DNA of 64,000 bases from an uncultured Actinomycetota bacterium (GCA_964462595.1 CAYWXM010000058.1:90-64089); one strand, 5' to 3'; positions 1 through 64,000 are shown, counted from the stretch's first letter. Notes: generated from the letters alone by a model not told the origin. Numbers and translations: made by a program.

Positions 1-547
1 CCAGGATCAAGAGTGCGTCTTGACCCTCCGCTACCTCTATCATATTCACGGCCTCTTGCTGCGTCAGAAACTCCGCCTCTTTCGGCGGGGCTGGTACGCG
101 GGAGATCGACGCTGCCGGGGTGGTGGCGGTCAGCTCCCACGCTTGCGCCTGCCGGAAGACGGCGCGTATAACCGTAAGGGTCATGTTCGCCGTGCGCGGG
201 CGGTCTTTCAAGCCCTGGATGATCGCCTCTACATCCGTCGGCCTGATCTCCACCACGCGCCTGCGGCCTAGAGACGGCAGCACGTGGAGGCGCAGGAGTC
301 TGGAATAGTCTTCTATGGTCTTTGGTGACTTGCTGCCGTGCGCCTTCTCCAGCCACAGCCAGGCCAACTCTTCAAAGGTAAGGTTTGGCATATGGCCATC
401 GCGCCAATCAAGCATATCGCGCTCTACCTTTTTCGCGGCGGCTTTGGTGCGGAGGCCACGGCGCATATACTGTTTGCCGTGAGAGCTGACCTTGACGTCG
501 TATACCTCTCGGCCCGACTTGAGGGTGCGTTTGTATATATGCTGCAC
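1..547 (-). CDS. int: Tyrosine recombinase/integrase, N-terminal part (truncated by window edge)
   Basis: Manual translation from GTG at 547 (RBS GGAAGGA): MQHIYKRTLKSGREVYDVKV...RRGLRTKAAAKKVE (arm-binding-like), then TFEELAWLWL...PKTIEDYSRLLRLHVLPSLG...IRPTDVEAII...TANMTLTVIRAVFRQA (core-binding domain), then EFLTQQEA. Absent from the ORF track because there is no stop in the window. Confidence 0.9.
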   Translation of the reverse strand, partial: MQHIYKRTLKSGREVYDVKVSSHGKQYMRRGLRTKAAAKKVERDMLDWRDGHMPNLTFEELAWLWLEKAHGSKSPKTIEDYSRLLRLHVLPSLGRRRVVEIRPTDVEAIIQGLKDRPRTANMTLTVIRAVFRQAQAWELTATTPAASISRVPAPPKEAEFLTQQEAVNMIEVAEGQDALLIL

Positions 548-677
548 TTCTTACAATCCTTCCATTACTAACGTGCCTCATATCTAAAATACGCCAAAGG
601 TCATGCTGCTGCCACTACTACCACGGTATTAGTTTTTATCTATATAGTACCGTTTTCCAGAAATATTCCATAACAGC

Positions 678-705
678 TTGACACGCACCAACTGTACGGT
701 AAAAT
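678..705 (+). promoter_or_regulatory. Sigma70-type promoter for the element's xis/replication operon
   Basis: TTGACA-N16-TAAAAT in the AT-rich int/xis intergenic region. Confidence 0.6.
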
Positions 706-801
706 TATCTTAACGGAATAAAAATTGAGTGCTGTGACCTTAACCCTAAAGGCCACCATCTAAGTGAGACACCTGCCGGGGAGATCGGTAGGTGTATTTT
801 T

Positions 802-981
802 ATGCAAGGCTCTCAACCTCAACTGCTCACCACCCGCGAGATCGCCGAACTGCTCCAGACGCGTGAGAGTCATATCCGCCAACTGGTGCGAGCGGGAAAA
901 ATCCCGGTGGTCAGGCTCGGCAGGCTGCTGCGTTTCGACGCTGCCGCAGTGCTCGCCAGGCTGGCGGGTGATCCCGAATGA
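802..981 (+). CDS. Excisionase-like HTH_17 DNA-binding protein (59 aa)
   Basis: Manual translation MQGSQPQLLTTREIAELLQTRESHIRQLVRAGKIPVVRLGRLLRFD; ATGA overlap with the next gene. Confidence 0.85.
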   Translation: MQGSQPQLLTTREIAELLQTRESHIRQLVRAGKIPVVRLGRLLRFDAAAVLARLAGDPE

Positions 982-2495
982 CCCACCTTGAGGATGCCGC
1001 GAAGAGAATCGGGGTAGTGCCTCCTGCCGATGTCGACGGCACCAGCTCACCCCCGCAGCCGGTGGAGGAAGAGGCCGACACGGGAGGCGGAGAAGAGACA
1101 CCAAAGAAAAAGGCCAGGCGCTCTCAAGGCAAGGCGCTTAGACTCCCTGAACCGCAGGCGTGGCCGGAAGAGGTAGATGGTGCCGAGCTGCTGGACGGCC
1201 TGGCCGCAGCGGTCAGACGCTATGTATCCTGCGGTGAACACCAGCGTACCGCTGTAGCCTTATGGGTGATACACGCCTTCGCCATCGACGCCTTCCAGGT
1301 ATCGCCAATTCTTTCGATCACCAGCGCTACAAAGCGTTGTGGCAAGAGCACGTTACTTGCAGTGCTATACAGCCTGGTATCTAAGCCCCTCATGGCAAGC
1401 AGCATTTCACCGGCTGTGCTGTTCCGCACCATCGAAATATACCAGCCGTGCCTATTGCTCGATGAGGCCGATACCCTCAATTTGGGGGATTACCACGACC
1501 TCCGCGGTATGCTCAACAGTGGCCACCTACGCAGCGGCGCGGTTGTCCTGCGTACAGTGGGCGATGACTATGAGCCGCGAGCATTTACCGTCTGGTGTCC
1601 AAAGGCCGTCGCCTGTATCGGCAACCTGCCCGACGTCCTGGTAGATCGGTCAGTGGTAATCGACCTGAAGCGCAAGGTATCAGGTGCGGGACCTGAGCGC
1701 TTGAGCTTGCCCGATCTGGCCGGCGGTGAAAATAACCACCTGCAAATGAAGGCGGCCCGCTGGAGCGCTGACAACCTGGATGTGCTACGCGCCTCCAGGC
1801 CGGATGTTCCTCCAGGCTTGAATGATCGAGAGGCCGACAACTGGCGGCCCCTCCTGGCCATCGCTGACCTTGCCGGCGGGGAGTGGCCGGAGAAGGCCAG
1901 GGAGGCAGCCAGGGTGTTAAGCGACGCTGTGGAGACTGCGGAAGAGATAAGCGTCAGCCTCCTGCGCGACCTGGCTGCTATCTTCGCGGAGATCGCCGAC
2001 GGCTTTATGCCGACGCAGGACATACTTGACGAACTCCACGGCCTCGATGAGCGGCCCTGGTCGACCTGGAAGCGTGGTCAGCCCCTCAACGCGCACAACC
2101 TGGCGCGGCTGCTCAAGCCCTTCGGCCTCCACCCGGATCAAGTGCGGTATGGTAAAGACGTTGTGCGTGGTTATACCCCGGCCGATTTTGCTGAGGTCTT
2201 TAGAGTATACCTTCCACAGATCGTTACAACTGATTCGTATGTTACACCGCAGGTAGACGCTGACCAGCAACGTAACGCAAGCATCGAATGTAACGCTTTG
2301 TCAGAAAGGGTAGAGGTAGAGGCCACACAGCCGGAGCTTGTTATCACCTTCCCGGCCGGCAGCTTATCGCAGGCGCATGAGGAATACTTGCGCGGTCTAT
2401 CTCGGGAATGGCAGGTATTCTTCCGCGATTGGGTTGAGTGGGAGGCTGCCGGCTTTGAAGGCGCGGGGCCGGTGCGGCCGGAGCAGGTGGCATGA
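978..2495 (+). CDS. DUF3631-domain P-loop NTPase (putative replication helicase-like protein)
   Basis: Walker A SATKRCGKSTLL, Walker B LLLDEAD, C-terminal ERPWSTW..GQPLNAHNLARLLKPFG...VRGY typical of DUF3631. Confidence 0.8.
   Translation: MTHLEDAAKRIGVVPPADVDGTSSPPQPVEEEADTGGGEETPKKKARRSQGKALRLPEPQAWPEEVDGAELLDGLAAAVRRYVSCGEHQRTAVALWVIHAFAIDAFQVSPILSITSATKRCGKSTLLAVLYSLVSKPLMASSISPAVLFRTIEIYQPCLLLDEADTLNLGDYHDLRGMLNSGHLRSGAVVLRTVGDDYEPRAFTVWCPKAVACIGNLPDVLVDRSVVIDLKRKVSGAGPERLSLPDLAGGENNHLQMKAARWSADNLDVLRASRPDVPPGLNDREADNWRPLLAIADLAGGEWPEKAREAARVLSDAVETAEEISVSLLRDLAAIFAEIADGFMPTQDILDELHGLDERPWSTWKRGQPLNAHNLARLLKPFGLHPDQVRYGKDVVRGYTPADFAEVFRVYLPQIVTTDSYVTPQVDADQQRNASIECNALSERVEVEATQPELVITFPAGSLSQAHEEYLRGLSREWQVFFRDWVEWEAAGFEGAGPVRPEQVA
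2223..2295. repeat. Iteron-like GTTACA/TGTAAC short repeats (candidate replication origin)
   Basis: GTTACA at 2223 and 2241, inverted CGTAACG at 2271 and TGTAACG at 2289, in the low-complexity tail of the DUF3631 gene. Confidence 0.5.
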
Positions 2496-2698
2496 TGAGC
2501 AAGGCAATAGCTCCCGGTGCCGTGCTGAACGTCAAAGACCTGGCCTCAAGGTGGCGCTGCTCACCGTCTGAGGTCTACAAATTGAAGGATGATCGGCACC
2601 TGCCATACTTCATTGTCGGCACCAAAGGTGTGCGGTTCTACCTGGAAGACGTCATAGCCTATGAGCGCTCTACCTACCGCGCCGCCAGGTGGGGGTGA
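2492..2698 (+). CDS. Second HTH_17/AlpA-like DNA-binding protein
   Basis: LNVKDLASRWRCSPSEVYKL...LPYFIVGTKGVRFYLEDVIAYE. Confidence 0.8.
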   Translation: MMSKAIAPGAVLNVKDLASRWRCSPSEVYKLKDDRHLPYFIVGTKGVRFYLEDVIAYERSTYRAARWG

Positions 2699-2702
2699 GA
2701 GC

Positions 2703-3344
2703 ATGACCCCGATAGAAGAGATCAAGGCCAGGCTCTCCCTACAGGCAGCGCTTGAGCACTTCGGCGCTCACGTCCCTTACTGGCGGGATCGACCCTTCAC
2801 CATTCCCTGTTTCCTTCCAGGCCATGAGGATAAGACCCCCTCCCTGACCGTATACCCCCGCGATGATCGCGCCTGGTGTTACGGCTGCAATCGGGGTGGC
2901 GACTTGTTAGACATTACAGCGCTCATGCTCAATACCGATATACAGGGCGCGGTGGAATACTGGAGCCGGCGCTTTAACCTCTCGGCCTCCAGGCCCGATC
3001 CCGCTGCCGTCAAAGAGATGGAGGCGGCCAGGTTACAACGGCGCGTAAGGCAAGACGCCCACGCGCTGAGCCTTGCGGCTGAAAGGGATATACCATGCCC
3101 GCATGACCCCGGCCTTCTGGACATATACGATTACATCTTTGACTTGAAGGAAGAAATAGATGTATGCGGCGCAGACATAACCGATGAGCTTGAGCTAAGG
3201 GTTCACCTCGCGGCCCTGGAGGCGTGGCAGCGCCGTGCGCTGATGCTACTGGAAAGGCCCGATGTTTATACCATGTGGGGAATGTACTCCGCCATGAACG
3301 GCAGCGACCCACGGGAAGTGTCATCGCCTGGTGTTATGGTATAA
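2703..3344 (+). CDS. CHC2 zinc-finger (DnaG zinc-binding domain) protein lacking a TOPRIM domain
   Basis: IEEIKARL...CFLPGHEDKTPSLTVY...WCYGCNRGGD; ATG at 2703 after RBS GGGGTGA. Confidence 0.8.
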   Translation: MTPIEEIKARLSLQAALEHFGAHVPYWRDRPFTIPCFLPGHEDKTPSLTVYPRDDRAWCYGCNRGGDLLDITALMLNTDIQGAVEYWSRRFNLSASRPDPAAVKEMEAARLQRRVRQDAHALSLAAERDIPCPHDPGLLDIYDYIFDLKEEIDVCGADITDELELRVHLAALEAWQRRALMLLERPDVYTMWGMYSAMNGSDPREVSSPGVMV

Positions 3345-3400
3345 GGTTATAAGTATACTTGCAGGTAACATAGAGTTAGATGATAGGAAGGTGATTCGAT

Positions 3401-3838
3401 ATGACCCCGCAGCCGCCGCACAGGTCTACCCAGCTCCCTGACACCATAGCCAGCGACCCGCGTAAGCTCAAGGCCGTTACCATGATCGGCCAGGGCGCTA
3501 GGCTATCTATGGACTGGGAAGAGATCGCACAGGAGATCGGCGTTACCAGGCGCACGTTATTCGAGTGGCGCAAGGCCGACGATTTCAAAGAGGCCGTGCT
3601 TATCCTGGCGCGTGAGTCCCTGGCTGACGCGGTGCCCGTGGCCTATGCCCGCCTTGAAGGCTGCCTGAGATCAGGAGACACCCGGAGCGCTTTGAGGGCG
3701 GGGGAGCTTATCCTCCGTGCTAGTGGTGTCCTGGTGGATAGGGTAGAGACTCAGGCAACGTTTAACCCTTCCAGGCCGGACGCTAAGAGTATCCTTGAGA
3801 GTCTTCGCCATGAGATCGAAGAGATGGAAGGCGCGTGA
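3401..3838 (+). CDS. HTH protein, phBC6A51-like / putative terminase small subunit
   Basis: WEEIAQEIGVTRRTLFEWRKADDFKEAV HTH followed by helical segments (AYARL...ALRAGELIL) and a short beta tail, as in TerS-like proteins. Confidence 0.55.
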   Translation: MTPQPPHRSTQLPDTIASDPRKLKAVTMIGQGARLSMDWEEIAQEIGVTRRTLFEWRKADDFKEAVLILARESLADAVPVAYARLEGCLRSGDTRSALRAGELILRASGVLVDRVETQATFNPSRPDAKSILESLRHEIEEMEGA

Positions 3839-3857
3839 GTATTGCCATATTACCCCA

Positions 3858-3885
3858 GCTTTACATAACGGAGATTATCGGACAC
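3858..3885 (-). other. dif-like (XerC/XerD) recombination site
   Basis: Minus strand GTGTCCGATAA-TCTCCG-TTATGTAAAGC: 11-6-11 architecture with CCGATAA and TTATGT.AA arms. Confidence 0.7.
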
Positions 3886-4138
3886 CATAAAACGCGCTGA
3901 CCTGCGGGGATATAAACAGCTTACCTTATCACACCTTGATTACGCCTTTGAACCCTACATATGGTGGTGCCCCTACCCCCTGGCGGCCTCTCTCGGCCCT
4001 CTCCTGCCCTGCCTGGAGGCGCGTATATATGGCAGCGTGGCCACCCCCCTACCCCCGGTGGCACCCCCCAGTGGAGATCGGGACGTGGGGCGCGAGGGCC
4101 GGGGGAGTGCGCTTGTTGTCCAGGGCACCAGGGTTGTG

Positions 4139-4390
4139 CTATACCTTCCGCCCGAAAGGTATCACTACCCTGTCCGTGAGGCCCCGGATAACCTCAATGC
4201 TGTAGAGGTCTTCAGGCGTCATGTCAAATAGCTCCGCCAGGGCGTTGATCTGGTCTAGCCTTGGCAGTATCTCCCCCGCCTCGATCCTCTCAATCAATTC
4301 GATGTTAAGAGTCTCACCAATATGGTGCGCGAGGTCCCCGCGGCCGAATTTAAAACCCTCCCTCAATTCCTTGATCCTGTTCCGATACAC
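4139..4390 (-). CDS. XRE-family HTH transcriptional regulator
   Basis: NRIKELRE...RGDLAHHIG...IERIEAGEILPRLDQINALAELFD; GTG start with RBS AAGGGG. Confidence 0.8.
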   Translation of the reverse strand: MYRNRIKELREGFKFGRGDLAHHIGETLNIELIERIEAGEILPRLDQINALAELFDMTPEDLYSIEVIRGLTDRVVIPFGRKV

Positions 4391-4557
4391 AATGCACCCC
4401 TTTCCCTATGTACGCCTTCTCCCTCTCGGCTTACTGAGAGCGCTTCTAAGGCCCGATCTCCTATCGCCTATAGTCTCGGCCATCTCTCCAACTTGCCCCG
4501 CCACCCGCGCAATATGTGTTGCCTCTCGCGGCTCCTGGTATGGCCGCCGTACTTCCG

Positions 4558-4575
4558 TGCTACAGATTTGCTACA
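4558..4575 (+). repeat. Candidate integrase arm-type sites (TGCTACA x2, 11-bp period)
   Basis: Tandem direct heptamers about 110 bp inside the att junction. Confidence 0.5.
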
Positions 4576-4682
4576 ACCTTAAATGTAAAATATGGAAACC
4601 GTGTAAATATGTTAAATGTATAAATGCTGGTCAGGGTGTTAATAACTCTTTGACCTGCAATGGTAAAATCGCAGGGCAATAA

Positions 4683-4719
4683 TTGTAAGGCAGGCGCTCT
4701 CCCGCTGAGCTAAACGCCC
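4683..4719 (-). tRNA. 5' half of tRNA-Val(TAC), truncated after the anticodon loop (att junction)
   Basis: GGGCGTT-TA-GCTCAGCGGGAGAGC-G-CCTGC-CTTACAA: acceptor 5' strand, D-arm, anticodon 5' stem and loop. The expected GCAGG...TTCGA 3' half does not follow. Confidence 0.9.
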
Positions 4720-4767
4720 TTACGGGCTCGCCCCGATGCTTTCCGCATACTGGACGATAACGTTCTG

Positions 4768-4796
4768 ATTATCGGCTATCGGCGTCTTTCCGGCAA
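4768..4796 (-). promoter_or_regulatory. Host tRNA promoter
   Basis: TTGCCG-N17-GATAAT about 50 bp upstream of the tRNA 5' end. Confidence 0.5.
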
Positions 4797-4960
4797 CCGC
4801 CGCCACCGGGAATGCCTCCCTTAACCGAGCCACCCGAAACGGCCAGGCATGGTATATGAGTATTTAATGTGCGCAAACAGGCTTTGGGCGACGACTTATG
4901 CATAAAAGTCTCCAGGCCACTGCTGGGGGAGTCCGCCTCAATCCGCCAGCTGCCCGTTTT

Positions 4961-5674
4961 TCATACTCCTCCGCCCTCATCCGTCTCCCCGGCAATATCC
5001 ATGGCGGAGTTCAGGGTGGAGTTGATCAGCTCGACGATCACCTCGCCCTGCTCGTAGGTGTACTTGTCATCATACAGCCTTACCTGGTTATAGATGGCTT
5101 TCTCCATCAGGTAACCGAGCTGCGCCTCCCTGTCGCCCATTGCGGAGCAGGATGCAGACGCCGCCGCGAGCAGCGTATTGCGGCTCACGATCTCGGGCTC
5201 GTACTTCAAGGCTTCCTCGAACTCCTCCCTCGCCTCGGCGAAGCGTTTCTCCTCCAGGTACAGGTCTCCGAGGCTGTAATGAAGGTCGGCCGATTCCGGG
5301 TTGGCGGCGATGCCCTGCCTGTTGAAAGCGATCGCCTCTTCCTTCTTTCCCAGTGTGTCCATGATCCCGACGCCCACGTAATACGCGCTGATATAGTTGG
5401 GATCCAGGAGGGCGATGAGCTCGAAATACGGGACCAGCTCCGCCTCCTGGGTGAAGCTGCCGTAATAGGCGTGATGCACCTCGTCGGCCTTTATATAAAA
5501 TATGAAAGCCACGTACTGCCTCGCTCCGCCCAGCAGATCGAGCAGGCTGGAGGCGGCGGGGAATTTTTCCGTCTGTGCCACATCCGTGCCTGCCGGCGTG
5601 CTATCGAGCCCCCATTGCAGTAACGCCGCCGCCAGCAGCATGATAACCAATACGAAAAGCACGGCTTTTTTCAC
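4961..5674 (-). CDS. Membrane-anchored tetratricopeptide repeat protein
   Basis: N-terminal hydrophobic anchor; TPR motifs (AYYVGVG...EEAIAF..QGIAANP; LHYSLGDLY...AEAREEFEEALKYEP). Confidence 0.8.
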   Translation of the reverse strand: MKKAVLFVLVIMLLAAALLQWGLDSTPAGTDVAQTEKFPAASSLLDLLGGARQYVAFIFYIKADEVHHAYYGSFTQEAELVPYFELIALLDPNYISAYYVGVGIMDTLGKKEEAIAFNRQGIAANPESADLHYSLGDLYLEEKRFAEAREEFEEALKYEPEIVSRNTLLAAASASCSAMGDREAQLGYLMEKAIYNQVRLYDDKYTYEQGEVIVELINSTLNSAMDIAGETDEGGGV

Positions 5675-6465
5675 AGGTCCCTCCGGTAAAACAGGTAATT
5701 GCCCAGGAGTAGAAAGATGGCGGAAAAGGCCGCGGCCAGGCCGAAGAGAAGCAGCAACTCTAATGCCCCCACCGCGAAAGTCCTTTCGGAATGGGCGACG
5801 GTCTCATTGATGTTCAACCTCTCCAGGTTGGGCAGGACGTAGTAAAACAATCCGGCCACCGCCCTGGAGAAGGGATTGTTCGCGGCATCGGTCATGGTGC
5901 GGTAGAGAAAGTCGCCCTTGACGTGGCACACGATGTAAAAAAGGCCTGCGAGCAGGATGCATACCAGGGGGCTGTAATAGACGGAGGCGAGCATGGCCAC
6001 GGATATAAGGACCATGGCCTCGAACAGTATGGTCAGCATCGCCTTGGCAAGCCCGGGATTGAAGAATCCGAACTTGATCCACACGAACACCAGGATGACC
6101 ACGAAGGTGACGAGCAGGGAAATCGCGGTGACCAGCACGATACCCATATACTTACCCAGGTAGTACTGCCAGCGGTGAACCGGCCTGGAGAGGGTATTGT
6201 AAAGGGTTCGCTTCTCGCGTTCCCTGGGGATGATGGTGGAGCCCAGGATAACGGCGAGGAGAAAAGCCATGATGCTGGTCAGGCCAAGGGCGGCTTCGCG
6301 CATGAGATCCACCTGCACTCCTAGATCCGCGCTGGGCAGAAGCGGTATGAGCAGGATTATTATGAAAGTGAAGGCCAGGATGGCATAGAAGACCTTGCGG
6401 TGCAGCGCGTCCTGCACCACGCTCCAGGCAAAGGCTCCGAGCGCCCTCATTGCCCCGCCTCCCAA
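5671..6465 (-). CDS. ABC transporter permease (PilI/NosY-like)
   Basis: Six TM helices; IPREREKRTLYNTLSRPVHRWQYYLGKY; C-terminal FYRRDL. Confidence 0.85.
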   Translation of the reverse strand: MGGGAMRALGAFAWSVVQDALHRKVFYAILAFTFIIILLIPLLPSADLGVQVDLMREAALGLTSIMAFLLAVILGSTIIPREREKRTLYNTLSRPVHRWQYYLGKYMGIVLVTAISLLVTFVVILVFVWIKFGFFNPGLAKAMLTILFEAMVLISVAMLASVYYSPLVCILLAGLFYIVCHVKGDFLYRTMTDAANNPFSRAVAGLFYYVLPNLERLNINETVAHSERTFAVGALELLLLFGLAAAFSAIFLLLGNYLFYRRDL

Positions 6466-7379
6466 CCCTCTCTGCCCACCTTGGCGACGAAATAATCCTC
6501 CAGGGTCATGTGGCGCTGCCTCACCTCGTGTATACGGGCCCCCCGCTCCATCAGAAACTCCAGGGTCGCGTTGAGGTCTTTCTTGGCTATTACCAGCCTG
6601 CTGCGCGAGGTATCCTTCCAGGAAACCGAATCAGGCAGTCTTTCATCTCCTTCCGGCAGGGGCGCCTCGAGCTCTATCTCGATCTCCTCGCGCGACCTGA
6701 GCAGTTCGTCCAGCGCGCCGGAAGCGATGTTGCGCCCCTTGTGTATGATGGCGACCCAGTCGCAGACCTCCTCTATCTCCGAGAGCTGGTGCGAACTGAG
6801 CAGCACCGTGGTGCCTCCGTTCCTCAGGCCGATGAGCAGGTCACGCACCTGCACCTTGCCCAGTGGATCCAGGCCCGAGGAGGGCTCGTCGAGGATCAGC
6901 AACTCGGGCTCGGTCAAAAGGGCCTGGGCGAGCCCTATTCTCTGCAGCATCCCCTTCGAGCACCTTTCCATGGACAGGTCGGCTTCCTCCCCCATGCCGA
7001 CGAGGTTGAGCACGTATGAGGTCTTGGCTTTTACACTGGAAGGGTCCATTCCTGCCAGCTTCCCGTAAAAGGCCAGCAACTTGCGGGGGGAGAGGTAAAG
7101 GTCGAAGTACGGCTGCTCGGGAAGAAACCCCATGCGGCTGCGCGCCTTGACGTCCGAGGTCTCCTTGCCGAAGATCCATATCCTGCCGCCTTGCGGCCGT
7201 ATAAGCCCCATGATGCACTTCAGCGTGGTCGTCTTTCCCGCCCCGTTGGGACCCAGCAGCCCCGTTATGCTGCCCTTCGGTACCTCCATGTTCAAACCGG
7301 TGAGCGCGCTGCGAACCGGCTTGCGCCAGCCGGTCGAGTAAACCTTGAAAAGATCCTCGATGCGAAGGACCGCTTCCAT
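6447..7379 (-). CDS. ABC transporter ATP-binding protein (PilH-like)
   Basis: GPNGAGKTT, CSKGMLQRIGLAQAL, ILDEP, SSH motifs. Confidence 0.95.
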   Translation of the reverse strand: MEAVLRIEDLFKVYSTGWRKPVRSALTGLNMEVPKGSITGLLGPNGAGKTTTLKCIMGLIRPQGGRIWIFGKETSDVKARSRMGFLPEQPYFDLYLSPRKLLAFYGKLAGMDPSSVKAKTSYVLNLVGMGEEADLSMERCSKGMLQRIGLAQALLTEPELLILDEPSSGLDPLGKVQVRDLLIGLRNGGTTVLLSSHQLSEIEEVCDWVAIIHKGRNIASGALDELLRSREEIEIELEAPLPEGDERLPDSVSWKDTSRSRLVIAKKDLNATLEFLMERGARIHEVRQRHMTLEDYFVAKVGREGWEAGQ

Positions 7380-7403
7380 ATCCCGATCACCTTTCTCTAT
7401 AAC

Positions 7404-8093
7404 TTATTCCGCTTCCTCAACCAGCAGGGAGACATCGTCGAACCATGCTCTGCCGCTGCCCTGCAACCCGGCCTCAAACCATACCCCGGTGGCCTCAGGC
7501 GGCACGTATATCCGGACATTCACGCGCGTCCAGTCGCTGTCCTCCGCCACGGCATCGCTAAAAGCCCAATCGAGCGCCACCGGCTTTTCGCCATCTTCCT
7601 CCGTCGTCTCGAGGAGAATGCTGAGATACGCGGCCCCGGCCAGGCTCTCAGTCCTTATGTACCCCTCGGCCACTACCTCATGGCCCAGGGGCAATTCGTC
7701 CATGCGCATCACCCACTTCGCGCCCTGGACGAGATTGCCGTTCGTGCTTATGGCCGCGCTCGCCATCCCGCTGCGCGCCACGTCGAGGTCGCGGTAAATC
7801 GCCTCTCCCTGGCCGGTTCCCATAGCAGTCCATCCCCAGATCTGTTCTCGCGTGCCCGCCTCGAAGCCGTAATTGGAGATGAGGTTCTCACCCAGCTTTA
7901 CCTCTGCAGCCTGGTGTTCCTCCTCGGTATGCTGGTGTCCATCTTCCCCCTCGCTGTGAGCGTGGCTGTGGGCGGAACCAGGCGCAAGGCCCACTACCAC
8001 GTCTCTCCTCACGAGGTATTGAAGGGGTATGCTTATCGCCAGAACCAAAATGACGGCCAGGAATATGGCCGGCTTGGATATCTTTTCGCGCAA
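7404..8093 (-). CDS. Membrane-anchored protein with His-rich linker and carbohydrate-binding (CBM4/9-like) beta-sandwich
   Basis: TM segment, HSHAHS..GHQH, NLISNYGFE...DWTRV...GRAWFDDVSL. Confidence 0.7.
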   Translation of the reverse strand: MREKISKPAIFLAVILVLAISIPLQYLVRRDVVVGLAPGSAHSHAHSEGEDGHQHTEEEHQAAEVKLGENLISNYGFEAGTREQIWGWTAMGTGQGEAIYRDLDVARSGMASAAISTNGNLVQGAKWVMRMDELPLGHEVVAEGYIRTESLAGAAYLSILLETTEEDGEKPVALDWAFSDAVAEDSDWTRVNVRIYVPPEATGVWFEAGLQGSGRAWFDDVSLLVEEAE

Positions 8094-8313
8094 TCCCGAT
8101 CTTCCTCCGTTGATATTACCTTTATCTCACCTGCTTGAAGCGGTGTTCTCCCTTCAAACTCATAGACGAACCGTCTTCGCCATATGATCCGGCAAACGGA
8201 ACCTTCTAAGATATAATATACGCTTTTGTGTATCGGTTACCCTGCAAGCGGGGTAAATACCGTATTTTTCGCCCCCACCTCGCCCCACCTTTTTTGTCTG
8301 CGTCAACCCGGTA

Positions 8314-9378
8314 TCACGCCCGCAGCTCGACCACCAGGTCGCCGTCGGAGAGTATCTCCCAATTGCGGCTGACGCTATCGTTGTCCGTGCCCATCTCGTA
8401 CAGGGCCTGGATGATGCCCACCAGGAAATATGGCAGGCAGGGGTTTTCTATGAACACGGTACATCTCTTATCGTCCGCGTCTATCTTCCTCACGTTTCCC
8501 AGGCCGCGCAGACCCGCCATATCCCTGTAGCGGCGCTGATCGACCAGGGCGTCTTCGCGCCCCAGGATCTTGCGCACGAACCGTCGCTGTTCCTCGATGA
8601 CCGCCTCATCAATGGCCAGCCCCAACTCGGCTTGTATGTCATCCAGTATCGTCTCGATACTGTCCGGGGAGAAGACGGCCATGCGCCTGCCCGTACCCGT
8701 ATCGAATATTGTGCCGGCCTCGAGATTCCAGTGGCACCTGGCCACTTCCAACGGCACCCCGCAGGAAGGGCATCTCTCATATCTCATATCTCCGGGCTTG
8801 TAACTGTATTGCCCTCTTCTCGGGCCCGGGCGCATCTCCAGGGGGTGCTTTCCCGCGCGCATGGTTACTAAATATTCGTAGTCTCCAGCCCGTTCCCACG
8901 ATACCGAGAAATCCCGCCCGTCCATGGCTTCCTTCGCACCCAGGCTGTCCCCGCAGAACAGGGGCAGTGAATATGGATGCCTTATGGAGATGGTCTGAAA
9001 GTCCTTCTCGTCGTTCTTGCTGTGCAGCTCGAGTAAGCTGATATCGCCGTAGCCATAATGGCGTCCCATCGCGCTGATACGCCTGGACAGGATGCCGGGG
9101 CCGAAATGGTGCAGCACCTTACGCCTTGTGGGGGAGATCTGCTTTTCCATGTAATCCCTGGTCATGCGGCGTTTGCTCTCGATGACCATACGCTCTAAGG
9201 GATTACCGATGCGTTCTTCCAGGTCCTCGAAGATCTCGCCCAGGAATTCCGATTCCAGGAACACCATGCGATGATCGGGATCTTTCGCCTGGGTGATAAC
9301 GCCGTTGCCCTGCCAGACCAGGTCCCTGCTGATACCCAGCGGCACGCCGCATTGCCTGCATCTCCTGATCCTGCCCAT
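8314..9378 (-). CDS. Hypothetical protein with two internal repeats (CxxCGVP + V4R-like)
   Basis: RCRQCGVPL..W..GVI and RCPSCGVPL..W..GTI halves. Start placed at MGRIRR because the longer ORF overlaps the upstream gene. Confidence 0.75.
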   Translation of the reverse strand: MGRIRRCRQCGVPLGISRDLVWQGNGVITQAKDPDHRMVFLESEFLGEIFEDLEERIGNPLERMVIESKRRMTRDYMEKQISPTRRKVLHHFGPGILSRRISAMGRHYGYGDISLLELHSKNDEKDFQTISIRHPYSLPLFCGDSLGAKEAMDGRDFSVSWERAGDYEYLVTMRAGKHPLEMRPGPRRGQYSYKPGDMRYERCPSCGVPLEVARCHWNLEAGTIFDTGTGRRMAVFSPDSIETILDDIQAELGLAIDEAVIEEQRRFVRKILGREDALVDQRRYRDMAGLRGLGNVRKIDADDKRCTVFIENPCLPYFLVGIIQALYEMGTDNDSVSRNWEILSDGDLVVELRA

Positions 9379-9568
9379 AGCTCGCCTCTCGGAGCGATCG
9401 CCGAAAAAGGCCGCTCCGCCACGCCGTATCCGGTTGCTTTGTCCTTGTGTTATGAGAAATCGGAACGTGCAAACCGTGTCTTTACCAAAGCGACCATTTG
9501 ATATGGAAAGGGCAAGTCCCTCAGTCAGGCATGACGCGGACCTTAAAAGTCCGCACCTCATGCTTTTC

Positions 9569-11155
9569 TCAACTCGCTCGGCTATTGTCCTCGTCGCCGG
9601 CGACGAAGCGGGAATAGCGCGCCAGTTTTCCAGCCACGCGAACCGCCCTTTCCGGGGTGGTGGCGGTAAAGACTCCGGTATTACGCATGCGGAAGGAAGC
9701 GGACCTCTCGCCTTCGTTGACGGCCACGGCGATGATGGGCTTCTTCTCCTCATCCATCAACTTCTTGATGCGGCTGACGGTCGCGGTATCGGTCCACTGC
9801 CAGGCCTCGGTGGGATTGATCCCCCCCGAGCCCTCGGGGTTGCGTTCGCCTCCCCGCTTGATGGAATCGCGGAATCCCTTCCATATGGAGAGCTGGAAAC
9901 GTGGCAGCATGGTAAGGCGGTGGCGCACCATATTGAGGAAGGGGCGCACCGCCGTCTTGAAAAGGTTCTCCAGCCAGAAATCCCGGCCCAGCAGGGTGCC
10001 CATGGTGATTATCATGTCCACCTCGTCGCAGGTGGCAAGGGCGTCTAAGACGCGGTAGTGGTTTCCCCTCTGCGCGTTGCCCACGATATCCACCGGGTTG
10101 CGCCGGCTCCAGAAAGACGGCAGGTACTTATCGAGTTCCTCTATCACTTCGTCGGGGAGCACCGCCAGATCCAGGCCCTCGCGGTCGAACGAATCCGCAG
10201 CCGCCACCCCCCATCCACCTCCCAGGGTCATCACTCCCACCTTAGAGCCCCTTGGAACGGGCAGGGAGGAAAAAGCGGCGGCCAGGTCCACCAGTTCCTC
10301 CGTGGTCTCGGCCTCGACTACCCCCGCCTGCTCCATGGCCCCCCGGAAGAGCTCGAAGGGCCCGGCCAGGGAGCCGGAATGGGAGAGCACCGCCCTCTCA
10401 CCCTGACGCCCCTTGCCCGCTTTGAGCGCTATTACCGGCTTGTGGGGGGTGATACGGCGCGCCACCTCGAGGAACCTCCTGCCGTCCTTTATCCCCTCGA
10501 TATACAGGATGATGGTGCCGGTCTCCGGGTCGTCGCCAAGGTATTCAAGCCAGTCGCTGATATCGGTGTTTGCGGCGTTGCCGCTGCCCACGAAACGGCT
10601 GAACCCCACCCCCTTGCGGTTACCCCAGGTCATGAGCTGCACGCCGAGGTTGCCGCTCTGGGAGATGAAACCCACGTCGCCTTTGAGGGGAAATACCGGC
10701 GCTCCCAGGCAGCAGAGGTTGCTCGTCTTGCTGTATATACCCATGGTATTGGGGCCGACGATGGTGATGCCCGCCTCGTTCGCGATATCCGCCAAGTGCT
10801 GTTCCAGGCGGGCGCCCTCCTCCCCCACCTCACTGAAGTTGGAGGAGACGACCACGGCGTTACGGATCCCTTTTTCCGCCGCCTCCAGCAGCGTTTCCTC
10901 AACCCTGCGGGCGGGGATAGCCACCACCAACAGGTCCACTTCCTCCTCGATGTCCCGGAGAGAGGGATAGGCCGGAAAGCCCAGAACGTATTTTTCGCGC
11001 GGGTTGACCATGAACATCTCGCCCCGGTACCCGCCACCGATCATGTTCATGGGCATGTTGAACCCCCACTTGCCGAGGGTGTTGGAGGCCCCCACCACGG
11101 CCACGGTTCGCGGGTTGAAGAGCCTGTCAAAATCGCGCTCGAATCCGCCCTGCAT
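9569..11155 (-). CDS. Acetate/acyl-CoA ligase (ADP-forming) alpha subunit
   Basis: LFNPRTVAVVGAS, GPNTMG, ISQSGNLG, SHSGSLAG (phospho-His), NPVDI. Confidence 0.9.
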   Translation of the reverse strand: MQGGFERDFDRLFNPRTVAVVGASNTLGKWGFNMPMNMIGGGYRGEMFMVNPREKYVLGFPAYPSLRDIEEEVDLLVVAIPARRVEETLLEAAEKGIRNAVVVSSNFSEVGEEGARLEQHLADIANEAGITIVGPNTMGIYSKTSNLCCLGAPVFPLKGDVGFISQSGNLGVQLMTWGNRKGVGFSRFVGSGNAANTDISDWLEYLGDDPETGTIILYIEGIKDGRRFLEVARRITPHKPVIALKAGKGRQGERAVLSHSGSLAGPFELFRGAMEQAGVVEAETTEELVDLAAAFSSLPVPRGSKVGVMTLGGGWGVAAADSFDREGLDLAVLPDEVIEELDKYLPSFWSRRNPVDIVGNAQRGNHYRVLDALATCDEVDMIITMGTLLGRDFWLENLFKTAVRPFLNMVRHRLTMLPRFQLSIWKGFRDSIKRGGERNPEGSGGINPTEAWQWTDTATVSRIKKLMDEEKKPIIAVAVNEGERSASFRMRNTGVFTATTPERAVRVAGKLARYSRFVAGDEDNSRAS

Positions 11156-11574
11156 GCCCTATCCTTCCGTTATGGGGTCATGTCTTGTTCTGGGCATGGA
11201 TCAACATACCGCAAACCGGCATGAGAAGCTGCTTCGACACGACTGCATCGCCGGACTTTACCCCGTACCCGAACGCCCGGCCGCCCGCGTGCTGGCGCCA
11301 CGAACGTTTTTCTCCTCACGGCAAACGCGTAAACCCGGCCCTCTTCACGTCCTCGTTCCGCGGAACCCATATAAGCTTCCGCGCGCTAACAATTAAAAAT
11401 AACCGGTCTTGTCAGGCCGGCTTCTAGCCAATCCAAAACGTAGGACAATATTATACTGAAAGATTTTTCTTCTTCAAGGGCACCCTTGCCACGCAACCTA
11501 TTCCCTCCAACTCCTTCACTCCTGTTAAAATTACTCCCCTGCGCGCTGCCCCGGGTTGAGCGAGGTCAACCGTC

Positions 11575-12009
11575 TCATGCTCTCGGCCACTCCTCCTCGC
11601 TTTTCTTGGTAAAGATGCCGCATACCAGATCCTCGCGGCTCACAATACCTATCAACTGCTTTTTCTCCACCACCATGAGCAGGCGGACGTTAGCGTCGAA
11701 CATCTTCTCCACCGCCTCCTGGGCGGTGGCGTCAGGGGATATCGTCTGTGGCGGCACGCGCATTACGTCCTTCGCCTTTTCCGCCAGCTGAGAAGCGGGC
11801 CGGGTCATGACGAACAGCTTGAGGATATCCGAATCCCTGACCATGCCGACGAGTTCCTTTTTTTCGTTGACCACCGGAAATCCGGCGTAGCGATAGCGCT
11901 GGAACCTCCATACCAGGTCCTCCAGGGGCTCGTTCTCGCTGACGCTGATCACGCCGGAGCTCATGAACTCCCTGACCGGCCGGTTCGACAATACGTACAT
12001 GTTGGGCAT
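11575..12009 (-). CDS. CBS domain protein
   Basis: Two CBS repeats (VREFMS...FPVV...LVGMV; AKDVM...LIGIVSREDL). Confidence 0.9.
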   Translation of the reverse strand: MPNMYVLSNRPVREFMSSGVISVSENEPLEDLVWRFQRYRYAGFPVVNEKKELVGMVRDSDILKLFVMTRPASQLAEKAKDVMRVPPQTISPDATAQEAVEKMFDANVRLLMVVEKKQLIGIVSREDLVCGIFTKKSEEEWPRA

Positions 12010-12011
12010 CC

Positions 12012-13262
12012 TTAACCCTCCTTTTTTTTCTTTACCACGTGCGCTTCACCCGCCTTGATCACGGCGTAACGGGTGCAGGGCGGCCCGATAAGCTGGAAGA
12101 CCAGCGTGGTGGCAGCGATGATCGTGATGGCTATGGCGCCCAGCTCCATACCTGCCGTTCCGAACTCGGGAACGCTGAACTCTAGCATGGTCTCGATAGA
12201 CAGCCCGATGGCCACGCCGGCCTGGGAAAAAAGGCATAATCCAAGATAACGGGAAACCGCGCTTGGGGCTTTGCCGATGCGCGCCCCCACGTATGTCCCC
12301 GACTGCTTGCCTATGGTGCGGAATACCACGTAGAGCAGGCCTATAACGCCCAGGGAAGCCAGCTTGCTCACGTCCAATCTCGCTCCCACCAGCACGAAGA
12401 AAAGCATGAAGAGCGGTGGCGTTATCCCGCGCGCCACCTCGAACAGGTCTGGCCGGCCATAGCGAGGCAGGTTGATAACGGTCATGCCGACGGCCATGTT
12501 GGCCAGGATAAGCGAGAAATTGAGGAGGTTCGCCAATCCCGTGGTGACGAGAACGGTACCGATCACGAAGATGAGTATGACAGCTCGCGAGGTTATTCTG
12601 CGCACCAGCAGCAGGAGCAGGAGCCCGACGACGAAGCCCAGGGCAAGGGCGCCCAGGATCTCCACGAAGGGCAGGAGTATAACCTTGGCATAGTTTATCG
12701 ACTCCGCTCCCGCCAGCAGTATCTTGGCGAAGAGCGCAGCGAAAGCGTAGATGGCGATGGCCAGCCCGTCGTCTATGCCCACCACGGCGAACAGGGTGGT
12801 GGTAAGGGGGCCCGATGCCTGATATTCGCGCAGCACGTCGACCGTCGCCGCGGGAGCGGTGGCCGAAGAGAGGGCGCCGAAGATGAGCGCCAGGTACAGC
12901 TTACGCGTATATATGAATACGGCGAGGGTCACGAGTATGAATGCGCCCAGCGACTCCAGGATGGAGATCCACAATATCGGCCTTCCCAGCTTGCGGAGCC
13001 CCCGCAGGGACAGCTCTCCCCCGATGTCCAATCCTATGAACCCCAGAGCCAGGAAGTTGATGAACACCAGGCTGTCGAGTGTCTCGGCATTGAGAACGCC
13101 CAGAACGGAGGTGCCCAGTATCACTCCCAGGGCTATATGCCCTACGACCTGGGGGATCTTGATTTTCTGGGTAATTATTCCAAAACCCCATCCGAGAAAC
13201 AGCGCCAGTCCCGTAACGACCAGGACCATGTCTGCATTGCGGGGAACGAGGTCCTCGAGCAT
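12012..13262 (-). CDS. Cation:proton antiporter (Na+/H+ exchanger family)
   Basis: About 12 TM helices, ATAPAATVDV, VGIDD, FFVLVGA, SQAGVAIGL. Start placed at MLEDLV. Confidence 0.9.
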   Translation of the reverse strand: MLEDLVPRNADMVLVVTGLALFLGWGFGIITQKIKIPQVVGHIALGVILGTSVLGVLNAETLDSLVFINFLALGFIGLDIGGELSLRGLRKLGRPILWISILESLGAFILVTLAVFIYTRKLYLALIFGALSSATAPAATVDVLREYQASGPLTTTLFAVVGIDDGLAIAIYAFAALFAKILLAGAESINYAKVILLPFVEILGALALGFVVGLLLLLLVRRITSRAVILIFVIGTVLVTTGLANLLNFSLILANMAVGMTVINLPRYGRPDLFEVARGITPPLFMLFFVLVGARLDVSKLASLGVIGLLYVVFRTIGKQSGTYVGARIGKAPSAVSRYLGLCLFSQAGVAIGLSIETMLEFSVPEFGTAGMELGAIAITIIAATTLVFQLIGPPCTRYAVIKAGEAHVVKKKKEG

Positions 13263-13602
13263 GCGAAAGCCTTTCGGATCGAATCCAGTTCCTTTCAAAT
13301 ATAACACTAAGGCCTTGCCGGCCGCCAAACAATGCCCGGGGCAAATAAAGAAAGCCATCCCGAGAGCCGCTCGAGGCAGGCTCGAAGACCTGCAGGGCCG
13401 CTCGGAAAAGCCTTTAACCGCGGAAAGGCCATGCCTCGCTGCGGGCCGGTCTGAATCGCCTTGCAGCCGAGCCTTCTGCTCATGTTCTATAATCATTCGG
13501 ACCAGGACATATTTAAGATATAATCTAGTAAACCATCCGCTCGGGCGGTGGCCATCGCTCAGGATGGGGACGGCCATCGCATTATCTATACGGAGGAACA
13601 CG

Positions 13603-14280
13603 ATGGAAGATTTCAGGTTGAGGGAATTTCTCAACAACCTAGAGGAGGGGCTGCGCGGTGAAGCCAGGGAACTATTCAAGCCCGAGGACTTCGACCGGGA
13701 GCAGTACATCTTCATAGATCAGGACGAGGCCACCCATCTTTACCTGGTAGAAGAGGGTACGGTAGAGGCGAATATCGTCCACGGCGACGGGAAGCTGTAC
13801 ATCCTGAATTTCCTCTATGCCGGCAACGTCTTCGGCGAGGGTGCCCTCTACGAGGAGGGCGTCTATTCCTACTCCGCCGTCGCCCGCGAGCCGTCACGGG
13901 TATGGAGGGTCAGCTGGGACGACCTGCAGTGGCTGGCCTCCCGGGATCCGCTCTTCGCCCTGTACCTGGTAAGGCTCATCGTGCACAAGCTCGACCAAGC
14001 TTACTACAAGGACCGCTGCATCGCGGGGGAGAAAGTCGAGAGGCGCATAGCGTGCGTCCTCATGAAGATCGCAGGAGAGATCGGTATAAGCGACAAGTGC
14101 GGCCTGGTGATCGACACCCCGCTTACCAACCGGGACATCGCCGGGCTCGTGGGCTCCACCGAGGAAACGGTCTCGCGCATCATGAGCCGCCTCAAGAAGG
14201 AAGAGATCATGACCACCGACGGAAAATATCTCGTCATAAAGGACAAGGACGCGTTGACGGCCTACTTCGATGGCATCTGA
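13603..14280 (+). CDS. Crp/Fnr family transcriptional regulator
   Basis: cNMP-binding fold (LYLVEEG, FGE) and HTH LTNRDIAGLVGSTEETVSR; RBS GGAGG. Confidence 0.93.
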   Translation: MEDFRLREFLNNLEEGLRGEARELFKPEDFDREQYIFIDQDEATHLYLVEEGTVEANIVHGDGKLYILNFLYAGNVFGEGALYEEGVYSYSAVAREPSRVWRVSWDDLQWLASRDPLFALYLVRLIVHKLDQAYYKDRCIAGEKVERRIACVLMKIAGEIGISDKCGLVIDTPLTNRDIAGLVGSTEETVSRIMSRLKKEEIMTTDGKYLVIKDKDALTAYFDGI

Positions 14281-14284
14281 CAGG

Positions 14285-14349
14285 ATGATCCATATCATGT
14301 AAGCGCTTGACGTGAATCATTGCTGGGGGAGAGATTGAACGACTATCTT
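14285..14349 (+). promoter_or_regulatory. Two FNR-type boxes plus -10 element
   Basis: ATGAT-N4-ATCAT (14285-14298) and TTGAC-N4-ATCAT (14307-14320); TATCTT at 14344. Confidence 0.65.
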
Positions 14350-14391
14350 AAGTACATGAAAAAGAAAAAGGTTTCTCGAGAGGAGGTAACC

Positions 14392-14535
14392 GTGACCAGC
14401 AATGATAACGGCGGAAGAGGAGGACTCTGCTGCCCTCACTGCGCTGACTCCAAGTATCCATGCGTGACCATGGAGAGGCTGATGCGAAAAGCGGAGGAGG
14501 CGGCTGCGAAAAAGAAGGAAGAGGAAGAGGAGTAG
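14392..14535 (+). CDS. Small Cys-rich protein (47 aa)
   Basis: RBS GAGGAGG then GTG; CCPHC-x5-PC followed by a charged helix; followed by a terminator. Confidence 0.65.
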   Translation: MTSNDNGGRGGLCCPHCADSKYPCVTMERLMRKAEEAAAKKKEEEEE

Positions 14536-14582
14536 GGGTTATCGCAGCCTGCTGAAAGATACAAAAAAGAAGATGCCGGTAT

Positions 14583-14607
14583 GGGCGGAGTCTCCGCCCT
14601 TTTATTT
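14583..14607 (+). terminator. Rho-independent terminator
   Basis: GGGCGGA/TCCGCCC hairpin plus TTTTATTT. Confidence 0.7.
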
Positions 14608-14720
14608 GGCCCCTCACGGGGTGAGATCCCCTGGTTTATGCGGAAACGGGAAAGAGCCCCCCGGAAAAAAACGCCATCAACCCGCGAAGCGGGAAAAGCG
14701 TCAAGGGGGGCAAGAGGTGA

Positions 14721-16526
14721 ATGGACATGGAGAATGAAGAAGGAGAGAAAAAAACCGGTGGGATGGCCGTAGGCGATGATTTCCGTTTCAGCCCGCGCCC
14801 CAACCGCGCCCGCGAGATCGCCTGGCAACCCTGGGGAGACCAGGCCTTTCGGCGTGCCGGGGATGAGGGTAAGGCGGTGCTCCTGTCCATCTCCGCGGTG
14901 TGGTGCCACTGGTGCCACGTAATGGACGAGACGTCATACTCCGACCAGGCGGTGATCGACCTCGTCAACAGCAGGTTCGTACCGGTGCGCGTGGACAGCG
15001 ACCGCAATCCCGACATCAACCGGCGTTACAACCAGGGGGGGTGGCCGACTACCGCTTTCCTCGACCCGCGCGGAAACCTTCTGGCCGGCGCCACCTACAT
15101 ACCTCCCGAGACCATGCGCGTAGCCCTGGAGAGGATATCCGAACTCTACGCCAGCCACGAAACGGTTATAGACGCGCATGAAGCGGATTCACTCTTTCAG
15201 CCGGGACAGGCGGAAAGTCTCGATCCCGGGGTGGTGGAGAGGATCGGGGCACAAATCCTGCGCTCATGGGACCGCGCCCACGGCGGTTTGGGAAGAGAGC
15301 CGAAGTTCCCGCAGGCAGAGGCCTTGTCGTTTGCCCTGGAACTCTATGCGGACGAGGGGAACCAGGAATATCTCGTCTTCGTCCGCAATACGCTGGAGGC
15401 GATGATAAGGGGTAACCTCCTGGACAAGGTGGAGGGAGGTTTCTTCCGCTATTCGACCACCAGGGACTGGTCCGTGCCCCATTACGAGAAGATGCTCTCC
15501 GATAATGCGGCACTGACCGGTGTTCTGCTCAAGGCCTACAACGTGACCGGTGCTGATATCTTCCGCCGCACGGCGGCCGAAACCGCCGACTTCATCTATC
15601 GCACTCTCAGCGACGGTATTTCCAGCTTCTACGGGAGCCAAGACGCCGACGAGCATTATTACACGCTGGGCGCCGCTGAAAGGGAGAGGCTTACCCCCCC
15701 GGCCGTGGACAAGACCGTTTACACCGATACAGCAGCGCAAGCGGCGGTAAGCCTGCTGGTTGAGGGGACGGCCCTGGGGCATGGCGAACACGTTTCCATG
15801 GCCCAGGGCGCGCTGGGATTCCTGTGGTCGCAGCTTTACCGGCCCGGGGATGGAATGGCACACTACCATGATGGGAAGGCGAGGCGCTGGGGGTTACTGG
15901 ATGACGACGCCGAAGCGGCAATCGCGTTCCTGTACGCTTTCGCATACACGGGCGAAAGGCCTTACCTGGACCGTGCGGAGACGCTTCTCCACCTCTTGCT
16001 GGACCTTCACTGGGACGAGAAAAGATCCCTGTTTATGGACACCGCCCCCGGAAAAAGCCTGCCCGGCCTGCGGCCGGAGCCCGCGGAGCCGGGCAGCCAG
16101 TCGCGCGCCGCGGAGGCCATGCTTCTCTACCGATCGTTTGGCGGAGAGGAGAAATGGCGCGATCTCGCCGGCAAGGCTTTGTCCTCGGTTGCACGGATTG
16201 CGGATGCCTACGGTTACATGGCGGCTTCTTTCGCCTCGGCCGTAAACCTGCACCTGCGCGGACCCCTGCTGGTCAAGATCGTGGGGGGCACCGTTGATAC
16301 CGCAAGGCCATTCCTCAGGGTGGCAGCCCTTTCCCCCCAGGCCAGGACGCTGCCGGCTATTTCGGAAAAAATGGGAAGAATAGATGGGGAGATATGGTCG
16401 GAGGTATGCACGTGGCAAGACTGCAGGCTGCACACTGCTGACCCGGAGACGCTGGCGCGCAATCTCGGCGTGACGGCGGAGCTGAGCGAGGAGGTGGATC
16501 AGGGTGAGGGAGGTATACCTGGATAA
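14721..16526 (+). CDS. Thioredoxin-domain protein, YyaL/SSP411 (DUF255) family
   Basis: WCHWCHVM, GGWPTT, PKFP, GGFFRYS..W.VPHYEKML.DNA. Confidence 0.9.
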   Translation: MDMENEEGEKKTGGMAVGDDFRFSPRPNRAREIAWQPWGDQAFRRAGDEGKAVLLSISAVWCHWCHVMDETSYSDQAVIDLVNSRFVPVRVDSDRNPDINRRYNQGGWPTTAFLDPRGNLLAGATYIPPETMRVALERISELYASHETVIDAHEADSLFQPGQAESLDPGVVERIGAQILRSWDRAHGGLGREPKFPQAEALSFALELYADEGNQEYLVFVRNTLEAMIRGNLLDKVEGGFFRYSTTRDWSVPHYEKMLSDNAALTGVLLKAYNVTGADIFRRTAAETADFIYRTLSDGISSFYGSQDADEHYYTLGAAERERLTPPAVDKTVYTDTAAQAAVSLLVEGTALGHGEHVSMAQGALGFLWSQLYRPGDGMAHYHDGKARRWGLLDDDAEAAIAFLYAFAYTGERPYLDRAETLLHLLLDLHWDEKRSLFMDTAPGKSLPGLRPEPAEPGSQSRAAEAMLLYRSFGGEEKWRDLAGKALSSVARIADAYGYMAASFASAVNLHLRGPLLVKIVGGTVDTARPFLRVAALSPQARTLPAISEKMGRIDGEIWSEVCTWQDCRLHTADPETLARNLGVTAELSEEVDQGEGGIPG

Positions 16527-17682
16527 TTACGCGGCGACCCCGCTGGCACCAGAGGTCAGGGAAGCCATGCTGCCTTTTCTTACACATAGCTACGGCAATC
16601 CCTCTTCCCTGCACAGCCGGGGTGACGCCGCCAGGGAGGCTGTGGAGGAGGCGCGGGGAAAAGTAGCCGGCCTCATCTCCGCCAGCCCCGAGGAGATCAT
16701 CTTCACCTCCAACGGCACAGAGGCCAACAACCTGGCGGTAAAGGGCATCGCGGCCGGCTCGCGGCGCAAGGGAAAACACGTTGTGCTCTCCGCCGTCGAG
16801 CATTTCTCGGTGCTTAATGCCGCGCGCTCCCTGGAAAAGCGGGGCTACGAACTGACGCTCGTAGGGGTGGACGAATACGGCATCATCGACCTTGACGAGC
16901 TGGCCGCAGCCATCGGCGAAGACACCGTGCTGGTCTCGGTGATGGCCGCCAACGGCGAGGTGGGCACCGTTCAACCCATAGCGGAGGCCGCCCGAATCGC
17001 GTCGGATAAGGGAGTGCCCTTCCATACCGATGCGGTAGCTGCGGCGGGATCTTTGCCCCTGGACGTAGGCGTTCTGGGCGCCAGCGCACTGTCCCTTTCC
17101 TCCGACCTCATCTACGGCCCGCAGGGCGTCGGCGCCCTGTGGATAAAACGAGGCGTTCGGCTCGTACCCATGCTCGACGGCGGCGTGCAGGAGGGGGGAC
17201 GGCGAAGCGGGACGGAGAACATGCCCGGCATCGTGGGCATGGGGAAGGCGGCGGAGCTTGTCGGGGAGAACATGGCCGCCAGAAACGCCGGTCTCTCGGA
17301 ACTGCGTGATGCCCTCGCAGACGGCCTGACCGGGGGGATAGAGCACTTGTATCTCACCGGACATCCAACCCGGCGCCTGCCGTGGAACGCCAGCTTCGTG
17401 GTGGAGTTCATCGAGGGGGAGGGCATGCTGCTTTTCCTGGACCAGCAGGGAGTGGCGGTTTCCAGCGGCTCTGCATGTACGTCGCGGGCGCTCAAGGGTT
17501 CACACGTTCTCTCCGCGTGCGGTATCCCCGCGGAGAGAGCCCAGGGCTCCATACTCTTCAGTTTCGGCCTCCAGAACACCCGCGAGGACGTGGATCATGT
17601 CCTGGAGGTATTCCCCCCCATCGTGGAGAGATTGAGGCAGATGTCGCCCCTGTACGCGAAATTCAAGAAGGAAGGGGGGTAA
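16504..17682 (+). CDS. iscS: IscS/NifS-like cysteine desulfurase homolog (PLP lysine replaced)
   Basis: YLDNYAATP, GNPSSLH, FTSNGTEANN, SGTEN, SSGSACTS; the SxHK motif reads SSDL. Confidence 0.9.
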   Translation: MREVYLDNYAATPLAPEVREAMLPFLTHSYGNPSSLHSRGDAAREAVEEARGKVAGLISASPEEIIFTSNGTEANNLAVKGIAAGSRRKGKHVVLSAVEHFSVLNAARSLEKRGYELTLVGVDEYGIIDLDELAAAIGEDTVLVSVMAANGEVGTVQPIAEAARIASDKGVPFHTDAVAAAGSLPLDVGVLGASALSLSSDLIYGPQGVGALWIKRGVRLVPMLDGGVQEGGRRSGTENMPGIVGMGKAAELVGENMAARNAGLSELRDALADGLTGGIEHLYLTGHPTRRLPWNASFVVEFIEGEGMLLFLDQQGVAVSSGSACTSRALKGSHVLSACGIPAERAQGSILFSFGLQNTREDVDHVLEVFPPIVERLRQMSPLYAKFKKEGG

Positions 17683-17687
17683 GGGTC

Positions 17688-18071
17688 ATGGCACAATACA
17701 GCGACACCGTTATGGACCATTTCAGCAACCCTCGCAACGTGGGAGAGATCGAGGACGCGGACGGCGTGGGTGAGGTCGGAAACCCCGTTTGCGGGGACAT
17801 GATGACCTTTTATATCAAGGTGGACGATAAAGACCGCCTTGAGGACGTGAAATTCAAGACCTTCGGCTGTGGGGCGGCCATAGCCGTCTCCAGCATGGTC
17901 AGCGAGATGGCCAGGGGAAAGACCGTAGACGAGGCTTTGAAGATATCACGAGACGACGTGGCGCAGGAACTGGGCGGGCTTCCCAAGCAGAAGCTACACT
18001 GCTCCAACCTCGGTGCTGACGCCCTGCACCTGGCCATCGAAGATTACCTGAGCAGGAAAGGAACGAGTTGA
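17688..18071 (+). CDS. iscU: Fe-S scaffold IscU/NifU
   Basis: DHFSNPRNVG, NPVCGD, FKTFGCGAAIA, LPKQKLHCSNL. Confidence 0.95.
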   Translation: MAQYSDTVMDHFSNPRNVGEIEDADGVGEVGNPVCGDMMTFYIKVDDKDRLEDVKFKTFGCGAAIAVSSMVSEMARGKTVDEALKISRDDVAQELGGLPKQKLHCSNLGADALHLAIEDYLSRKGTS

Positions 18072-18072
18072 G

Positions 18073-18261
18073 ATGGAGGAAGGGAAGAAAGTAGAGGCCA
18101 GCGCATGCAAATGCCCGTATTGCGATGCTGACCTCGAGCTTATGGAAGAGCTTTTGCAGTTCTGCAAGCCGTGCAGCATAACCATTATTACCTGCGCGGA
18201 ATGCGGCGGCATGGTCAGGGAGGGCGCGGAAAGATGCCCCGAATGCGGCGCAAAACTCTGA
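18073..18261 (+). CDS. Small double zinc-ribbon protein
   Basis: Four CxxC pairs in 62 aa. Confidence 0.75.
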   Translation: MEEGKKVEASACKCPYCDADLELMEELLQFCKPCSITIITCAECGGMVREGAERCPECGAKL

Positions 18262-18331
18262 GCGGCCCGGCCGGCACGGCGCATGCAGATATAAAGACGG
18301 GGGACCGTCTCCGGGGAGGTGTTCGAGGCTC

Positions 18332-18817
18332 ATGAGCGAAGTTGCCGATAAAGCCACCATAGTCGTTTTCAGCGGGGAGCTGGACCGCGCCCTCGCCGCC
18401 TTCAACATCGCCATCACCGCCGCCTCCATGGGCATGGAGGTTTCCATGTTCTTTACCTTCTGGGGTTTGAACGTGGTTTCCAAAGAGAGCGCGAGCGGCA
18501 ATGACAGGGTTCTCCTGCAGAAGATGATGGGCCTTATGAACAGGGGAGGCGCGAGGCGGCTCAGGCTTTCACGTCTGAACATGCTCGGAGGCGGCAAGGC
18601 GGCCATGAAAAGGCTCATGAGGGATTACCGCATGCCCTCCCTGGAGGAGATGGTGGCCATGGCCGGGGAAATGGGAGTGCGTTTTATCGCCTGTACGACG
18701 TCGATGGCCCTTATGGGGATGTCGGAGATTGATTTCATCCCCGAGGTGAAAGAGTTCGCGGGCGCGGCCACCTACGTGGAGAATGCGGCCGGGTCGAAGA
18801 TCAACCTGTTCATCTAG
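18332..18817 (+). CDS. DsrE/DsrF/DrsH-like (DsrE2) sulfur-relay protein
   Basis: FSGELD, FFTFWGL, FIACTTSM, INLFI. Confidence 0.9.
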   Translation: MSEVADKATIVVFSGELDRALAAFNIAITAASMGMEVSMFFTFWGLNVVSKESASGNDRVLLQKMMGLMNRGGARRLRLSRLNMLGGGKAAMKRLMRDYRMPSLEEMVAMAGEMGVRFIACTTSMALMGMSEIDFIPEVKEFAGAATYVENAAGSKINLFI

Positions 18818-18906
18818 ATTCTCAATGGATCGCGTAGGGGCTCGGACGCAGTCAACACCCCGCGACTCGGGGGGGGTATAAGAAAATCATGAACGGAGGC
18901 GAGAGG

Positions 18907-19137
18907 ATGAAAGCCGACAGAACGCTCGATTGCGTAGGGCTGTACTGCCCCATGCCTATCGTGAAAACCTCGCAGGAGATAAAGAACCTGGAGGACGGGG
19001 AGATCCTGGAGGTGATCGCCGACGACAAGGGGATCGAGAGCGACATGCCGGCCTGGTGCTCCAAGACGGGACACGAATGCCTGGGCATCGAAAAGACCGG
19101 TGGCGAGTTCCACGTATTCGTGAAGAAAAAGGGATGA
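18907..19137 (+). CDS. tusA: TusA-family sulfur carrier
   Basis: LDCVGLYCPMP, EVIADD, DMPAWC. Confidence 0.9.
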   Translation: MKADRTLDCVGLYCPMPIVKTSQEIKNLEDGEILEVIADDKGIESDMPAWCSKTGHECLGIEKTGGEFHVFVKKKG

Positions 19138-19153
19138 ACTGAAAGGAGTTGTA

Positions 19154-19651
19154 ATGGGCGAGCAGACACGCAAGAACCTGCATGACGCCTACACGGGCGA
19201 GTCGAAAGCCGTGGTCAGGCTAAAAGCCTTCGCAGCCAAGGCCGAGGAAGAGGAGTATGACGGGGTGGCCAAGCTGTTCAAGGCGGTAGCGGAATCCGAG
19301 AACGTACACGCCTATAACAACCTGCGCCTGCTGCGCGAGATCATGGACACCGAGACCAACCTGGAGGAAGCCCTGGCAAAAGAGCAGAAGATAGCCGCGG
19401 TCGGCTACGATTCCTTTATTGCCGATGCCGAGTCGGAGGGAGAAAAAGCGGCGGCGACCATGTTCGCTTTTGCCCGCGACGTTGAGGAAAGGCATGCCAA
19501 GCTATACGAGGGCGCCCTGCAGCACATGGTGGCCGATACGATACCGGATTACTATATATGCAGCGTCTGTGGTTACGTGGCCGACGATGTGATCCCCGAT
19601 AAATGCCCCATATGCGGTGCGCCGGAGGACAAGTTCTTCGAGGTAGAGTAG
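19154..19651 (+). CDS. rbr: Rubrerythrin
   Basis: AYTGES, ExxHA twice, C-terminal rubredoxin CSVCGY...CPICGA. Confidence 0.92.
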   Translation: MGEQTRKNLHDAYTGESKAVVRLKAFAAKAEEEEYDGVAKLFKAVAESENVHAYNNLRLLREIMDTETNLEEALAKEQKIAAVGYDSFIADAESEGEKAAATMFAFARDVEERHAKLYEGALQHMVADTIPDYYICSVCGYVADDVIPDKCPICGAPEDKFFEVE

Positions 19652-19826
19652 GGCTTCTTGCGGCCTTCGCCCGGGGGTAACGGTCTTCGCTCTGCACTCG
19701 CAGGCCGCGTATCCAGGGCGCAGACCTCCTCTCGAGCATTCTGCTCGCGAAGGCCACTTCAGGCAGGCCTCCGGTTCTCGGGTGCGAACGGCGTGGCAGG
19801 TTTCGGGCTCGCCGTACTCAAGCAAG

Positions 19827-19852
19827 AAGGGGTTCCCGACCGGGAACCCCTT
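19827..19852. terminator. Bidirectional terminator hairpin
   Basis: AAGGGGTTCCCG/CGGGAACCCCTT between convergent genes. Confidence 0.7.
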
Positions 19853-19868
19853 GCATCCGCTGTTCAGC

Positions 19869-20099
19869 CTATTCGGCGTTGCATTTATCGAGCGAGTCCT
19901 TGACCTCCGCCAGGGTCTTTTTCCTCTTCTCCAGGTCAGCCAGTTTCGCTTCGACGTCCTCCATCTCCGGGTCGAACACGCAGGCCCCGAAAGAGCAGTC
20001 CACTCCCGCCAATTCCTGCAATTTACTGGCGACGACCTTGAGCTCATCTTCATACGCCTGTATTTCCTGATTCAACAACTCGTCTTTCTCATTGGCCAT
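19869..20099 (-). CDS. Hypothetical coiled-coil protein with CSFGAC motif
   Basis: RBS AAGGAGG; helical hairpin with a central CxxxxC. Confidence 0.7.
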   Translation of the reverse strand: MANEKDELLNQEIQAYEDELKVVASKLQELAGVDCSFGACVFDPEMEDVEAKLADLEKRKKTLAEVKDSLDKCNAE

Positions 20100-20295
20100 C
20101 GGTGCTACCTCCTTAGTAATTCCTCCCATCGTCCTATACATTATACCCAAAGAAATGGATTTTTCTACGTCATCCGGCCCAGATAAACCGCTTCGGGAGA
20201 CCGCGTCTCGTGCGCGCTCCCGCGGAGATAACCCGGGAGTTTTTCGCGGATATACGCGCAGGTTAAACCCTCCTGCAGGCCAAGGCGCATCCCCT

Positions 20296-22227
20296 TCAGC
20301 GGGCCTGATAGCTGAAATACGTTGACCGCTCCGCCACCACTCCCGCTTCGCAGCTTACCTCCATGGAGACCTCGTTGGCCTTCCCCGACTCGGCTGCCAC
20401 GTCCACCGTCAAACGGCCCTGGGGGGGCAGCAGGTACTCCCTCCTGACCTTCCCGGCACCGCCAAGCGTATATTCCACCTCCACGATCAGCTCTTGGTCC
20501 TGGGGGTTGAAAAGGGCCAGCCACTCCGAGAAGCCATCGCCGGTGCACCCCTCGGGAAAAAGCCAGTTTTCGCGCGGCTGCGGCGTTCCCTGGCTGCAGT
20601 ATCCCCCTGCTATGTTGTGGAAACGAAAATAGGCGGAGCGCTCCGCGGCCACGGGCAGCAGGCTGGAGAGGATGAGGGAATAATCGACCTCCGGTGGCAG
20701 GTATGCGTTGAGATGGAGTGTTTTTCTCTCTCCCGCTGCCAGGCGCATGGACTCCCTTCTCATCGATCCGTCCGACACCACCATGTCGATCTCAAGCCAG
20801 GTGTCATATGCGCACGGGTTGAGGACGATAAGATAGTTATCGAAAAATCCCCGCGTCGTGCCCTCGGCGAAATACCAGCGCACGCCGGGCTGCGCAATGC
20901 CGGGCGAGCTGTGGGAGCCGGTGAGGGTATCGCCGTAAACGAAATACTCCGACCTCTCCGCCACCACGGGGATGCTGGAATTAACCACCGCCGAGTAGTC
21001 TCCTTCCTCCGCCATGTCGTTGACCCTCAAGGTCAGCCTCGACAGGGGCAAGACATCGAAGGAGCTTGTGCTCGCTTCTTTCCCCGGTCCGCTCAATTCC
21101 AGCTCCACTCGGGCGGGGGTGGCGGCGGAGGTATTGAAGATGGCAATATATTCCTCGAAACCCGGCCTTACCGTGCCCTCGGGAAAGAAGTAAACCCTCG
21201 AGGCATCGTTGATGCTGCGTGACAAAGACCCCCCGCTGTAGCCGCTCCCGCGGTTGAAATAGAGCATCCTCTCGACCGCCACCGGAACCGACGACTCCAG
21301 GACCACCGAGACGTCGTCCAGCCAGGAGACCTCGTCCTTTACGTATATGGAAAGCCTTTCCCGCGGCGGAACGGTATGCACTGTATCCGCCGACCCCTGC
21401 GCCGAATAATATTTCGCCTTGATCGAAGCCGGCACGTCTCCGGGGTTGAACACCAGCAGCCACTCCTCGTACCCGTTTCGGGTGGTGCCTTCCGCGAAGT
21501 AATGGCGTTTCGCGGCATCGCTTATGCCGGGTCCGGAATCCCCACCCCTCACCAGTTGTTTCCATCCGTACAACTCGCTCAGGGTAACGAAACCGAATCC
21601 CTTTTGCTGCAGACCCTGCACCACCCCCATCACCAGCTCCAGGGTGTTGCGGCCCCCGAAATGAAAGAGGATGATATCCCCGTCCCCTGCGCCTCCGACC
21701 ATGTGGTTCACGCGGTCCTGCACGGACAGGCCCGCGTTCAAGGCATCCTTGCTGTCGAAGTCCCACATCACCGGGGCATATCCGGCGGTTGCAGCAATGC
21801 CTGTTACCCTGGCATCGATAGCTCCGCCAGGCGGGCGGAATAAGGGAAGATACTGGCCGGTCGCGGCGCCGATCACCGCCTGGCATGTGTTCAGCTCCGC
21901 GACGATCTGTTGATCGGTCAGCTTGGTGAGCCAGGGATGGTTCTGGGTATGGTTGCAGACGTCCCAGCCCAGGGAGTCCATCTCCTGCAGCAACGAGGTA
22001 TTTTTCTGGGCCCACGACCCGATGACGAAGGCGGTAGCGGTTATGCCCTGGGAATTCAGATATTCAAGGATGCGATGGTCGAAGTTGTAGCCGTCGTCGA
22101 AGGTCAGCACCACACGCGGCGGCGAAGCCGCGCCTGCCTCCCGGCCTGCTCCCGACGAGGGAAGCAGGTAGAGAAGCGCCAGGAGCATGGCAAGCGCTAC
22201 GGCCACCTTACGGGCAAAGCGATCCAC
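20296..22227 (-). CDS. Secreted polysaccharide deacetylase (NodB domain) with four C-terminal YFAEG repeats
   Basis: Signal peptide, LTFDDG, NHTQNH, FRPPGG, ILFH; repeats YFAEGTT..GY/FEEW/Y. Confidence 0.88.
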   Translation of the reverse strand: MDRFARKVAVALAMLLALLYLLPSSGAGREAGAASPPRVVLTFDDGYNFDHRILEYLNSQGITATAFVIGSWAQKNTSLLQEMDSLGWDVCNHTQNHPWLTKLTDQQIVAELNTCQAVIGAATGQYLPLFRPPGGAIDARVTGIAATAGYAPVMWDFDSKDALNAGLSVQDRVNHMVGGAGDGDIILFHFGGRNTLELVMGVVQGLQQKGFGFVTLSELYGWKQLVRGGDSGPGISDAAKRHYFAEGTTRNGYEEWLLVFNPGDVPASIKAKYYSAQGSADTVHTVPPRERLSIYVKDEVSWLDDVSVVLESSVPVAVERMLYFNRGSGYSGGSLSRSINDASRVYFFPEGTVRPGFEEYIAIFNTSAATPARVELELSGPGKEASTSSFDVLPLSRLTLRVNDMAEEGDYSAVVNSSIPVVAERSEYFVYGDTLTGSHSSPGIAQPGVRWYFAEGTTRGFFDNYLIVLNPCAYDTWLEIDMVVSDGSMRRESMRLAAGERKTLHLNAYLPPEVDYSLILSSLLPVAAERSAYFRFHNIAGGYCSQGTPQPRENWLFPEGCTGDGFSEWLALFNPQDQELIVEVEYTLGGAGKVRREYLLPPQGRLTVDVAAESGKANEVSMEVSCEAGVVAERSTYFSYQAR

Positions 22228-22234
22228 CTTCAGC

Positions 22235-23119
22235 CTATACCTCCAGGTCCTCCTGCAATGCCAACTCCTCAACCACGTCACCTATCGCCCTGCATGCTAC
22301 GCGGGGGTCGGAGCCACCCGAGAGCACGTAGCATACCCGTTCCGGGAAGGACTCCTTCACCTTGCGCGCGAAAAGGCCATACGCACCATCGCTCAATTCA
22401 AAGGCGCCGTAATCGTCGCGATGGCTGTCGTGCCCGAAGATGATGAAGAGCAGGTCGTGCTGGAAGCCCTTGACCGCCCGCAGGGCTTCGTCTACCCCGG
22501 ACATGAAACGGTCGTCGGAAGCATTATGGGGAAGGTCGATATCCAGGTTGTTGGGACCCGCCTCGCCGACCCCGGGGAAACCGGAATGGAAATTTACGTG
22601 CAGGACGTCGGCGTCCGCCCCCAGGATGTCCCGGGTGCCGTCGCCGAAATGGGGGTCGATATCTATGATAGCGAAGCGGCTTGCCAGCTTTTCATCCCGA
22701 AGATAGGTGACGGCCATGGCCACGTCGTTGAGATAGCAGAAGCCCCAGAACCCGTCCTCGCTGGCATGATGCCCGGCCGCGCCCACGAAGCAGAAAGCGG
22801 CCGACGCCCTTCCGGATACCACCTCGAGTGCGCCACGGATCACCGCGCCGGCGGAAAGAAGAGCGATCTCTTTATATCCGCTGTTGGCCACGCCGCGCAT
22901 ATGCGATTTGCTGTGTACGCGGGCCGCCAGCGCTTCATCGGCGGCTTCCGCCGTTATCACCTCCACTCCGCTGCGCTCGAGAAGGCCGCGCGCGCGCAGC
23001 TCTTCATAGGCGGGTGAGATACGGTCACGCAGCGCCGGATAACCGCGGACCGCGAAATCGGGATGATAAACCAGGGCGAGTTTATATCCCCTCACACCTG
23101 TTTCCTTATCGCCATGCAT
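22235..23119 (-). CDS. Histone deacetylase-family (Zn-dependent) deacylase
   Basis: GHHA, GFCYLND, DIDPHFGDGT, GHDSH; the terminal motif reads LSGGS. Confidence 0.88.
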   Translation of the reverse strand: MHGDKETGVRGYKLALVYHPDFAVRGYPALRDRISPAYEELRARGLLERSGVEVITAEAADEALAARVHSKSHMRGVANSGYKEIALLSAGAVIRGALEVVSGRASAAFCFVGAAGHHASEDGFWGFCYLNDVAMAVTYLRDEKLASRFAIIDIDPHFGDGTRDILGADADVLHVNFHSGFPGVGEAGPNNLDIDLPHNASDDRFMSGVDEALRAVKGFQHDLLFIIFGHDSHRDDYGAFELSDGAYGLFARKVKESFPERVCYVLSGGSDPRVACRAIGDVVEELALQEDLEV

Positions 23120-23257
23120 CTCATTTCCCCTTCCAGCAAGCATATCGGCGCCGCCCGTCCCGACATTAATGATAAACCAGGAAGGGAGAAAGATTATATG
23201 ACGTTTATCGCGTGCTATAATCTCCTTTATTCAGGACCAGTAAAGGGAGGTATGGAT

Positions 23258-23542
23258 ATGTCGATTTATGTCATGCTCACTAAACTTACCGACAATGGGG
23301 CCAACACCATCAACCGCGACCCCGGGCGCATCAAGGAAGTCAATAAGGACGTGGAGGACCTGGGAGCAAGAGTCCTGGCCCAATACGCCCTGATGGGAGA
23401 GGACGATTTCCTCAACATCCTGGAAGCTCCCGATACCGAGACCATCATGCGCATCTCGCTCAAGCTCGCCTCGCGCGGCAGCCTGAGGATAAAAACCATT
23501 GCCGCCCTGCCCGTGGATGATTTCATCTCGGCCATGAAGTAG
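23258..23542 (+). CDS. GYD domain protein (paralog 1)
   Basis: YVML.KLTD.G...QYALMGEDDF..ILEAPD; RBS GGGAGG. Confidence 0.85.
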   Translation: MSIYVMLTKLTDNGANTINRDPGRIKEVNKDVEDLGARVLAQYALMGEDDFLNILEAPDTETIMRISLKLASRGSLRIKTIAALPVDDFISAMK

Positions 23543-23547
23543 GTTGT

Positions 23548-23806
23548 TTCCCGAGACCGGGGGTAACGTTCCTCGCTCATGGTGCTTTAGAGGCCCGAGC
23601 CTCCGGGTAACGGCCTCGCTCATGGTGCTTTTGCGGCCCGAGCCTTGGGGTAACGGTCTCGCTCCGCTCTATACGCTCCGCTCCGACCGACCCCATAGTT
23701 CTCGGGCTGGGTGGCAGCGCAGATGGAGCGCTTCGGATCGACCCCCGGTTCTCGGGCTAGTGTCAGCACAGATGGAGCGCCCATAACCGTTACCCGGTCT
23801 CGGGAA
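23548..23806. mobile_element. MITE/REP-like non-coding element with terminal inverted repeats and internal tandem repeats
   Basis: TTCCCGAGACCGGGGGTAACG / CGTTACCCGGTCTCGGGAA ends; 43-44 bp tandem units starting at 23561, 23605 and 23648. Confidence 0.6.
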
Positions 23807-24019
23807 GTGGTTTTTGTATATAACTCCGTGACCGGACACATGCGTGCCCGTGTCACTCTCCGGGCGTCGCTGCCGCTTACGCGATGCAAACCACAAAGGG
23901 GAGTACGCGGAAGCAAAGGCCATCCTTGCCTGTCAGTTTATACTGCCTCCATGCGGGGTAGAAAGATACTGTTCAAACGTTACCACCCCGCATGCGGGAA
24001 AAGCAAAGGAGGAACGTGA

Positions 24020-24304
24020 ATGGCTACTTATATTCTCTTGAGCCACCTCACCGATGAAGGCTGCGCCACGCTGACCAAGAACCCCGACCGCATCAAGGAA
24101 GTGAACAAGGACGTCGAGGCCATGGGCGGCAAGGTGCTGTCCCAGTACGTCGTCCTGGGCGAGTACGACTTCATCAACATAGTAGAGGCTCCGAATAACG
24201 AGACCGTCGGCAAGATATCCGTGCACCTGTCTTCACGTGGCACCGTGCGAATAATCACCCTGCCGGCGATCGATGTGGATGCCTTCATCGAGAGCTTGAA
24301 GTAA
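24020..24304 (+). CDS. GYD domain protein (paralog 2)
   Basis: YILLSHLTDEG...QYVVLGEYDFINIVEAP; RBS AAGGAGG. Confidence 0.88.
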   Translation: MATYILLSHLTDEGCATLTKNPDRIKEVNKDVEAMGGKVLSQYVVLGEYDFINIVEAPNNETVGKISVHLSSRGTVRIITLPAIDVDAFIESLK

Positions 24305-24484
24305 ACGTCACGGCCTCTTGGGTGGATCCCGGCCGAGGCATGCCATGAGGCTGCCCGGCCTTGGGGTCGAGTCACGAGTTCAGCGGGCAGGCCCCGAGAC
24401 CCGGTGCTTCCGGACCTGACCCGCGTTGTTTCACTGCAGTGAAACCTGATGGGGCCTCGTTACTGCAAAATACGCAGAGAGGCT

Positions 24485-25171
24485 TCAGTCCACGAAACGG
24501 TACTTGATCAGGGTCCACATGGCGGGTATGCCGTCCCTCCAGGTTATCTTCTTCCCCTCCTCCATCTCCCTCCCGGCATAAGAGATGGGGACCTCAAAGA
24601 TCCTGATCTTTTTCTTGAGTATCTTGGCTGTTACCTCCGGCTCGAAGTCGAAATGGTCCGCCTTGATCTCGATGCCCTGCAGGGATTCCCGGGTGAACAG
24701 CTTGTAGCATGTCTCCATGTCCGAGAGGGTCGTGTTGTAGAGGATGTTGGTCATCAGCGCCAGAAAGCGGTTGCCGACGAAGTGCCAGAAGAGCATGTTC
24801 TTGCGGGGACCCGTGAATCGGGAACCGTAGACCACCTGCGCCATCCCCTTGAGCACGGGCTCGATGAGCTTGGGATAGTCTTCTGGATCGTATTCCAGGT
24901 CGGCATCCTGCACCAGGATGAGGTCGCCGGAGGCGGCGGCGAAACCGGTGCGTACCGCCGCGCCCTTGCCGCGATTCTCCTTATGGTAGATAACGCGGGT
25001 GCCGGAATCCTCCTCCATGGCCAGTATGTCCCTGGTGCCGTCACTGGAGCCGTCGTCGACGATGACGATCTCCCTCTCCATGTCGCCCAGGTCCACCTGC
25101 CTCACCCGTCGCAATATCTCCTTGATGGTGTTTCGCTCGTTGAACACCGGCATCACGATCGACAACTTCAT
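24485..25171 (-). CDS. Glycosyltransferase family 2 (polyprenol-phosphate glycosyltransferase-like)
   Basis: PVFNE, VDDGSSDGT, NRGKG, QDADLEYDP, DMETCYK. Confidence 0.92.
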   Translation of the reverse strand: MKLSIVMPVFNERNTIKEILRRVRQVDLGDMEREIVIVDDGSSDGTRDILAMEEDSGTRVIYHKENRGKGAAVRTGFAAASGDLILVQDADLEYDPEDYPKLIEPVLKGMAQVVYGSRFTGPRKNMLFWHFVGNRFLALMTNILYNTTLSDMETCYKLFTRESLQGIEIKADHFDFEPEVTAKILKKKIRIFEVPISYAGREMEEGKKITWRDGIPAMWTLIKYRFVD

Positions 25172-25336
25172 CTTTCCGTTCCTCCACTTTTGATCGAATC
25201 CAGCGCGGCACGATTACCAGTTGATCGATCCCTGCCGCTTCGCCAATGAGAGCATCCGGCTCTGCGATGCGCCGGGGTCCCCTGCTCTGACCAGCGTAAG
25301 CATCGGCCCCCGCACTACCGCCAAGCCGGGCAGGGC

Positions 25337-26335
25337 CTATATGTCTCCGTATTTCTCTAAATAGTAACTGCGGAACTCGCCGCTCTTTATCGGTTCCCAC
25401 CAGGCGGCGTTATCACGATACCATTGTACGGTCTCGCGCAACCCGCCCTCGAAATCCTTCCGCGGGGTCCATCCCAGCCCCCTGAGTTTGGACGAATCCA
25501 GGGAATATCTCAGGTCGTGGCCAAGGCGGTCGGGCACGCGCTCGATAGAATCCTCTCCCGCGCCGAGGATACCCAGGATCGCGCGGGTCAGCTCCAGGTT
25601 GGTCTTCTCCTGGCCTGCGCCGATATTGTATACCTCTCCGGAAAGGCCGGAGCGAAGAACCAGGTCGATAGCCTCGCAGTTATCCTCCACGTAGAGCCAA
25701 TCCCTTACGTTCCGACCCTCCCCGTACAGAGGGATCTTCCTGCCCTCGATAAGGTTGGTGACGAAAAGAGGTATGACCTTCTCGGGGTACTGGTAAGGAC
25801 CGTAGTTGTTGGCGCTCCTTACGATAACGGCGTCTATACCATAGGTGCGCACGTAGGAGCGGACGAGGAGGTCGGCCCCGGCCTTGGAGGCCGCGTAGGG
25901 GCTGTTGGGCTGCAGGGGGCTCTCCTCGCTGAACGAGCCCTCCGAGATGCTACCGTAGACCTCGTCCGTGCTGACCTGCACGAAACGGATACCCAGCTCA
26001 CGTGCCTGCTCCAGGATACGGCAGGTGCCCAGCACATCGGTCTTCACAAACGCTTCCGGCGAGGAGATGGAGCGATCGACGTGCGTTTCCGCCGCGAAGT
26101 TGATCACCGCATCGGGTCCCCAGGAGATCGCCCGGGAGACGTCGTCGGCCTCGCAGATGTCCCCCCGGTTGAAAAAATAGCGCGGGCTGCCCTCTAACTC
26201 CGCAAGGTTTTCGGGGTTGCCGGCGTAAGTCAGCTTGTCCAGGTTCAGGATCTCATCCTCGGGGTATTTCCCGAGCACCAGGCGGATAAAGTTGCTGCCT
26301 ATGAATCCGCAACCCCCGGTCACCAGCAGGCGCAT
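25337..26335 (-). CDS. rfbB: dTDP-glucose 4,6-dehydratase
   Basis: TGGCGFIGSN, AAETHVDRSI, STDEVYG, YAASK. Confidence 0.95.
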   Translation of the reverse strand: MRLLVTGGCGFIGSNFIRLVLGKYPEDEILNLDKLTYAGNPENLAELEGSPRYFFNRGDICEADDVSRAISWGPDAVINFAAETHVDRSISSPEAFVKTDVLGTCRILEQARELGIRFVQVSTDEVYGSISEGSFSEESPLQPNSPYAASKAGADLLVRSYVRTYGIDAVIVRSANNYGPYQYPEKVIPLFVTNLIEGRKIPLYGEGRNVRDWLYVEDNCEAIDLVLRSGLSGEVYNIGAGQEKTNLELTRAILGILGAGEDSIERVPDRLGHDLRYSLDSSKLRGLGWTPRKDFEGGLRETVQWYRDNAAWWEPIKSGEFRSYYLEKYGDI

Positions 26336-26399
26336 GATCTCTCCCCGTTCCTTTCAGGCAACCCTGCCGCGGCGCCACCATGGCGCCGGAGCCGCGGGT

Positions 26400-26840
26400 C
26401 TACTTCATAACGATTTCCCAGTCGTAGGGCACCGCTGCTTCCTCCAGGCCCAGGCAACGCGCTTCGTCGTCGTCTCCTTCCAGGACAAGCAGGACCAACG
26501 CGTTGCGGTTTCCGACCGCCTTCCACCCCCTGAGCACCCCGGGGGGTACGATCACCTCGCGATAGCGGTACTCTCCCAGGAAAAGCTCCACCACCTCGTC
26601 ACGCGTAGGGGATCCCTCCCGCCGGTCGCAGAGGACGAGTTTTATCGTCCCCCCCAGGCAGACGATCCTCTCTCTCGCCTTGACCCTGCTTATCCACGCC
26701 TCCACCGTCCCCGGAAAAAGCGTGCGCCATGACGACGCGTACAGGTTGCCAGGAGAATCATCACCCTGCCACATATCCACGGTCAAACCCGCAGCATCCA
26801 GGCTTGACGGCAGTTCCCTTACGCAAACACCCTCGATCAA
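26400..26840 (-). CDS. rfbC: dTDP-4-dehydrorhamnose 3,5-epimerase-like cupin (degenerate active site)
   Basis: Lies between rfbA and rfbB; PG.V.AW, DRREGSPT, VPPGV.G, PYDW. Confidence 0.7.
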   Translation of the reverse strand: MIEGVCVRELPSSLDAAGLTVDMWQGDDSPGNLYASSWRTLFPGTVEAWISRVKARERIVCLGGTIKLVLCDRREGSPTRDEVVELFLGEYRYREVIVPPGVLRGWKAVGNRNALVLLVLEGDDDEARCLGLEEAAVPYDWEIVMK

Positions 26841-26856
26841 GATCCCCTCCTCAGTT

Positions 26857-27927
26857 TCAGATCAACCCGACGCGGGAATTGTCCCCCAGCACGAAACGAA
26901 AGGTCTTCGGCAGGTCAACGGACCTGGATATCTCGACGTTCTTACCGATCAGGCTGTCCTCGATCCGTCCCGGTATGTTGATGATGGAGCTGTTCTCCAT
27001 GACGATAGAGTGCTCCAGCTCGCTGCCCTCAACGCTCACGCCGTAGTAGATGGACGTGAACGGCCCGATATAGGAGTCCGTGATCCTGGAACCCCTGCCG
27101 ACGATCGCGGGACCGCGCAACGTGCTGCGCACCACCTGTGCGCCTTGCTCTATGATCACCCTTCCGTCCACGCGGGAAAGGGAGTCGACGCTTCCTTCGC
27201 AGCGCGGCTCGATGCCCTCAAGCACGATGCGATTCGCCTCCAGCAGGTCCTCCAGGTGGCCGGTGTCTTTCCACCATCCATCGATTATGTGCGCCTCCAC
27301 CTTGCGGCCGTTATCGATGAGGTTCTGTATGGCATCCGTTATCTCCAGCTCATCGCGCCAGGAGGGCACTATGGCCCTGCACGCGTCGAGGATGCACGAG
27401 CGGAACATGTAAGCGCCCACCAGGGCGAGGTCGCTGGGGGGGACCTTCGGCTTTTCCACCAGCTTGACGATCCTCTTCCCGTCCAGCTCGGCCACCCCGA
27501 AGCGCTGCGGTTCCGCCACGTGGGCCAGCAAGATGAGGGCATCTACGTCCTTGTGGCGGAATTCGTCCACGAACGAGGCGATACCCTCCTTGATCAGGTT
27601 GTCACCGAGGTACATCACGAAAGGGGTATCGGCGAGGAAATCGGCCGCGGTAAGTACGGCATGGGCCAGCCCGAGGGGAGCTTCCTGCCTGATGTAGGTG
27701 ATCTTAACGCCCCAGTTCGAGCCGCTGCCCAGCGCCTCCCGTATCTCTTCCTCGGTATCCCCGACGATGATGCCGATATCCGATATACCCGCTTCCCGCA
27801 ACGCCTCCAACCCGTAAAAAAGGATGGGCTTGTTGGCCACGGGCACCAGTTGCTTGGCGCTGGTGTGGGTTATAGGGCGCAGGCGGGTACCCGCTCCACC
27901 GGATAGGATCAACCCTTTAAGCTCCAT
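26857..27927 (-). CDS. rfbA: Glucose-1-phosphate thymidylyltransferase (long form)
   Basis: GLILSGGAGTRLRP, KQLVPVANKP, LGDN, EKP, WWKDTG. Confidence 0.95.
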   Translation of the reverse strand: MELKGLILSGGAGTRLRPITHTSAKQLVPVANKPILFYGLEALREAGISDIGIIVGDTEEEIREALGSGSNWGVKITYIRQEAPLGLAHAVLTAADFLADTPFVMYLGDNLIKEGIASFVDEFRHKDVDALILLAHVAEPQRFGVAELDGKRIVKLVEKPKVPPSDLALVGAYMFRSCILDACRAIVPSWRDELEITDAIQNLIDNGRKVEAHIIDGWWKDTGHLEDLLEANRIVLEGIEPRCEGSVDSLSRVDGRVIIEQGAQVVRSTLRGPAIVGRGSRITDSYIGPFTSIYYGVSVEGSELEHSIVMENSSIINIPGRIEDSLIGKNVEISRSVDLPKTFRFVLGDNSRVGLI

Positions 27928-28257
27928 AGAAGGAGATTTTATCACACCCGATACGCTGCCGAAACCGACAACGTGAGCGAACGTAGCAAGCTGCTTGTAT
28001 CGTGGCGGAAGCAGGTAGACAGACCGGCAGGCACCTTGTGGCAAGCATTTTTACCCTGACGGACCGGAATGGATCGGCCGGACGCGCCGGATGGTGCTTG
28101 TCTTTTATCATCAGTCAAACGTGCAGCTGTTGTTATATTAAGGGTCAACGCCTGTATGCTGAAACCGAATTGAAGGACAAAACGTCAACAAGAAGGAAGT
28201 TATCGGATATGATATCTGTAGGATTGCTTCGTAGCGGCGCACGGTAACCAAGTTAAC

Positions 28258-29373
28258 GTGGAGTTGATGCTTATGAGCAAGAGCACGAGGACCGTGTTTT
28301 CCATCATCGCCATCGTCCTCTTCCTGGGATCGACCCTCGGCCTGATCCTTACCCTTACCGCGGATTCGGGAGAAAGCGGAGAGGCCAAGCTCTCTGTTGA
28401 GGTCTACCCGCGCGAGGAGATCCTCACCGCCGCCTACAAAGCCTACGGGGATGATCAGCAGAACCTGTGGGCGGCCAAGACGATCGTCGAGAACGTGGGC
28501 GATTCTCCCGTTAACGATTTCCGCATCGATTACAAGATCGAGGGTTACTGCGACTGGACCTCCGCAGAGGTATACCCGGTCATCCTCCCCGGACAGACGG
28601 TGCGCGACTACTGCTGGCCGAACCTGGACGATGCCAAGATGAAGGAAGTGACCTCTAAGACCCCAGTGGAATTGACGGTGAGATACTCCCATGAAGGGCT
28701 GGGTGAGCCTATCCTGGACATGGAGAAGATATATCTCCTGGGAAGGAACGACTTCGTCTTCACCGACCTGGAGGATGAAGACATCCTCACCTTCACCGAC
28801 GCCTTCGACAATTACCCCATGGTCGCAGCCTTCGTGACCCCCAATGAGGAGACGGTAAAAAGCGTGGCCAACAACATGGCGGGGGGACTGGAAACGGGCA
28901 TGAACGACAACGACGTCTATGCCGCGTTCATCCGCTGCTTTGACGGCATGCGCGCGCTCGGGGTGAAATACATCCAGGAGCCCTCGAGCTACTGGTCGGA
29001 CCGCGCGGCCCAGTACGTGCAGTACCCGGCCGAGACACTCAACCGGGCCTCGGGCACCTGCCTCGACCTGGCTATATGCATGTCCGCGCTCATGGAGGCG
29101 GTGGGGATAAAAACCTACATCGCCCTCATACCGGGCCACGCCATCCCCATCATCGAGCTGCCCAACAGCGGCGAATGGTACGCCATCGAATCCACATTTA
29201 TCGATAAGGATTACGCCCTTTCCCATTTCCCCGGCGAGACCAGTCCGGAGGTTACCGCGGAGGAATGCATAGATATGGCCGCCGAGGAGATAAACGCGGC
29301 CATGGACGAGGGCTCCTATATTCTGATCGACGTAGAGAAGAGCTGGTCGCAGGGGGTGATGCCGATATGGTAG
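28258..29373 (+). CDS. Secreted/membrane-anchored transglutaminase-like protein
   Basis: N-terminal TM, Ig-like region, GTCLDLA...IPGHA...AIEST catalytic-triad pattern. The start may be the ATG near 28273. Confidence 0.75.
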   Translation: MELMLMSKSTRTVFSIIAIVLFLGSTLGLILTLTADSGESGEAKLSVEVYPREEILTAAYKAYGDDQQNLWAAKTIVENVGDSPVNDFRIDYKIEGYCDWTSAEVYPVILPGQTVRDYCWPNLDDAKMKEVTSKTPVELTVRYSHEGLGEPILDMEKIYLLGRNDFVFTDLEDEDILTFTDAFDNYPMVAAFVTPNEETVKSVANNMAGGLETGMNDNDVYAAFIRCFDGMRALGVKYIQEPSSYWSDRAAQYVQYPAETLNRASGTCLDLAICMSALMEAVGIKTYIALIPGHAIPIIELPNSGEWYAIESTFIDKDYALSHFPGETSPEVTAEECIDMAAEEINAAMDEGSYILIDVEKSWSQGVMPIW

Positions 29374-30275
29374 CCAGATCCTTCAAGGGCGGCACGGTCG
29401 TTCTCGCCGTCGCCATGATCCTTGCACTGATCCTCTCGGTCCATCCCGCACTGGCCCAGGAGGTCGGCGAAGAGGGCGAGTACACCGTACAGGAGGAATA
29501 CCGTATCGAGATCAACGAGACTGGGGATGCGCATATCACCGATACCATCACCTACGACGACGAATGGTTCGATGAATACGGATACCTCTTCGAGGAGAAC
29601 CCCAACCTGCTCTCCCGCCGCTACCGCGCGGACAGCAACGTGGGAGAGGTCGAGAACTTCGATGTGAACATCGACAGCGGTGAGGCCACCATCACGGTGA
29701 CCTTCGACACCCCCGGCCTGGCCTACAATCTCTCCGATGGATGGACGGTGTTCGGCTACGGCGATTACGAAGTGGCGAGCGAGGGCGATGATGAGGTGGT
29801 CCTGGAGGCGTTGTGGACCATCACCAACGAATACAGCCTCTTCGAGCCCATGGGCCTGGAGGAGGAAGTCATCATCGATCTTCCCGAGGGCGCGCAGGGC
29901 GTTGATTACGACGAGACGACGGGCGCTATCGAATACGACCTCGCGTATACGGCAAAGGGGGGCGGGGTCCTGGCCAGCAACAAGACGCTCTTCACCATCG
30001 TCTTCGCCATGATCATGGCCCTCTCGCTGATATTCCTGCTGTTCGTTTTCACGCGCAGGGTCCAGGCGCCGGCAGCTGTGGACGCTACGGGAGCGGGCAT
30101 ATCCCCCGCGGCGGCAGGAACCCCTGCCGCGTCCATGCAGGCACAGCCGGAGCGGCACGAAGCGATGGTATCTTCCGATGAGGCCGGCGCAACGCCCAGG
30201 TTCTGCAAAAAATGCGGCCATCCATGGGGGAGCCCGGACGAGCGGTTCTGCCGCAAATGCGGCGCGCCTCACTAG
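29367..30275 (+). CDS. Membrane protein with acidic extracellular domain and C-terminal zinc ribbon
   Basis: Signal peptide, TM helix, FCKKCG...FCRKCG. Confidence 0.75.
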   Translation: MVARSFKGGTVVLAVAMILALILSVHPALAQEVGEEGEYTVQEEYRIEINETGDAHITDTITYDDEWFDEYGYLFEENPNLLSRRYRADSNVGEVENFDVNIDSGEATITVTFDTPGLAYNLSDGWTVFGYGDYEVASEGDDEVVLEALWTITNEYSLFEPMGLEEEVIIDLPEGAQGVDYDETTGAIEYDLAYTAKGGGVLASNKTLFTIVFAMIMALSLIFLLFVFTRRVQAPAAVDATGAGISPAAAGTPAASMQAQPERHEAMVSSDEAGATPRFCKKCGHPWGSPDERFCRKCGAPH

Positions 30276-30395
30276 GTACTGCGCCTGAGATCCGCATGCA
30301 ATAGGTGTGTCCTGCCCCCAACAGCTCGCAAGAGCATCGCGCGAACAGTGGATCGGTTATGTGCAGCAGAAGAACTCTGGCCTCAAAACGCAGCG

Positions 30396-31520
30396 TTATT
30401 CGTACAGACAGGATAGGAGAGCGTTGCCCGTCGCTTCCATCTGCCAGCCTTTGAGCAGCCCGCTGTCCTTCAATTCGCGCAGGTCGGCCGGCTTTAACCT
30501 CGCTATCGCCTTCAGGATGGCGTTGGGCAGCAGGAAACCCGGGTCGAGCCCCAGGTCTTCCGCCCTGCGGTCCCTTGCACTCTTGAGGTGCTTGAGCATC
30601 TTTTCGGCGGCGAAGTCCCTTTTCTGATGTACGTGCGCGGGAAAGCGAGGCAGTTTGTCGTCGGGCAGCTTAATCCCTTTCTCCACCGCCTTCATGATCT
30701 CGCCGCCGAAACGCGCCATCTGGCGTTCCGAAAGCGCCTTCAATCCCTCGAACTCACGACGGTTACGCGGATACCCCTGGGAGATCTTGAGCAGCCTCTC
30801 CGTCCCTATCACCTTGAAGGTGGGCACATCCAGGCCTCTCGCCCTCTCCTCCCGCCAGTCCAGGAGGGCCTGCAGGACCCCCAGCTGGCGGGGGGAAAGC
30901 TCACGGGCCCCTTTCACCCTGGTAAAAGTGGCGCCCTTTTCGGGCATCCTGTCCAGGTTATCCACCAGCCTCTTGAACTCCTCCCTGGCCCAGGCCATCC
31001 TTCCCGTGGCCTCTATGTCTTCCTCCAGGCGCTCGCGCAGAGAGATAAGATAGGCCACGTCGCTGGCCGCGTAGTCCAGCATCTCGCGCCCGAGCGGGCG
31101 CCGCGACCAGTCCGCCTTCTGCAGCCCCTTGTCCACTGAGAGCCCGAAATAATCCGCCAGCAGGTCCGCCAGGCCGACTTTTTCCCTGCCCAGGATGCGG
31201 GCGGCGACCATGGTATCGAAAATGGGGCCTGGTTTAACTCCCAGGAAGGTGAGGAGCATCCTGCCGTCGTAATCCACGTCGTGGAACACCTTTTCCACGC
31301 TCTCGTCCTCGAGCAAGGGTGCCATGAGCGATAGATCCAGCCCCAGCGGGTCGACGATATATATGTTCTCTCCGTCCCCTATCTGGAGCAGGGATATCTT
31401 CTCCGCGTAACGATGGTAGCTGTCGGACTCGAGGTCAACGCTTATGCGGCGGACACCGCGCAGATTATCCAGCATCTCCCGCAAAGCCGCCGTGTCTCCT
31501 ATGTACTGGAAATCTATCAT
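30396..31520 (-). CDS. rnd: Ribonuclease D (DEDDy exonuclease + HRDC)
   Basis: VDLESDS, VFHD..YD, FDTMVAA, DWSRRPL..YAASD, HRDC domains. Confidence 0.9.
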   Translation of the reverse strand: MIDFQYIGDTAALREMLDNLRGVRRISVDLESDSYHRYAEKISLLQIGDGENIYIVDPLGLDLSLMAPLLEDESVEKVFHDVDYDGRMLLTFLGVKPGPIFDTMVAARILGREKVGLADLLADYFGLSVDKGLQKADWSRRPLGREMLDYAASDVAYLISLRERLEEDIEATGRMAWAREEFKRLVDNLDRMPEKGATFTRVKGARELSPRQLGVLQALLDWREERARGLDVPTFKVIGTERLLKISQGYPRNRREFEGLKALSERQMARFGGEIMKAVEKGIKLPDDKLPRFPAHVHQKRDFAAEKMLKHLKSARDRRAEDLGLDPGFLLPNAILKAIARLKPADLRELKDSGLLKGWQMEATGNALLSCLYE

Positions 31521-31664
31521 GCCCATATTATAAAGCCCGGCGGGCAATAAGTAAGGCGATATTCGACAACCTCGAAGCCATGGCGGGGATGATGGCGAAA
31601 AAGGACCTGCTACCTCGGTTTTAATACCGGCACCTTTGATGCTAATATGTTTCTTGGTGATAAC

Positions 31665-32312
31665 ATGACTGACGGCGAAAAGCGCAAAAAAAAGCGCCTG
31701 CCGGCATTGGAGCGCAAGAAAGTGATTCTCGATGCCGCCGAGTGCACATTCGTGGAATTCGGATACCATGGCGCCCTCATGGAGACCATAGCCCAGCGGG
31801 CAGAGGTCACGAAACCCATCCTCTACCGCCACTTCCCGAGCAAACTCGACTTGCTCCTCTCCATCCTGGACCGCGCCGGTGGAGAGCTGCGGGATTCCCT
31901 GCTGCGCCCGGACCCCAAAGAGATGGACTGGCTCGCCGCGACCAGGTACAGCGTTCACGCCTATTTCGAATTCGTCGTCAACTCGGAGAAGGCTTTCCGT
32001 CTTATCTACGCCACCGATCTGAACGTCGACCGCAAGGCTTTCGAGCGCATCACGCATATTCGCGAGGAGATCATAAAGATAGTGGCCGACATGATCTCTT
32101 CCTATACCGATATATCCTTCGTGCCGCGCCAGGACATCGACATAACGGCCATAATGCTGGTGGGGATGGTGGAGACTACGGTCACCCACTGGATGAACGA
32201 CAAGGCCATCTCCCTCAATGTATACGAGGATAACCTCGTAAGGGCCGCCGCAGGCATCCTGGCGAGACTGCCGGCCAGCAGCCGGCCGGCCGGAGGGCCC
32301 GAAAAGGGCTGA
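31665..32312 (+). CDS. TetR/AcrR family regulator
   Basis: ILDAA..F...GY...METIAQRAEVTKPILYRHFPSK. Confidence 0.92.
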   Translation: MTDGEKRKKKRLPALERKKVILDAAECTFVEFGYHGALMETIAQRAEVTKPILYRHFPSKLDLLLSILDRAGGELRDSLLRPDPKEMDWLAATRYSVHAYFEFVVNSEKAFRLIYATDLNVDRKAFERITHIREEIIKIVADMISSYTDISFVPRQDIDITAIMLVGMVETTVTHWMNDKAISLNVYEDNLVRAAAGILARLPASSRPAGGPEKG

Positions 32313-32507
32313 AGATATCCGTAACGGGGATGAGCATGCCACGCCCTGCCGCGAACGCAAAACGGCGCCTGGCCCGCATAAACATTGGCGAACGCTGTAT
32401 GCTATCATATCCCATGATGGTTAGTAACCGGTACATTTACCTGCTTCGGAACCTAACCTGAAGAGGCGGGCTTATCCGTGGCAAGCCAGCCGTGAGGGAG
32501 CAAGGAT

Positions 32508-33125
32508 ATGGCCAAACAGAGGCTGTCGGCCGAGAAAAGAAAACAAAGCCTGATCAAGGCCACGGAGCGATGCCTGTCCCGCAAGGGTTATTACAACTGC
32601 ACCACCGCCGACATAGCCGCCGAGGCGGGTATCACCGAGCCCGTCCTGTACCAGCATTTCCGGGACAAGCAAGACCTGGTCACCACGATGCGCATGCAGG
32701 CCATCGACGACATATCCGAATACGTGGTCAAACGCGTCCTGAAGATGAAAACGCAACTGGGTGGCCTGCGCGAGTGCGCCGAGGCGGTATTCGACTACAC
32801 GCAGCGGCACCGCAGCAAGATGCGCGCCTATTACTATTCCATCCCCGAGCTGGGCAAAGGGGGGTTGAGGCGTTCGCCGGTCGAGCGCCTGCACCGTCTG
32901 CACGACGCCGTTTCCTACATGCTGGGAGAGGCGCAGCGCCAGGGAGACGTGATCGAGGGTATAGAAACCGCGGACTTCGCGTGGAGCTATATCGCCCTGG
33001 TGGAGATCGTGTACATCGCGAACGCGCTCGGCCTGGACGTGCCCTTCAGCCAGAAGAACGTGTACTTGGATCTCATCGACCGGCTGCTCGCGAGCGTGTC
33101 CGTGGCGCCGGAAGCGGAGGTATAA
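32508..33125 (+). CDS. TetR/AcrR family regulator
   Basis: TTADIAAEAGITEPVLYQHFRDK. Confidence 0.92.
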   Translation: MAKQRLSAEKRKQSLIKATERCLSRKGYYNCTTADIAAEAGITEPVLYQHFRDKQDLVTTMRMQAIDDISEYVVKRVLKMKTQLGGLRECAEAVFDYTQRHRSKMRAYYYSIPELGKGGLRRSPVERLHRLHDAVSYMLGEAQRQGDVIEGIETADFAWSYIALVEIVYIANALGLDVPFSQKNVYLDLIDRLLASVSVAPEAEV

Positions 33126-33129
33126 GCAG

Positions 33130-33735
33130 ATGGCAAAATATGGTGTACGCGGCAATCGCAGGCAACAGATCATAGACGCGGCCATCAAGGCCTTTGCCGC
33201 CAAGAACTACGACGGCGCCTCGGTCACGGACATCGCCAACGCAGCGGGCATCACCAAGCGTGCCATATACCGGTATTTCGCCACCAAGCGCGAGCTGTTC
33301 TACGCCGTCCGCAACGAGGTCTACGGAACCATAGTGAACAACCTCTGGAAGGAATTGCCACCGGCCAGTGATTTCAGAGAGCTTGCCGACGCCATCATGC
33401 GCAATCACCTCAGGTTCAGCCTGGAGAACCCGGAGATGGCGCGCATCGTGGTCAATACCATCTCCGAGGCCGCCACCAGGGAATTGCAGGAAAACATCGT
33501 GGCGTTGCTCGGCGAACGAGCCTGGGAGGTTCAGGCCCTGATGAGATCCGGCATGGAGGATGGGACGATGGACCCGGACCTGGACCCCATGTTCGTATCC
33601 TGGATACTGGTGCTGATATTCTTCTTCCTTGTCTACATGCAGGCCTGCGGTGACGACAGGCTCATACCGCGTGGCGAGGATGCGGCCTCGGTGCTGATGA
33701 AGCCCTTCCTCGCCTCCCTCGCCCCCCGCAGCTGA
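33130..33735 (+). CDS. TetR/AcrR family regulator
   Basis: SVTDIANAAGITKRAIYRYFATK. Confidence 0.92.
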   Translation: MAKYGVRGNRRQQIIDAAIKAFAAKNYDGASVTDIANAAGITKRAIYRYFATKRELFYAVRNEVYGTIVNNLWKELPPASDFRELADAIMRNHLRFSLENPEMARIVVNTISEAATRELQENIVALLGERAWEVQALMRSGMEDGTMDPDLDPMFVSWILVLIFFFLVYMQACGDDRLIPRGEDAASVLMKPFLASLAPRS

Positions 33736-33764
33736 TCTCCTCTGCCGGAGCGGACAAAAAGCCC

Positions 33765-35000
33765 CTATTCGAATATTTTTTCTTCCTCGTTGAAGGCCTC
33801 GGGCGCGTCCATCTCCACGTCGCGCTTGCCCTTGACCTCCGCTTCCAGTTCCTTGAAGTACTCGTGCTGTATGATGAGGCTCATGACCTGGTTGGTACCC
33901 GTCCAGATGGAGAGCAGGCGGGCGTCTCTTAACATCCTCTCGATGGGATATACGTTGGTGTAACCTATGCCCCCCATGGCCTGCATGGCGTTGTAGCAGA
34001 TGTCCCAGATCATCTCGGTGGCGTATTTCTTGGCCTCTGAAACCATGCGCCGCATGCGGCCGTGCGGTATCCCTTCGTCTACCGCCCTGGCGGTCATCCA
34101 GATGAGGCTGCGCATGGCGTCAAGCTTAACCAGGCTCTCGGCGATCATGAACGACACGGCCTGGAAATTCTTTACCGGCACCCCGAACGCCTTGCGGCGC
34201 GTGGTGTAACGGGCGGCGATATTGATGGCCTCCTCGGCGGAAGCGGCGCATCCCGCGGCCGAGGTCATGCGCTCGGGGATCATCATGCGGTAGAAGATCT
34301 GGGATGCTCCGTTTTCCTCCCCCACCAGGTTTTCCACAGGAACCTTGGTGTCGCGGAAGAGAACGCGGCCGGTACCGCTGCCCCTGGCCCCCATGAGCCC
34401 GTAGACCGTCTTCACCTCCACGCTGTCGTCCCGCTCCACCAGGAAACAGCTGAGGCTGTCCCGCGGCGACGCATCCGGGTTGGTGCGCGCATAGACCATG
34501 AAGAAGTCCGCGCCCTCCGCACCTACTATGAATCTCTTCTGCCCATGCAGGACGTAATGGTCGCCCTCCCGCCGCGCCGTGCAGGTGGCGCCGAAGAAAT
34601 CGGAGCCGCCGCGGGGCTCGGTAAGCGCCTCGGCGCATACTTTCTCCCCCTTCAGGGTAGGCACCAGGAAGCGCTGCTTGTGGTCCTCGTTTCCGAACTG
34701 CACGATACATTCACCCACGATGCTCACCAGCGAATAGAGACAGGTAAGGGGCACGCCCACCAGGGACATCTCCGAGATGGCGATGACCTCGTCCTCCCAC
34801 TTCATACCCTTGCCGCCGTATTCGACGGGAAAGCGCAGGCCCAACAGGTTCCTCCTGCCGCACTCCTCCATGAAAAAGCGTGGGAAGGGGGCGATCATGG
34901 CGTCCATGTCCAGGACCAGCTGGCGCGGCACCCAGCTCACCAGGTCGCGCATCTCCTCCTGCAGGCTCTTCTGCTCTTGGGTCATGATGAAATCGAACAT
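33765..35000 (-). CDS. Acyl-CoA dehydrogenase family protein
   Basis: ALTEPRGGSD, GQKRFI, RKAFG, GGIGY, IWTGTNQ. Confidence 0.93.
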   Translation of the reverse strand: MFDFIMTQEQKSLQEEMRDLVSWVPRQLVLDMDAMIAPFPRFFMEECGRRNLLGLRFPVEYGGKGMKWEDEVIAISEMSLVGVPLTCLYSLVSIVGECIVQFGNEDHKQRFLVPTLKGEKVCAEALTEPRGGSDFFGATCTARREGDHYVLHGQKRFIVGAEGADFFMVYARTNPDASPRDSLSCFLVERDDSVEVKTVYGLMGARGSGTGRVLFRDTKVPVENLVGEENGASQIFYRMMIPERMTSAAGCAASAEEAINIAARYTTRRKAFGVPVKNFQAVSFMIAESLVKLDAMRSLIWMTARAVDEGIPHGRMRRMVSEAKKYATEMIWDICYNAMQAMGGIGYTNVYPIERMLRDARLLSIWTGTNQVMSLIIQHEYFKELEAEVKGKRDVEMDAPEAFNEEEKIFE

Positions 35001-35079
35001 ACCAATCCCTCCTCTAAACGGCTGTCTGGAGCGGTCTTATACTGTTGCCATTTCCCTCGTACCGCGGTCTATAAAGCCA

Positions 35080-35631
35080 TCAGCCCGAGTCGCCCGGGCC
35101 GGATACCCGTCGCAAATCCCGCGCAGACCCGCCGCTCCCCTTCTCCATCTCCTTCACCACGTCGCGGGCTATCGCAAGGTATTCCGTATCCGTCTCCTGT
35201 TCCTCCAGTATCTCCAGGAAGCTGGAGGCGAACTCCAGCATCTCCCCTCTTATCTCCCGCAGCTCCTCGATCCTTTCATCTATCTCCCGGATATGCTGCA
35301 GCCCGTATTCCAGGGTGCGCATGATCTGCTGCTTCTGCGTGGCATCGACTTCATATAGCTCGAGTATATCCACCAGTTCGGAAAGAGAGTAACCGAACCG
35401 CTTGCCACGCAGTATCAACTTCAGGCGAGCCCGGTCACGCTCGTCATACAACCGCTGGCTCGTGGGGGTATTGCGATGGGGTTTGAGCAAACCCACCTCC
35501 TCGTAGTACCGGATAGCCCGGGGGGTTATCCCGAATTCGGCCGCCAGTTCCGAGATGGTCGCCTTGCGTCGGGAGCTTTCTCCGCCGCCCGCCGGCACCG
35601 CGTTAAGCCTCTCCCCTCCCCCGACATTCAT
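35080..35631 (-). CDS. MerR-family regulator, LiuR-like
   Basis: TISELAAEFGITPRAIRYYEE.GLL.P...RLKLILRGKRFG; ATGA overlap with the upstream ACAD. Confidence 0.88.
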   Translation of the reverse strand: MNVGGGERLNAVPAGGGESSRRKATISELAAEFGITPRAIRYYEEVGLLKPHRNTPTSQRLYDERDRARLKLILRGKRFGYSLSELVDILELYEVDATQKQQIMRTLEYGLQHIREIDERIEELREIRGEMLEFASSFLEILEEQETDTEYLAIARDVVKEMEKGSGGSARDLRRVSGPGDSG

Positions 35632-37265
35632 TTCCTCGCCAGTTCCCTTGCCTGCGCCTGCCCCGCATCCGCAGCCGATTCCGCCTCGGCCAGGGCCAGG
35701 TCCTGATAGGCGTGGAAGAGCCGGGCGCAGAAATCGTCCCAACGCCGGCAAATCTCCATCGTCTTTTCGCTCATCTCGAAGAGATGGGGCACGGCCAGCA
35801 GTTCGACGATCTCTTCGCCGTATTCCCTTATCGTCGCCGGATCGGCTCCCTCGAGCACGCTGGCCACGAAGTCGGCCGCCGGGTACCAGTCTGCCACCCT
35901 CTGGAAATCCCGGTGCATCTGGGTCAGCAACACGTTGCGCGGCCCTTCCCACAACTCGTTTACCAGCCCATCCCTGAGCATGCGCGGGAAACTTGAGAAA
36001 TCCTCCATAACCCCGTGGCCGCCAAAGATGCTGATCCCCAGGCGCGAATCGTCGTTGGCGTCGCCGGCCACGGTGATCTTCTGCAGCATCACCAGCTGCC
36101 TTACGTCGAAACGCCTCCTCTTCAGCTCCAGGGGCTCGTCCGTGTTCAACCCGGGAACCAGGCCACCGTGGAGGTTCATGTAATCCCTGTACACCTTGAA
36201 GCTCGCCGCCGTGGAGCGCCTGGCGCGATGCTCCATCCACGCCAGCTGTCCGGCCAGCATGGGAAAGTCCTTGATGGCGAGGCCGAAGGCGGTGCGGAAT
36301 TCCGCATATTTGCCGGCCTCGCGTAAGCCACGGGCCATGCCGCCGCTCATGCCTATCCCCACCATGAGGCGGGATATAGTGAGAACTATGCCCACCACGT
36401 TGGCCACGCCACGGTCGAGGGGCCCCACGGGATAGGCCAGCGCGCCGTCGAAAGTGATCTCCGCCGTGGGCAGCTCAACCGTGCCCATCTTCCACTTCAG
36501 GCGGTCGATGGTGTAACCGTTCCGTATCTCCCTTTCCTTGTCGCCCGGGAGCCACATGGGGACGACGAAGAGCCCCGCCCTCTCCGACCCCTGCGGTTTA
36601 GCCGTTACCGCGGCGTAATCCGCGTGAGCCGCCGAGCAGAAGAACTTGTTCCCATAAAGGCGCCATACGCCTCCTTCCTCCACCGCCTCGAGGAGGTTGT
36701 CGGGCACGTCGGAGCCGCCGTGTATCTCCGAGACGAACTGGGCCCCGATGGCGAAATCGCCGCCTACGCCCTCTTTCAGGTGGGTGAGGACCTTCAGGGT
36801 CTCGGCCGTGTCCGCGAAGGCCTCCAGCAGCGCCACGAGCCCCCACGTGCAGGCCACGGGACATGCCACCCCCGCCTCCGAATTCTGAGAGAGCAGGTAG
36901 ACCTTGACGAAGCGGGACCATGGAGATGTGCTGTCCGAGAAGAGCGCCTCGGAGAAGACCTCCTTTTCCATTACTTCGATCTCGTAGGGGCGCACGATGC
37001 GGTCGATGCGGTTCTTGTGCCCGTCGTAATGCATCATGTAGGGTCGGTTATCGGGTGTGGCGATCCTTTCCGCGAAATCGCGCCAGCGGAAAGAAGCCTT
37101 GAGCGAGAATTCCCTGGCCTGCCTGTCCACCTCCTCCGCTTCCGGGCCCGCGAACACGCGTACCATTTTCTGAAGAAACGGGTCGTCGGCGTAGTAATCG
37201 ACTTTCCTGCGCCACTCGAGATAGGGGTTGAAGCTGTAAGGGTTGTTCCTGTCCGGGAGAGACAT
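35628..37265 (-). CDS. AidB-like acyl-CoA dehydrogenase
   Basis: CPVACT, SEIHGGSD, KFFCS, RLKWKMGT, NELWEGPRNV; RBS AGGAGG. Confidence 0.88.
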   Translation of the reverse strand: MSLPDRNNPYSFNPYLEWRRKVDYYADDPFLQKMVRVFAGPEAEEVDRQAREFSLKASFRWRDFAERIATPDNRPYMMHYDGHKNRIDRIVRPYEIEVMEKEVFSEALFSDSTSPWSRFVKVYLLSQNSEAGVACPVACTWGLVALLEAFADTAETLKVLTHLKEGVGGDFAIGAQFVSEIHGGSDVPDNLLEAVEEGGVWRLYGNKFFCSAAHADYAAVTAKPQGSERAGLFVVPMWLPGDKEREIRNGYTIDRLKWKMGTVELPTAEITFDGALAYPVGPLDRGVANVVGIVLTISRLMVGIGMSGGMARGLREAGKYAEFRTAFGLAIKDFPMLAGQLAWMEHRARRSTAASFKVYRDYMNLHGGLVPGLNTDEPLELKRRRFDVRQLVMLQKITVAGDANDDSRLGISIFGGHGVMEDFSSFPRMLRDGLVNELWEGPRNVLLTQMHRDFQRVADWYPAADFVASVLEGADPATIREYGEEIVELLAVPHLFEMSEKTMEICRRWDDFCARLFHAYQDLALAEAESAADAGQAQARELARK

Positions 37266-37363
37266 CCTGCACCTCCTGATGATCCGGCGGAATACACCAT
37301 TCGGAGGAAGCGGTTTCGAGCGCCCGGGAAGGGGCTTTAGATGGGATTTTCTTCCTCTCTCCA

Positions 37364-37399
37364 TTAAATATTAACGTTAACGTTAACGTCAATATTTAA
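37364..37399. promoter_or_regulatory. 36-bp palindromic LiuR-type operator
   Basis: TTAAATATTAACGTTAAC|GTTAACGTCAATATTTAA with one mismatch; contains overlapping TT.ACGTTAACGT.AA sites. Confidence 0.8.
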
Positions 37400-37631
37400 C
37401 GATATGATAGGCTTTTACCCTGCGCCTGTCAAGCTGTGAACCCGGGAATAATCTGGCGTTCTCCCTTTTTCCTTATATGAACAGCCTGCGAAAGGATTAC
37501 GGCAACCCGGCGGGCTGGCCTGCCCCGTATTGCGACCAGCCCCGTGCTGTGTTCGATCCTGTCGCGGCCGCGAAACCGGGGCGGCGGGGATCAACCCACG
37601 CAGGCTGGAACCCGCGCCGAAGACGTTCGCG

Positions 37632-39197
37632 CTAGGCCCAATGTGAAGCCCTGTTCACGGCCTTCTTCCATCCCGCGTACAGCTGGTCCCGCACTTTCTT
37701 TTCCATGGAGGGGGAGAAGACCCGGTCCACGCGGCGGATGCGCGTGATATCGTCGGGGTATCTCCAAATCCCCGCCGCGATGCCGGCGAGGAAAGCCGCG
37801 CCCAGGGCCGTGGCCTCCAGCACCTGAGGCCTCTCCACCTCCGCGTCCAGGATGTCCGACATGAACTGGAGCAGAAAATCGTTCTCGGAAGCCCCTCCAT
37901 CCGCCTTTATGCTCTTCACATCGATGCCGGTGTCCTTCTGCATGGCTTCGATCACGTCCTTGCACTGGTAGGCGATCGACTCCAGGGTCGCCCTCACCAC
38001 CTGCTCCTTGGTGGTTCCGCGCGTGAGGCCGATGACGGTGCCGCGCGCGTAAGGGTCCCAGTATGGGGCGGTGAGCCCGGTGAAGGCCGGCACCACGTAA
38101 ACGCCGCCGCAGTCCTCGCACGCCTCGGCCAGGGCCTCGGAGTCCGACGCCTTCTCGATGATCTGCAGGTTATCCCTGAGCCACTGTATGGAGGAACCGG
38201 CGCTGGAGATGATCCCCTCCATCATAAACGCGGTGCTCTCCCCTATCTTCCAGGCGATAAGGGGGGTAAGCCTGTTGATCGAGGCCAGTGGCTCGTCGCC
38301 GGTGTTGATATCGATGAAGGTGCCGGTGCCGTTGGTGCACTTTACGCTGCCTTTCTCGAAGCAGGCCTCCCCGAAGAGGGCCGCCTGCTGGTCGGCAACC
38401 ACGCATCTGATGGGGATGGGATCTCCGAAGACCTCGGTGACGCCGAAATCGCCGCTGGTATCCCTGATCTCCGGGAAAACCAGGTTTCCCGGGAGCTTGA
38501 AGGGTTTGAGGAGCAGGGAACTCCACCTCATCGCGAAGGGATCGTACATGCCGGTGGCGCTCACGTTGGAGTAATCGGTGGCGTGCACCGCGCCCGCGGT
38601 GTAATTCCATACCAGCCAGGTATCCACGGTGCCCATGAGCAATTTGCCCGCAGCGGCCCTCTGCTCCGCCCCCTCCACGTTGTCCAGCACCCAGCGGGCA
38701 TGGGCGGAGGACTGCGCGGGAGTCACGGTGAAATGGGCCGCGGTGATGAGCATCTTTCCCAACAGGTTCCTGCGCAGCCCCTCACTCAGGGGCGCGATCC
38801 TCTGGTAAGCCCCGCCGAGCAGGTGCAGCATCTTGAACAGCGGGCTGTGGTTTATATTTTCGCAGGCGTCCGACATCCTGGTATCCTGCCAGGTGATGGC
38901 GTTGTATACCGGCTCACCCGTCTCCGCATCCCAGATCATGCTGGTGGCCCTCTGGGTGGCTATACCCATGGCCGCGACGTCCCCGGGCTCCGCGCCGGCT
39001 TTTTCCAGGGTTTTCCTGGTAACGTCCACGCAGCTCTCGAAGAGGGCTACCGGATCCTGCTCCGTCCATCCAGGCCGGGGAAAGATCTGCCGTATCTCCT
39101 GGTAGACCTCGGAAACGACGTTGGTCTCGCGGTCGAAGAGCACCGCCCTGGTCCCGGTGGTGCCGACGTCGTTCACGAGGATGTACTTTCCTTCCAT
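37632..39197 (-). CDS. glpK: FGGY glycerol kinase (GK5-like)
   Basis: DVGTTG, ATQR, WQDTR, DQQAALFG, GLTAPYW, ADGG. Confidence 0.85.
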   Translation of the reverse strand: MEGKYILVNDVGTTGTRAVLFDRETNVVSEVYQEIRQIFPRPGWTEQDPVALFESCVDVTRKTLEKAGAEPGDVAAMGIATQRATSMIWDAETGEPVYNAITWQDTRMSDACENINHSPLFKMLHLLGGAYQRIAPLSEGLRRNLLGKMLITAAHFTVTPAQSSAHARWVLDNVEGAEQRAAAGKLLMGTVDTWLVWNYTAGAVHATDYSNVSATGMYDPFAMRWSSLLLKPFKLPGNLVFPEIRDTSGDFGVTEVFGDPIPIRCVVADQQAALFGEACFEKGSVKCTNGTGTFIDINTGDEPLASINRLTPLIAWKIGESTAFMMEGIISSAGSSIQWLRDNLQIIEKASDSEALAEACEDCGGVYVVPAFTGLTAPYWDPYARGTVIGLTRGTTKEQVVRATLESIAYQCKDVIEAMQKDTGIDVKSIKADGGASENDFLLQFMSDILDAEVERPQVLEATALGAAFLAGIAAGIWRYPDDITRIRRVDRVFSPSMEKKVRDQLYAGWKKAVNRASHWA

Positions 39198-39262
39198 GGC
39201 ATGCCCCCCTGTCCACTCCGCTCCGAGCCTCCGCTTCGCCTATATTATACGACCCTACAGCG

Positions 39263-42016
39263 CTAGGGAATCGCGCCCACGGAGTCGTGGGCCCAGGTGC
39301 GGGAGTTTCCGTACATGGCGCGCTCCGCCACCACCGGGCTGTCCGAGCTGACCCGGGTGGAGACGTCCCAGGAGGTCACGTAGTCGTTCACCTTGAAGGT
39401 CTTGCGCGTCCCCGCGGGCAGGACGGCGGTGGGGCCGTTCCTGGGACCCTCACCGGTCATGAAGGAGAGGGTCACCCTGGCCTCCGTGTCCCCGGGGTTC
39501 TGCACCAGTACGTAGGTCTCCATGCCTCCCGAGGTGGAGCCCTCGGCCAGGTACCAGGTAGTGGCGGGGGCGGTTACGTTGAAGGCGGCCGCGTTGGAGG
39601 TGCCGCCCGCCGTAGTCACGGTCACCTCCACCTGTCCCGATACGCCCACCGGCACGTAGCATGCGATACTGCCGTCCGCCCAGGAATCATAGATGGAAAC
39701 GGGCTCGCCGCCGAAGGATACGCTGGAGCTTCCCCGCGTGGAGCCGAAGGCGGAGCCGGTTATGGTCACCTTCCTGCCCACCGGCCCCGAGCCGGGCTCT
39801 ATCCCCATGATCCCGGGCAATACCGAGAAATATGCATGGTTCGAAGAACCGACCGGAGTTGTTACGACCACCTCCGCAAGACCCGAAACCCCCGCCGGCA
39901 CGTGGCAGACTATGCTTTCATCCGACCAGCTGTCGTACTGGGCGGCCTGCATCCCGCCGAAGGAGACGTAGGAGCTTCCCCGCGTGGAGCCGAAGGCGGT
40001 GCCCTCCACGATCACCTGGGCGCCGACCCGATCCGAGGGAGGCTCAATGCCGGTGACCTCCGGCCAGGGAGGCATACCGGCGAGGGTGGCGTAGGCGTTG
40101 ATGCGCCCGTAGCCGAAATAGTCGTCGCGGCCAGCTGGGGACTTGTCGTCGGCGAACTGCTCCATCCACTGCTCTACCTGCCCCGAGCCGTAACGCGGCT
40201 CGGCAGACAGTACGAGGGCGGCCAGGCCCGCCGCCATGGGCGTAGCCATGGAGGTGCCGGAGAGATAATCGTAATCCTGCGCGTAGCCCCAACTGTTCAA
40301 GGCCACCGCGTAAGTGGGCATGGTGGAATAGATATATCTGCCGGGGGCCGACACATCTACGCTGGCGTTAAATGTGGAGAAGCTCGCTATTTCGTCTTTG
40401 TTTGTCGTGGCGCCCACTCCTATGACGTTATCGCAGCCCGCGGGGTACTGCATGGTGCTGTCTCCGCTGTTGCCCGAGGCGGCCAGGACCACGACCCCTG
40501 CATCGTGGGCGTGGTCCACCGCCTCCTGCATGGCTTGAGAATACCCGGTGCCGCCCAGGCTCATGTTGATGACCTCCGCCCCGTTGTCCGCCGCGTAGTA
40601 GATGGCGGCGGTTATGTCGTCGTAGCTGCCGGACCCGGTGCAGTCCATGACCTTGAGGGGCATGAGCCCGGCCCCGAAGGAGACGCCTACGCCGCCTTCC
40701 GCGTTACCCTCCTCGGCCCCCACGATGCCGCCGACGTGAGTGCCATGTCCGTTGTCGTCGCGCGGATTGGCGTTGGGGTTGGTGATGAAGAAGAAATCGC
40801 TCTTTGCATATGTCAACCATGAGGCATCCCCATCCCAGCGGTATTCCTGCCCGTCCCTGTAGCAGTCGTACTGGTCCGTGTATGCATCCGGGGGGTCGTT
40901 GGAATAATTGTGATACATATAATAATAATCGCTGGTACTGTTGTTCGCAGTCTGGAAGACAAGGTAGTATGTTGTGCCATCTGCCAGGCTCTGCGCGGCC
41001 GAGAGTTCCTTGTACACTTCCGACCCTCCACTGCTGACCTCCGCTGGAGAGATGGAGAAAGAGGCGAGGTCTGCGCCATCAATGGTCGATCTCAGCGATA
41101 CGGTGATCCCCCCAGAGGGACTCCCTACTTTTTGCAGCAACACGCCGACATGCGTAAGGTCTTGGCCTGTCCCTTTAATAGACTGCGCGAATTTCTGCCG
41201 GGTGGGATCGTAGCCGAAACGCCAGACCGTATAGGTATAAGCGCCGCTCGAGGTATTCCGATAATAGAAACGGCTCTGGGTGATGCCCGCCCAGTTAAAG
41301 CCGGTGGCGTCGTCGACGTAGCCGTTGACGTCGTCGTCTATGCCGTTGCCGGGTACCTCGCCGCCGTTATTCCATATCTTATCATCCAGGTCAGGGTGGG
41401 TCGCGTCCATGCCCGTGTCGATAACCGCCACCGTTACCGGGTCGGTGAAGCCCTTCTCGAGGTCCCAGGCCTCGGGAGCGCCGATGTCCGCGCCGGGAGT
41501 GCCGACGCGGCCGATATCCTGGCCGGTGTTCTCCAATCCCCACTGCAGATCGTAATCCGGGTCCGCGGGGGTATAAAGAGCGTGTGCGATGTAGTTCGGC
41601 TCCGCGTAGAGGACGCCCGCGAGCGGTGACAGCAGCCACACGGCGTTCTTCACCGACATACCCCCGTCCAGCCTCAGGAGCGTCAGCAGTTCCCCGCCCT
41701 CCCGGAAAACCTCCTCCAGATCATCGGCCAGGCCGGCGCCCTCCAGAAACTCACCGATGCGCGCGGCCGCCTCACCGCTGGAGAACTTCACCAGCACTTC
41801 CCCCGGCTTATAGGTCAGCCGGCTGTCCGCCATGGCCGGCCTTTCCGGCTCCGGCACTTCTACGGCATCCTGTGCCGCGGCGGGATCGAGGCCAAACGCC
41901 GGCAACAACGCCGCGAAGAGTATGAGGGCGAGGATGATCGAGAGGGATGTCATGGGGGATCGAGGCTTGCAGCAGCCCGTCTTTGTGTGCTTCCGACCGT
42001 ATCCGCGCTTAATCAA
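39263..42016 (-). CDS. Secreted S8 serine peptidase with inserted domain, two IPT/TIG domains and one YLAEG repeat
   Basis: VAVIDTG, GHGTHV.G, SGTSMATP triad. The start could be the ATG near 41953. Confidence 0.9.
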   Translation of the reverse strand: MIKRGYGRKHTKTGCCKPRSPMTSLSIILALILFAALLPAFGLDPAAAQDAVEVPEPERPAMADSRLTYKPGEVLVKFSSGEAAARIGEFLEGAGLADDLEEVFREGGELLTLLRLDGGMSVKNAVWLLSPLAGVLYAEPNYIAHALYTPADPDYDLQWGLENTGQDIGRVGTPGADIGAPEAWDLEKGFTDPVTVAVIDTGMDATHPDLDDKIWNNGGEVPGNGIDDDVNGYVDDATGFNWAGITQSRFYYRNTSSGAYTYTVWRFGYDPTRQKFAQSIKGTGQDLTHVGVLLQKVGSPSGGITVSLRSTIDGADLASFSISPAEVSSGGSEVYKELSAAQSLADGTTYYLVFQTANNSTSDYYYMYHNYSNDPPDAYTDQYDCYRDGQEYRWDGDASWLTYAKSDFFFITNPNANPRDDNGHGTHVGGIVGAEEGNAEGGVGVSFGAGLMPLKVMDCTGSGSYDDITAAIYYAADNGAEVINMSLGGTGYSQAMQEAVDHAHDAGVVVLAASGNSGDSTMQYPAGCDNVIGVGATTNKDEIASFSTFNASVDVSAPGRYIYSTMPTYAVALNSWGYAQDYDYLSGTSMATPMAAGLAALVLSAEPRYGSGQVEQWMEQFADDKSPAGRDDYFGYGRINAYATLAGMPPWPEVTGIEPPSDRVGAQVIVEGTAFGSTRGSSYVSFGGMQAAQYDSWSDESIVCHVPAGVSGLAEVVVTTPVGSSNHAYFSVLPGIMGIEPGSGPVGRKVTITGSAFGSTRGSSSVSFGGEPVSIYDSWADGSIACYVPVGVSGQVEVTVTTAGGTSNAAAFNVTAPATTWYLAEGSTSGGMETYVLVQNPGDTEARVTLSFMTGEGPRNGPTAVLPAGTRKTFKVNDYVTSWDVSTRVSSDSPVVAERAMYGNSRTWAHDSVGAIP

Positions 42017-42231
42017 TGTTTAAACACCTGTTTTCAGATTAGACGGAAACGACCCCCATGGCAAACCCGAAAACAGGCCTTCGACCCCGCAGGACGTTAT
42101 CCGCCAGGTAACCGCGCCCATCCGCGTCCCGCCGGCAAGCCCGCGTAGGGATCAGGTTTGAACACCGCACATGGATGCCGGTGCCTGCACGCGCCCCGCG
42201 ACCCGCATCGCACGCGAAACAAGGGCGGCCG

Positions 42232-44976
42232 TCAAAGGCGGAACCCCACAACGCTGTGCCCCCCGTCACTGCCCCCCTGGCCAAAATACATGGGCCTTTC
42301 GGCCACCACGTTAGTGCCCGAGATTACACGCAGGCGGCAGGACAGCTGGTACCCCGCTCCTGCGTGTTCATTCACGAAGAGGTTGACGCGGGTGCGGGCG
42401 GGAACGCTGACCATGCGCGCCGGGAGGGCCCCCTCCTCCTGCGTCAGGTAGACCACCTCGACCAGGGCCTCCTCGAAACCGGGGTTCTGCAGGCACAGCC
42501 ATTCGTGATAACCCCCGCCGGTATATCCCTCGGCAAAGAATATCTCCGCGGAGGTCGTGCCGGCACCGATGACGCAGTCTCCTCCCCGCCAGTGTGCGGC
42601 GCCCATACCGGTGTAATCGAAGTACATGGGTCGCTCGGCGAGAAAGGCGGAAGGCGACGACAGTTCTACCGACACGTCCTTCTCCATTCCCACCTCGTCG
42701 GGGACATAGACCGTGAGCCTCTTCCCGCCCTCCACGCGGTAGCTCTTCCTCGCAGGATCGCCCTGCCCTTCCCCGAAGTGATATACGGCTTCGACCTCGA
42801 TCGCCTGCCCGGCGGGGTTCTGAAGCGTAAGCCACTCCTCGAACCCCACTCGCGTCGTCCCCTCCGCGAAAAAGTAGGCGTTCGCGAGGGCGGGTGCCCC
42901 GATCACGCAATGCCCCCCCTGCCAGTGGTGGTCTCCCCTCCCGCGGTAATCGAAATAGACGGGGCGTTCCGCGACCACGGGAAGGGTTGACTCCACCGCG
43001 CAGGAGGCCTGGTACTGCCCGCCCAGAAGTTCGTTCGCCTTGAAGGAAGCGCGGGACCGGGGCCCCACGGCAAGACCTCTCACCACCTTCTCGCCCTCCT
43101 CCTCGGTCTGAAAGCGGAGGGTGAGCCCTGCTTCCTCCTCGTTCGGGTTGAGCACGCAGATCCACTCCTCGAAACCCTCCCCGGTGTAGCCCTCGGCAAA
43201 GTAAACGAAGCTGCTTGGCTCGCGCGCTCCCGCCGCCACGTGGCCGCCCGTCCAGCCGTCCCCATAGCTGAAATACATGGGCCTCTCCGCCACTACGGCC
43301 TGGAGGGAGGAGACCACCATGGCGACCTCTACGCCCGCCCCGACCGCGCTGTTGACGTCAACGGTCGAGCGGGATCCGGGCGGCACGCCGAGGTGCAGAG
43401 ACCGCTCCGATCCGTCGCCCAGGAGAAACTCGATATCCACCTCCGCATTCTCTATGCCGGTATTGCCCACGCAGAGGTATTCCTGAAAACCTGCCCCGGT
43501 ATAGCCCTCGGCGAAGTAAAAGCTGTTCGTCTCCGGCCCTGACCCTTTTTTATACAGCCTAAGGATCACCGGGGTTTTCCCGATGGCAAGCCCCGATACG
43601 GAGATGTTGCCCCCGGCATCCCGGCTGACCCCCGGTATGGAGCTCTCATTCCCGGAGGCGGGGTCAATGCTGACCGGGTCCGCGAGGGAGGGGTCGGGGA
43701 TGGTTACGGCAAGTGAATCGGACGTATCGTCCGATTTCCAGGCGGCGATGGCCAGGCCGCCGTCCGGAAGGCGGAAGCAGTGGGCCTCCAGTGCGGAAGG
43801 GGACTCGCAGGAGAAGGTGGCCGCGTCCGGATCGGAGGCGGTAGAGGGGCCGAAGACCTGCTGAAAAACGGAGTAATAACCGAAAGACGGCTTGGTCGTG
43901 AAGCTGTACGCGAGCAGCCCGTAATAGTCGGTGTCGTTCTCCTGCGTGTCCCTCAGGTTGAACCAGATCACCCGGTCCACGTCCGTGGATGCGAAGTTGA
44001 TAAGGGTGCGCAGGAGGTAGGAGGCCTGGGTATCCCTGTCCACGCCCGCCGTCGATTCTGCGCTGGTGGTCCAGCCCACCTCGGTTATCCATACCTGGAG
44101 ATCCTTCTCCGTGTGCTCCGACACCAGCGAGTGCACCTGCTGGACCAGGTAGCGGTTGAGGCTCTCCTTTGGCCGGAGCCTGTCCTCCACCGGCTGGCCG
44201 GTAAACCAGATGGTCTCGGCATAAGGGTGATACGCGATAGCGTCTATGTACTCGGCTGCACCCAGGGAAAGGTATTCCTCGAGGATAGAATCCCCGAGGT
44301 CCTGGTCGCCCAGCCCTGCCACTCCCCCCATGACTATGGTCGCCTCGGGATCCGCGGCGCGTATCTGCGCCGAGGCCGCGGCGAGGAGGGCCACGTATCC
44401 CTCCGCATCCGGCTCGGGCTGCCAGAAGATGCTGAGGTTCTGCTCGTTCCATATCTCCCAGGCCGCCACCTTCCCGCGGTAGCGGGAGACGACAACGGAT
44501 ACGTAGTCCTCCCAGGCCGCCATGTCTGTGGGCGGCCAATTCCACGCATTACCTCCATTGGCCCAGTAAGGAGTCCCGCCGAGGATACCCAGCACCTCTA
44601 TTCCCCGCTCCTGCGCTTCCTCCACCGCCAGGTCCGCGCCCGCCAGGTTCCACGCACCCTGCACCGGCTCCAGGTAATGCCAGGCGAAGGCGTAGCGCAG
44701 CCATGCCGCTCCTGCGTTGTCCGCCGCATTAAGTTCCGCTTCGACCGCGGAGGGATCGTAGTTCGCGATATGGCTGGAGGCCACCCCGAAGCGCTCGCCC
44801 ACCGTGCTCGCGGAGGCCGCCGTATACGCGGCTTGCCGGGAATCCGGCCGGCTGTCGCCTGCCTCGCATTTTCCCCCGGCAGGCCCCGCTTCCGCCCCGC
44901 CGGCTAAAGCAAGCCCGCAGGTGAGCAGGCAGGCGACGAGCAGGGCGAGGTACGGGATATAGCTTGACCTGTGCAT
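42232..44976 (-). CDS. Secreted clan GH-A glycoside hydrolase with four C-terminal YFAEG repeats
   Basis: WEIWNEQ (acid/base), YHPY, WITEVGW (nucleophile). Confidence 0.85.
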   Translation of the reverse strand: MHRSSYIPYLALLVACLLTCGLALAGGAEAGPAGGKCEAGDSRPDSRQAAYTAASASTVGERFGVASSHIANYDPSAVEAELNAADNAGAAWLRYAFAWHYLEPVQGAWNLAGADLAVEEAQERGIEVLGILGGTPYWANGGNAWNWPPTDMAAWEDYVSVVVSRYRGKVAAWEIWNEQNLSIFWQPEPDAEGYVALLAAASAQIRAADPEATIVMGGVAGLGDQDLGDSILEEYLSLGAAEYIDAIAYHPYAETIWFTGQPVEDRLRPKESLNRYLVQQVHSLVSEHTEKDLQVWITEVGWTTSAESTAGVDRDTQASYLLRTLINFASTDVDRVIWFNLRDTQENDTDYYGLLAYSFTTKPSFGYYSVFQQVFGPSTASDPDAATFSCESPSALEAHCFRLPDGGLAIAAWKSDDTSDSLAVTIPDPSLADPVSIDPASGNESSIPGVSRDAGGNISVSGLAIGKTPVILRLYKKGSGPETNSFYFAEGYTGAGFQEYLCVGNTGIENAEVDIEFLLGDGSERSLHLGVPPGSRSTVDVNSAVGAGVEVAMVVSSLQAVVAERPMYFSYGDGWTGGHVAAGAREPSSFVYFAEGYTGEGFEEWICVLNPNEEEAGLTLRFQTEEEGEKVVRGLAVGPRSRASFKANELLGGQYQASCAVESTLPVVAERPVYFDYRGRGDHHWQGGHCVIGAPALANAYFFAEGTTRVGFEEWLTLQNPAGQAIEVEAVYHFGEGQGDPARKSYRVEGGKRLTVYVPDEVGMEKDVSVELSSPSAFLAERPMYFDYTGMGAAHWRGGDCVIGAGTTSAEIFFAEGYTGGGYHEWLCLQNPGFEEALVEVVYLTQEEGALPARMVSVPARTRVNLFVNEHAGAGYQLSCRLRVISGTNVVAERPMYFGQGGSDGGHSVVGFRL

Positions 44977-45167
44977 AAAACCTCTCCATCGGGGCGCCTC
45001 TGTGATCCGCCCCTTATTCGAGCCTTACCTCTATATCGGCTTCCTCTCTTTTCGATTTAATCGCCTGCACCCGGGCCTTCCCCCATCGCCACAAGCGGCC
45101 CGGTGCCGGAGAGGGCGTCCACGAGATCCACGGTTCGAATATCTGTCGGGCAAGCCGGCAGCGGTGC

Positions 45168-45806
45168 TCACTCCGGCGGGTTCGTAATGCGCCCGTAATA
45201 AGACTCGGAGAGGTACAGCGGCTGCATCGGGCAGTGGCCGGTAACGCGGTCCTTGGTGGCCAGGACGGTGGTGAGCACGTTGGTGGTGGCGAAGAAGATG
45301 GTGTCGTGGCCCACGCACAGGCCCAACAGTATATTCAGCTCGCTGCCCTCTTTTTCCAGGGCCATGGCCTGCGCAGCCGGGTTGCAGGCTCCCTCGTAGG
45401 TGCCGGGGTTTATCTTCTCCCCGTCTTCCAGGCCGAAATCCTCCTTGGCTATGCCGCCCAACTTGCAGCACACCGAGACCACCTCGAAACCGTTGCCCTC
45501 CAGGATGGATGTAAGCAGGATGGCCTCCTTGCGCAAACCTACGCAGAACGCGATACCCAACTTGCGCAGGCCCAGCCTGCGGGCGAAGTCCATTATTTCC
45601 TCGACCCTGGTCTTCCTGCAGTAGCCGGCCGCCTCCACAATCGAGGAAACCCTGGCCACTTCCCTGAGTTCGCCCTCTATCACCCGGCGGCTGGCCTCCT
45701 TTATCTCCTCCTCGTAACGCGTGGAAGGACAGAAGGCGGGGGCGTGGTCGAAGACGCCCAGGTAGCAGAGGGGGGCGGCGCAGTCCGTACACCTGGCTGG
45801 TTTCAT
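45168..45806 (-). CDS. DUF1847 Cys-rich metal-binding protein
   Basis: TRVEEI, GIAFCVGL, SVCCK, CNPAAQA, GLCVGHD, KDRV.GH. Confidence 0.88.
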   Translation of the reverse strand: MKPARCTDCAAPLCYLGVFDHAPAFCPSTRYEEEIKEASRRVIEGELREVARVSSIVEAAGYCRKTRVEEIMDFARRLGLRKLGIAFCVGLRKEAILLTSILEGNGFEVVSVCCKLGGIAKEDFGLEDGEKINPGTYEGACNPAAQAMALEKEGSELNILLGLCVGHDTIFFATTNVLTTVLATKDRVTGHCPMQPLYLSESYYGRITNPPE

Positions 45807-45959
45807 TCTCGCGCTCCTTTCCTTGCCTTTTCGTTGCTTGCACCCGATTCAAACATCATAGCAGCAGCTTTTCCAACCGGCGGCTGAACGAACCCCCGGC
45901 TGCATTTGCGCCGGCAAAGCGCTGGCATCTCCACGGCGGCAGGTGCGCTGAAAAGGGCT

Positions 45960-46145
45960 CACGTCCTCCATCTATATCGATCCGCCACGGCGCATCATGG
46001 ATACGGCGCGGGAGCAGATACGCGTAATGGCTCCGGGCGGCGGCTTCCTTCTCGCTCCGGGATGCGAGTACCCGCCGAACGTCGAGCTGGATAACGCCAG
46101 GGCCGTCGCCAGGGCCGCGGAGATATACGCAAATACCCCAAAAGA
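45960..46145 (+). pseudogene. C-terminal remnant of a uroporphyrinogen decarboxylase/MtaA-family gene
   Basis: APGGGFLLAPGCEYPPNVELDNARAVARAA is the family's C-terminal motif; there is no upstream body. Confidence 0.6.
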
Positions 46146-46228
46146 TAGTGTCGGACGAGACGCCGGAGGCCTTCCCTGCTGCGGTGAAGGAGGGCCAGCC
46201 ACATGCTTGCCGGCGCATACGACGATCC

Positions 46229-47215
46229 TCAGTTCGGCAGCGCCCTCTTCACCAGTTCGATGATATGCAGGTTCTCCAAATCCGCCGCGTCCGCGGCTTT
46301 GCGCAGGCTGAGGTAGCATATGGGGCACAGGTAGGCCATGGCCTGGGCGCCGTGCTCGACGGCATCGCCGATGTTGCGCTCCCTTATCTGCATGGCCTTG
46401 CCGCGGTCGCGGGGGACCATGGGAGAGCCACAACACATGGCGGACCCGCGGTCGTATTTCCTCTCCACCCTCTCCACCCCGATAAGCCGGAACAGCTCGT
46501 CGAGCTGCTCGTCCTTCCAGGGCGTATAGCGCGAGGCGCAGGGCTGCTGGTACGCTACGCGCAAGCCCAGCGGGGTTACCTGGCCTTTACGCTCTTTCAC
46601 GTAATCCAGGAGGTATTCGATGACGTGGATGGCCCGGAAGGGTACCTCTATGCCGTAATCCTTGACCATGGAGGCAAGCAGGGCGTAACAGTCGTCGTGG
46701 TAGAAGACAATCTCATCGGCGCCGGCCGCGGCGAGGTTGTCCACCACCCTCTGCGCCCCTTCCCTCACCGGCGATTCGTAACCGAGGTGTACCCATCCCA
46801 CGTTGCAGAAATAATCCCCGCCCTTGAGCACGGTCATGCCTTCGAATATCGGCCCGTCGAAAAGCCCGGGTATGAGATCACCCACGCTGCACAGCCCGAG
46901 GGCGGGCTTGCCCGGATCCCCCGGTATTATCTGGCTGGGAGCGTTGGGCAGGTTGCGGAACATCGCCGTGTTCTCCTCGGGGATGTTCAGGACCCCCGTT
47001 TCCTCCTGCCGCTGGAGGATGAGGTCGAAGGGGTTGGCGCCCTTGGTGCAGAAATGGTTGCAGGCCACGCAGGTCACGCACTGGCTCACTATCTCGGGGG
47101 TGCCGCCCTCCACAAGCCGCCGGAACTGGTCGATGGACTCCTCGCGGTCGTAATCCACGTAAGGGCACATGAACACGCAGTCACCGCAAAGATCGCACCT
47201 TTCCCTGTAGAACAT
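46229..47215 (-). CDS. Fe-S binding protein with CCG domains (HdrD/GlpC-like)
   Basis: CDLCGDC..CP, CVTCVAC..C, YQQPC, CCG, CPIC. Confidence 0.85.
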   Translation of the reverse strand: MFYRERCDLCGDCVFMCPYVDYDREESIDQFRRLVEGGTPEIVSQCVTCVACNHFCTKGANPFDLILQRQEETGVLNIPEENTAMFRNLPNAPSQIIPGDPGKPALGLCSVGDLIPGLFDGPIFEGMTVLKGGDYFCNVGWVHLGYESPVREGAQRVVDNLAAAGADEIVFYHDDCYALLASMVKDYGIEVPFRAIHVIEYLLDYVKERKGQVTPLGLRVAYQQPCASRYTPWKDEQLDELFRLIGVERVERKYDRGSAMCCGSPMVPRDRGKAMQIRERNIGDAVEHGAQAMAYLCPICYLSLRKAADAADLENLHIIELVKRALPN

Positions 47216-47607
47216 GTCTCCCTCCTTGGTACCTTTTAACCGGTATTGCGGGATCCCTGTCCCCGCTATCGCTTTCTATACGTCAATACGGTAAGCCTGC
47301 ATGAGCGCCACCCAGATCCCGCTCGGGCTACGCGACCGATACCCTCATCCCTGACTTCGCTCCCGACGCCCCGGAGCCTGGGCTTTCCCGTTTCTTACGC
47401 TCCTTCGGGGCCTGGTGCCGCCCCACCTGCGGCCATCGCATTGCATGCCGTAAAAGTCCGGGCATCCACCATCATAATCTAAGCACGTCCCCGCTTCCAA
47501 CGGCCCCTGCCAAAGTATGCCACCAAGCTCCCCTTGGGGTTTGCACGGGTCGTTTCGAGGGTATCATCGTTATACTTCGTATTGAGGTATTGATTTATGC
47601 GGAATTT

Positions 47608-47625
47608 ATTTGCATATACGCAAAT
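47608..47625. promoter_or_regulatory. Palindromic operator upstream of the SCP2/ADH/AOR genes
   Basis: ATTTGC-N6-GCAAAT just upstream of a TATACT -10-like hexamer. Confidence 0.45.
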
Positions 47626-47711
47626 GGAATCTATACTAGTGTTCGTACCGGCAATTTTCTCGGCAACCAAGTAACGCAAGGGGAAACGTCTATCAGGAGG
47701 AGGGATTACGC

Positions 47712-48275
47712 ATGGCATTGACCTATGGGACAGATGAGTGGAACCAGGCCTACGACGCGCTGGTGAAGGAGAGGGTTGAGAGCCAGTCCAAGCCCTTTGT
47801 CATGGGCACCCCGGAGTGGGTACAGCAGTACCAGGAGCTGATCCAGAACGACGCCGAGTACAAGGAGGCGGCCAAGACCTGGGAGGGCTCGGTGGTCATC
47901 AAGATCCTGGCCAAGCCGGATATCGGTTTGGAGAAGGACCTGTACATGTTCATGGACCTCTGGCATGGCGACTGCAATTTCGTGCGCATCGTGCCCGCGG
48001 AGGTCGGGGAGGCCGGGGATTTCGTCATAACCGGGGAGTACGAACGCTGGAAGTCGGTTATGGCCAAGGAGCTCGACACCGTAAAGGGCATGATGCAGGG
48101 CAAGCTCAAGCTCAAGGGCGACCTGCCCACTATCGTGCGTGCAGTGAAGGCGGCTTCGCGCCTGGTGGACCTATCCGCCACCTCCGAGCCGAAGTTTCCC
48201 GACGAACTGGATGCAGCGGGAATCGAGGATCTGCGCGCGTTGCTCAAAAGGGCCGAGGACGAGCTGGGGATCTAA
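47712..48275 (+). CDS. SCP2 sterol/lipid-binding domain protein
   Basis: DLWHGDC, DFVITG.Y..W, MMQGKLKLKGDL. Confidence 0.88.
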   Translation: MALTYGTDEWNQAYDALVKERVESQSKPFVMGTPEWVQQYQELIQNDAEYKEAAKTWEGSVVIKILAKPDIGLEKDLYMFMDLWHGDCNFVRIVPAEVGEAGDFVITGEYERWKSVMAKELDTVKGMMQGKLKLKGDLPTIVRAVKAASRLVDLSATSEPKFPDELDAAGIEDLRALLKRAEDELGI

Positions 48276-48423
48276 GGTATTTATCGTAGAGTCTATTACG
48301 GTTCCCGGGCATACCGCCCGGGAACCCTGAAAAACAGCCGCCGGCGTCGCGATATCGCCGGCGCGGTTTACATCACTAAAGCCCGGGGCGAACGGGCCAC
48401 GGGCATAAACCGAGGAGGTTTTC

Positions 48424-49587
48424 ATGGCCTACGACAAGGATCTTTCTTTCATCTATAAAAACTACACCAGGCTCGTGTTCGGGATAGACTCCCTCAGGGA
48501 TCTGGGCGCGGAGGTGAATCAGCTCAATTGCTCCAAGGCATTCGTGGTAACTGACAAAGGCCTAGTGGAAGCGGGCCTGGCCGAGAAGGTCGAGAAGGCG
48601 CTCGGGAAGAGATACGTGGGCACCTTTGACGGTGTGCCGCAGGATTCGGGATATCATATAGTCAATGAGGCGGCTCAGATCGCCCGCGACAAGGGTGCCG
48701 ACTGCCTGGTGAGCGTGGGCGGAGGAAGTGTAATCGACACCGCCAAGGGCATGGCGATCATCGTCTCTGAGGGCGGCAACCTGCAGGATTACCAGGGATT
48801 TCAGATGCTCACTCATCCCATAACCCCACACGTAGTCATCCCGACCACCGCCGGGACGGGAAGCGAGGTGACCTACGCCTTCGTCATCAAGGACTGGGAG
48901 AAGAACCAGAAACTGCTTTACGGAGACGATTACCTCCTGCCCAATACCGCCATCCTCGACCCGGTGATGACCCAGAGCATGCCTCCCATGGTCACGGCGG
49001 GAACCGGGATGGACGCCCTCACCCACGCCATCGAGGCCATCCACGCCCTGCAGTCGGAGCCCATATCCGACACCCTGGCTTTCGGGGCCATCCGGATGAT
49101 CGTTAACAACCTTCCCATCTGCGTGGAAAACGGCGACGACCTGGTGGCGCGGGGGCAGCAGCAGATAGCGGCCACCATGGCTGGCATAGCTTTCTCCAAC
49201 GCGCAGGTGGGGCTGGTGCACGCCATGGCTCACAGCGTCGGCGCACTTTTCAAGGTGCCGCACGGCATCGCCAACTCTATACTCCTGCCCCACGTGATGA
49301 TGTACAACATGGACGAGGCCGCCGACTGCTACGCGCTGGTGGCCGAGGCCATGGGCGTCAAGGAAAAGGGCATGAGCGACGAGGAGGCTGGCGGAGCGGC
49401 CGTCGACGCGGTGTTCGAGCTGACCAAGAGGCTTGGCGTACCACAATCGCTGCGTGAAGTCGGGGTCGAGGAAGAGGGCCTGGCGGAGGCCTCCGAGTTG
49501 GCCCTGTCCGACGGATCGATAGTCTACAACCCCAAGATGGTCTTCGAGGCCGACGAGGTGATTAGCGTCTACAAAAAGGCTTTCTAG
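48424..49587 (+). CDS. Iron-containing alcohol dehydrogenase
   Basis: GGGSVIDTAK, PTTAGTGSE, DALTHAIE, HAMAH, PHG. Confidence 0.95.
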   Translation: MAYDKDLSFIYKNYTRLVFGIDSLRDLGAEVNQLNCSKAFVVTDKGLVEAGLAEKVEKALGKRYVGTFDGVPQDSGYHIVNEAAQIARDKGADCLVSVGGGSVIDTAKGMAIIVSEGGNLQDYQGFQMLTHPITPHVVIPTTAGTGSEVTYAFVIKDWEKNQKLLYGDDYLLPNTAILDPVMTQSMPPMVTAGTGMDALTHAIEAIHALQSEPISDTLAFGAIRMIVNNLPICVENGDDLVARGQQQIAATMAGIAFSNAQVGLVHAMAHSVGALFKVPHGIANSILLPHVMMYNMDEAADCYALVAEAMGVKEKGMSDEEAGGAAVDAVFELTKRLGVPQSLREVGVEEEGLAEASELALSDGSIVYNPKMVFEADEVISVYKKAF

Positions 49588-49641
49588 GTTTCTGAAGATA
49601 TCGCTGCACGAACCTTGTCAACAGGTTTTAAGGAGGTACGC

Positions 49642-50058
49642 ATGGTGGATGTGAAACTGGCGCCCGGAGCCGACGAGGTGGCCATGGCGGTCATGCTCTC
49701 GGACATGCTCAAGGCCAACCTGGAGAAGCCGGAGAAGCTGAAGGACTTCAACAAGCTCAAGGCCCGCGTGTACATCAACGCCAAGGATGCCGAAACTGAG
49801 ATGACCATGGTCTTCGACCGGGGAAGCCTCACCGTTTACGGCGGCAAGGAAGGGAGCCCGGACATCTCCATCATCACCGATGCCGCTACTCTGCTCGACC
49901 TGGCCAACATAAACATCAAGTACGGCATGCCCTGGTATTTCGACGAGACGGGCATGGCGGTGGTGAGGAAACTGCTCAAACGTGAGCTTCAGATAAAGGG
50001 CATGTTCAGCCACTACTTCGCGCTCAACAGGCTCACCAAGATCATGTCCCTGAACTGA
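49642..50058 (+). CDS. SCP2-like hypothetical protein
   Basis: RBS AAGGAGG; beta-rich segment then PDISI..D and LLKRELQIKG, resembling the SCP2 fold. Confidence 0.65.
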   Translation: MVDVKLAPGADEVAMAVMLSDMLKANLEKPEKLKDFNKLKARVYINAKDAETEMTMVFDRGSLTVYGGKEGSPDISIITDAATLLDLANINIKYGMPWYFDETGMAVVRKLLKRELQIKGMFSHYFALNRLTKIMSLN

Positions 50059-50173
50059 AAACAGAAAAACGCGCCGGCGGCAACGGGAAAGTGGGAGGAA
50101 AACCGGTGTAAGGCAGCGGGGGTTGTGGGAGTCTCCGCTGACCATGCGCCGCACGCAGAACGGGGTGATAACT

Positions 50174-52036
50174 GTGGTTTACGGCAATATGGGCAAGACG
50201 CTGGAGGTGGACCTCACCTCCGGGACGACTTCCGAGATCGAACTGGACGAGGCGGTATACCGCGACTATATCGGCGGTACCGGATTGGCGGCAAAGCTGC
50301 TCTTCGACCGCGGCAACCTGGATGCGGGTGCCCTCGACCCCGACAACCTGCTCATCTTCGCCACCGGGCCCCTCACAGGCATAGGCTTTTCCGGTTCCAG
50401 CCGCCTCTCGGTGGGGTCGCGCTCGCCCCTCACCGGCATATGGGGGCAGGCGTCCTGCGGCGGTAATTTCGGGCCGGAGCTGAAGAGATGCGGGTACGAC
50501 GCCGTCATCTTCAAGGGCAAGGCGGAAGGGCCTGTTTTCCTGCTCCTGGGCAGCGATTCCGCCGACATACTGCCCGCCGACGACCTGTGGGGCATGGATG
50601 CCTACGAGACCACCGACATCCTCAAGGAGCGGTACGGCAAGCAGGGCAAGGTGCTGGCTATCGGTCCGGCCTGCGAGAACCTCATCCCCTACGGGGCGAT
50701 CGTCAACGATTACGGTCATATTTTCGGGCGCTCCGGTATGGGCACTGTAATGGGCTCCAAGAACCTCAAAGCCATCGTGGCTCAGGGGGACAATAAGCCC
50801 GAGTACGCCGATCCAGGCAAGGTCAAGGCCATGCAGGAAGAGCACCGCGAGCAGGTAAAGGAAAACATCCTCTGCGGGGCCCTCTCCGCCTTCGGCACCG
50901 GCGCCAACATGGAGGCCAAGATGTTCGAGGGCGACGTCCCCACCCGCAACTGGGGGCAGGGCCTGTGGGAGGAGGGCGCGGAGAAGCTCTCCGGCATCGC
51001 CATGGCGGACAACTTCGTAGTGGACCACGAGAGCTGCCGCGGTTGCGCCGTCAGGTGCAAGCCGGTGGTGGAGGTAAAAGAGGGCCCTTACGCCATGCCC
51101 ACAGGCCCCGGTCCCGAGTACGAGACCCAGGGCGCCTTCGGAACCCTGCTCATGAATGACGACCTTGCCGCGGTATGCAAGATAAACGACTTCTGCAACC
51201 GCGCAGGCATGGACACCATCACCTGCGGGTCCACATTCGCCTGGGCCATGGACTGCTTCGAGCAGGGCATACTCAAAGCAGAGGATTATGACGGAGTCAA
51301 GCTGGAGTGGGGCGACATAGACACCGTCATCGAGCTGCTGCCCAGCATCGTAGCCAAGGAAGGCAAGCTGGCGCAGCTGCTGGCCAAGGGCTCGCGGGCC
51401 GCCGCCGAGGAGGTAGGGAACGGCGCCGAGGCCTTCCTGTCCGACTCCAAGGGGCTGGAGGCGCCCATGCACGACCCCCGCTGCAACTGGGGAGACGGCC
51501 TGGCCTACGCCGTCTCCATACGCGGCGCCTGCCATGTCTCGAACCTCACCTACCTCCTGGAATGGGGGGCTTTCGAATATCCCGAGATAGGCCTGGATAA
51601 GAACTACCAGAACCAGTCCGCCGAGTTCAAAGCGGAGGCGGCGGCGCTCACCGCGGACATCGGGTGCATCATGAACTCCGCCTGCTGGTGCGAGTTCCCC
51701 GGCACAACATTTACCGTGACGCAATGGGCTGAGCTGTTCAATGCTGTGTCGGGATATGGCTGGGACGTGGACAAGCTCATGGAGGCTGGGGCGCGCGTAT
51801 GGTTTCTGCAGCGCTGCCTGGGACACATCTGGGGCGCGACGGGGGTCGACGACCGCATCGGCGAGAAGATCATGACCCCGGTGGAAGACGGGGGCATAGC
51901 GGGCTCGGTGCCGGACATGAGCACCATGCTGAGCGAGTTCTACGAGTACCGGGGCATGAAGCCCGACGGCCTTCCCGCCCGGGAGACACTGGAGAAATAC
52001 GGCCTGGGTGACGTGGCCGACCGCATGGACATTTGA
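50174..52036 (+). CDS. aor: Tungsten-dependent aldehyde:ferredoxin oxidoreductase
   Basis: YGNMGK.LEVDL, SPLTG, GRSGMG.VMGSKNLK, CRGCAVRC, EYET, KGLEAPMHDPR. Confidence 0.92.
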   Translation: MVYGNMGKTLEVDLTSGTTSEIELDEAVYRDYIGGTGLAAKLLFDRGNLDAGALDPDNLLIFATGPLTGIGFSGSSRLSVGSRSPLTGIWGQASCGGNFGPELKRCGYDAVIFKGKAEGPVFLLLGSDSADILPADDLWGMDAYETTDILKERYGKQGKVLAIGPACENLIPYGAIVNDYGHIFGRSGMGTVMGSKNLKAIVAQGDNKPEYADPGKVKAMQEEHREQVKENILCGALSAFGTGANMEAKMFEGDVPTRNWGQGLWEEGAEKLSGIAMADNFVVDHESCRGCAVRCKPVVEVKEGPYAMPTGPGPEYETQGAFGTLLMNDDLAAVCKINDFCNRAGMDTITCGSTFAWAMDCFEQGILKAEDYDGVKLEWGDIDTVIELLPSIVAKEGKLAQLLAKGSRAAAEEVGNGAEAFLSDSKGLEAPMHDPRCNWGDGLAYAVSIRGACHVSNLTYLLEWGAFEYPEIGLDKNYQNQSAEFKAEAAALTADIGCIMNSACWCEFPGTTFTVTQWAELFNAVSGYGWDVDKLMEAGARVWFLQRCLGHIWGATGVDDRIGEKIMTPVEDGGIAGSVPDMSTMLSEFYEYRGMKPDGLPARETLEKYGLGDVADRMDI

Positions 52037-52045
52037 TCACAATAC

Positions 52046-52086
52046 CGAATAGGGGGGCGGGCGTTCTCCGCCCGCCCCCCTATTCG
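52046..52086. terminator. Perfect 18-bp stem terminator
   Basis: CGAATAGGGGGGCGGGCG-ttctc-CGCCCGCCCCCCTATTCG. Confidence 0.8.
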
Positions 52087-52259
52087 CCGATACTTACCAC
52101 CTAACGCAACCGATCCATAAGAGGAAAATACCGCATCCCCACTTTCCGTGGCCAGCGACGCGCATGCGCTGCGGGCCAGTATTTATCCTGGCTCCGGTCG
52201 CCATTACCTGCCGCACGGGCCTCGATACATGAAACGTGTCCCGGATCGGACATTGGGTG

Positions 52260-52304
52260 GTGACGCGCAACTGTAAAAGTAATAGAATGTTAACGCTTGC
52301 TTAA
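52260..52304 (+). promoter_or_regulatory. Promoter with TetR-type operator upstream of the DUF35/thiolase operon
   Basis: GTGACG-N17-TAGAAT followed by TTAACGCTTGCTTAA. Confidence 0.45.
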
Positions 52305-52496
52305 TACAGTGTTCCGAATCGGCATATAAGGTGTTCCTATTACATTCGACGACAGTCAAATATCGATCCCATCGTGGGTTTTTACGCGGGCGAACGAGTC
52401 CCGGAGGGATTTTCGGCCCACTCGAGGAGGTGGTGGATGAGAACGGCTCAAACGTACTTGAATGGCAGCACGGCTATGTTAAGGGAGGTGAGGTAG

Positions 52497-52961
52497 TTGC
52501 CTGATTGGAAAGATGACGTAAGCTTGATGGTCGACGAAGGCAAGATAAGCGTTCCCTATTCCTGGACGGTAGGGAGCACTTTGAGCCGGTTCTACTGCGA
52601 GCTGCGGGACACCGGAAAGATATGGGCAAACCGCTGCCCCAAATGCGGAAAGGTCTTCGTACCCCCGAAAATAAAGTGCACCGAATGTTACGAGGATCTG
52701 AACGACTGGGTGGAATTGCCGGGCACGGGAACGATCGAGACTTTCACTATCGTGCGCTACGAGGAGCCTGTTCTCCATCCCCGCAAGGTACCTTTCGTTT
52801 ACGGCGTTATCAAGATGGACGGGGCAGACACCGGCCTGGTCCATTTCATAGGCGACGTGGACCCGGAAAAAGTCAAGGTCGGCATGCGAGTGGAAGCTGT
52901 TATAGAGGACGAGCGCGAAGGCAACATCCTCGATATAAAGCACTTCCGTCCCATAGAATAG
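52497..52961 (+). CDS. DUF35/ChsH2-type Zn-ribbon OB-fold protein
   Basis: CPKCG...PP..C..C, GTIETFT, DGADT.LVH, VGMRV. Confidence 0.9.
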   Translation: MPDWKDDVSLMVDEGKISVPYSWTVGSTLSRFYCELRDTGKIWANRCPKCGKVFVPPKIKCTECYEDLNDWVELPGTGTIETFTIVRYEEPVLHPRKVPFVYGVIKMDGADTGLVHFIGDVDPEKVKVGMRVEAVIEDEREGNILDIKHFRPIE

Positions 52962-52979
52962 GGAAGCGGGGTGAACAAC

Positions 52980-54122
52980 ATGGAAAAAGTAGCGATTATC
53001 GGCGTAGGCCAGACCAAGCACGACCGCAACAGCCCCCTTACCTTCGCCGAGATGGTATTCGAGGCCACCACCAAGGCGCTTGAGGACGCGGGGATATCCA
53101 AAGACGACGTGGACAACGTGGTCTCTTCGTGCAGCGATTTCTGGGATGGACGCACCATCTCCTGCATGGCCATACCCGACGCCGCCAACGGCTACGGCAA
53201 GGATATAACCTCGGTCGAGGGCGATGGGACTTTTGCGGCCATGTACGGCATGATGCGCGTGCTGTCCGGGGCTTTCGGGGTGACCATCGTATGCTCGCAC
53301 CACAAAGGCACGGAGAGCAGCATGAACGGCATCACCAACTGCTCTTTCGACCCCCTGGTGGAGAGAAGGCTGGGGCTTGACGCCATATCATCCGCGGCCC
53401 TGCAGGCTCGCAGGTACATGTCCAAGTACGGCCTCAAGGAAGAGCAGTTCGCACAGGTATCGGTTAAGAACCACGGCAACGCCATGCGCAACCCGCTTGC
53501 CCTCCTACCCATGGAGATAACCGTCGAGGACGTCATGAACTCGCGCAAGGTGGCGGACCCCCTCAAGGTGCTCGACTGCTCCCCGGTAACCGACGGCGCC
53601 TGCACCCTGGTCCTGGCCGCGGAAAGGGAGGCCAAGAAACTGACCACCCGCAGCAAGAGGGTGTGGATGAAGGGCGTGGGCCACTGCTCCGACGCCTTCC
53701 GCCTCGGTGACCGCGACCTGGCCGATACCCGCGCCCTCAGCAAGGCGGCCAAGCACGCCTACGACATGGCCGGCATCGACGACCCCTTGAAAGAGATCGA
53801 CTTCGCCGAGGTCTACGACGCTTTCTCCTACATGGAGCCTCTGTGGCTTGAGGGGCTGGGCCTGAGCGAAGAGGGCATGGCCTGTGAATACCTCGAGCGC
53901 GGCTGGTACAACGCGGACGGCAGGCTGCCGGTGAACGTCTCCGGCGGGCGCCTGAGCTCCAACCCCGTGTTCGTAGCCGGCCTCGCCTCGATGGCCGAGT
54001 GCGTACTGCAGCTGCGGGGAGAGGCGGGAGACCGCCAGCTCGACGGGGTCGAGACGGCCCTCGCCCACGGCATCAACGGCATGTGCGGGCAGTCCCATTG
54101 TGTCTGGGTCCTGGGGAAATAA
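52980..54122 (+). CDS. Thiolase-fold protein, Ltp4-like (no nucleophilic Cys)
   Basis: SDFWDGR, SVEGDG in place of VEAACAS, EVYD, NVSGG. Confidence 0.8.
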   Translation: MEKVAIIGVGQTKHDRNSPLTFAEMVFEATTKALEDAGISKDDVDNVVSSCSDFWDGRTISCMAIPDAANGYGKDITSVEGDGTFAAMYGMMRVLSGAFGVTIVCSHHKGTESSMNGITNCSFDPLVERRLGLDAISSAALQARRYMSKYGLKEEQFAQVSVKNHGNAMRNPLALLPMEITVEDVMNSRKVADPLKVLDCSPVTDGACTLVLAAEREAKKLTTRSKRVWMKGVGHCSDAFRLGDRDLADTRALSKAAKHAYDMAGIDDPLKEIDFAEVYDAFSYMEPLWLEGLGLSEEGMACEYLERGWYNADGRLPVNVSGGRLSSNPVFVAGLASMAECVLQLRGEAGDRQLDGVETALAHGINGMCGQSHCVWVLGK

Positions 54123-54136
54123 GGAGGTGACGTGAA

Positions 54137-55291
54137 ATGGGTAAACGAGTAGGAATCATCGGAGTAGGCCAGACCCACCACGCCGCCAAGCGCCTGGACG
54201 TCTCCGGCGTGGAGCTCATAGCCGAGGCGGTAACCAGGGCCCTGGACGACGCCCAGCTTACCATGGCCGATATCGACGCCGTGGTCGTTGGAAACATGGA
54301 CCACTTCGAGAACATCAACTACGTCGATACCTGGGCCGTCGACGGCTTGGGGGCATGCATGAAGCCGGTGTTCAAGGTGACCACGGGCGGCACCACCGGG
54401 ACCACCGTAGGCGCCTGCGGCTACTACCACGCGGCCAGCGGGCTCTACGACGTCGTGCTCGCCGTCGGCTGGGAGAAGAACTCGGAGTCGGACACCCAGG
54501 CGGCCATCGCCACCTGCGCCAACCCGACCCTGGAGAGGGACCCCTTCGCCGGGGCCATCGGACCCCTGGCCACCGAGTACTCCATGTACATGAAGGCTTA
54601 CGGGGCCACGGAGGAAGACTCGGCCATCGTGGCGGCACGCGACCGCAACAACGCCCTCAGGAACCCCTTCGCGCACTCGCGGCAGGCGGTTACCGTAGAG
54701 GACGTGCTCAACTCGCCCATGCTCTCCTACCCGGTGAAGTTCCTGGACATGTGCCCCCGTTCCGACGGCGCATGCGCGGTGATCTTCGCCTCGGAGGAAA
54801 AGGCGAAGAAACTCTGCCCCAGGCCGGCATGGATACACACCTCAGTGGTGCGCCACGATTACTGCCACTTCGGGGACCTGGAATGGAAGTTCATGCCCAC
54901 CCTGGAGCGGGCCTCGGCCAAGGCCTATAAGCTGGCCGGCATCACGGACCCGCTGAATGATTTCGACGTGGCGGAGCTATACCTGCCCTGCTCGACCTGC
55001 GGGGTAAAGTGGATGGACTCCCTGTGGTTCTGCGAGCACGGGGGCGCTCCCGCCCTCATCCGCAAGGGCACCTTCAACATGGACGGGCAGCTTCCCATCA
55101 ACCCCTCCGGCGGGGTCATCTCCTGTAACCCTATCGGCGCCACCGCCCTCATCCGCGTGGGTGAGGCGGCATGGCAGGTGATGGGCAAGGCGGGAGAGCG
55201 CCAGGTCGAAGGCGTCAAGAAAGCCCTGTGCACCGGGTTCGGCGGCTGCAGCTGGACGGGCCTGATGATACTGGGCTCGGAACTGCCCTAG
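54137..55291 (+). CDS. Thiolase-fold protein, Ltp3-like (no nucleophilic Cys)
   Basis: KPVFKVTTGGTTG, AVGWEKNSES, CPRSDGACA, NPSGGV...NPIGAT. Confidence 0.8.
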   Translation: MGKRVGIIGVGQTHHAAKRLDVSGVELIAEAVTRALDDAQLTMADIDAVVVGNMDHFENINYVDTWAVDGLGACMKPVFKVTTGGTTGTTVGACGYYHAASGLYDVVLAVGWEKNSESDTQAAIATCANPTLERDPFAGAIGPLATEYSMYMKAYGATEEDSAIVAARDRNNALRNPFAHSRQAVTVEDVLNSPMLSYPVKFLDMCPRSDGACAVIFASEEKAKKLCPRPAWIHTSVVRHDYCHFGDLEWKFMPTLERASAKAYKLAGITDPLNDFDVAELYLPCSTCGVKWMDSLWFCEHGGAPALIRKGTFNMDGQLPINPSGGVISCNPIGATALIRVGEAAWQVMGKAGERQVEGVKKALCTGFGGCSWTGLMILGSELP

Positions 55292-55311
55292 GCGTGGAGG
55301 AGGTGACATCC

Positions 55312-55818
55312 ATGGGATTATACGAAGATAAACGCAAGAGGACGCACACACCGGAGGGCTACGAGCTCCTCACCCACGAGTCCGGACACCTGGAATACGA
55401 CTTCCACTGGCACCTGGGCTACTACTGGAGCAAGTTCCTGTCCGAGCTGAGGGACAACCAGCGCTTCATGGGAGTGAAGTGCTCGGAATGCGGTACGGTC
55501 TACGTGCCCCCGCGCGTTAACTGCGGCAAATGCTTCAAGGAGTTGACCGAGTGGGTAGAGGTCGGTCCGGAAGGAGTGCTCGAGGGCTTCACCATCGTCC
55601 GCTTCCCCTACATCGACCCCAATGACGGCGGCATGAAGAAGGTGCCGTTTACCTCTATCTGGGTGACCCTGGACGGGGCGGACACCCGCATGATGCATTT
55701 CTGCAACGAGACCGACGAGAAGGACCTCGATGTGGGCATGCGCATGCGGCCGATCTGGAACGATGAGCGCGTGGGCAGCATCCACGACGTGAAGTACTTC
55801 GAGGTGATCAAGGACTAG
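55312..55818 (+). CDS. Second DUF35/ChsH2-type Zn-ribbon OB-fold protein
   Basis: CSECG.VYVPPR..C..C, LDGADT, VGMRM, GSIHDVKYF. Confidence 0.9.
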   Translation: MGLYEDKRKRTHTPEGYELLTHESGHLEYDFHWHLGYYWSKFLSELRDNQRFMGVKCSECGTVYVPPRVNCGKCFKELTEWVEVGPEGVLEGFTIVRFPYIDPNDGGMKKVPFTSIWVTLDGADTRMMHFCNETDEKDLDVGMRMRPIWNDERVGSIHDVKYFEVIKD

Positions 55819-55851
55819 AGAGTCCCGTATCTCCTGCCTGTAGCGTGAGAT

Positions 55852-55880
55852 AAAGGGGCCGAGGCGACTCGGCCCCTTTT
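55852..55880 (+). terminator. Rho-independent terminator
   Basis: AAAGGGGCCGAG-GCGA-CTCGGCCCCTTTT. Confidence 0.8.
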
Positions 55881-55953
55881 GCTCCTTTTCCCGTCCTCAT
55901 GTAAAGATAGAAAAGCCCGTGAATGCTTTGAGTCCGACCGGGGGGTGTTTCCC

Positions 55954-57513
55954 ATGTGGGATCTCGTCGACGAAGCGGCAGCCCGATATCCCGACAAGAC
56001 GGCCATCGTGCATAAAGACCGGCGCATAACGTACGGTGAATACCTGGGCGAGGTCGACCTGCTGGCGCGCGGCCTCATCGCCCTGGGCCTGGAACCGGGG
56101 CAGCGGGTGGGGCTTCTCATGCCCACGGTGCCCGAGCATGCCTTCGCCTTCCACGCGGTCATCAAGGCTGGGGGTGAAGCCGTGTTGCTCAACTCGAGGC
56201 TGCAGTCGCAGGAACTCGAGTACCTCCTCGACGATTCGCGGCCGGCCTTCCTCGTCATGAGCCCACGCTTCAGGGACACGGATTTCGCCGCCATGCTCGC
56301 GGAGCCCATACGGTTAAGGCCTTTTATCGGGGAGGTGGTGACCCTCGGCGATAGCGACCTCTTCCAGCACCACACCTGGGAAGAACTCAGGGAAAAGGGA
56401 GGGGGGGTCACGGAGGACGACCTGCGGAAAAGGCAGGAGGCGGTGGGCGACGAGCGCAGCGTGACCGTTATCTATACCTCGGGGACGACCGGGGTGCCCA
56501 AGGGGGCCATGATCAGCGCCCGGAACATAAAGTTCAACCTCGGCACGTGGTACAAGAGGCTGGACGTAGACGAAAACGACGTGGTGGGCGTGTTCTTTCC
56601 CCTCTTCCACTCCGCGGGCACCATAGGCGGGGTATCGGGCTGCGCCCACCTGAAGGCCACCATGGTGCTGGACGATTTCAGCCCCCCCGAAGTCCTGCGC
56701 TACATCCACGAGGAGGGCATAACCGTGCTGGGAGGCGTGGCGGCCATGGCCGCCATCCTCATGTTCACACCCGGCTTCGACGAATACGACCTCTCGTCCC
56801 TGCGCTTCCTGTTCATGGGCGCCGGCCCCTGCCCTCCCGAGATCCTGCGGGACGTGAAGGAAAAGATGGGGGCGGAAACGGTCATCGGCTACGGCCTGAC
56901 CGAATCCACCATGGGCAACGTGACCACCACCACGCTCGAGGACAGCGAGGATCATAAACTGAACACCATCGGCCTCCCGCTCCCCGGCATAGAGCTGCGT
57001 GTGGTAGACGAAAACCACCGCGAGGTCCCCAGGGGGGAGATCGGCGAGATCGCCATCAGGGGAAAGACGGTCTTCCTCGGCTACCTCAACCGCCCGGAGG
57101 AGACGGCAAGGGTCCTGGACGGCGAGGGTTGGCTCTACACCGGCGACCTGGCCTCCATGGACGAGGACGGCTACCTGCGCATGGCGGGCAGGAGCAAGGA
57201 GATGTACATCCGGGGCGGCGAGAACGTCTATCCCTGCGAGGTGGAGGAGGTAATCACCCGACACCCGCGGGTGATGCTCGCCGCGGTGATAGGAATCCCC
57301 CATCCCGTCTACGGCGAGGTGGGCCGCGCGTACGTCATGAGTCCCGGCGGCGGCGTGACCCAGGAGGAGATAAAGGCCTGGGTGGCGGAACGCCTCGCCG
57401 ATTACAAGGTCCCCGAGGAGGTCGTCATCCGCGACATGCTACCCCTCACCCCCGTGGGCAAGGTGCTGAAGAAGGACCTCCAGGAGGAGATACGCCAGGA
57501 AAAAGACCGTTAG
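55954..57513 (+). CDS. Class I adenylate-forming acyl-CoA synthetase
   Basis: YTSGTTGVPKG, GYGLTE, TGDL, RGGENVYP, GKV.K. Confidence 0.92.
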   Translation: MWDLVDEAAARYPDKTAIVHKDRRITYGEYLGEVDLLARGLIALGLEPGQRVGLLMPTVPEHAFAFHAVIKAGGEAVLLNSRLQSQELEYLLDDSRPAFLVMSPRFRDTDFAAMLAEPIRLRPFIGEVVTLGDSDLFQHHTWEELREKGGGVTEDDLRKRQEAVGDERSVTVIYTSGTTGVPKGAMISARNIKFNLGTWYKRLDVDENDVVGVFFPLFHSAGTIGGVSGCAHLKATMVLDDFSPPEVLRYIHEEGITVLGGVAAMAAILMFTPGFDEYDLSSLRFLFMGAGPCPPEILRDVKEKMGAETVIGYGLTESTMGNVTTTTLEDSEDHKLNTIGLPLPGIELRVVDENHREVPRGEIGEIAIRGKTVFLGYLNRPEETARVLDGEGWLYTGDLASMDEDGYLRMAGRSKEMYIRGGENVYPCEVEEVITRHPRVMLAAVIGIPHPVYGEVGRAYVMSPGGGVTQEEIKAWVAERLADYKVPEEVVIRDMLPLTPVGKVLKKDLQEEIRQEKDR

Positions 57514-57637
57514 TGTGGTCTTGTTTTTTGCATACCCGGGTATCCGGGGTATTGTTCTTACATATGCTCGCTTATATGCAGCATCTTTGTATTGTTAACA
57601 CATCTTGAAGTGTAAAAAACAAGACCCCTGTTAGTGT
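57509..57637. mobile_element. About 110-bp MITE-like element with 16-bp inverted ends and flanking 8-bp direct repeats
   Basis: GGTCTTGTTTTTTGCA (57517) / TGTAAAAAACAAGACC (57611); GTTAGTGT at 57509 and 57630. Confidence 0.6.
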
Positions 57638-57717
57638 TTGTTCGTGGGAGCGCTCTGCGCCCCCACTGATCTTGTTACTGCGCACGGGAGACCACGTATA
57701 CGAAGGAACTGCCATTT

Positions 57718-59052
57718 ATGAACGTAGATATATTCGAAACAGCTTCCGTGCCAAGGGCAGTCGCCAAGATGGTTATCCCGAGCATCACGAGCATGCTGGT
57801 CCTGATCCTCTATAACATCGCTGATACTTTCTTCGTAGGCCAGACGGGTGACGCCAACCAGGTAGCCGCAATATCTTTGACGATCCCGGTTTTTATGCTG
57901 TTCATAGCGATAGGAAATATCTTCGGTATAGGCGGCAGTTCCGTAATATCAAGATCGATCGGCCGGAAGGATAAAGCAAGGGTAGCCCGCATCAGCAGCT
58001 TCTGCTTTTATGCTTCGATCGTCTCCGGCCTTATCATGATCGCATTGATCCTGGTGGGCATGGGCGCCATCCTGAGGATCATCGGCACGAACGAGAAGAC
58101 CGTTGGCTTCGCCAGGTCTTACCTTACCTATATCGCTATCGGCGCGCCGTTCATCGTCATACCGCCGACATTCGGCCACATAGTGAGAGGTGAAGGCGCT
58201 CCCAAGCAAGCCATGATCGGCATGATGGTAGGAACCATCGTCAACATCATCCTCGATCCAATAATGATCCTGGCCATGGATATGGGAGTTGCGGGCGCCG
58301 CGATCGCCACGGTCATCGGCAATGTCGTCGGGTTCCTGTACTTCGTATACTATCTTGTGGGAAAGAAGACCCTGCTGTCCATAAAAATGCGCTACGCGAG
58401 AATAAGCCGCCACGATGCGTTGGGTATTTTCGGCATCGGTATTCCCGCTTCATTGAACAACGTCTTGATGAGCACTGCTTTCATCCTCCTCAACAACGTC
58501 TTGAACGGATATGAGGACGGAGAGATATACATCGCGGCAATGGGTGTTGCCTTGAGGGCGGGTATATTCCTGATATTCACGCAGCTGGGTTTTGCCATGG
58601 GTATCCAAGCCCTGGTCGGCTACTGTTACGGCGCCAGAAACATGGAGCGCTTGAAGAAGATCGTGTGGTTCTCGTTCATTTGCACGACGGTGGTGGGAAT
58701 AATCGCCACCATCGTGTACGCATTGGCGGCGGACAACATCATCAAGGCGTTTATATCCGACGAAGCGGTGGTGGAAAACGGCGTGAAGATAATGCATGCT
58801 CTGATCGTTTCATATCCCGTAGTCGGCATTCTTTTTATTATCACCTTTTCGTTTCAGGCCATGGGCATTGTCGGCAGCTCATTATTGCTGAACGTTAGCA
58901 GGCAAGGTCTCGTTTTTATCCCCGCGCTGTATATCTTCAATGCGACCATAGGCCTCGATGGGGTCTACTATTCCCAGGCCGTTGCGGATTACGTTTCCGT
59001 ATTCATAGCCATCGTGTTGTTCGCACTAGCGATGAAAAAGGCCACCAGGTAA
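57718..59052 (+). CDS. MATE family efflux transporter (MepA-like)
   Basis: 12 TM helices, YNIADTFFVG, NIILDPI, GVAGAAIAT, RQGL. Confidence 0.93.
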   Translation: MNVDIFETASVPRAVAKMVIPSITSMLVLILYNIADTFFVGQTGDANQVAAISLTIPVFMLFIAIGNIFGIGGSSVISRSIGRKDKARVARISSFCFYASIVSGLIMIALILVGMGAILRIIGTNEKTVGFARSYLTYIAIGAPFIVIPPTFGHIVRGEGAPKQAMIGMMVGTIVNIILDPIMILAMDMGVAGAAIATVIGNVVGFLYFVYYLVGKKTLLSIKMRYARISRHDALGIFGIGIPASLNNVLMSTAFILLNNVLNGYEDGEIYIAAMGVALRAGIFLIFTQLGFAMGIQALVGYCYGARNMERLKKIVWFSFICTTVVGIIATIVYALAADNIIKAFISDEAVVENGVKIMHALIVSYPVVGILFIITFSFQAMGIVGSSLLLNVSRQGLVFIPALYIFNATIGLDGVYYSQAVADYVSVFIAIVLFALAMKKATR

Positions 59053-59207
59053 GCCTCACACAGGCGATAGCGCGCGGTCCAGGCCGGGAGCTACTGCGAC
59101 TTCTGCCATGAAGGATCGACGGCGGGCCGCTTCGCCCTCTTGAGGAAGATAAAGCCGGCCTCCATACTGTAGAAAGAAAAAACAGGCCCTATAGAAGGAG
59201 GGACGGG

Positions 59208-60428
59208 GTGGATATCAGGAACATCTTCGTGGCGGGCGCGGGATACATGGGAAACGGCATCGCCCAGGTCTCCGCCCTGGCGGGCTACAAGGTCGTCATT
59301 TGCGACGTGAGCGAGGGATGCCTCGCGTCGGGACTGGATGCCATCGGCAGCTCGCTGGGCAAGCTGCTTTCCAAGCAGAAGATAAGCGTTGAGCAACACG
59401 AGGCCGCCCTCGCCGCTATCACCACCACCTGCGACCTGGAAGAAGCCGCCGGGGCCGATATCGTGATCGAGGCCATACCGGAGAAGGCAGAACTCAAAAA
59501 GGAGCTCTTTTCGAAACTGGACGGCATATGCCCGCCCCATACCATAATCGGGACCAACACCTCGGCCATCCCCATATCGTCCATAGCCGCCGCCACCGCG
59601 CGGCCGGAAAAGGTGGTGGGCATCCATTTCTTCGGCCCCGTGCCCCTGATGCTGCTGGTTGAGATAATCAAGGGGGTGCTCACCTCGGACGAGACCGTGT
59701 CCGTCGCGGATGGGTGGGCGCGCAGCCTGGGCAAGGAGACGGTGCTGGTGCTCAAGGACCATGCCGGCTTTGTCGCCAACCGCGCCAGCATGCCCTCCAC
59801 CATCGAGGCCATACGCATGATAGACGAGGGAATAGCCACTCCCGAGGAGATCGACCGCGCCACCGGCGGCTACGATTTCGGGGTAGGCCCGCTGCAGATA
59901 ATCGATAACGCCGGCCTGGAGGTCGGTTTCAACGCGGCCATGGCCATCTTCGAGGACACCGGGGACCCCAAGTTCCTGCCCCCTCCCCTGCTGCGCCGCA
60001 TGGTGGCGGCCGGCCTGCTCGGCCGCAAGGCTGGAAAGGGCTTCTACGATTACTCGAGCGGAATGAGGGAAAGCTACCTTAACGCGGACAGGTTCGCGGG
60101 GGAATCCGATGCCGAGCGCGAGGCACGTCTCGCCGCCCTGCTGCCGCGATTCATAATGCCCAACCTCCTGGAGGCCGTACGCCTGCTGGAAGCCGGGATC
60201 TCAACGGTAGAGGACATCGACAAGGCTTACCGCCTGGGGTTCAACCTGCCCCAGGGATTCCTGGAGATCGCCGACAACCTCGGTCTGGACGTGGTGATGG
60301 ACTCGGCCACGGGATTCTACGAGGAAACCGGAGACGCCAAGTTCTTCCCTCCTCCCCTGCTGCGGCGCATGGTAGCGGCCGGCCTGCTCGGACGCAAGAG
60401 CAGCCGCGGATTCTATACCTATACCTAG
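59208..60428 (+). CDS. 3-hydroxyacyl-CoA dehydrogenase with duplicated C-terminal domain
   Basis: GAGYMGNGIA, NTSAI, HFF; two copies of TGD.KF.PPPLLRRMVAAGLLGRK...GFY.Y. Confidence 0.92.
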   Translation: MDIRNIFVAGAGYMGNGIAQVSALAGYKVVICDVSEGCLASGLDAIGSSLGKLLSKQKISVEQHEAALAAITTTCDLEEAAGADIVIEAIPEKAELKKELFSKLDGICPPHTIIGTNTSAIPISSIAAATARPEKVVGIHFFGPVPLMLLVEIIKGVLTSDETVSVADGWARSLGKETVLVLKDHAGFVANRASMPSTIEAIRMIDEGIATPEEIDRATGGYDFGVGPLQIIDNAGLEVGFNAAMAIFEDTGDPKFLPPPLLRRMVAAGLLGRKAGKGFYDYSSGMRESYLNADRFAGESDAEREARLAALLPRFIMPNLLEAVRLLEAGISTVEDIDKAYRLGFNLPQGFLEIADNLGLDVVMDSATGFYEETGDAKFFPPPLLRRMVAAGLLGRKSSRGFYTYT

Positions 60429-60710
60429 TCTCGAAAGCCCAGGCTGGAATCATCCGCTCGAGGCAGGAGTGGACGGGGTAAGAGGCCTGCCGCTCCCAGG
60501 TTTCGGGACCCATGCAGCCGGCATTCGCTTGAGGTCATGCGGTATATGTTTATAATTATTAAGTCCGTGCAACGGAAACGCGGATGGACGGGCCGGAAAA
60601 CAGTACTTTGGCCCGCGCCTTGAAGGCAATGCCCAGCATGTCAACGGGGCACCGGTATGACGCCCGAGCAGGAAGCGAGGAAAACTCGTAATAACAACAG
60701 GAGGGGAAAA

Positions 60711-62363
60711 ATGGAAAAAGTCTGGCTGAAGAACTACGATTACTTCGTTCCCGAGTCCATCCGCTACCCGCAGATACCACTGTACCAGCTGCTGGAGATG
60801 ACCTGTGTCAAGTACGACGAAAACGTGGCCACCATTTTCTTCGACCAGAAGCTGACCTACGGCGAGCTGCGCGATCACGTGCGGAGGTTGGCCGCCGCCC
60901 TCAAGGGCATGGGGGTGAAGAAAGGCGACCGCGTGGCCCTCATGCTCCCCAACTGCCCGCAGTTCATCATCTCCTATTATGGTGTGCTGGAAGCCGGCGG
61001 CGTGGTGGTGAACGTAAGCCCCCTTCACGTGGAGCGCGAGCTGGAATACGAGTTCAGCGACTCGGGAGCGGAAACCCTCATCTACCTCGACCTCTTCGAC
61101 GCGCGCATCCAGGCGGTGAAGGAGGCCAGCCCCCTGAAGCGCCTCATCGTCACCAGCATCACCGACTATATGGAGACGCCGGTCGATCCTTCAGCGGCGA
61201 AGGGGCCGGACACCTCGTGGTTCCGGGAGGTCATCGAGGGCGCCACCCCCGAGGTGCCCGACATAGGGATAGACCCGGAGGTGGACCTGGCCGCCCTGCA
61301 ATACACAGGGGGGACCACCGGCCTGCCTAAGGGGGTCATGCTAACCCACCGCAATCTCCTTGCCAACGCCATGCAATGCGCCCTGTGGGCCAAGGAGTTC
61401 AGCGAGCGAGGAAACGACGTCTATCTCGACGTCATCCCCTTCTTCCACTCCTACGGCCAGACGGTGGGCATGAACAACGCCATCTTCAACGCGGCGACCA
61501 TGGTCCTCATCCCGCAGTTCGAGATAAACATGCTGCTGCAGGCCATCAAGACATATAAGCCCAATTTCTTCCCCGGCGTTCCGACGCTATACGTGGCCAT
61601 CCTCAGCCACCCCGAGGCTCTTAATTTCGGGGTGGACAAGCTGAGGCTGTGCAACTCGGGCTCGGCTCCCATCCCGGTAGAGGTGATCAAGCAGTTCAGC
61701 CGCATTTCCGGGGGCATCTTCTGCGAGGGCTACGGGCTCTCCGAGGCCTCGCCGGTGACCCACTCCAACCCCATCATGGGCATGAAAAAAGTGGGCTCCA
61801 TCGGCGTGCCCTTCCCGGACACCGAGGCCAAGATCGTGGACGCGGAGACGGGCAAGCAGGAGTTGGGTCCCAACGAGCCAGGCGAACTCATCATCCGTGG
61901 GCCGCAGGTGATGAGCGGTTACTGGGAGAAGCCGGAGGAGACGGCAGCTACCTTGAAGGACGGCTGGCTCTACACCGGGGACATCGGTACCATGGACGAG
62001 GACGGCTACTTCTACATCGTGGACCGTAAGAAGGACATGATCATCGCCGGCGGTTTCAACATCTACCCCCGCGAGGTGGACGAGGTACTCTACGAGCATC
62101 CCAAGGTACAGGAGGCCGTCACCGTGGGTATACCGGACGAATACCGCGGCGAGACGGTGAAGGTTTATATCGTGCTCAAGGAGGGCATGGAGTGCACGGA
62201 GGAGGAGATCATCACCTACTGCCGCGAGCGCCTGGCCGCCTACAAGGCGCCGCGCATGGTGGAATTCCGGGCCGAGCTGCCCAAGACCATGGTGGGCAAG
62301 ATACTGCGCCGTTCGCTTCGCGAGGAGGAGATCGCCAAGCAGAAAGAGAAGGGCGAGGGTTAG
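60711..62363 (+). CDS. fadD: Long-chain-fatty-acid--CoA ligase
   Basis: QYTGGTTGLPKG, EGYGLSEASP, TGDIG, GKILRR. Confidence 0.93.
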   Translation: MEKVWLKNYDYFVPESIRYPQIPLYQLLEMTCVKYDENVATIFFDQKLTYGELRDHVRRLAAALKGMGVKKGDRVALMLPNCPQFIISYYGVLEAGGVVVNVSPLHVERELEYEFSDSGAETLIYLDLFDARIQAVKEASPLKRLIVTSITDYMETPVDPSAAKGPDTSWFREVIEGATPEVPDIGIDPEVDLAALQYTGGTTGLPKGVMLTHRNLLANAMQCALWAKEFSERGNDVYLDVIPFFHSYGQTVGMNNAIFNAATMVLIPQFEINMLLQAIKTYKPNFFPGVPTLYVAILSHPEALNFGVDKLRLCNSGSAPIPVEVIKQFSRISGGIFCEGYGLSEASPVTHSNPIMGMKKVGSIGVPFPDTEAKIVDAETGKQELGPNEPGELIIRGPQVMSGYWEKPEETAATLKDGWLYTGDIGTMDEDGYFYIVDRKKDMIIAGGFNIYPREVDEVLYEHPKVQEAVTVGIPDEYRGETVKVYIVLKEGMECTEEEIITYCRERLAAYKAPRMVEFRAELPKTMVGKILRRSLREEEIAKQKEKGEG

Positions 62364-62387
62364 ACAGCCACTCGCGAGTAATACGTC

Positions 62388-62416
62388 GGGGGCGCGGCAC
62401 ACCGCGCCCCCTTTCT
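62388..62416 (+). terminator. Rho-independent terminator
   Basis: GGGGGCGCGG-CACA-CCGCGCCCCC-TTTCT. Confidence 0.75.
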
Positions 62417-62479
62417 AATGCCTGAGTTGGCCGAGACCAGGACCCACGAGGGCTTCGGTGGAGGCGCATACGACGACAG

Positions 62480-62636
62480 GTCGGGAACCCCGGCGGAACA
62501 CGTGCACGCTGTCGTGGCGGCGGCGAAGCAGTTCGGCAGCTACCCTATCGCCAGCGACCTGGACAGACGGACCTTCATCGAGCCCGAGTTCTTACCTTTC
62601 GGGGAATGGATGAGAAAAGAATGCCTGCCCGTCTAG
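62480..62636 (+). pseudogene. Possible C-terminal remnant of a URO-D-family gene
   Basis: GTPAEHVHAVVAAAKQFGSYPI resembles the TPxENxxA terminal helix of URO-D/MtaA proteins; no upstream body. Confidence 0.4.
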
Positions 62637-62902
62637 GGCTCGGCAGGACGGACGTAGAGGCGGTACATGCGCTCGCCGGAAACCTCGAAGCACCTGGTAC
62701 AGCCCGGGTACGAGTCCGGGTCCAGCTCCTCGAGCAGGCACTCGAAGCCCAGCTCCCCGTACTCGCCCAGGACCCGCGCGAGGTGGTCGCCGGCGGAAAC
62801 CATGGTCTCCCTCCAGCCGCCCTCCTCTACCTCGGACGCATCGCGCATCAGGCGGCAATGCGGCGGGAAGTTCACCTGATCCCGTTCTTCGCCTTGCGGC
62901 AC
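62633..62902 (-). CDS. Small hypothetical protein with CxxC
   Basis: RBS GGAGG then GTG; EYGELGFECLLE...CTRCF...RLYVR. Confidence 0.6.
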   Translation of the reverse strand: MPQGEERDQVNFPPHCRLMRDASEVEEGGWRETMVSAGDHLARVLGEYGELGFECLLEELDPDSYPGCTRCFEVSGERMYRLYVRPAEP

Positions 62903-62941
62903 CTGTCCTCCTGTTTCTATCCCGGCTGTCGAGCGGGGCAC

Positions 62942-63787
62942 CTAGCGCTTGACCATGCGGTTGGCCTGGTTGGGGCAGACCCTGACGCACTGCCCGCATC
63001 CCTGGCAATCCAGCACCTCGACCTTGCCGTCTTTCAGTCTTCTCTCCTCGAAAGCGCATATGTCAACACAGGCCCCGCAACCTTCACACCTTTCCAGGTC
63101 GACGACGGAGCGATACACGGAGGGGATAAAATGATAGCCCGATCGCTTGTAGATCCTGTAAGCCCAGATGGGCAGGCAGGCGCACTTGCAGCAGTTGCAG
63201 ATCACGAAGTAGTTGGTGGTCCCGTGGTAGTACATGTGCCGGTCGAGCATGGGCACCAGCCCCAGCTCGTAGCTCTCCTCGACTATCCGCTTCGCCTCCT
63301 CCTTGCTGATGACGCGGTAATCGTTGGGGAAGAGGTCCAGCCATATCTGGGTGCCGGTCAGGATCACGATATCGGTCTCCAGGGGGTGATCGCAGGCGTG
63401 GGTCGCCAGCCTGCAGCGGCAAGGGCCTACCGCCAGGCGGCTTTCTTCGGGCAGTTCGTCTATGAATTCCAGCATCTCCTCGAGGGTCATAGCCTGGCCA
63501 GCTACCATGTGCTCGCCCGCGAACTTGGCCATGGCGTAGTAGAAGAACTTGTTTACCAGCGGTTTAGACATGAAGGGGCGGCGGATCAGCCAGTAGAAGA
63601 CGGCCAGCAGCCGGACCTCGAACCAGGCGTAATGCCTGAGCATGAACTTGCGCAGCCCGCTCTCCTCGGCGATGAAGGGGTCGCCCCAGTGCAAAGGCAA
63701 CGTCCGGCACAGCAGCTCCAGCATCAGCAGCGGCAGCAGCAGTTGCCCGCCGAGTTCCCTATCCCGGTCCCTGTTCTGAGAAGCCAT
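62942..63787 (-). CDS. 4Fe-4S ferredoxin-domain protein
   Basis: CRCR, ICNCCKCAC, CEGCGACVDIC, CQGCGQCVRVCP. Confidence 0.88.
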   Translation of the reverse strand: MASQNRDRDRELGGQLLLPLLMLELLCRTLPLHWGDPFIAEESGLRKFMLRHYAWFEVRLLAVFYWLIRRPFMSKPLVNKFFYYAMAKFAGEHMVAGQAMTLEEMLEFIDELPEESRLAVGPCRCRLATHACDHPLETDIVILTGTQIWLDLFPNDYRVISKEEAKRIVEESYELGLVPMLDRHMYYHGTTNYFVICNCCKCACLPIWAYRIYKRSGYHFIPSVYRSVVDLERCEGCGACVDICAFEERRLKDGKVEVLDCQGCGQCVRVCPNQANRMVKR

Positions 63788-64000
63788 CTTTACCTCCAGA
63801 GAACGATCTTCATGACGGCCGACGCTACTATTCTAACAACCCATGCATCCCGGGTCATTGAGGGATTGCGTACGAGCTGGCCTAACGGATGGACACCGCT
63901 GCCAGCCTCGATGCGGATGATATAATACGCGAGGGTATATCCCGGCAGCACCCGCAACACCCGACAAAGGGCACTTCCCGCAATTGTGCAGCGGATTTAC

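Follow-up and report, generated by a model that had tools for sequence, protein, structure and literature searches.

Among described systems, the closest to the one reported here is the IscS of Archaeoglobus fulgidus, which, according to the available parts of its published description, has no desulfurase activity, contributes one of its Cys as a ligand of the IscU cluster and binds PMP, which is still held by a D199K variant. According to the same accounts, the complex of A. fulgidus IscS with IscU(D35A) contains a [2Fe-2S] cluster, for which the authors proposed free sulfide. Sulfide is also used by SMS (SufBC-only) systems, which, in the accessible part of the literature, stand for anaerobe Fe-S assembly without a dedicated cysteine desulfurase. 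MIS (MisS-MisU) and clostridial NifS-NifU have a two-gene core of a desulfurase-like protein and a scaffold.

Sulfur carriers of the TusA and DsrE families are known from two other settings. In E. coli, sulfur passes from active IscS to TusA for tRNA thiolation, and TusA hands it on to TusBCD, which is DsrEFH-like. Metallosphaera cuprina and the sHdr systems exemplify sulfur oxidisers in which DsrE3/DsrE2 and TusA relay persulfide or thiosulfate into dissimilatory sulfur oxidation.

The window, a 64,000-nucleotide stretch of DNA from an uncultured Actinomycetota bacterium, contains an operon in which both kinds of component adjoin an IscS-like protein, denoted IscS*. The features of this region are as follows.

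13603..14280, + strand: CRP/FNR-family regulator, cNMP_binding and HTH_Crp_2 domains (Pfam)
14320..14535, + strand: small Cys-rich ORF, 71 aa, CCPHC motif; uncertain gene (ORF list)
14583..14599, + strand: terminator-like GC hairpin, then TTTTATTT (consensus scan only)
14721..16526, + strand: YyaL-type protein (yyaL), DUF255 thioredoxin-like and six-hairpin domains (Pfam Thioredox_DsbH, 1.5e-33)
16504..17682, + strand: IscS*, 392 aa, type-I cysteine-desulfurase fold without the PLP lysine (ORF)
17107..17109, + strand: Leu codon CTC at the Schiff-base Lys206 position (translation, alignment to E. coli IscS)
17688..18071, + strand: IscU/NifU-type scaffold (Pfam NifU_N, 1.2e-51)
18073..18261, + strand: double zinc-ribbon protein (znr), 62 aa (weak Pfam matches, below cut-off; 37-sequence alignment)
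18332..18817, + strand: DsrE-like sulfur carrier, PF13686 (Pfam DrsE_2, 1.4e-47)
18907..19137, + strand: TusA-family sulfur carrier, LYCPMP motif with invariant Cys (Pfam TusA, 7.1e-27)
19154..19651, + strand: rubrerythrin (rbr), diiron and rubredoxin-like C-terminal domains (Pfam Rubrerythrin, 1.7e-13; RUBY_RBDX, 2.9e-11)

The operon order is yyaL-iscS*-iscU-znr-dsrE-tusA-rbr, with junctions of −23 nt (the 3′ end of yyaL overlapping the IscS* start), 5 nt (from the IscS* stop to IscU), 1 nt (from the IscU stop to znr), 70 nt, 89 nt and 16 nt (from TusA to rubrerythrin). A GGAGG-like site lies ahead of every start; that of TusA was set at ATG 18907 by homologue consensus, and ATG 18889 is also open. 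HscAB, IscA and ferredoxin were not found in the operon by Pfam. A search of RNA runs gave none that contains this DNA.

IscS* matches Pfam Aminotran_5 (1.3e-73), and its nearest NCBIfam model is NifS, at 480 bits, below the cut-off of 530.75. Positions 17086-17133 translate to ALSLSSDLIYGPQGVG, containing the motif SSDLIYGPQG. In alignment to E. coli K-12 IscS (from NC_000913.3, the reference for residue numbering), L202 corresponds to K206, D201 to H205 and A179, in HTDAVA, to Q183; C325, in SSGSACTS, corresponds to C328 and is kept. A reading of this DNA made from the sequence alone (the sequence-only reading) had reported the Leu codon in place of Lys, HTDAVA in place of HTDAVQ and the intact Cys loop, and translation and alignment bear out all three. 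Two further losses emerged, L351 at R354 and G151 at N155. In E. coli numbering, the losses are Q183A, H205D, K206L, R354L and N155G, and the Cys328 loop, H104, D180, T76 and T243 are retained. H100, D176, T237 and C325 (window numbering) are invariant across 55 aligned Lys-less sequences.

To judge from its relatives, the Lys loss is no artefact, a possibility the sequence-only reading had raised, because none of the close homologues with a readable motif (0/114) carries the Lys; all have Asp at the His position (114/114). The count covers those among the 120 best homologues, at 67-100% identity, that fitted the motif pattern. CTC lies at least two substitutions from AAA or AAG, and 41/51 genomes of the window's class have an orthologue with 66% identity or more. 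The losses also go together beyond what chance would give: a set of 150 sequences representing 50% clusters contains 24 without the Lys; Q183 is gone in 22 of these and R354 in 21, and the Cys is present in 24/24. At the Lys position, Lys-less proteins have any of L, M, E, G, A, Q, I, D, N, S and P, and therefore no residue substitutes for Lys in place.

Without the Schiff-base Lys, the Arg that binds substrate and the cofactor Gln, IscS* should be unable to take sulfur from cysteine, and by analogy with A. fulgidus it is probably inactive as a desulfurase. Activity through another base or cofactor mode, with which the conserved H104, D180, T76 and T243 and the PMP bound by the A. fulgidus protein would agree, seems highly improbable to us: Lys206, Arg354 and Gln183 disappear together, the Lys position varies, and the A. 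fulgidus enzyme, on the published account as available, is inactive and retains PMP in its D199K variant. H104 and D180 never vary, nonetheless, and PMP is bound by A. fulgidus IscS: the pocket is still under selection and may hold a cofactor with another role.

IscS* matches A. fulgidus IscS2 (PDB 4eb5, 4eb7, 4hvk, 4r5f) with E = 1.2e-116. The corresponding sites of 4eb5 read HIDATA, SSNDIYGPKG and GTLLLTL, and the resemblance to the A. fulgidus type proposed earlier is confirmed at these positions: the two proteins share a replaced Lys, Q183 to Ala and R354 to Leu, together with the type-I fold, the intact Cys loop and an adjoining iscU. They differ in that IscS* is bacterial (Actinomycetota, by homologue names) and A. 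fulgidus IscS2 archaeal, and in having Asp-Leu where A. fulgidus has Asn-Asp. A 214-row tree places IscS* in a large bacterial Lys-less clade separate from the archaeal Lys-less clade, whereas a 91-row tree unites bacterial and archaeal Lys-less IscS. A Lys-less IscS is thus of a kind already known (A. fulgidus IscS2), and the present comparison adds the TusA link, znr and the company of O2-defence genes. The searched A. fulgidus literature, in its accessible portions, mentions no TusA, DsrE-like or Zn-ribbon partners, and no description of a TusA link of Lys-less IscS was found in the literature searched.

The organism itself is not desulfurase-free, because its genome retains two type-I desulfurase paralogues, on contigs C42 and C14, that have HK and R in place, along with a third class-V enzyme; a canonical copy is also kept in 5/5 other Lys-less-bearing genomes checked. 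The term "desulfurase-independent", tentatively proposed earlier for this system, therefore holds for the IscS* module alone and not for the organism. A SufC-SufB pair lies on contig C1.

IscU has Cys36, Cys62, His105-Cys106 and Asp38, scores 197 bits against NCBIfam NifU_clost (above the cut-off of 187.9) and has its three Cys conserved in 61/61 aligned homologues, in agreement with the normal, coupled IscU described earlier. We surveyed 80 iscS loci from genome contigs (72 Lys-less, 8 Lys-bearing) and found IscU with all cluster ligands at 62/72 Lys-less loci. With NifU_clost passed by IscU and NifS the nearest model to IscS*, the pair has a clostridial-type likeness, and it shares its two-gene core with MIS and NifS-NifU. 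MIS, as described in the text available, has a cysteine desulfurase, whereas IscS* is without the desulfurase residues; the window module also has three extra conserved genes, znr, dsrE-like and tusA. Like SMS, the window module would assemble Fe-S clusters in an anaerobe with no cysteine desulfurase dedicated to the task, but the SMS scaffold SufBC is unrelated to the window IscU, and the SMS accounts, as accessible, report no sulfur carrier protein.

The Zn-ribbon protein, one of the redox partners put forward in the sequence-only reading, is a conserved partner of IscU. Eight Cys are invariant in the 37 aligned sequences (CxCP[YF]C..CxxC..CxxC..CPxCG), and znr follows IscU at 44/72 Lys-less loci compared with 0/8 Lys-bearing loci. 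At least three loci (L053, L054, L057) have znr and IscU in one reading frame, and the IscU-znr fusion occurs in Aminicenantes.

The two carriers each have a conserved Cys, Cys121 of the DsrE-like protein in 34/34 aligned homologues and Cys20 of TusA in 59/59, and both score below their NCBIfam cut-offs (72.8 against 210 for DsrE2; 59.2 against 78 for TusA). The nearest solved structure to the DsrE-like protein is 3pnx, "putative sulfurtransferase dsrE". A DsrE-like gene is thus present where DsrE2 had been named, but below the DsrE2 cut-off and at only 35/72 Lys-less loci. Like the sulfur-oxidiser relays, the window pairs a PF13686 DsrE-like protein having one conserved Cys with an adjoining TusA; unlike them, the two genes here form part of an iscS*-iscU operon in an anaerobe-type genome, and the DsrE-like protein falls short of the DsrE2 equivalog level.

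Coupling to tusA is strongly conserved and extends beyond local adjacency. In the 80 loci, tusA lies within 3 kb of iscS at 58/72 Lys-less and 0/8 Lys-bearing loci, and, where the contig extends 2.5 kb or more to both sides, at 42/44 and 0/5, respectively. A second, separate sample of 30 loci drawn from 201 archaeal genomes (±1.5 kb) gave a tusA neighbour at 15/19 Lys-less and 0/11 Lys-bearing loci. Combined, the 91 loci with decidable context have tusA beside 72/77 Lys-less and 0/14 Lys-bearing iscS genes. The pairing spans more than ten bacterial phyla (sampled phyla include Actinomycetota, Chloroflexota, Nitrospirota, Aminicenantes, Elusimicrobiota, Thermodesulfobacteriota, Bacillota and others) and archaea, and was recovered by a survey of the kind that the sequence-only reading had proposed. 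In Nitrospirota and archaea tusA lies upstream, in the other groups it lies downstream, and dsrE and znr are variably present; because gene order varies in this way between phyla, the linkage has outlived rearrangement. A tusA neighbour is lacking at 5/77 decidable Lys-less loci. L086 has no tusA within ±8 kb, and at L054 a dsrE-tusA pair lies 4.4 kb off on the opposite strand. In the tree built from the 91 decidable loci, a single change accounts for the Lys-less state, and the association is therefore a single independent contrast (sign test p = 1), for which Fisher values are too favourable; support for the TusA link is the usual conserved-neighbourhood argument with one phylogenetic contrast. 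It suggests where Lys-less IscS may obtain its sulfur.

We give about an even chance to the operon being a variant minimal Fe-S assembly module whose IscS partner cannot use cysteine sulfur, and to which TusA, supplied by the DsrE-like protein, delivers persulfide sulfur by way of the IscS* cysteine to IscU. IscS* would dimerise and hold IscU, like the A. fulgidus (IscS-IscU)2 complex, and a persulfide-loaded TusA-family protein would dock onto the dimer. TusA would be loaded, in about half of loci, by the DsrE-like carrier, and the sulfur could ultimately stem from reactive sulfur species or from the canonical desulfurases of the cell. Sulfur would move from TusA Cys20 to the mobile Cys325 loop of IscS*, which would pass it on to IscU and might also be a ligand of the cluster as it forms; znr would be an accessory of IscU that probably handles metal or electrons. 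We infer delivery through TusA and a flow opposite to that in E. coli; flow into IscS*/IscU is proposed because IscS* should be unable to make persulfide.

Structure prediction of two IscS* chains with TusA gave ipSAE values of 0.75, 0.75 and 0.74, against 0.03 for the best of three controls; the ipSAE mark used is reached by 58/80 solved complexes and 2/110 mismatched pairs. The runs share at least 82% of contacts, with partner pLDDT of at least 85. In the model, the TusA Cys loop (residues 16-22) contacts IscS* 328-331, adjoining Cys325 of the second subunit. The solved E. coli IscS-TusA complex (3LVJ) likewise combines an IscS-fold dimer with a TusA-family protein bearing a conserved Cys, and the same two TusA helices and second-subunit IscS Cys loop are used in both. 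Because that complex is already solved, the margin over the controls may reflect the solved structure. The two sites on IscS have only the R220-R237 loop and, in the second subunit, L333 in common; helix alpha2 (W45, E49, D52) is outside the confident contacts of the model, and E. coli W45 is Asp in IscS*. In E. coli, according to the published portions available, TusA and IscU exclude each other on IscS and IscU displaces TusA; a relay would therefore need alternating binding or two protomers.

The published A. fulgidus model would instead make IscS* a scaffold that holds IscU and lends its Cys, with free sulfide of the anoxic surroundings as the sulfur and the TusA and DsrE-like genes nearby through shared regulation or another sulfur pathway. 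We consider it unlikely. The sulfide proposed for A. fulgidus, the use of sulfide by SMS (both from partial sources) and the limited occurrence of dsrE speak for it. The A. fulgidus complex was also reportedly produced in E. coli, in which case its cluster would have been present without the archaeon's cognate TusA, although E. coli has its own. Free sulfide leaves unexplained, however, the near-exclusive company of tusA and Lys-less iscS despite changes of gene order, and the predicted interface between the two Cys loops.

The E. coli Tus relay, in which a DsrE-family protein also accompanies TusA, raises another alternative, that the products are not Fe-S clusters. IscS* would then be an adaptor, with IscU supplying sulfur or a cluster to an enzyme of thiolation, in tRNA thiolation or thio-cofactor synthesis modelled on IscS-TusA-TusBCD. 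E. coli TusA receives IscS sulfur for s2U, and a role in s4U formation has been suggested for a ThiI variant with a TusA/IscS/IscU neighbourhood, as far as the available sources go; moreover, four loci (L058, L061-L063) have iscS*-dsrE-tusA and no iscU. We nevertheless find this quite improbable, as PP-loop ATPase, MnmA, ThiI and MoaD/ThiS-like genes are absent among the recurrent neighbours, which are O2-defence genes, and most Lys-less loci have a ligand-complete IscU, in some fused to the metal-binding ribbon.

One or more members of a set made up of rubrerythrin, flavodiiron protein, flavin reductase, Fur-family regulator and hemerythrin-PAS protein occur at 39/72 Lys-less loci and at 0/8 Lys-bearing loci. 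The recurrence of these genes suggests a stress role, in which anaerobes may deploy the IscS* module when oxygen or peroxide endangers clusters. It would also suit a reverse flow, with IscS*-IscU as a salvage or repair device that, under oxidative stress, collects the S0 and iron that damaged clusters release and parks the sulfur on TusA/DsrE until it can safely be used again; persulfide transfer between thiols is reversible and can run backwards. We see only a slim prospect for this, since co-location is equally compatible with de novo assembly at times of stress, and the regulators vary by phylum (CRP/FNR in the window, Fur-family in Chloroflexota, Rrf2 in Nitrospirota). Of the two other redox partners suggested earlier, rubrerythrin is frequent (36/72 Lys-less loci), which shows co-location and not partnership, and YyaL, encoded upstream of iscS*, is lineage-specific (12/72).

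Upstream of yyaL, the CRP/FNR-family regulator is without an N-terminal Cys cluster and has every NCBIfam match below cut-off; its homologue sits upstream of IscS* in Actinomycetota loci. The hairpin between the 71-aa ORF and yyaL is a possible upstream border of the operon, the consensus scan having found 10 sites where 6.8 were expected. The 71-aa ORF, for which Pfam and NCBIfam give no match, has tblastn matches at the equivalent place in 10-11 related loci (L015-L020, L022-L024, L037).

Within 13603-19651 of the window, the + strand carries a run of nine genes in tandem:

13603-14280 (+), CRP/FNR-family regulator
14320-14535 (+), Cys-rich 71-aa open reading frame, followed by a terminator-like hairpin at 14583-14599
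14721-16526 (+), DUF255/YyaL thioredoxin-domain protein
16504-17682 (+), IscS-like protein (Pfam PF00266)
17688-18071 (+), IscU
18073-18261 (+), double zinc ribbon protein of 62 aa (gene denoted znr)
18332-18817 (+), DsrE-like protein (PF13686)
18907-19137 (+), TusA
19154-19651 (+), rubrerythrin

From yyaL to the rubrerythrin gene, the successive gene junctions measure −23, 5, 1, 70, 89 and 16 nt, and a GGAGG-like site precedes every start from yyaL on. Pfam searches of all operon genes found no HscA/B, IscA or Fdx among them. The rubrerythrin exceeds the cut-offs for both Pfam Rubrerythrin (51.6 bits) and a C-terminal RUBY_RBDX match (43.1 bits), giving a diiron four-helix domain with a C-terminal rubredoxin-like domain, and it scores below the NCBIfam equivalog cut-offs. 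A search for regulator sites found no inverted repeats in 14250-14760; ahead of the regulator gene it found just two GC palindromes, both short. A promoter scan of the region performed at chance level (3 found, 2.3 expected), and a look-up of RNA data sets containing this DNA listed none. The 71-aa frame has a CCPHC motif and a Lys/Glu-rich tail, occupies the same position in 11 related loci and matches no Pfam or NCBIfam family; the hairpin that follows it is the best terminator-like hairpin of the region. The source names of homologues place the host in the Actinomycetota near "Candidatus Geothermincolia" and "Solincola".

The IscS-like protein has the fold of an aminotransferase of class V (PF00266, 1.3e-73, positions 1-370 of 371 covered). 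Alignment to E. coli K-12 IscS (from NC_000913.3) revealed that five active-site residues are lost: the Schiff-base K206 is replaced by L202 (codon CTC, 17107-17109), H205 by D201, Q183 by A179, R354 by L351 and N155 by G151. T76, H104, D180, T243 and C328 are kept. Going by residue roles in published IscS/NifS structures, we take R354 and Q183 to be substrate and cofactor contacts. The protein falls below both NCBIfam equivalog cut-offs (NifS, 480.3 against 530.75; IscS, 368 against 643). Its replaced Lys, retained Cys loop and adjoining IscU are those of the A. fulgidus type, and of the features of a PLP-dependent desulfurase it has the fold and the mobile-loop Cys and lacks the Schiff-base Lys, the R354/Q183 pair and the equivalog score. 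This alignment bears out the Lys, Gln and Cys states proposed by the sequence-only reading and adds to them the changes at His, Arg and Asn.

We searched for homologues of the window's IscS and read the key motifs in the best 120 (67-100% identity), of which 114 matched the motif pattern and are counted at the Lys and His positions; the remaining 6 stand outside those counts. In each of the 114 the Lys is replaced by L, M, E, G, A, Q or I and the His by Asp, while the loop SSGSACTS and the Ala in place of Q183 are present in 120 of 120, and C325, the window's counterpart of C328, is invariant in 55 aligned sequences. A sequencing artefact or a pseudogene is rejected, as the reading frame is intact, Lys occurs in 0 of these 114 homologues and orthologues are found in 41 of the 51 genomes of the window's class (43 match at E ≤ 1e-120, of which 41 at ≥66% identity). 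The variability of the K206 column argues against a compensating Lys at that position. One nearly invariant Lys, K331, lies six residues past Cys325, but the Lys-bearing PDB chain 9wep has it too, so it does not set the Lys-less proteins apart. A neighbouring Lys standing in structurally for K206 would have undercut the earlier reading; sequence comparison found none, although one may yet exist in the folded protein. Lys-less genes are now named "cysteine desulfurase", which as a statement of activity is probably wrong.

To place the Lys-less form in a wider family, we ran phmmer against 1.84 billion cluster representatives and scored the best 150 matches (42-63% identity). Lys is absent from the K206 column in 24 of the 150. 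Among these 24, Q183 is lost in 22 and R354 in 21, and the Cys is kept in all; among the 126 Lys-bearing representatives, 6 are without Q183 and 1 is without R354. The losses of Lys, Q183 and R354 therefore go together. A. fulgidus IscS2 (PDB 4eb5) has the same pattern of loss (HIDATA, SSNDIYGPKG, GTLLLTL). In published work, A. fulgidus IscS is described as having Asp199 at the Lys site, PMP bound and no desulfurase activity, and as contributing a Cys that ligates the [2Fe-2S] cluster of IscU; the sulfur source of that cluster is treated there as an open question, with sulfide as the authors' guess. Lys is also reported missing from M. acetivorans IscS1. Since both proteins share the loss, this kind of IscS was already known, and by its residues the window's protein is a bacterial member of it.

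The closest solved chains are PDB 9wep, 9wer, 9wew, 9wf8, 9wfb, 9wfe and 9wfy, seven variants of one 406-aa 'cysteine desulfurase' altered at sites that are lost in the window's protein (HTDAVQ to HTDAAP, AHK to AHL, SVRF to SVVF), and one chain of the series has Leu at the Lys site. It appears that someone is studying the transition from the Lys-bearing to the Lys-less form experimentally; our literature search found no paper for these entries.

We compared gene neighbourhoods in the best 80 related loci (49-86% identity, one genome per species, flanks up to 8 kb), scoring the key columns at each locus and searching it with the window's proteins by tblastn. The sample comprises 72 Lys-less and 8 canonical loci, the latter with the Q..HK..R set.

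Genes within 3 kb of iscS in Lys-less and Lys-bearing loci
tusA: 58/72 Lys-less, 0/8 Lys-bearing
iscU: 62/72 Lys-less, 8/8 Lys-bearing
zinc ribbon: 44/72 Lys-less, 0/8 Lys-bearing
dsrE-like: 35/72 Lys-less, 0/8 Lys-bearing
rubrerythrin (window type): 25/72 Lys-less, 0/8 Lys-bearing
yyaL: 12/72 Lys-less, 0/8 Lys-bearing

Most of the loci without tusA end too soon to decide. Where at least 2.5 kb of contig is present on both sides, tusA adjoins 42 of 44 Lys-less and 0 of 5 Lys-bearing iscS genes. Of the two Lys-less exceptions, L086 has no tusA and L054 carries a dsrE-tusA pair on the opposite strand, 4.4 kb upstream. The Lys-less loci belong to Actinomycetota (24), Chloroflexota (14), Nitrospirota (10), Aminicenantes (5) and Elusimicrobiota (4), with further loci in Thermodesulfobacteriota, Bacillota, Caldifarciminota, Pseudomonadota, Latescibacterota, Desantisiibacteriota, Bathyarchaeota, Methanobacteriota and unnamed bacteria. 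Gene order varies among them: iscS-iscU-znr-dsrE-tusA in Actinomycetota, some Chloroflexota and Elusimicrobiota, iscS-iscU-znr-tusA in other Chloroflexota, and tusA-iscS-iscU in Nitrospirota. Four loci (L058, L061, L062 and L063) have the order iscS-dsrE-tusA with no iscU within reach, and there the carriers may be the only partners of the dead IscS. The hosts of these four are WOR-3, Thermodesulfobacteriota and an actinomycete MAG.

A second sample, drawn from 201 genomes of the archaeal phylum of L086 with the A. fulgidus-like representative P0140 as query, gave 30 loci (±1.5 kb), 19 of them Lys-less (A-S-N-D type) and 11 canonical. Here tusA is present at 15 of the Lys-less loci and at none of the canonical ones. 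Combining the 91 loci whose context is decidable, tusA is beside 72 of 77 Lys-less and 0 of 14 Lys-bearing genes. The proposal that the Lys-less IscS is coupled to DsrE/TusA sulfur carriers is thus strongly favoured by comparison for TusA, and only partly for the DsrE-like protein (35/72).

On a FastTree of the 91 decidable loci the Lys-less state arises as 1 change, and a sign test is powerless because of this single change of state. We tested for statistical independence of the TusA association and did not obtain it, with only 1 independent pair, and the Fisher values of 1.1e-5 (80-locus sample) and 1.1e-12 (91 loci) are not to be read as probabilities. A 214-row FastTree that includes cluster representatives has at least 6 changes of state, 4 of them forced by well-supported branches (shuffled mean, 69). 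In it the window's IscS groups with Lys-less proteins only, in a clade of 71 rows that is distinct from a 7-row clade of archaeal Lys-less proteins; bacterial and archaeal Lys-less proteins form separate clades in this tree, whereas in the 91-row tree a single branch unites them on one side. The case for TusA is one of a gene neighbourhood that has survived rearrangement and very long evolutionary distances; it is not one of repeated co-evolution.

The partner proteins retain their key cysteines. The TusA domain scores 93.5 bits in Pfam (cut-off 28.6) and its Cys20 (LYCPMP) is kept in 59 of 59 aligned sequences; because it reaches 59.2 against a cut-off of 78 for the E. coli-type NCBIfam equivalog, it is a family member for which orthology to E. 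coli TusA is unsupported. Cys121 of the DsrE-like protein is kept in 34 of 34 aligned sequences. The earlier label "DsrE2" holds in so far as the protein is DsrE-like (162 bits against 25 in Pfam DrsE_2) and is unsupported for DsrE2 itself (72.8 against 210 in the NCBIfam equivalog). Three Cys of IscU are kept in 61 of 61 aligned sequences.

Eight Cys are invariant across the 37 sequences of the ribbon protein that were aligned (CxCP[YF]C, CxxC, CxxC, CPxCG). In three Aminicenantes loci (L053, L054 and L057) IscU and the ribbon are one open frame of 190-197 aa, and extension of the open frames suggests the same fusion in L051 and L055. From these fused frames we argue that the ribbon works physically with IscU; its suggested role as a partner is partly upheld by the fusions and by its presence in 44 of 72 Lys-less loci. 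The CxxCG...CPxCG part of the ribbon may resemble rubredoxin knuckles, which we regard as a lead from the motif. A rubredoxin fold is not supported by the AlphaFold2 model, of low confidence (mean pLDDT 66), by Foldseek or by ESM Atlas: Foldseek found no PDB match to the model at E ≤ 0.001 and ranked generic zinc ribbons first, with a rubrerythrin C-terminal domain at rank 18 (E = 2.3), and the clusters matched in ESM Atlas were all unnamed "double zinc ribbon" ones.

We predicted a complex of two copies of the window's IscS (alignment of 55 rows) with TusA (54 rows). The predictions scored 0.75, 0.75 and 0.74, against 0.03 for the best of 3 controls. Of 80 solved complexes, 58 attain the scoring mark, as do 2 of 110 mismatched pairs; these counts hold only roughly here because our own alignments and two IscS copies were used. 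The predicted complexes share at least 82% of contacts, with a partner pLDDT of at least 85. In the model TusA (contact residues 14, 16-22, 24-26, 28, 45-47, 52, 55-56 and 59-60) would touch residues 85 and 217-233 of one IscS subunit and residues 101-112 and 328-331 of the other, beside Cys325. The solved E. coli IscS-TusA complex (3LVJ) has contacts at W45, E49, D52, R55, R220 and R237 and at C328 and L333 of the second subunit. As this related complex is already solved, the prediction may reproduce what the predictor learned from it. In E. coli numbering, the model and 3LVJ have only the 220-237 loop and L333 in common, and helix alpha2, part of the 3LVJ interface, is absent from the confident predicted contacts. 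TusA and IscU are reported to be unable to bind E. coli IscS at once, so a relay through the window's IscS would have to alternate between them.

The Lys-less loci also keep company with oxygen-defence genes. Some Chloroflexota loci, for example L038, extend the operon with genes for rubrerythrin, flavin reductase, a DUF438-hemerythrin-PAS protein and a flavodiiron protein and have a Fur-family regulator gene upstream of it. Among the 72 Lys-less loci, 39 have at least one such gene or a window-type rubrerythrin, and 36 have a rubrerythrin of either type; both counts are 0 among the 8 canonical loci. Both classes include loci with Rrf2 regulators (12 Lys-less, 6 canonical). This co-location points to a possible use of the Lys-less module under oxygen or peroxide stress. 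As redox partners, rubrerythrin gains some weak backing from its co-location (36/72) and YyaL hardly any (12/72).

The window's genome (3.15 Mb in 73 contigs, 95.5% complete) encodes two type-I paralogues with HK, Q and R, on contigs C14 and C42, a third class-V enzyme on C29, and two more IscU-like genes, on C36 and C24. At least one canonical copy is likewise kept in 5 of 5 other genomes examined that carry a Lys-less iscS. These paralogues rule out that the organism lacks desulfurases, and the suggested desulfurase-independent system does not extend to the organism as a whole. With canonical copies elsewhere in the genome, the module is an extra system and not the only route of the cell.

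The window's operon is like MIS in pairing a desulfurase-like with an IscU-like protein without chaperones or carriers (HscA/B, IscA, Fdx). It differs in that MisS is described as a functional desulfurase, whereas the window's IscS is, by alignment, without the catalytic Lys and Arg. We tentatively propose a joint reading, while thinking it somewhat doubtful: the Lys-less IscS would be no degenerate leftover and would act as the hub of a distinct, widespread Fe-S route of anaerobes in Bacteria and Archaea, in which persulfide would pass from the DsrE-like protein to TusA, to the Cys of the dead IscS and to IscU. The eight-Cys ribbon, sometimes fused to IscU, would give metal or electrons, and the route would be switched on with rubrerythrin/flavodiiron defences at times of cluster damage by O2 or peroxide, when the cell would be harmed by free sulfide or cysteine.

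If true, this reading would answer where A. fulgidus-type IscS-IscU gets its sulfur, and the MIS/ISC family would gain a carrier-fed branch. A 2022 review of cysteine desulfurases asks how the A. fulgidus IscS-IscU [2Fe-2S] cluster forms without desulfurase activity and, in the portion available, offers sulfide as the only answer. New here are that the Lys-less form is a large family across many anaerobic bacterial phyla and archaea and not a one-off, that three active-site residues are lost jointly, and that a Lys-less iscS is almost always beside tusA when Lys-bearing relatives in the same samples are not. Our literature search found no paper linking TusA or DsrE to a Lys-less IscS; Garcia et al. 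2022 (MIS definition), the TusA review of Tanabe, Leimkuhler and Dahl (2019) or supplements, all outside the reach of that search, may already show such neighbourhoods. TusA is a concrete candidate sulfur donor and the ribbon a candidate accessory metal-binding protein, both testable with purified proteins. A possible oxygen-stress Fe-S system in strict anaerobes would be an ecological counterpart of SUF in aerobes.

We also observed several related genes elsewhere in the same genome. On C1 (L012:299-2259, +), a 250-aa SufC overlaps a 415-aa SufB-like protein as a two-gene pair, an SMS-like arrangement; SufS, SufD and SufE are absent from this 3.7-kb locus. C42 (L140:2310-5747, −) encodes a 1145-aa fusion of a molybdopterin oxidoreductase (Fe4S4, Molybdopterin and Molydop_binding domains) with a canonical Lys-bearing IscS domain, adjoined by a histidine-specific methyltransferase (Methyltransf_33). 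Similar open frames of ~1130-1150 aa are found in three other genomes (G003, G005 and G075) and in the protein representative P0202, and we take the fusion to resemble metallopterin-dependent ergothioneine synthase. Downstream of the window's operon, 20296-22281 (−) encodes a 661-aa polysaccharide-deacetylase/DUF5719-type protein; its family occupies the same place in 7 related loci, and a paralogue adjoins the C42 fusion. The only other TusA of the genome is a 197-aa TusA-DsrE fusion on C67 (L143:3294-8352, +), located between a selD-like gene (AIRS domains) and selA-selB; as it is flanked by sel genes, it probably serves selenium metabolism and not the Fe-S operon.
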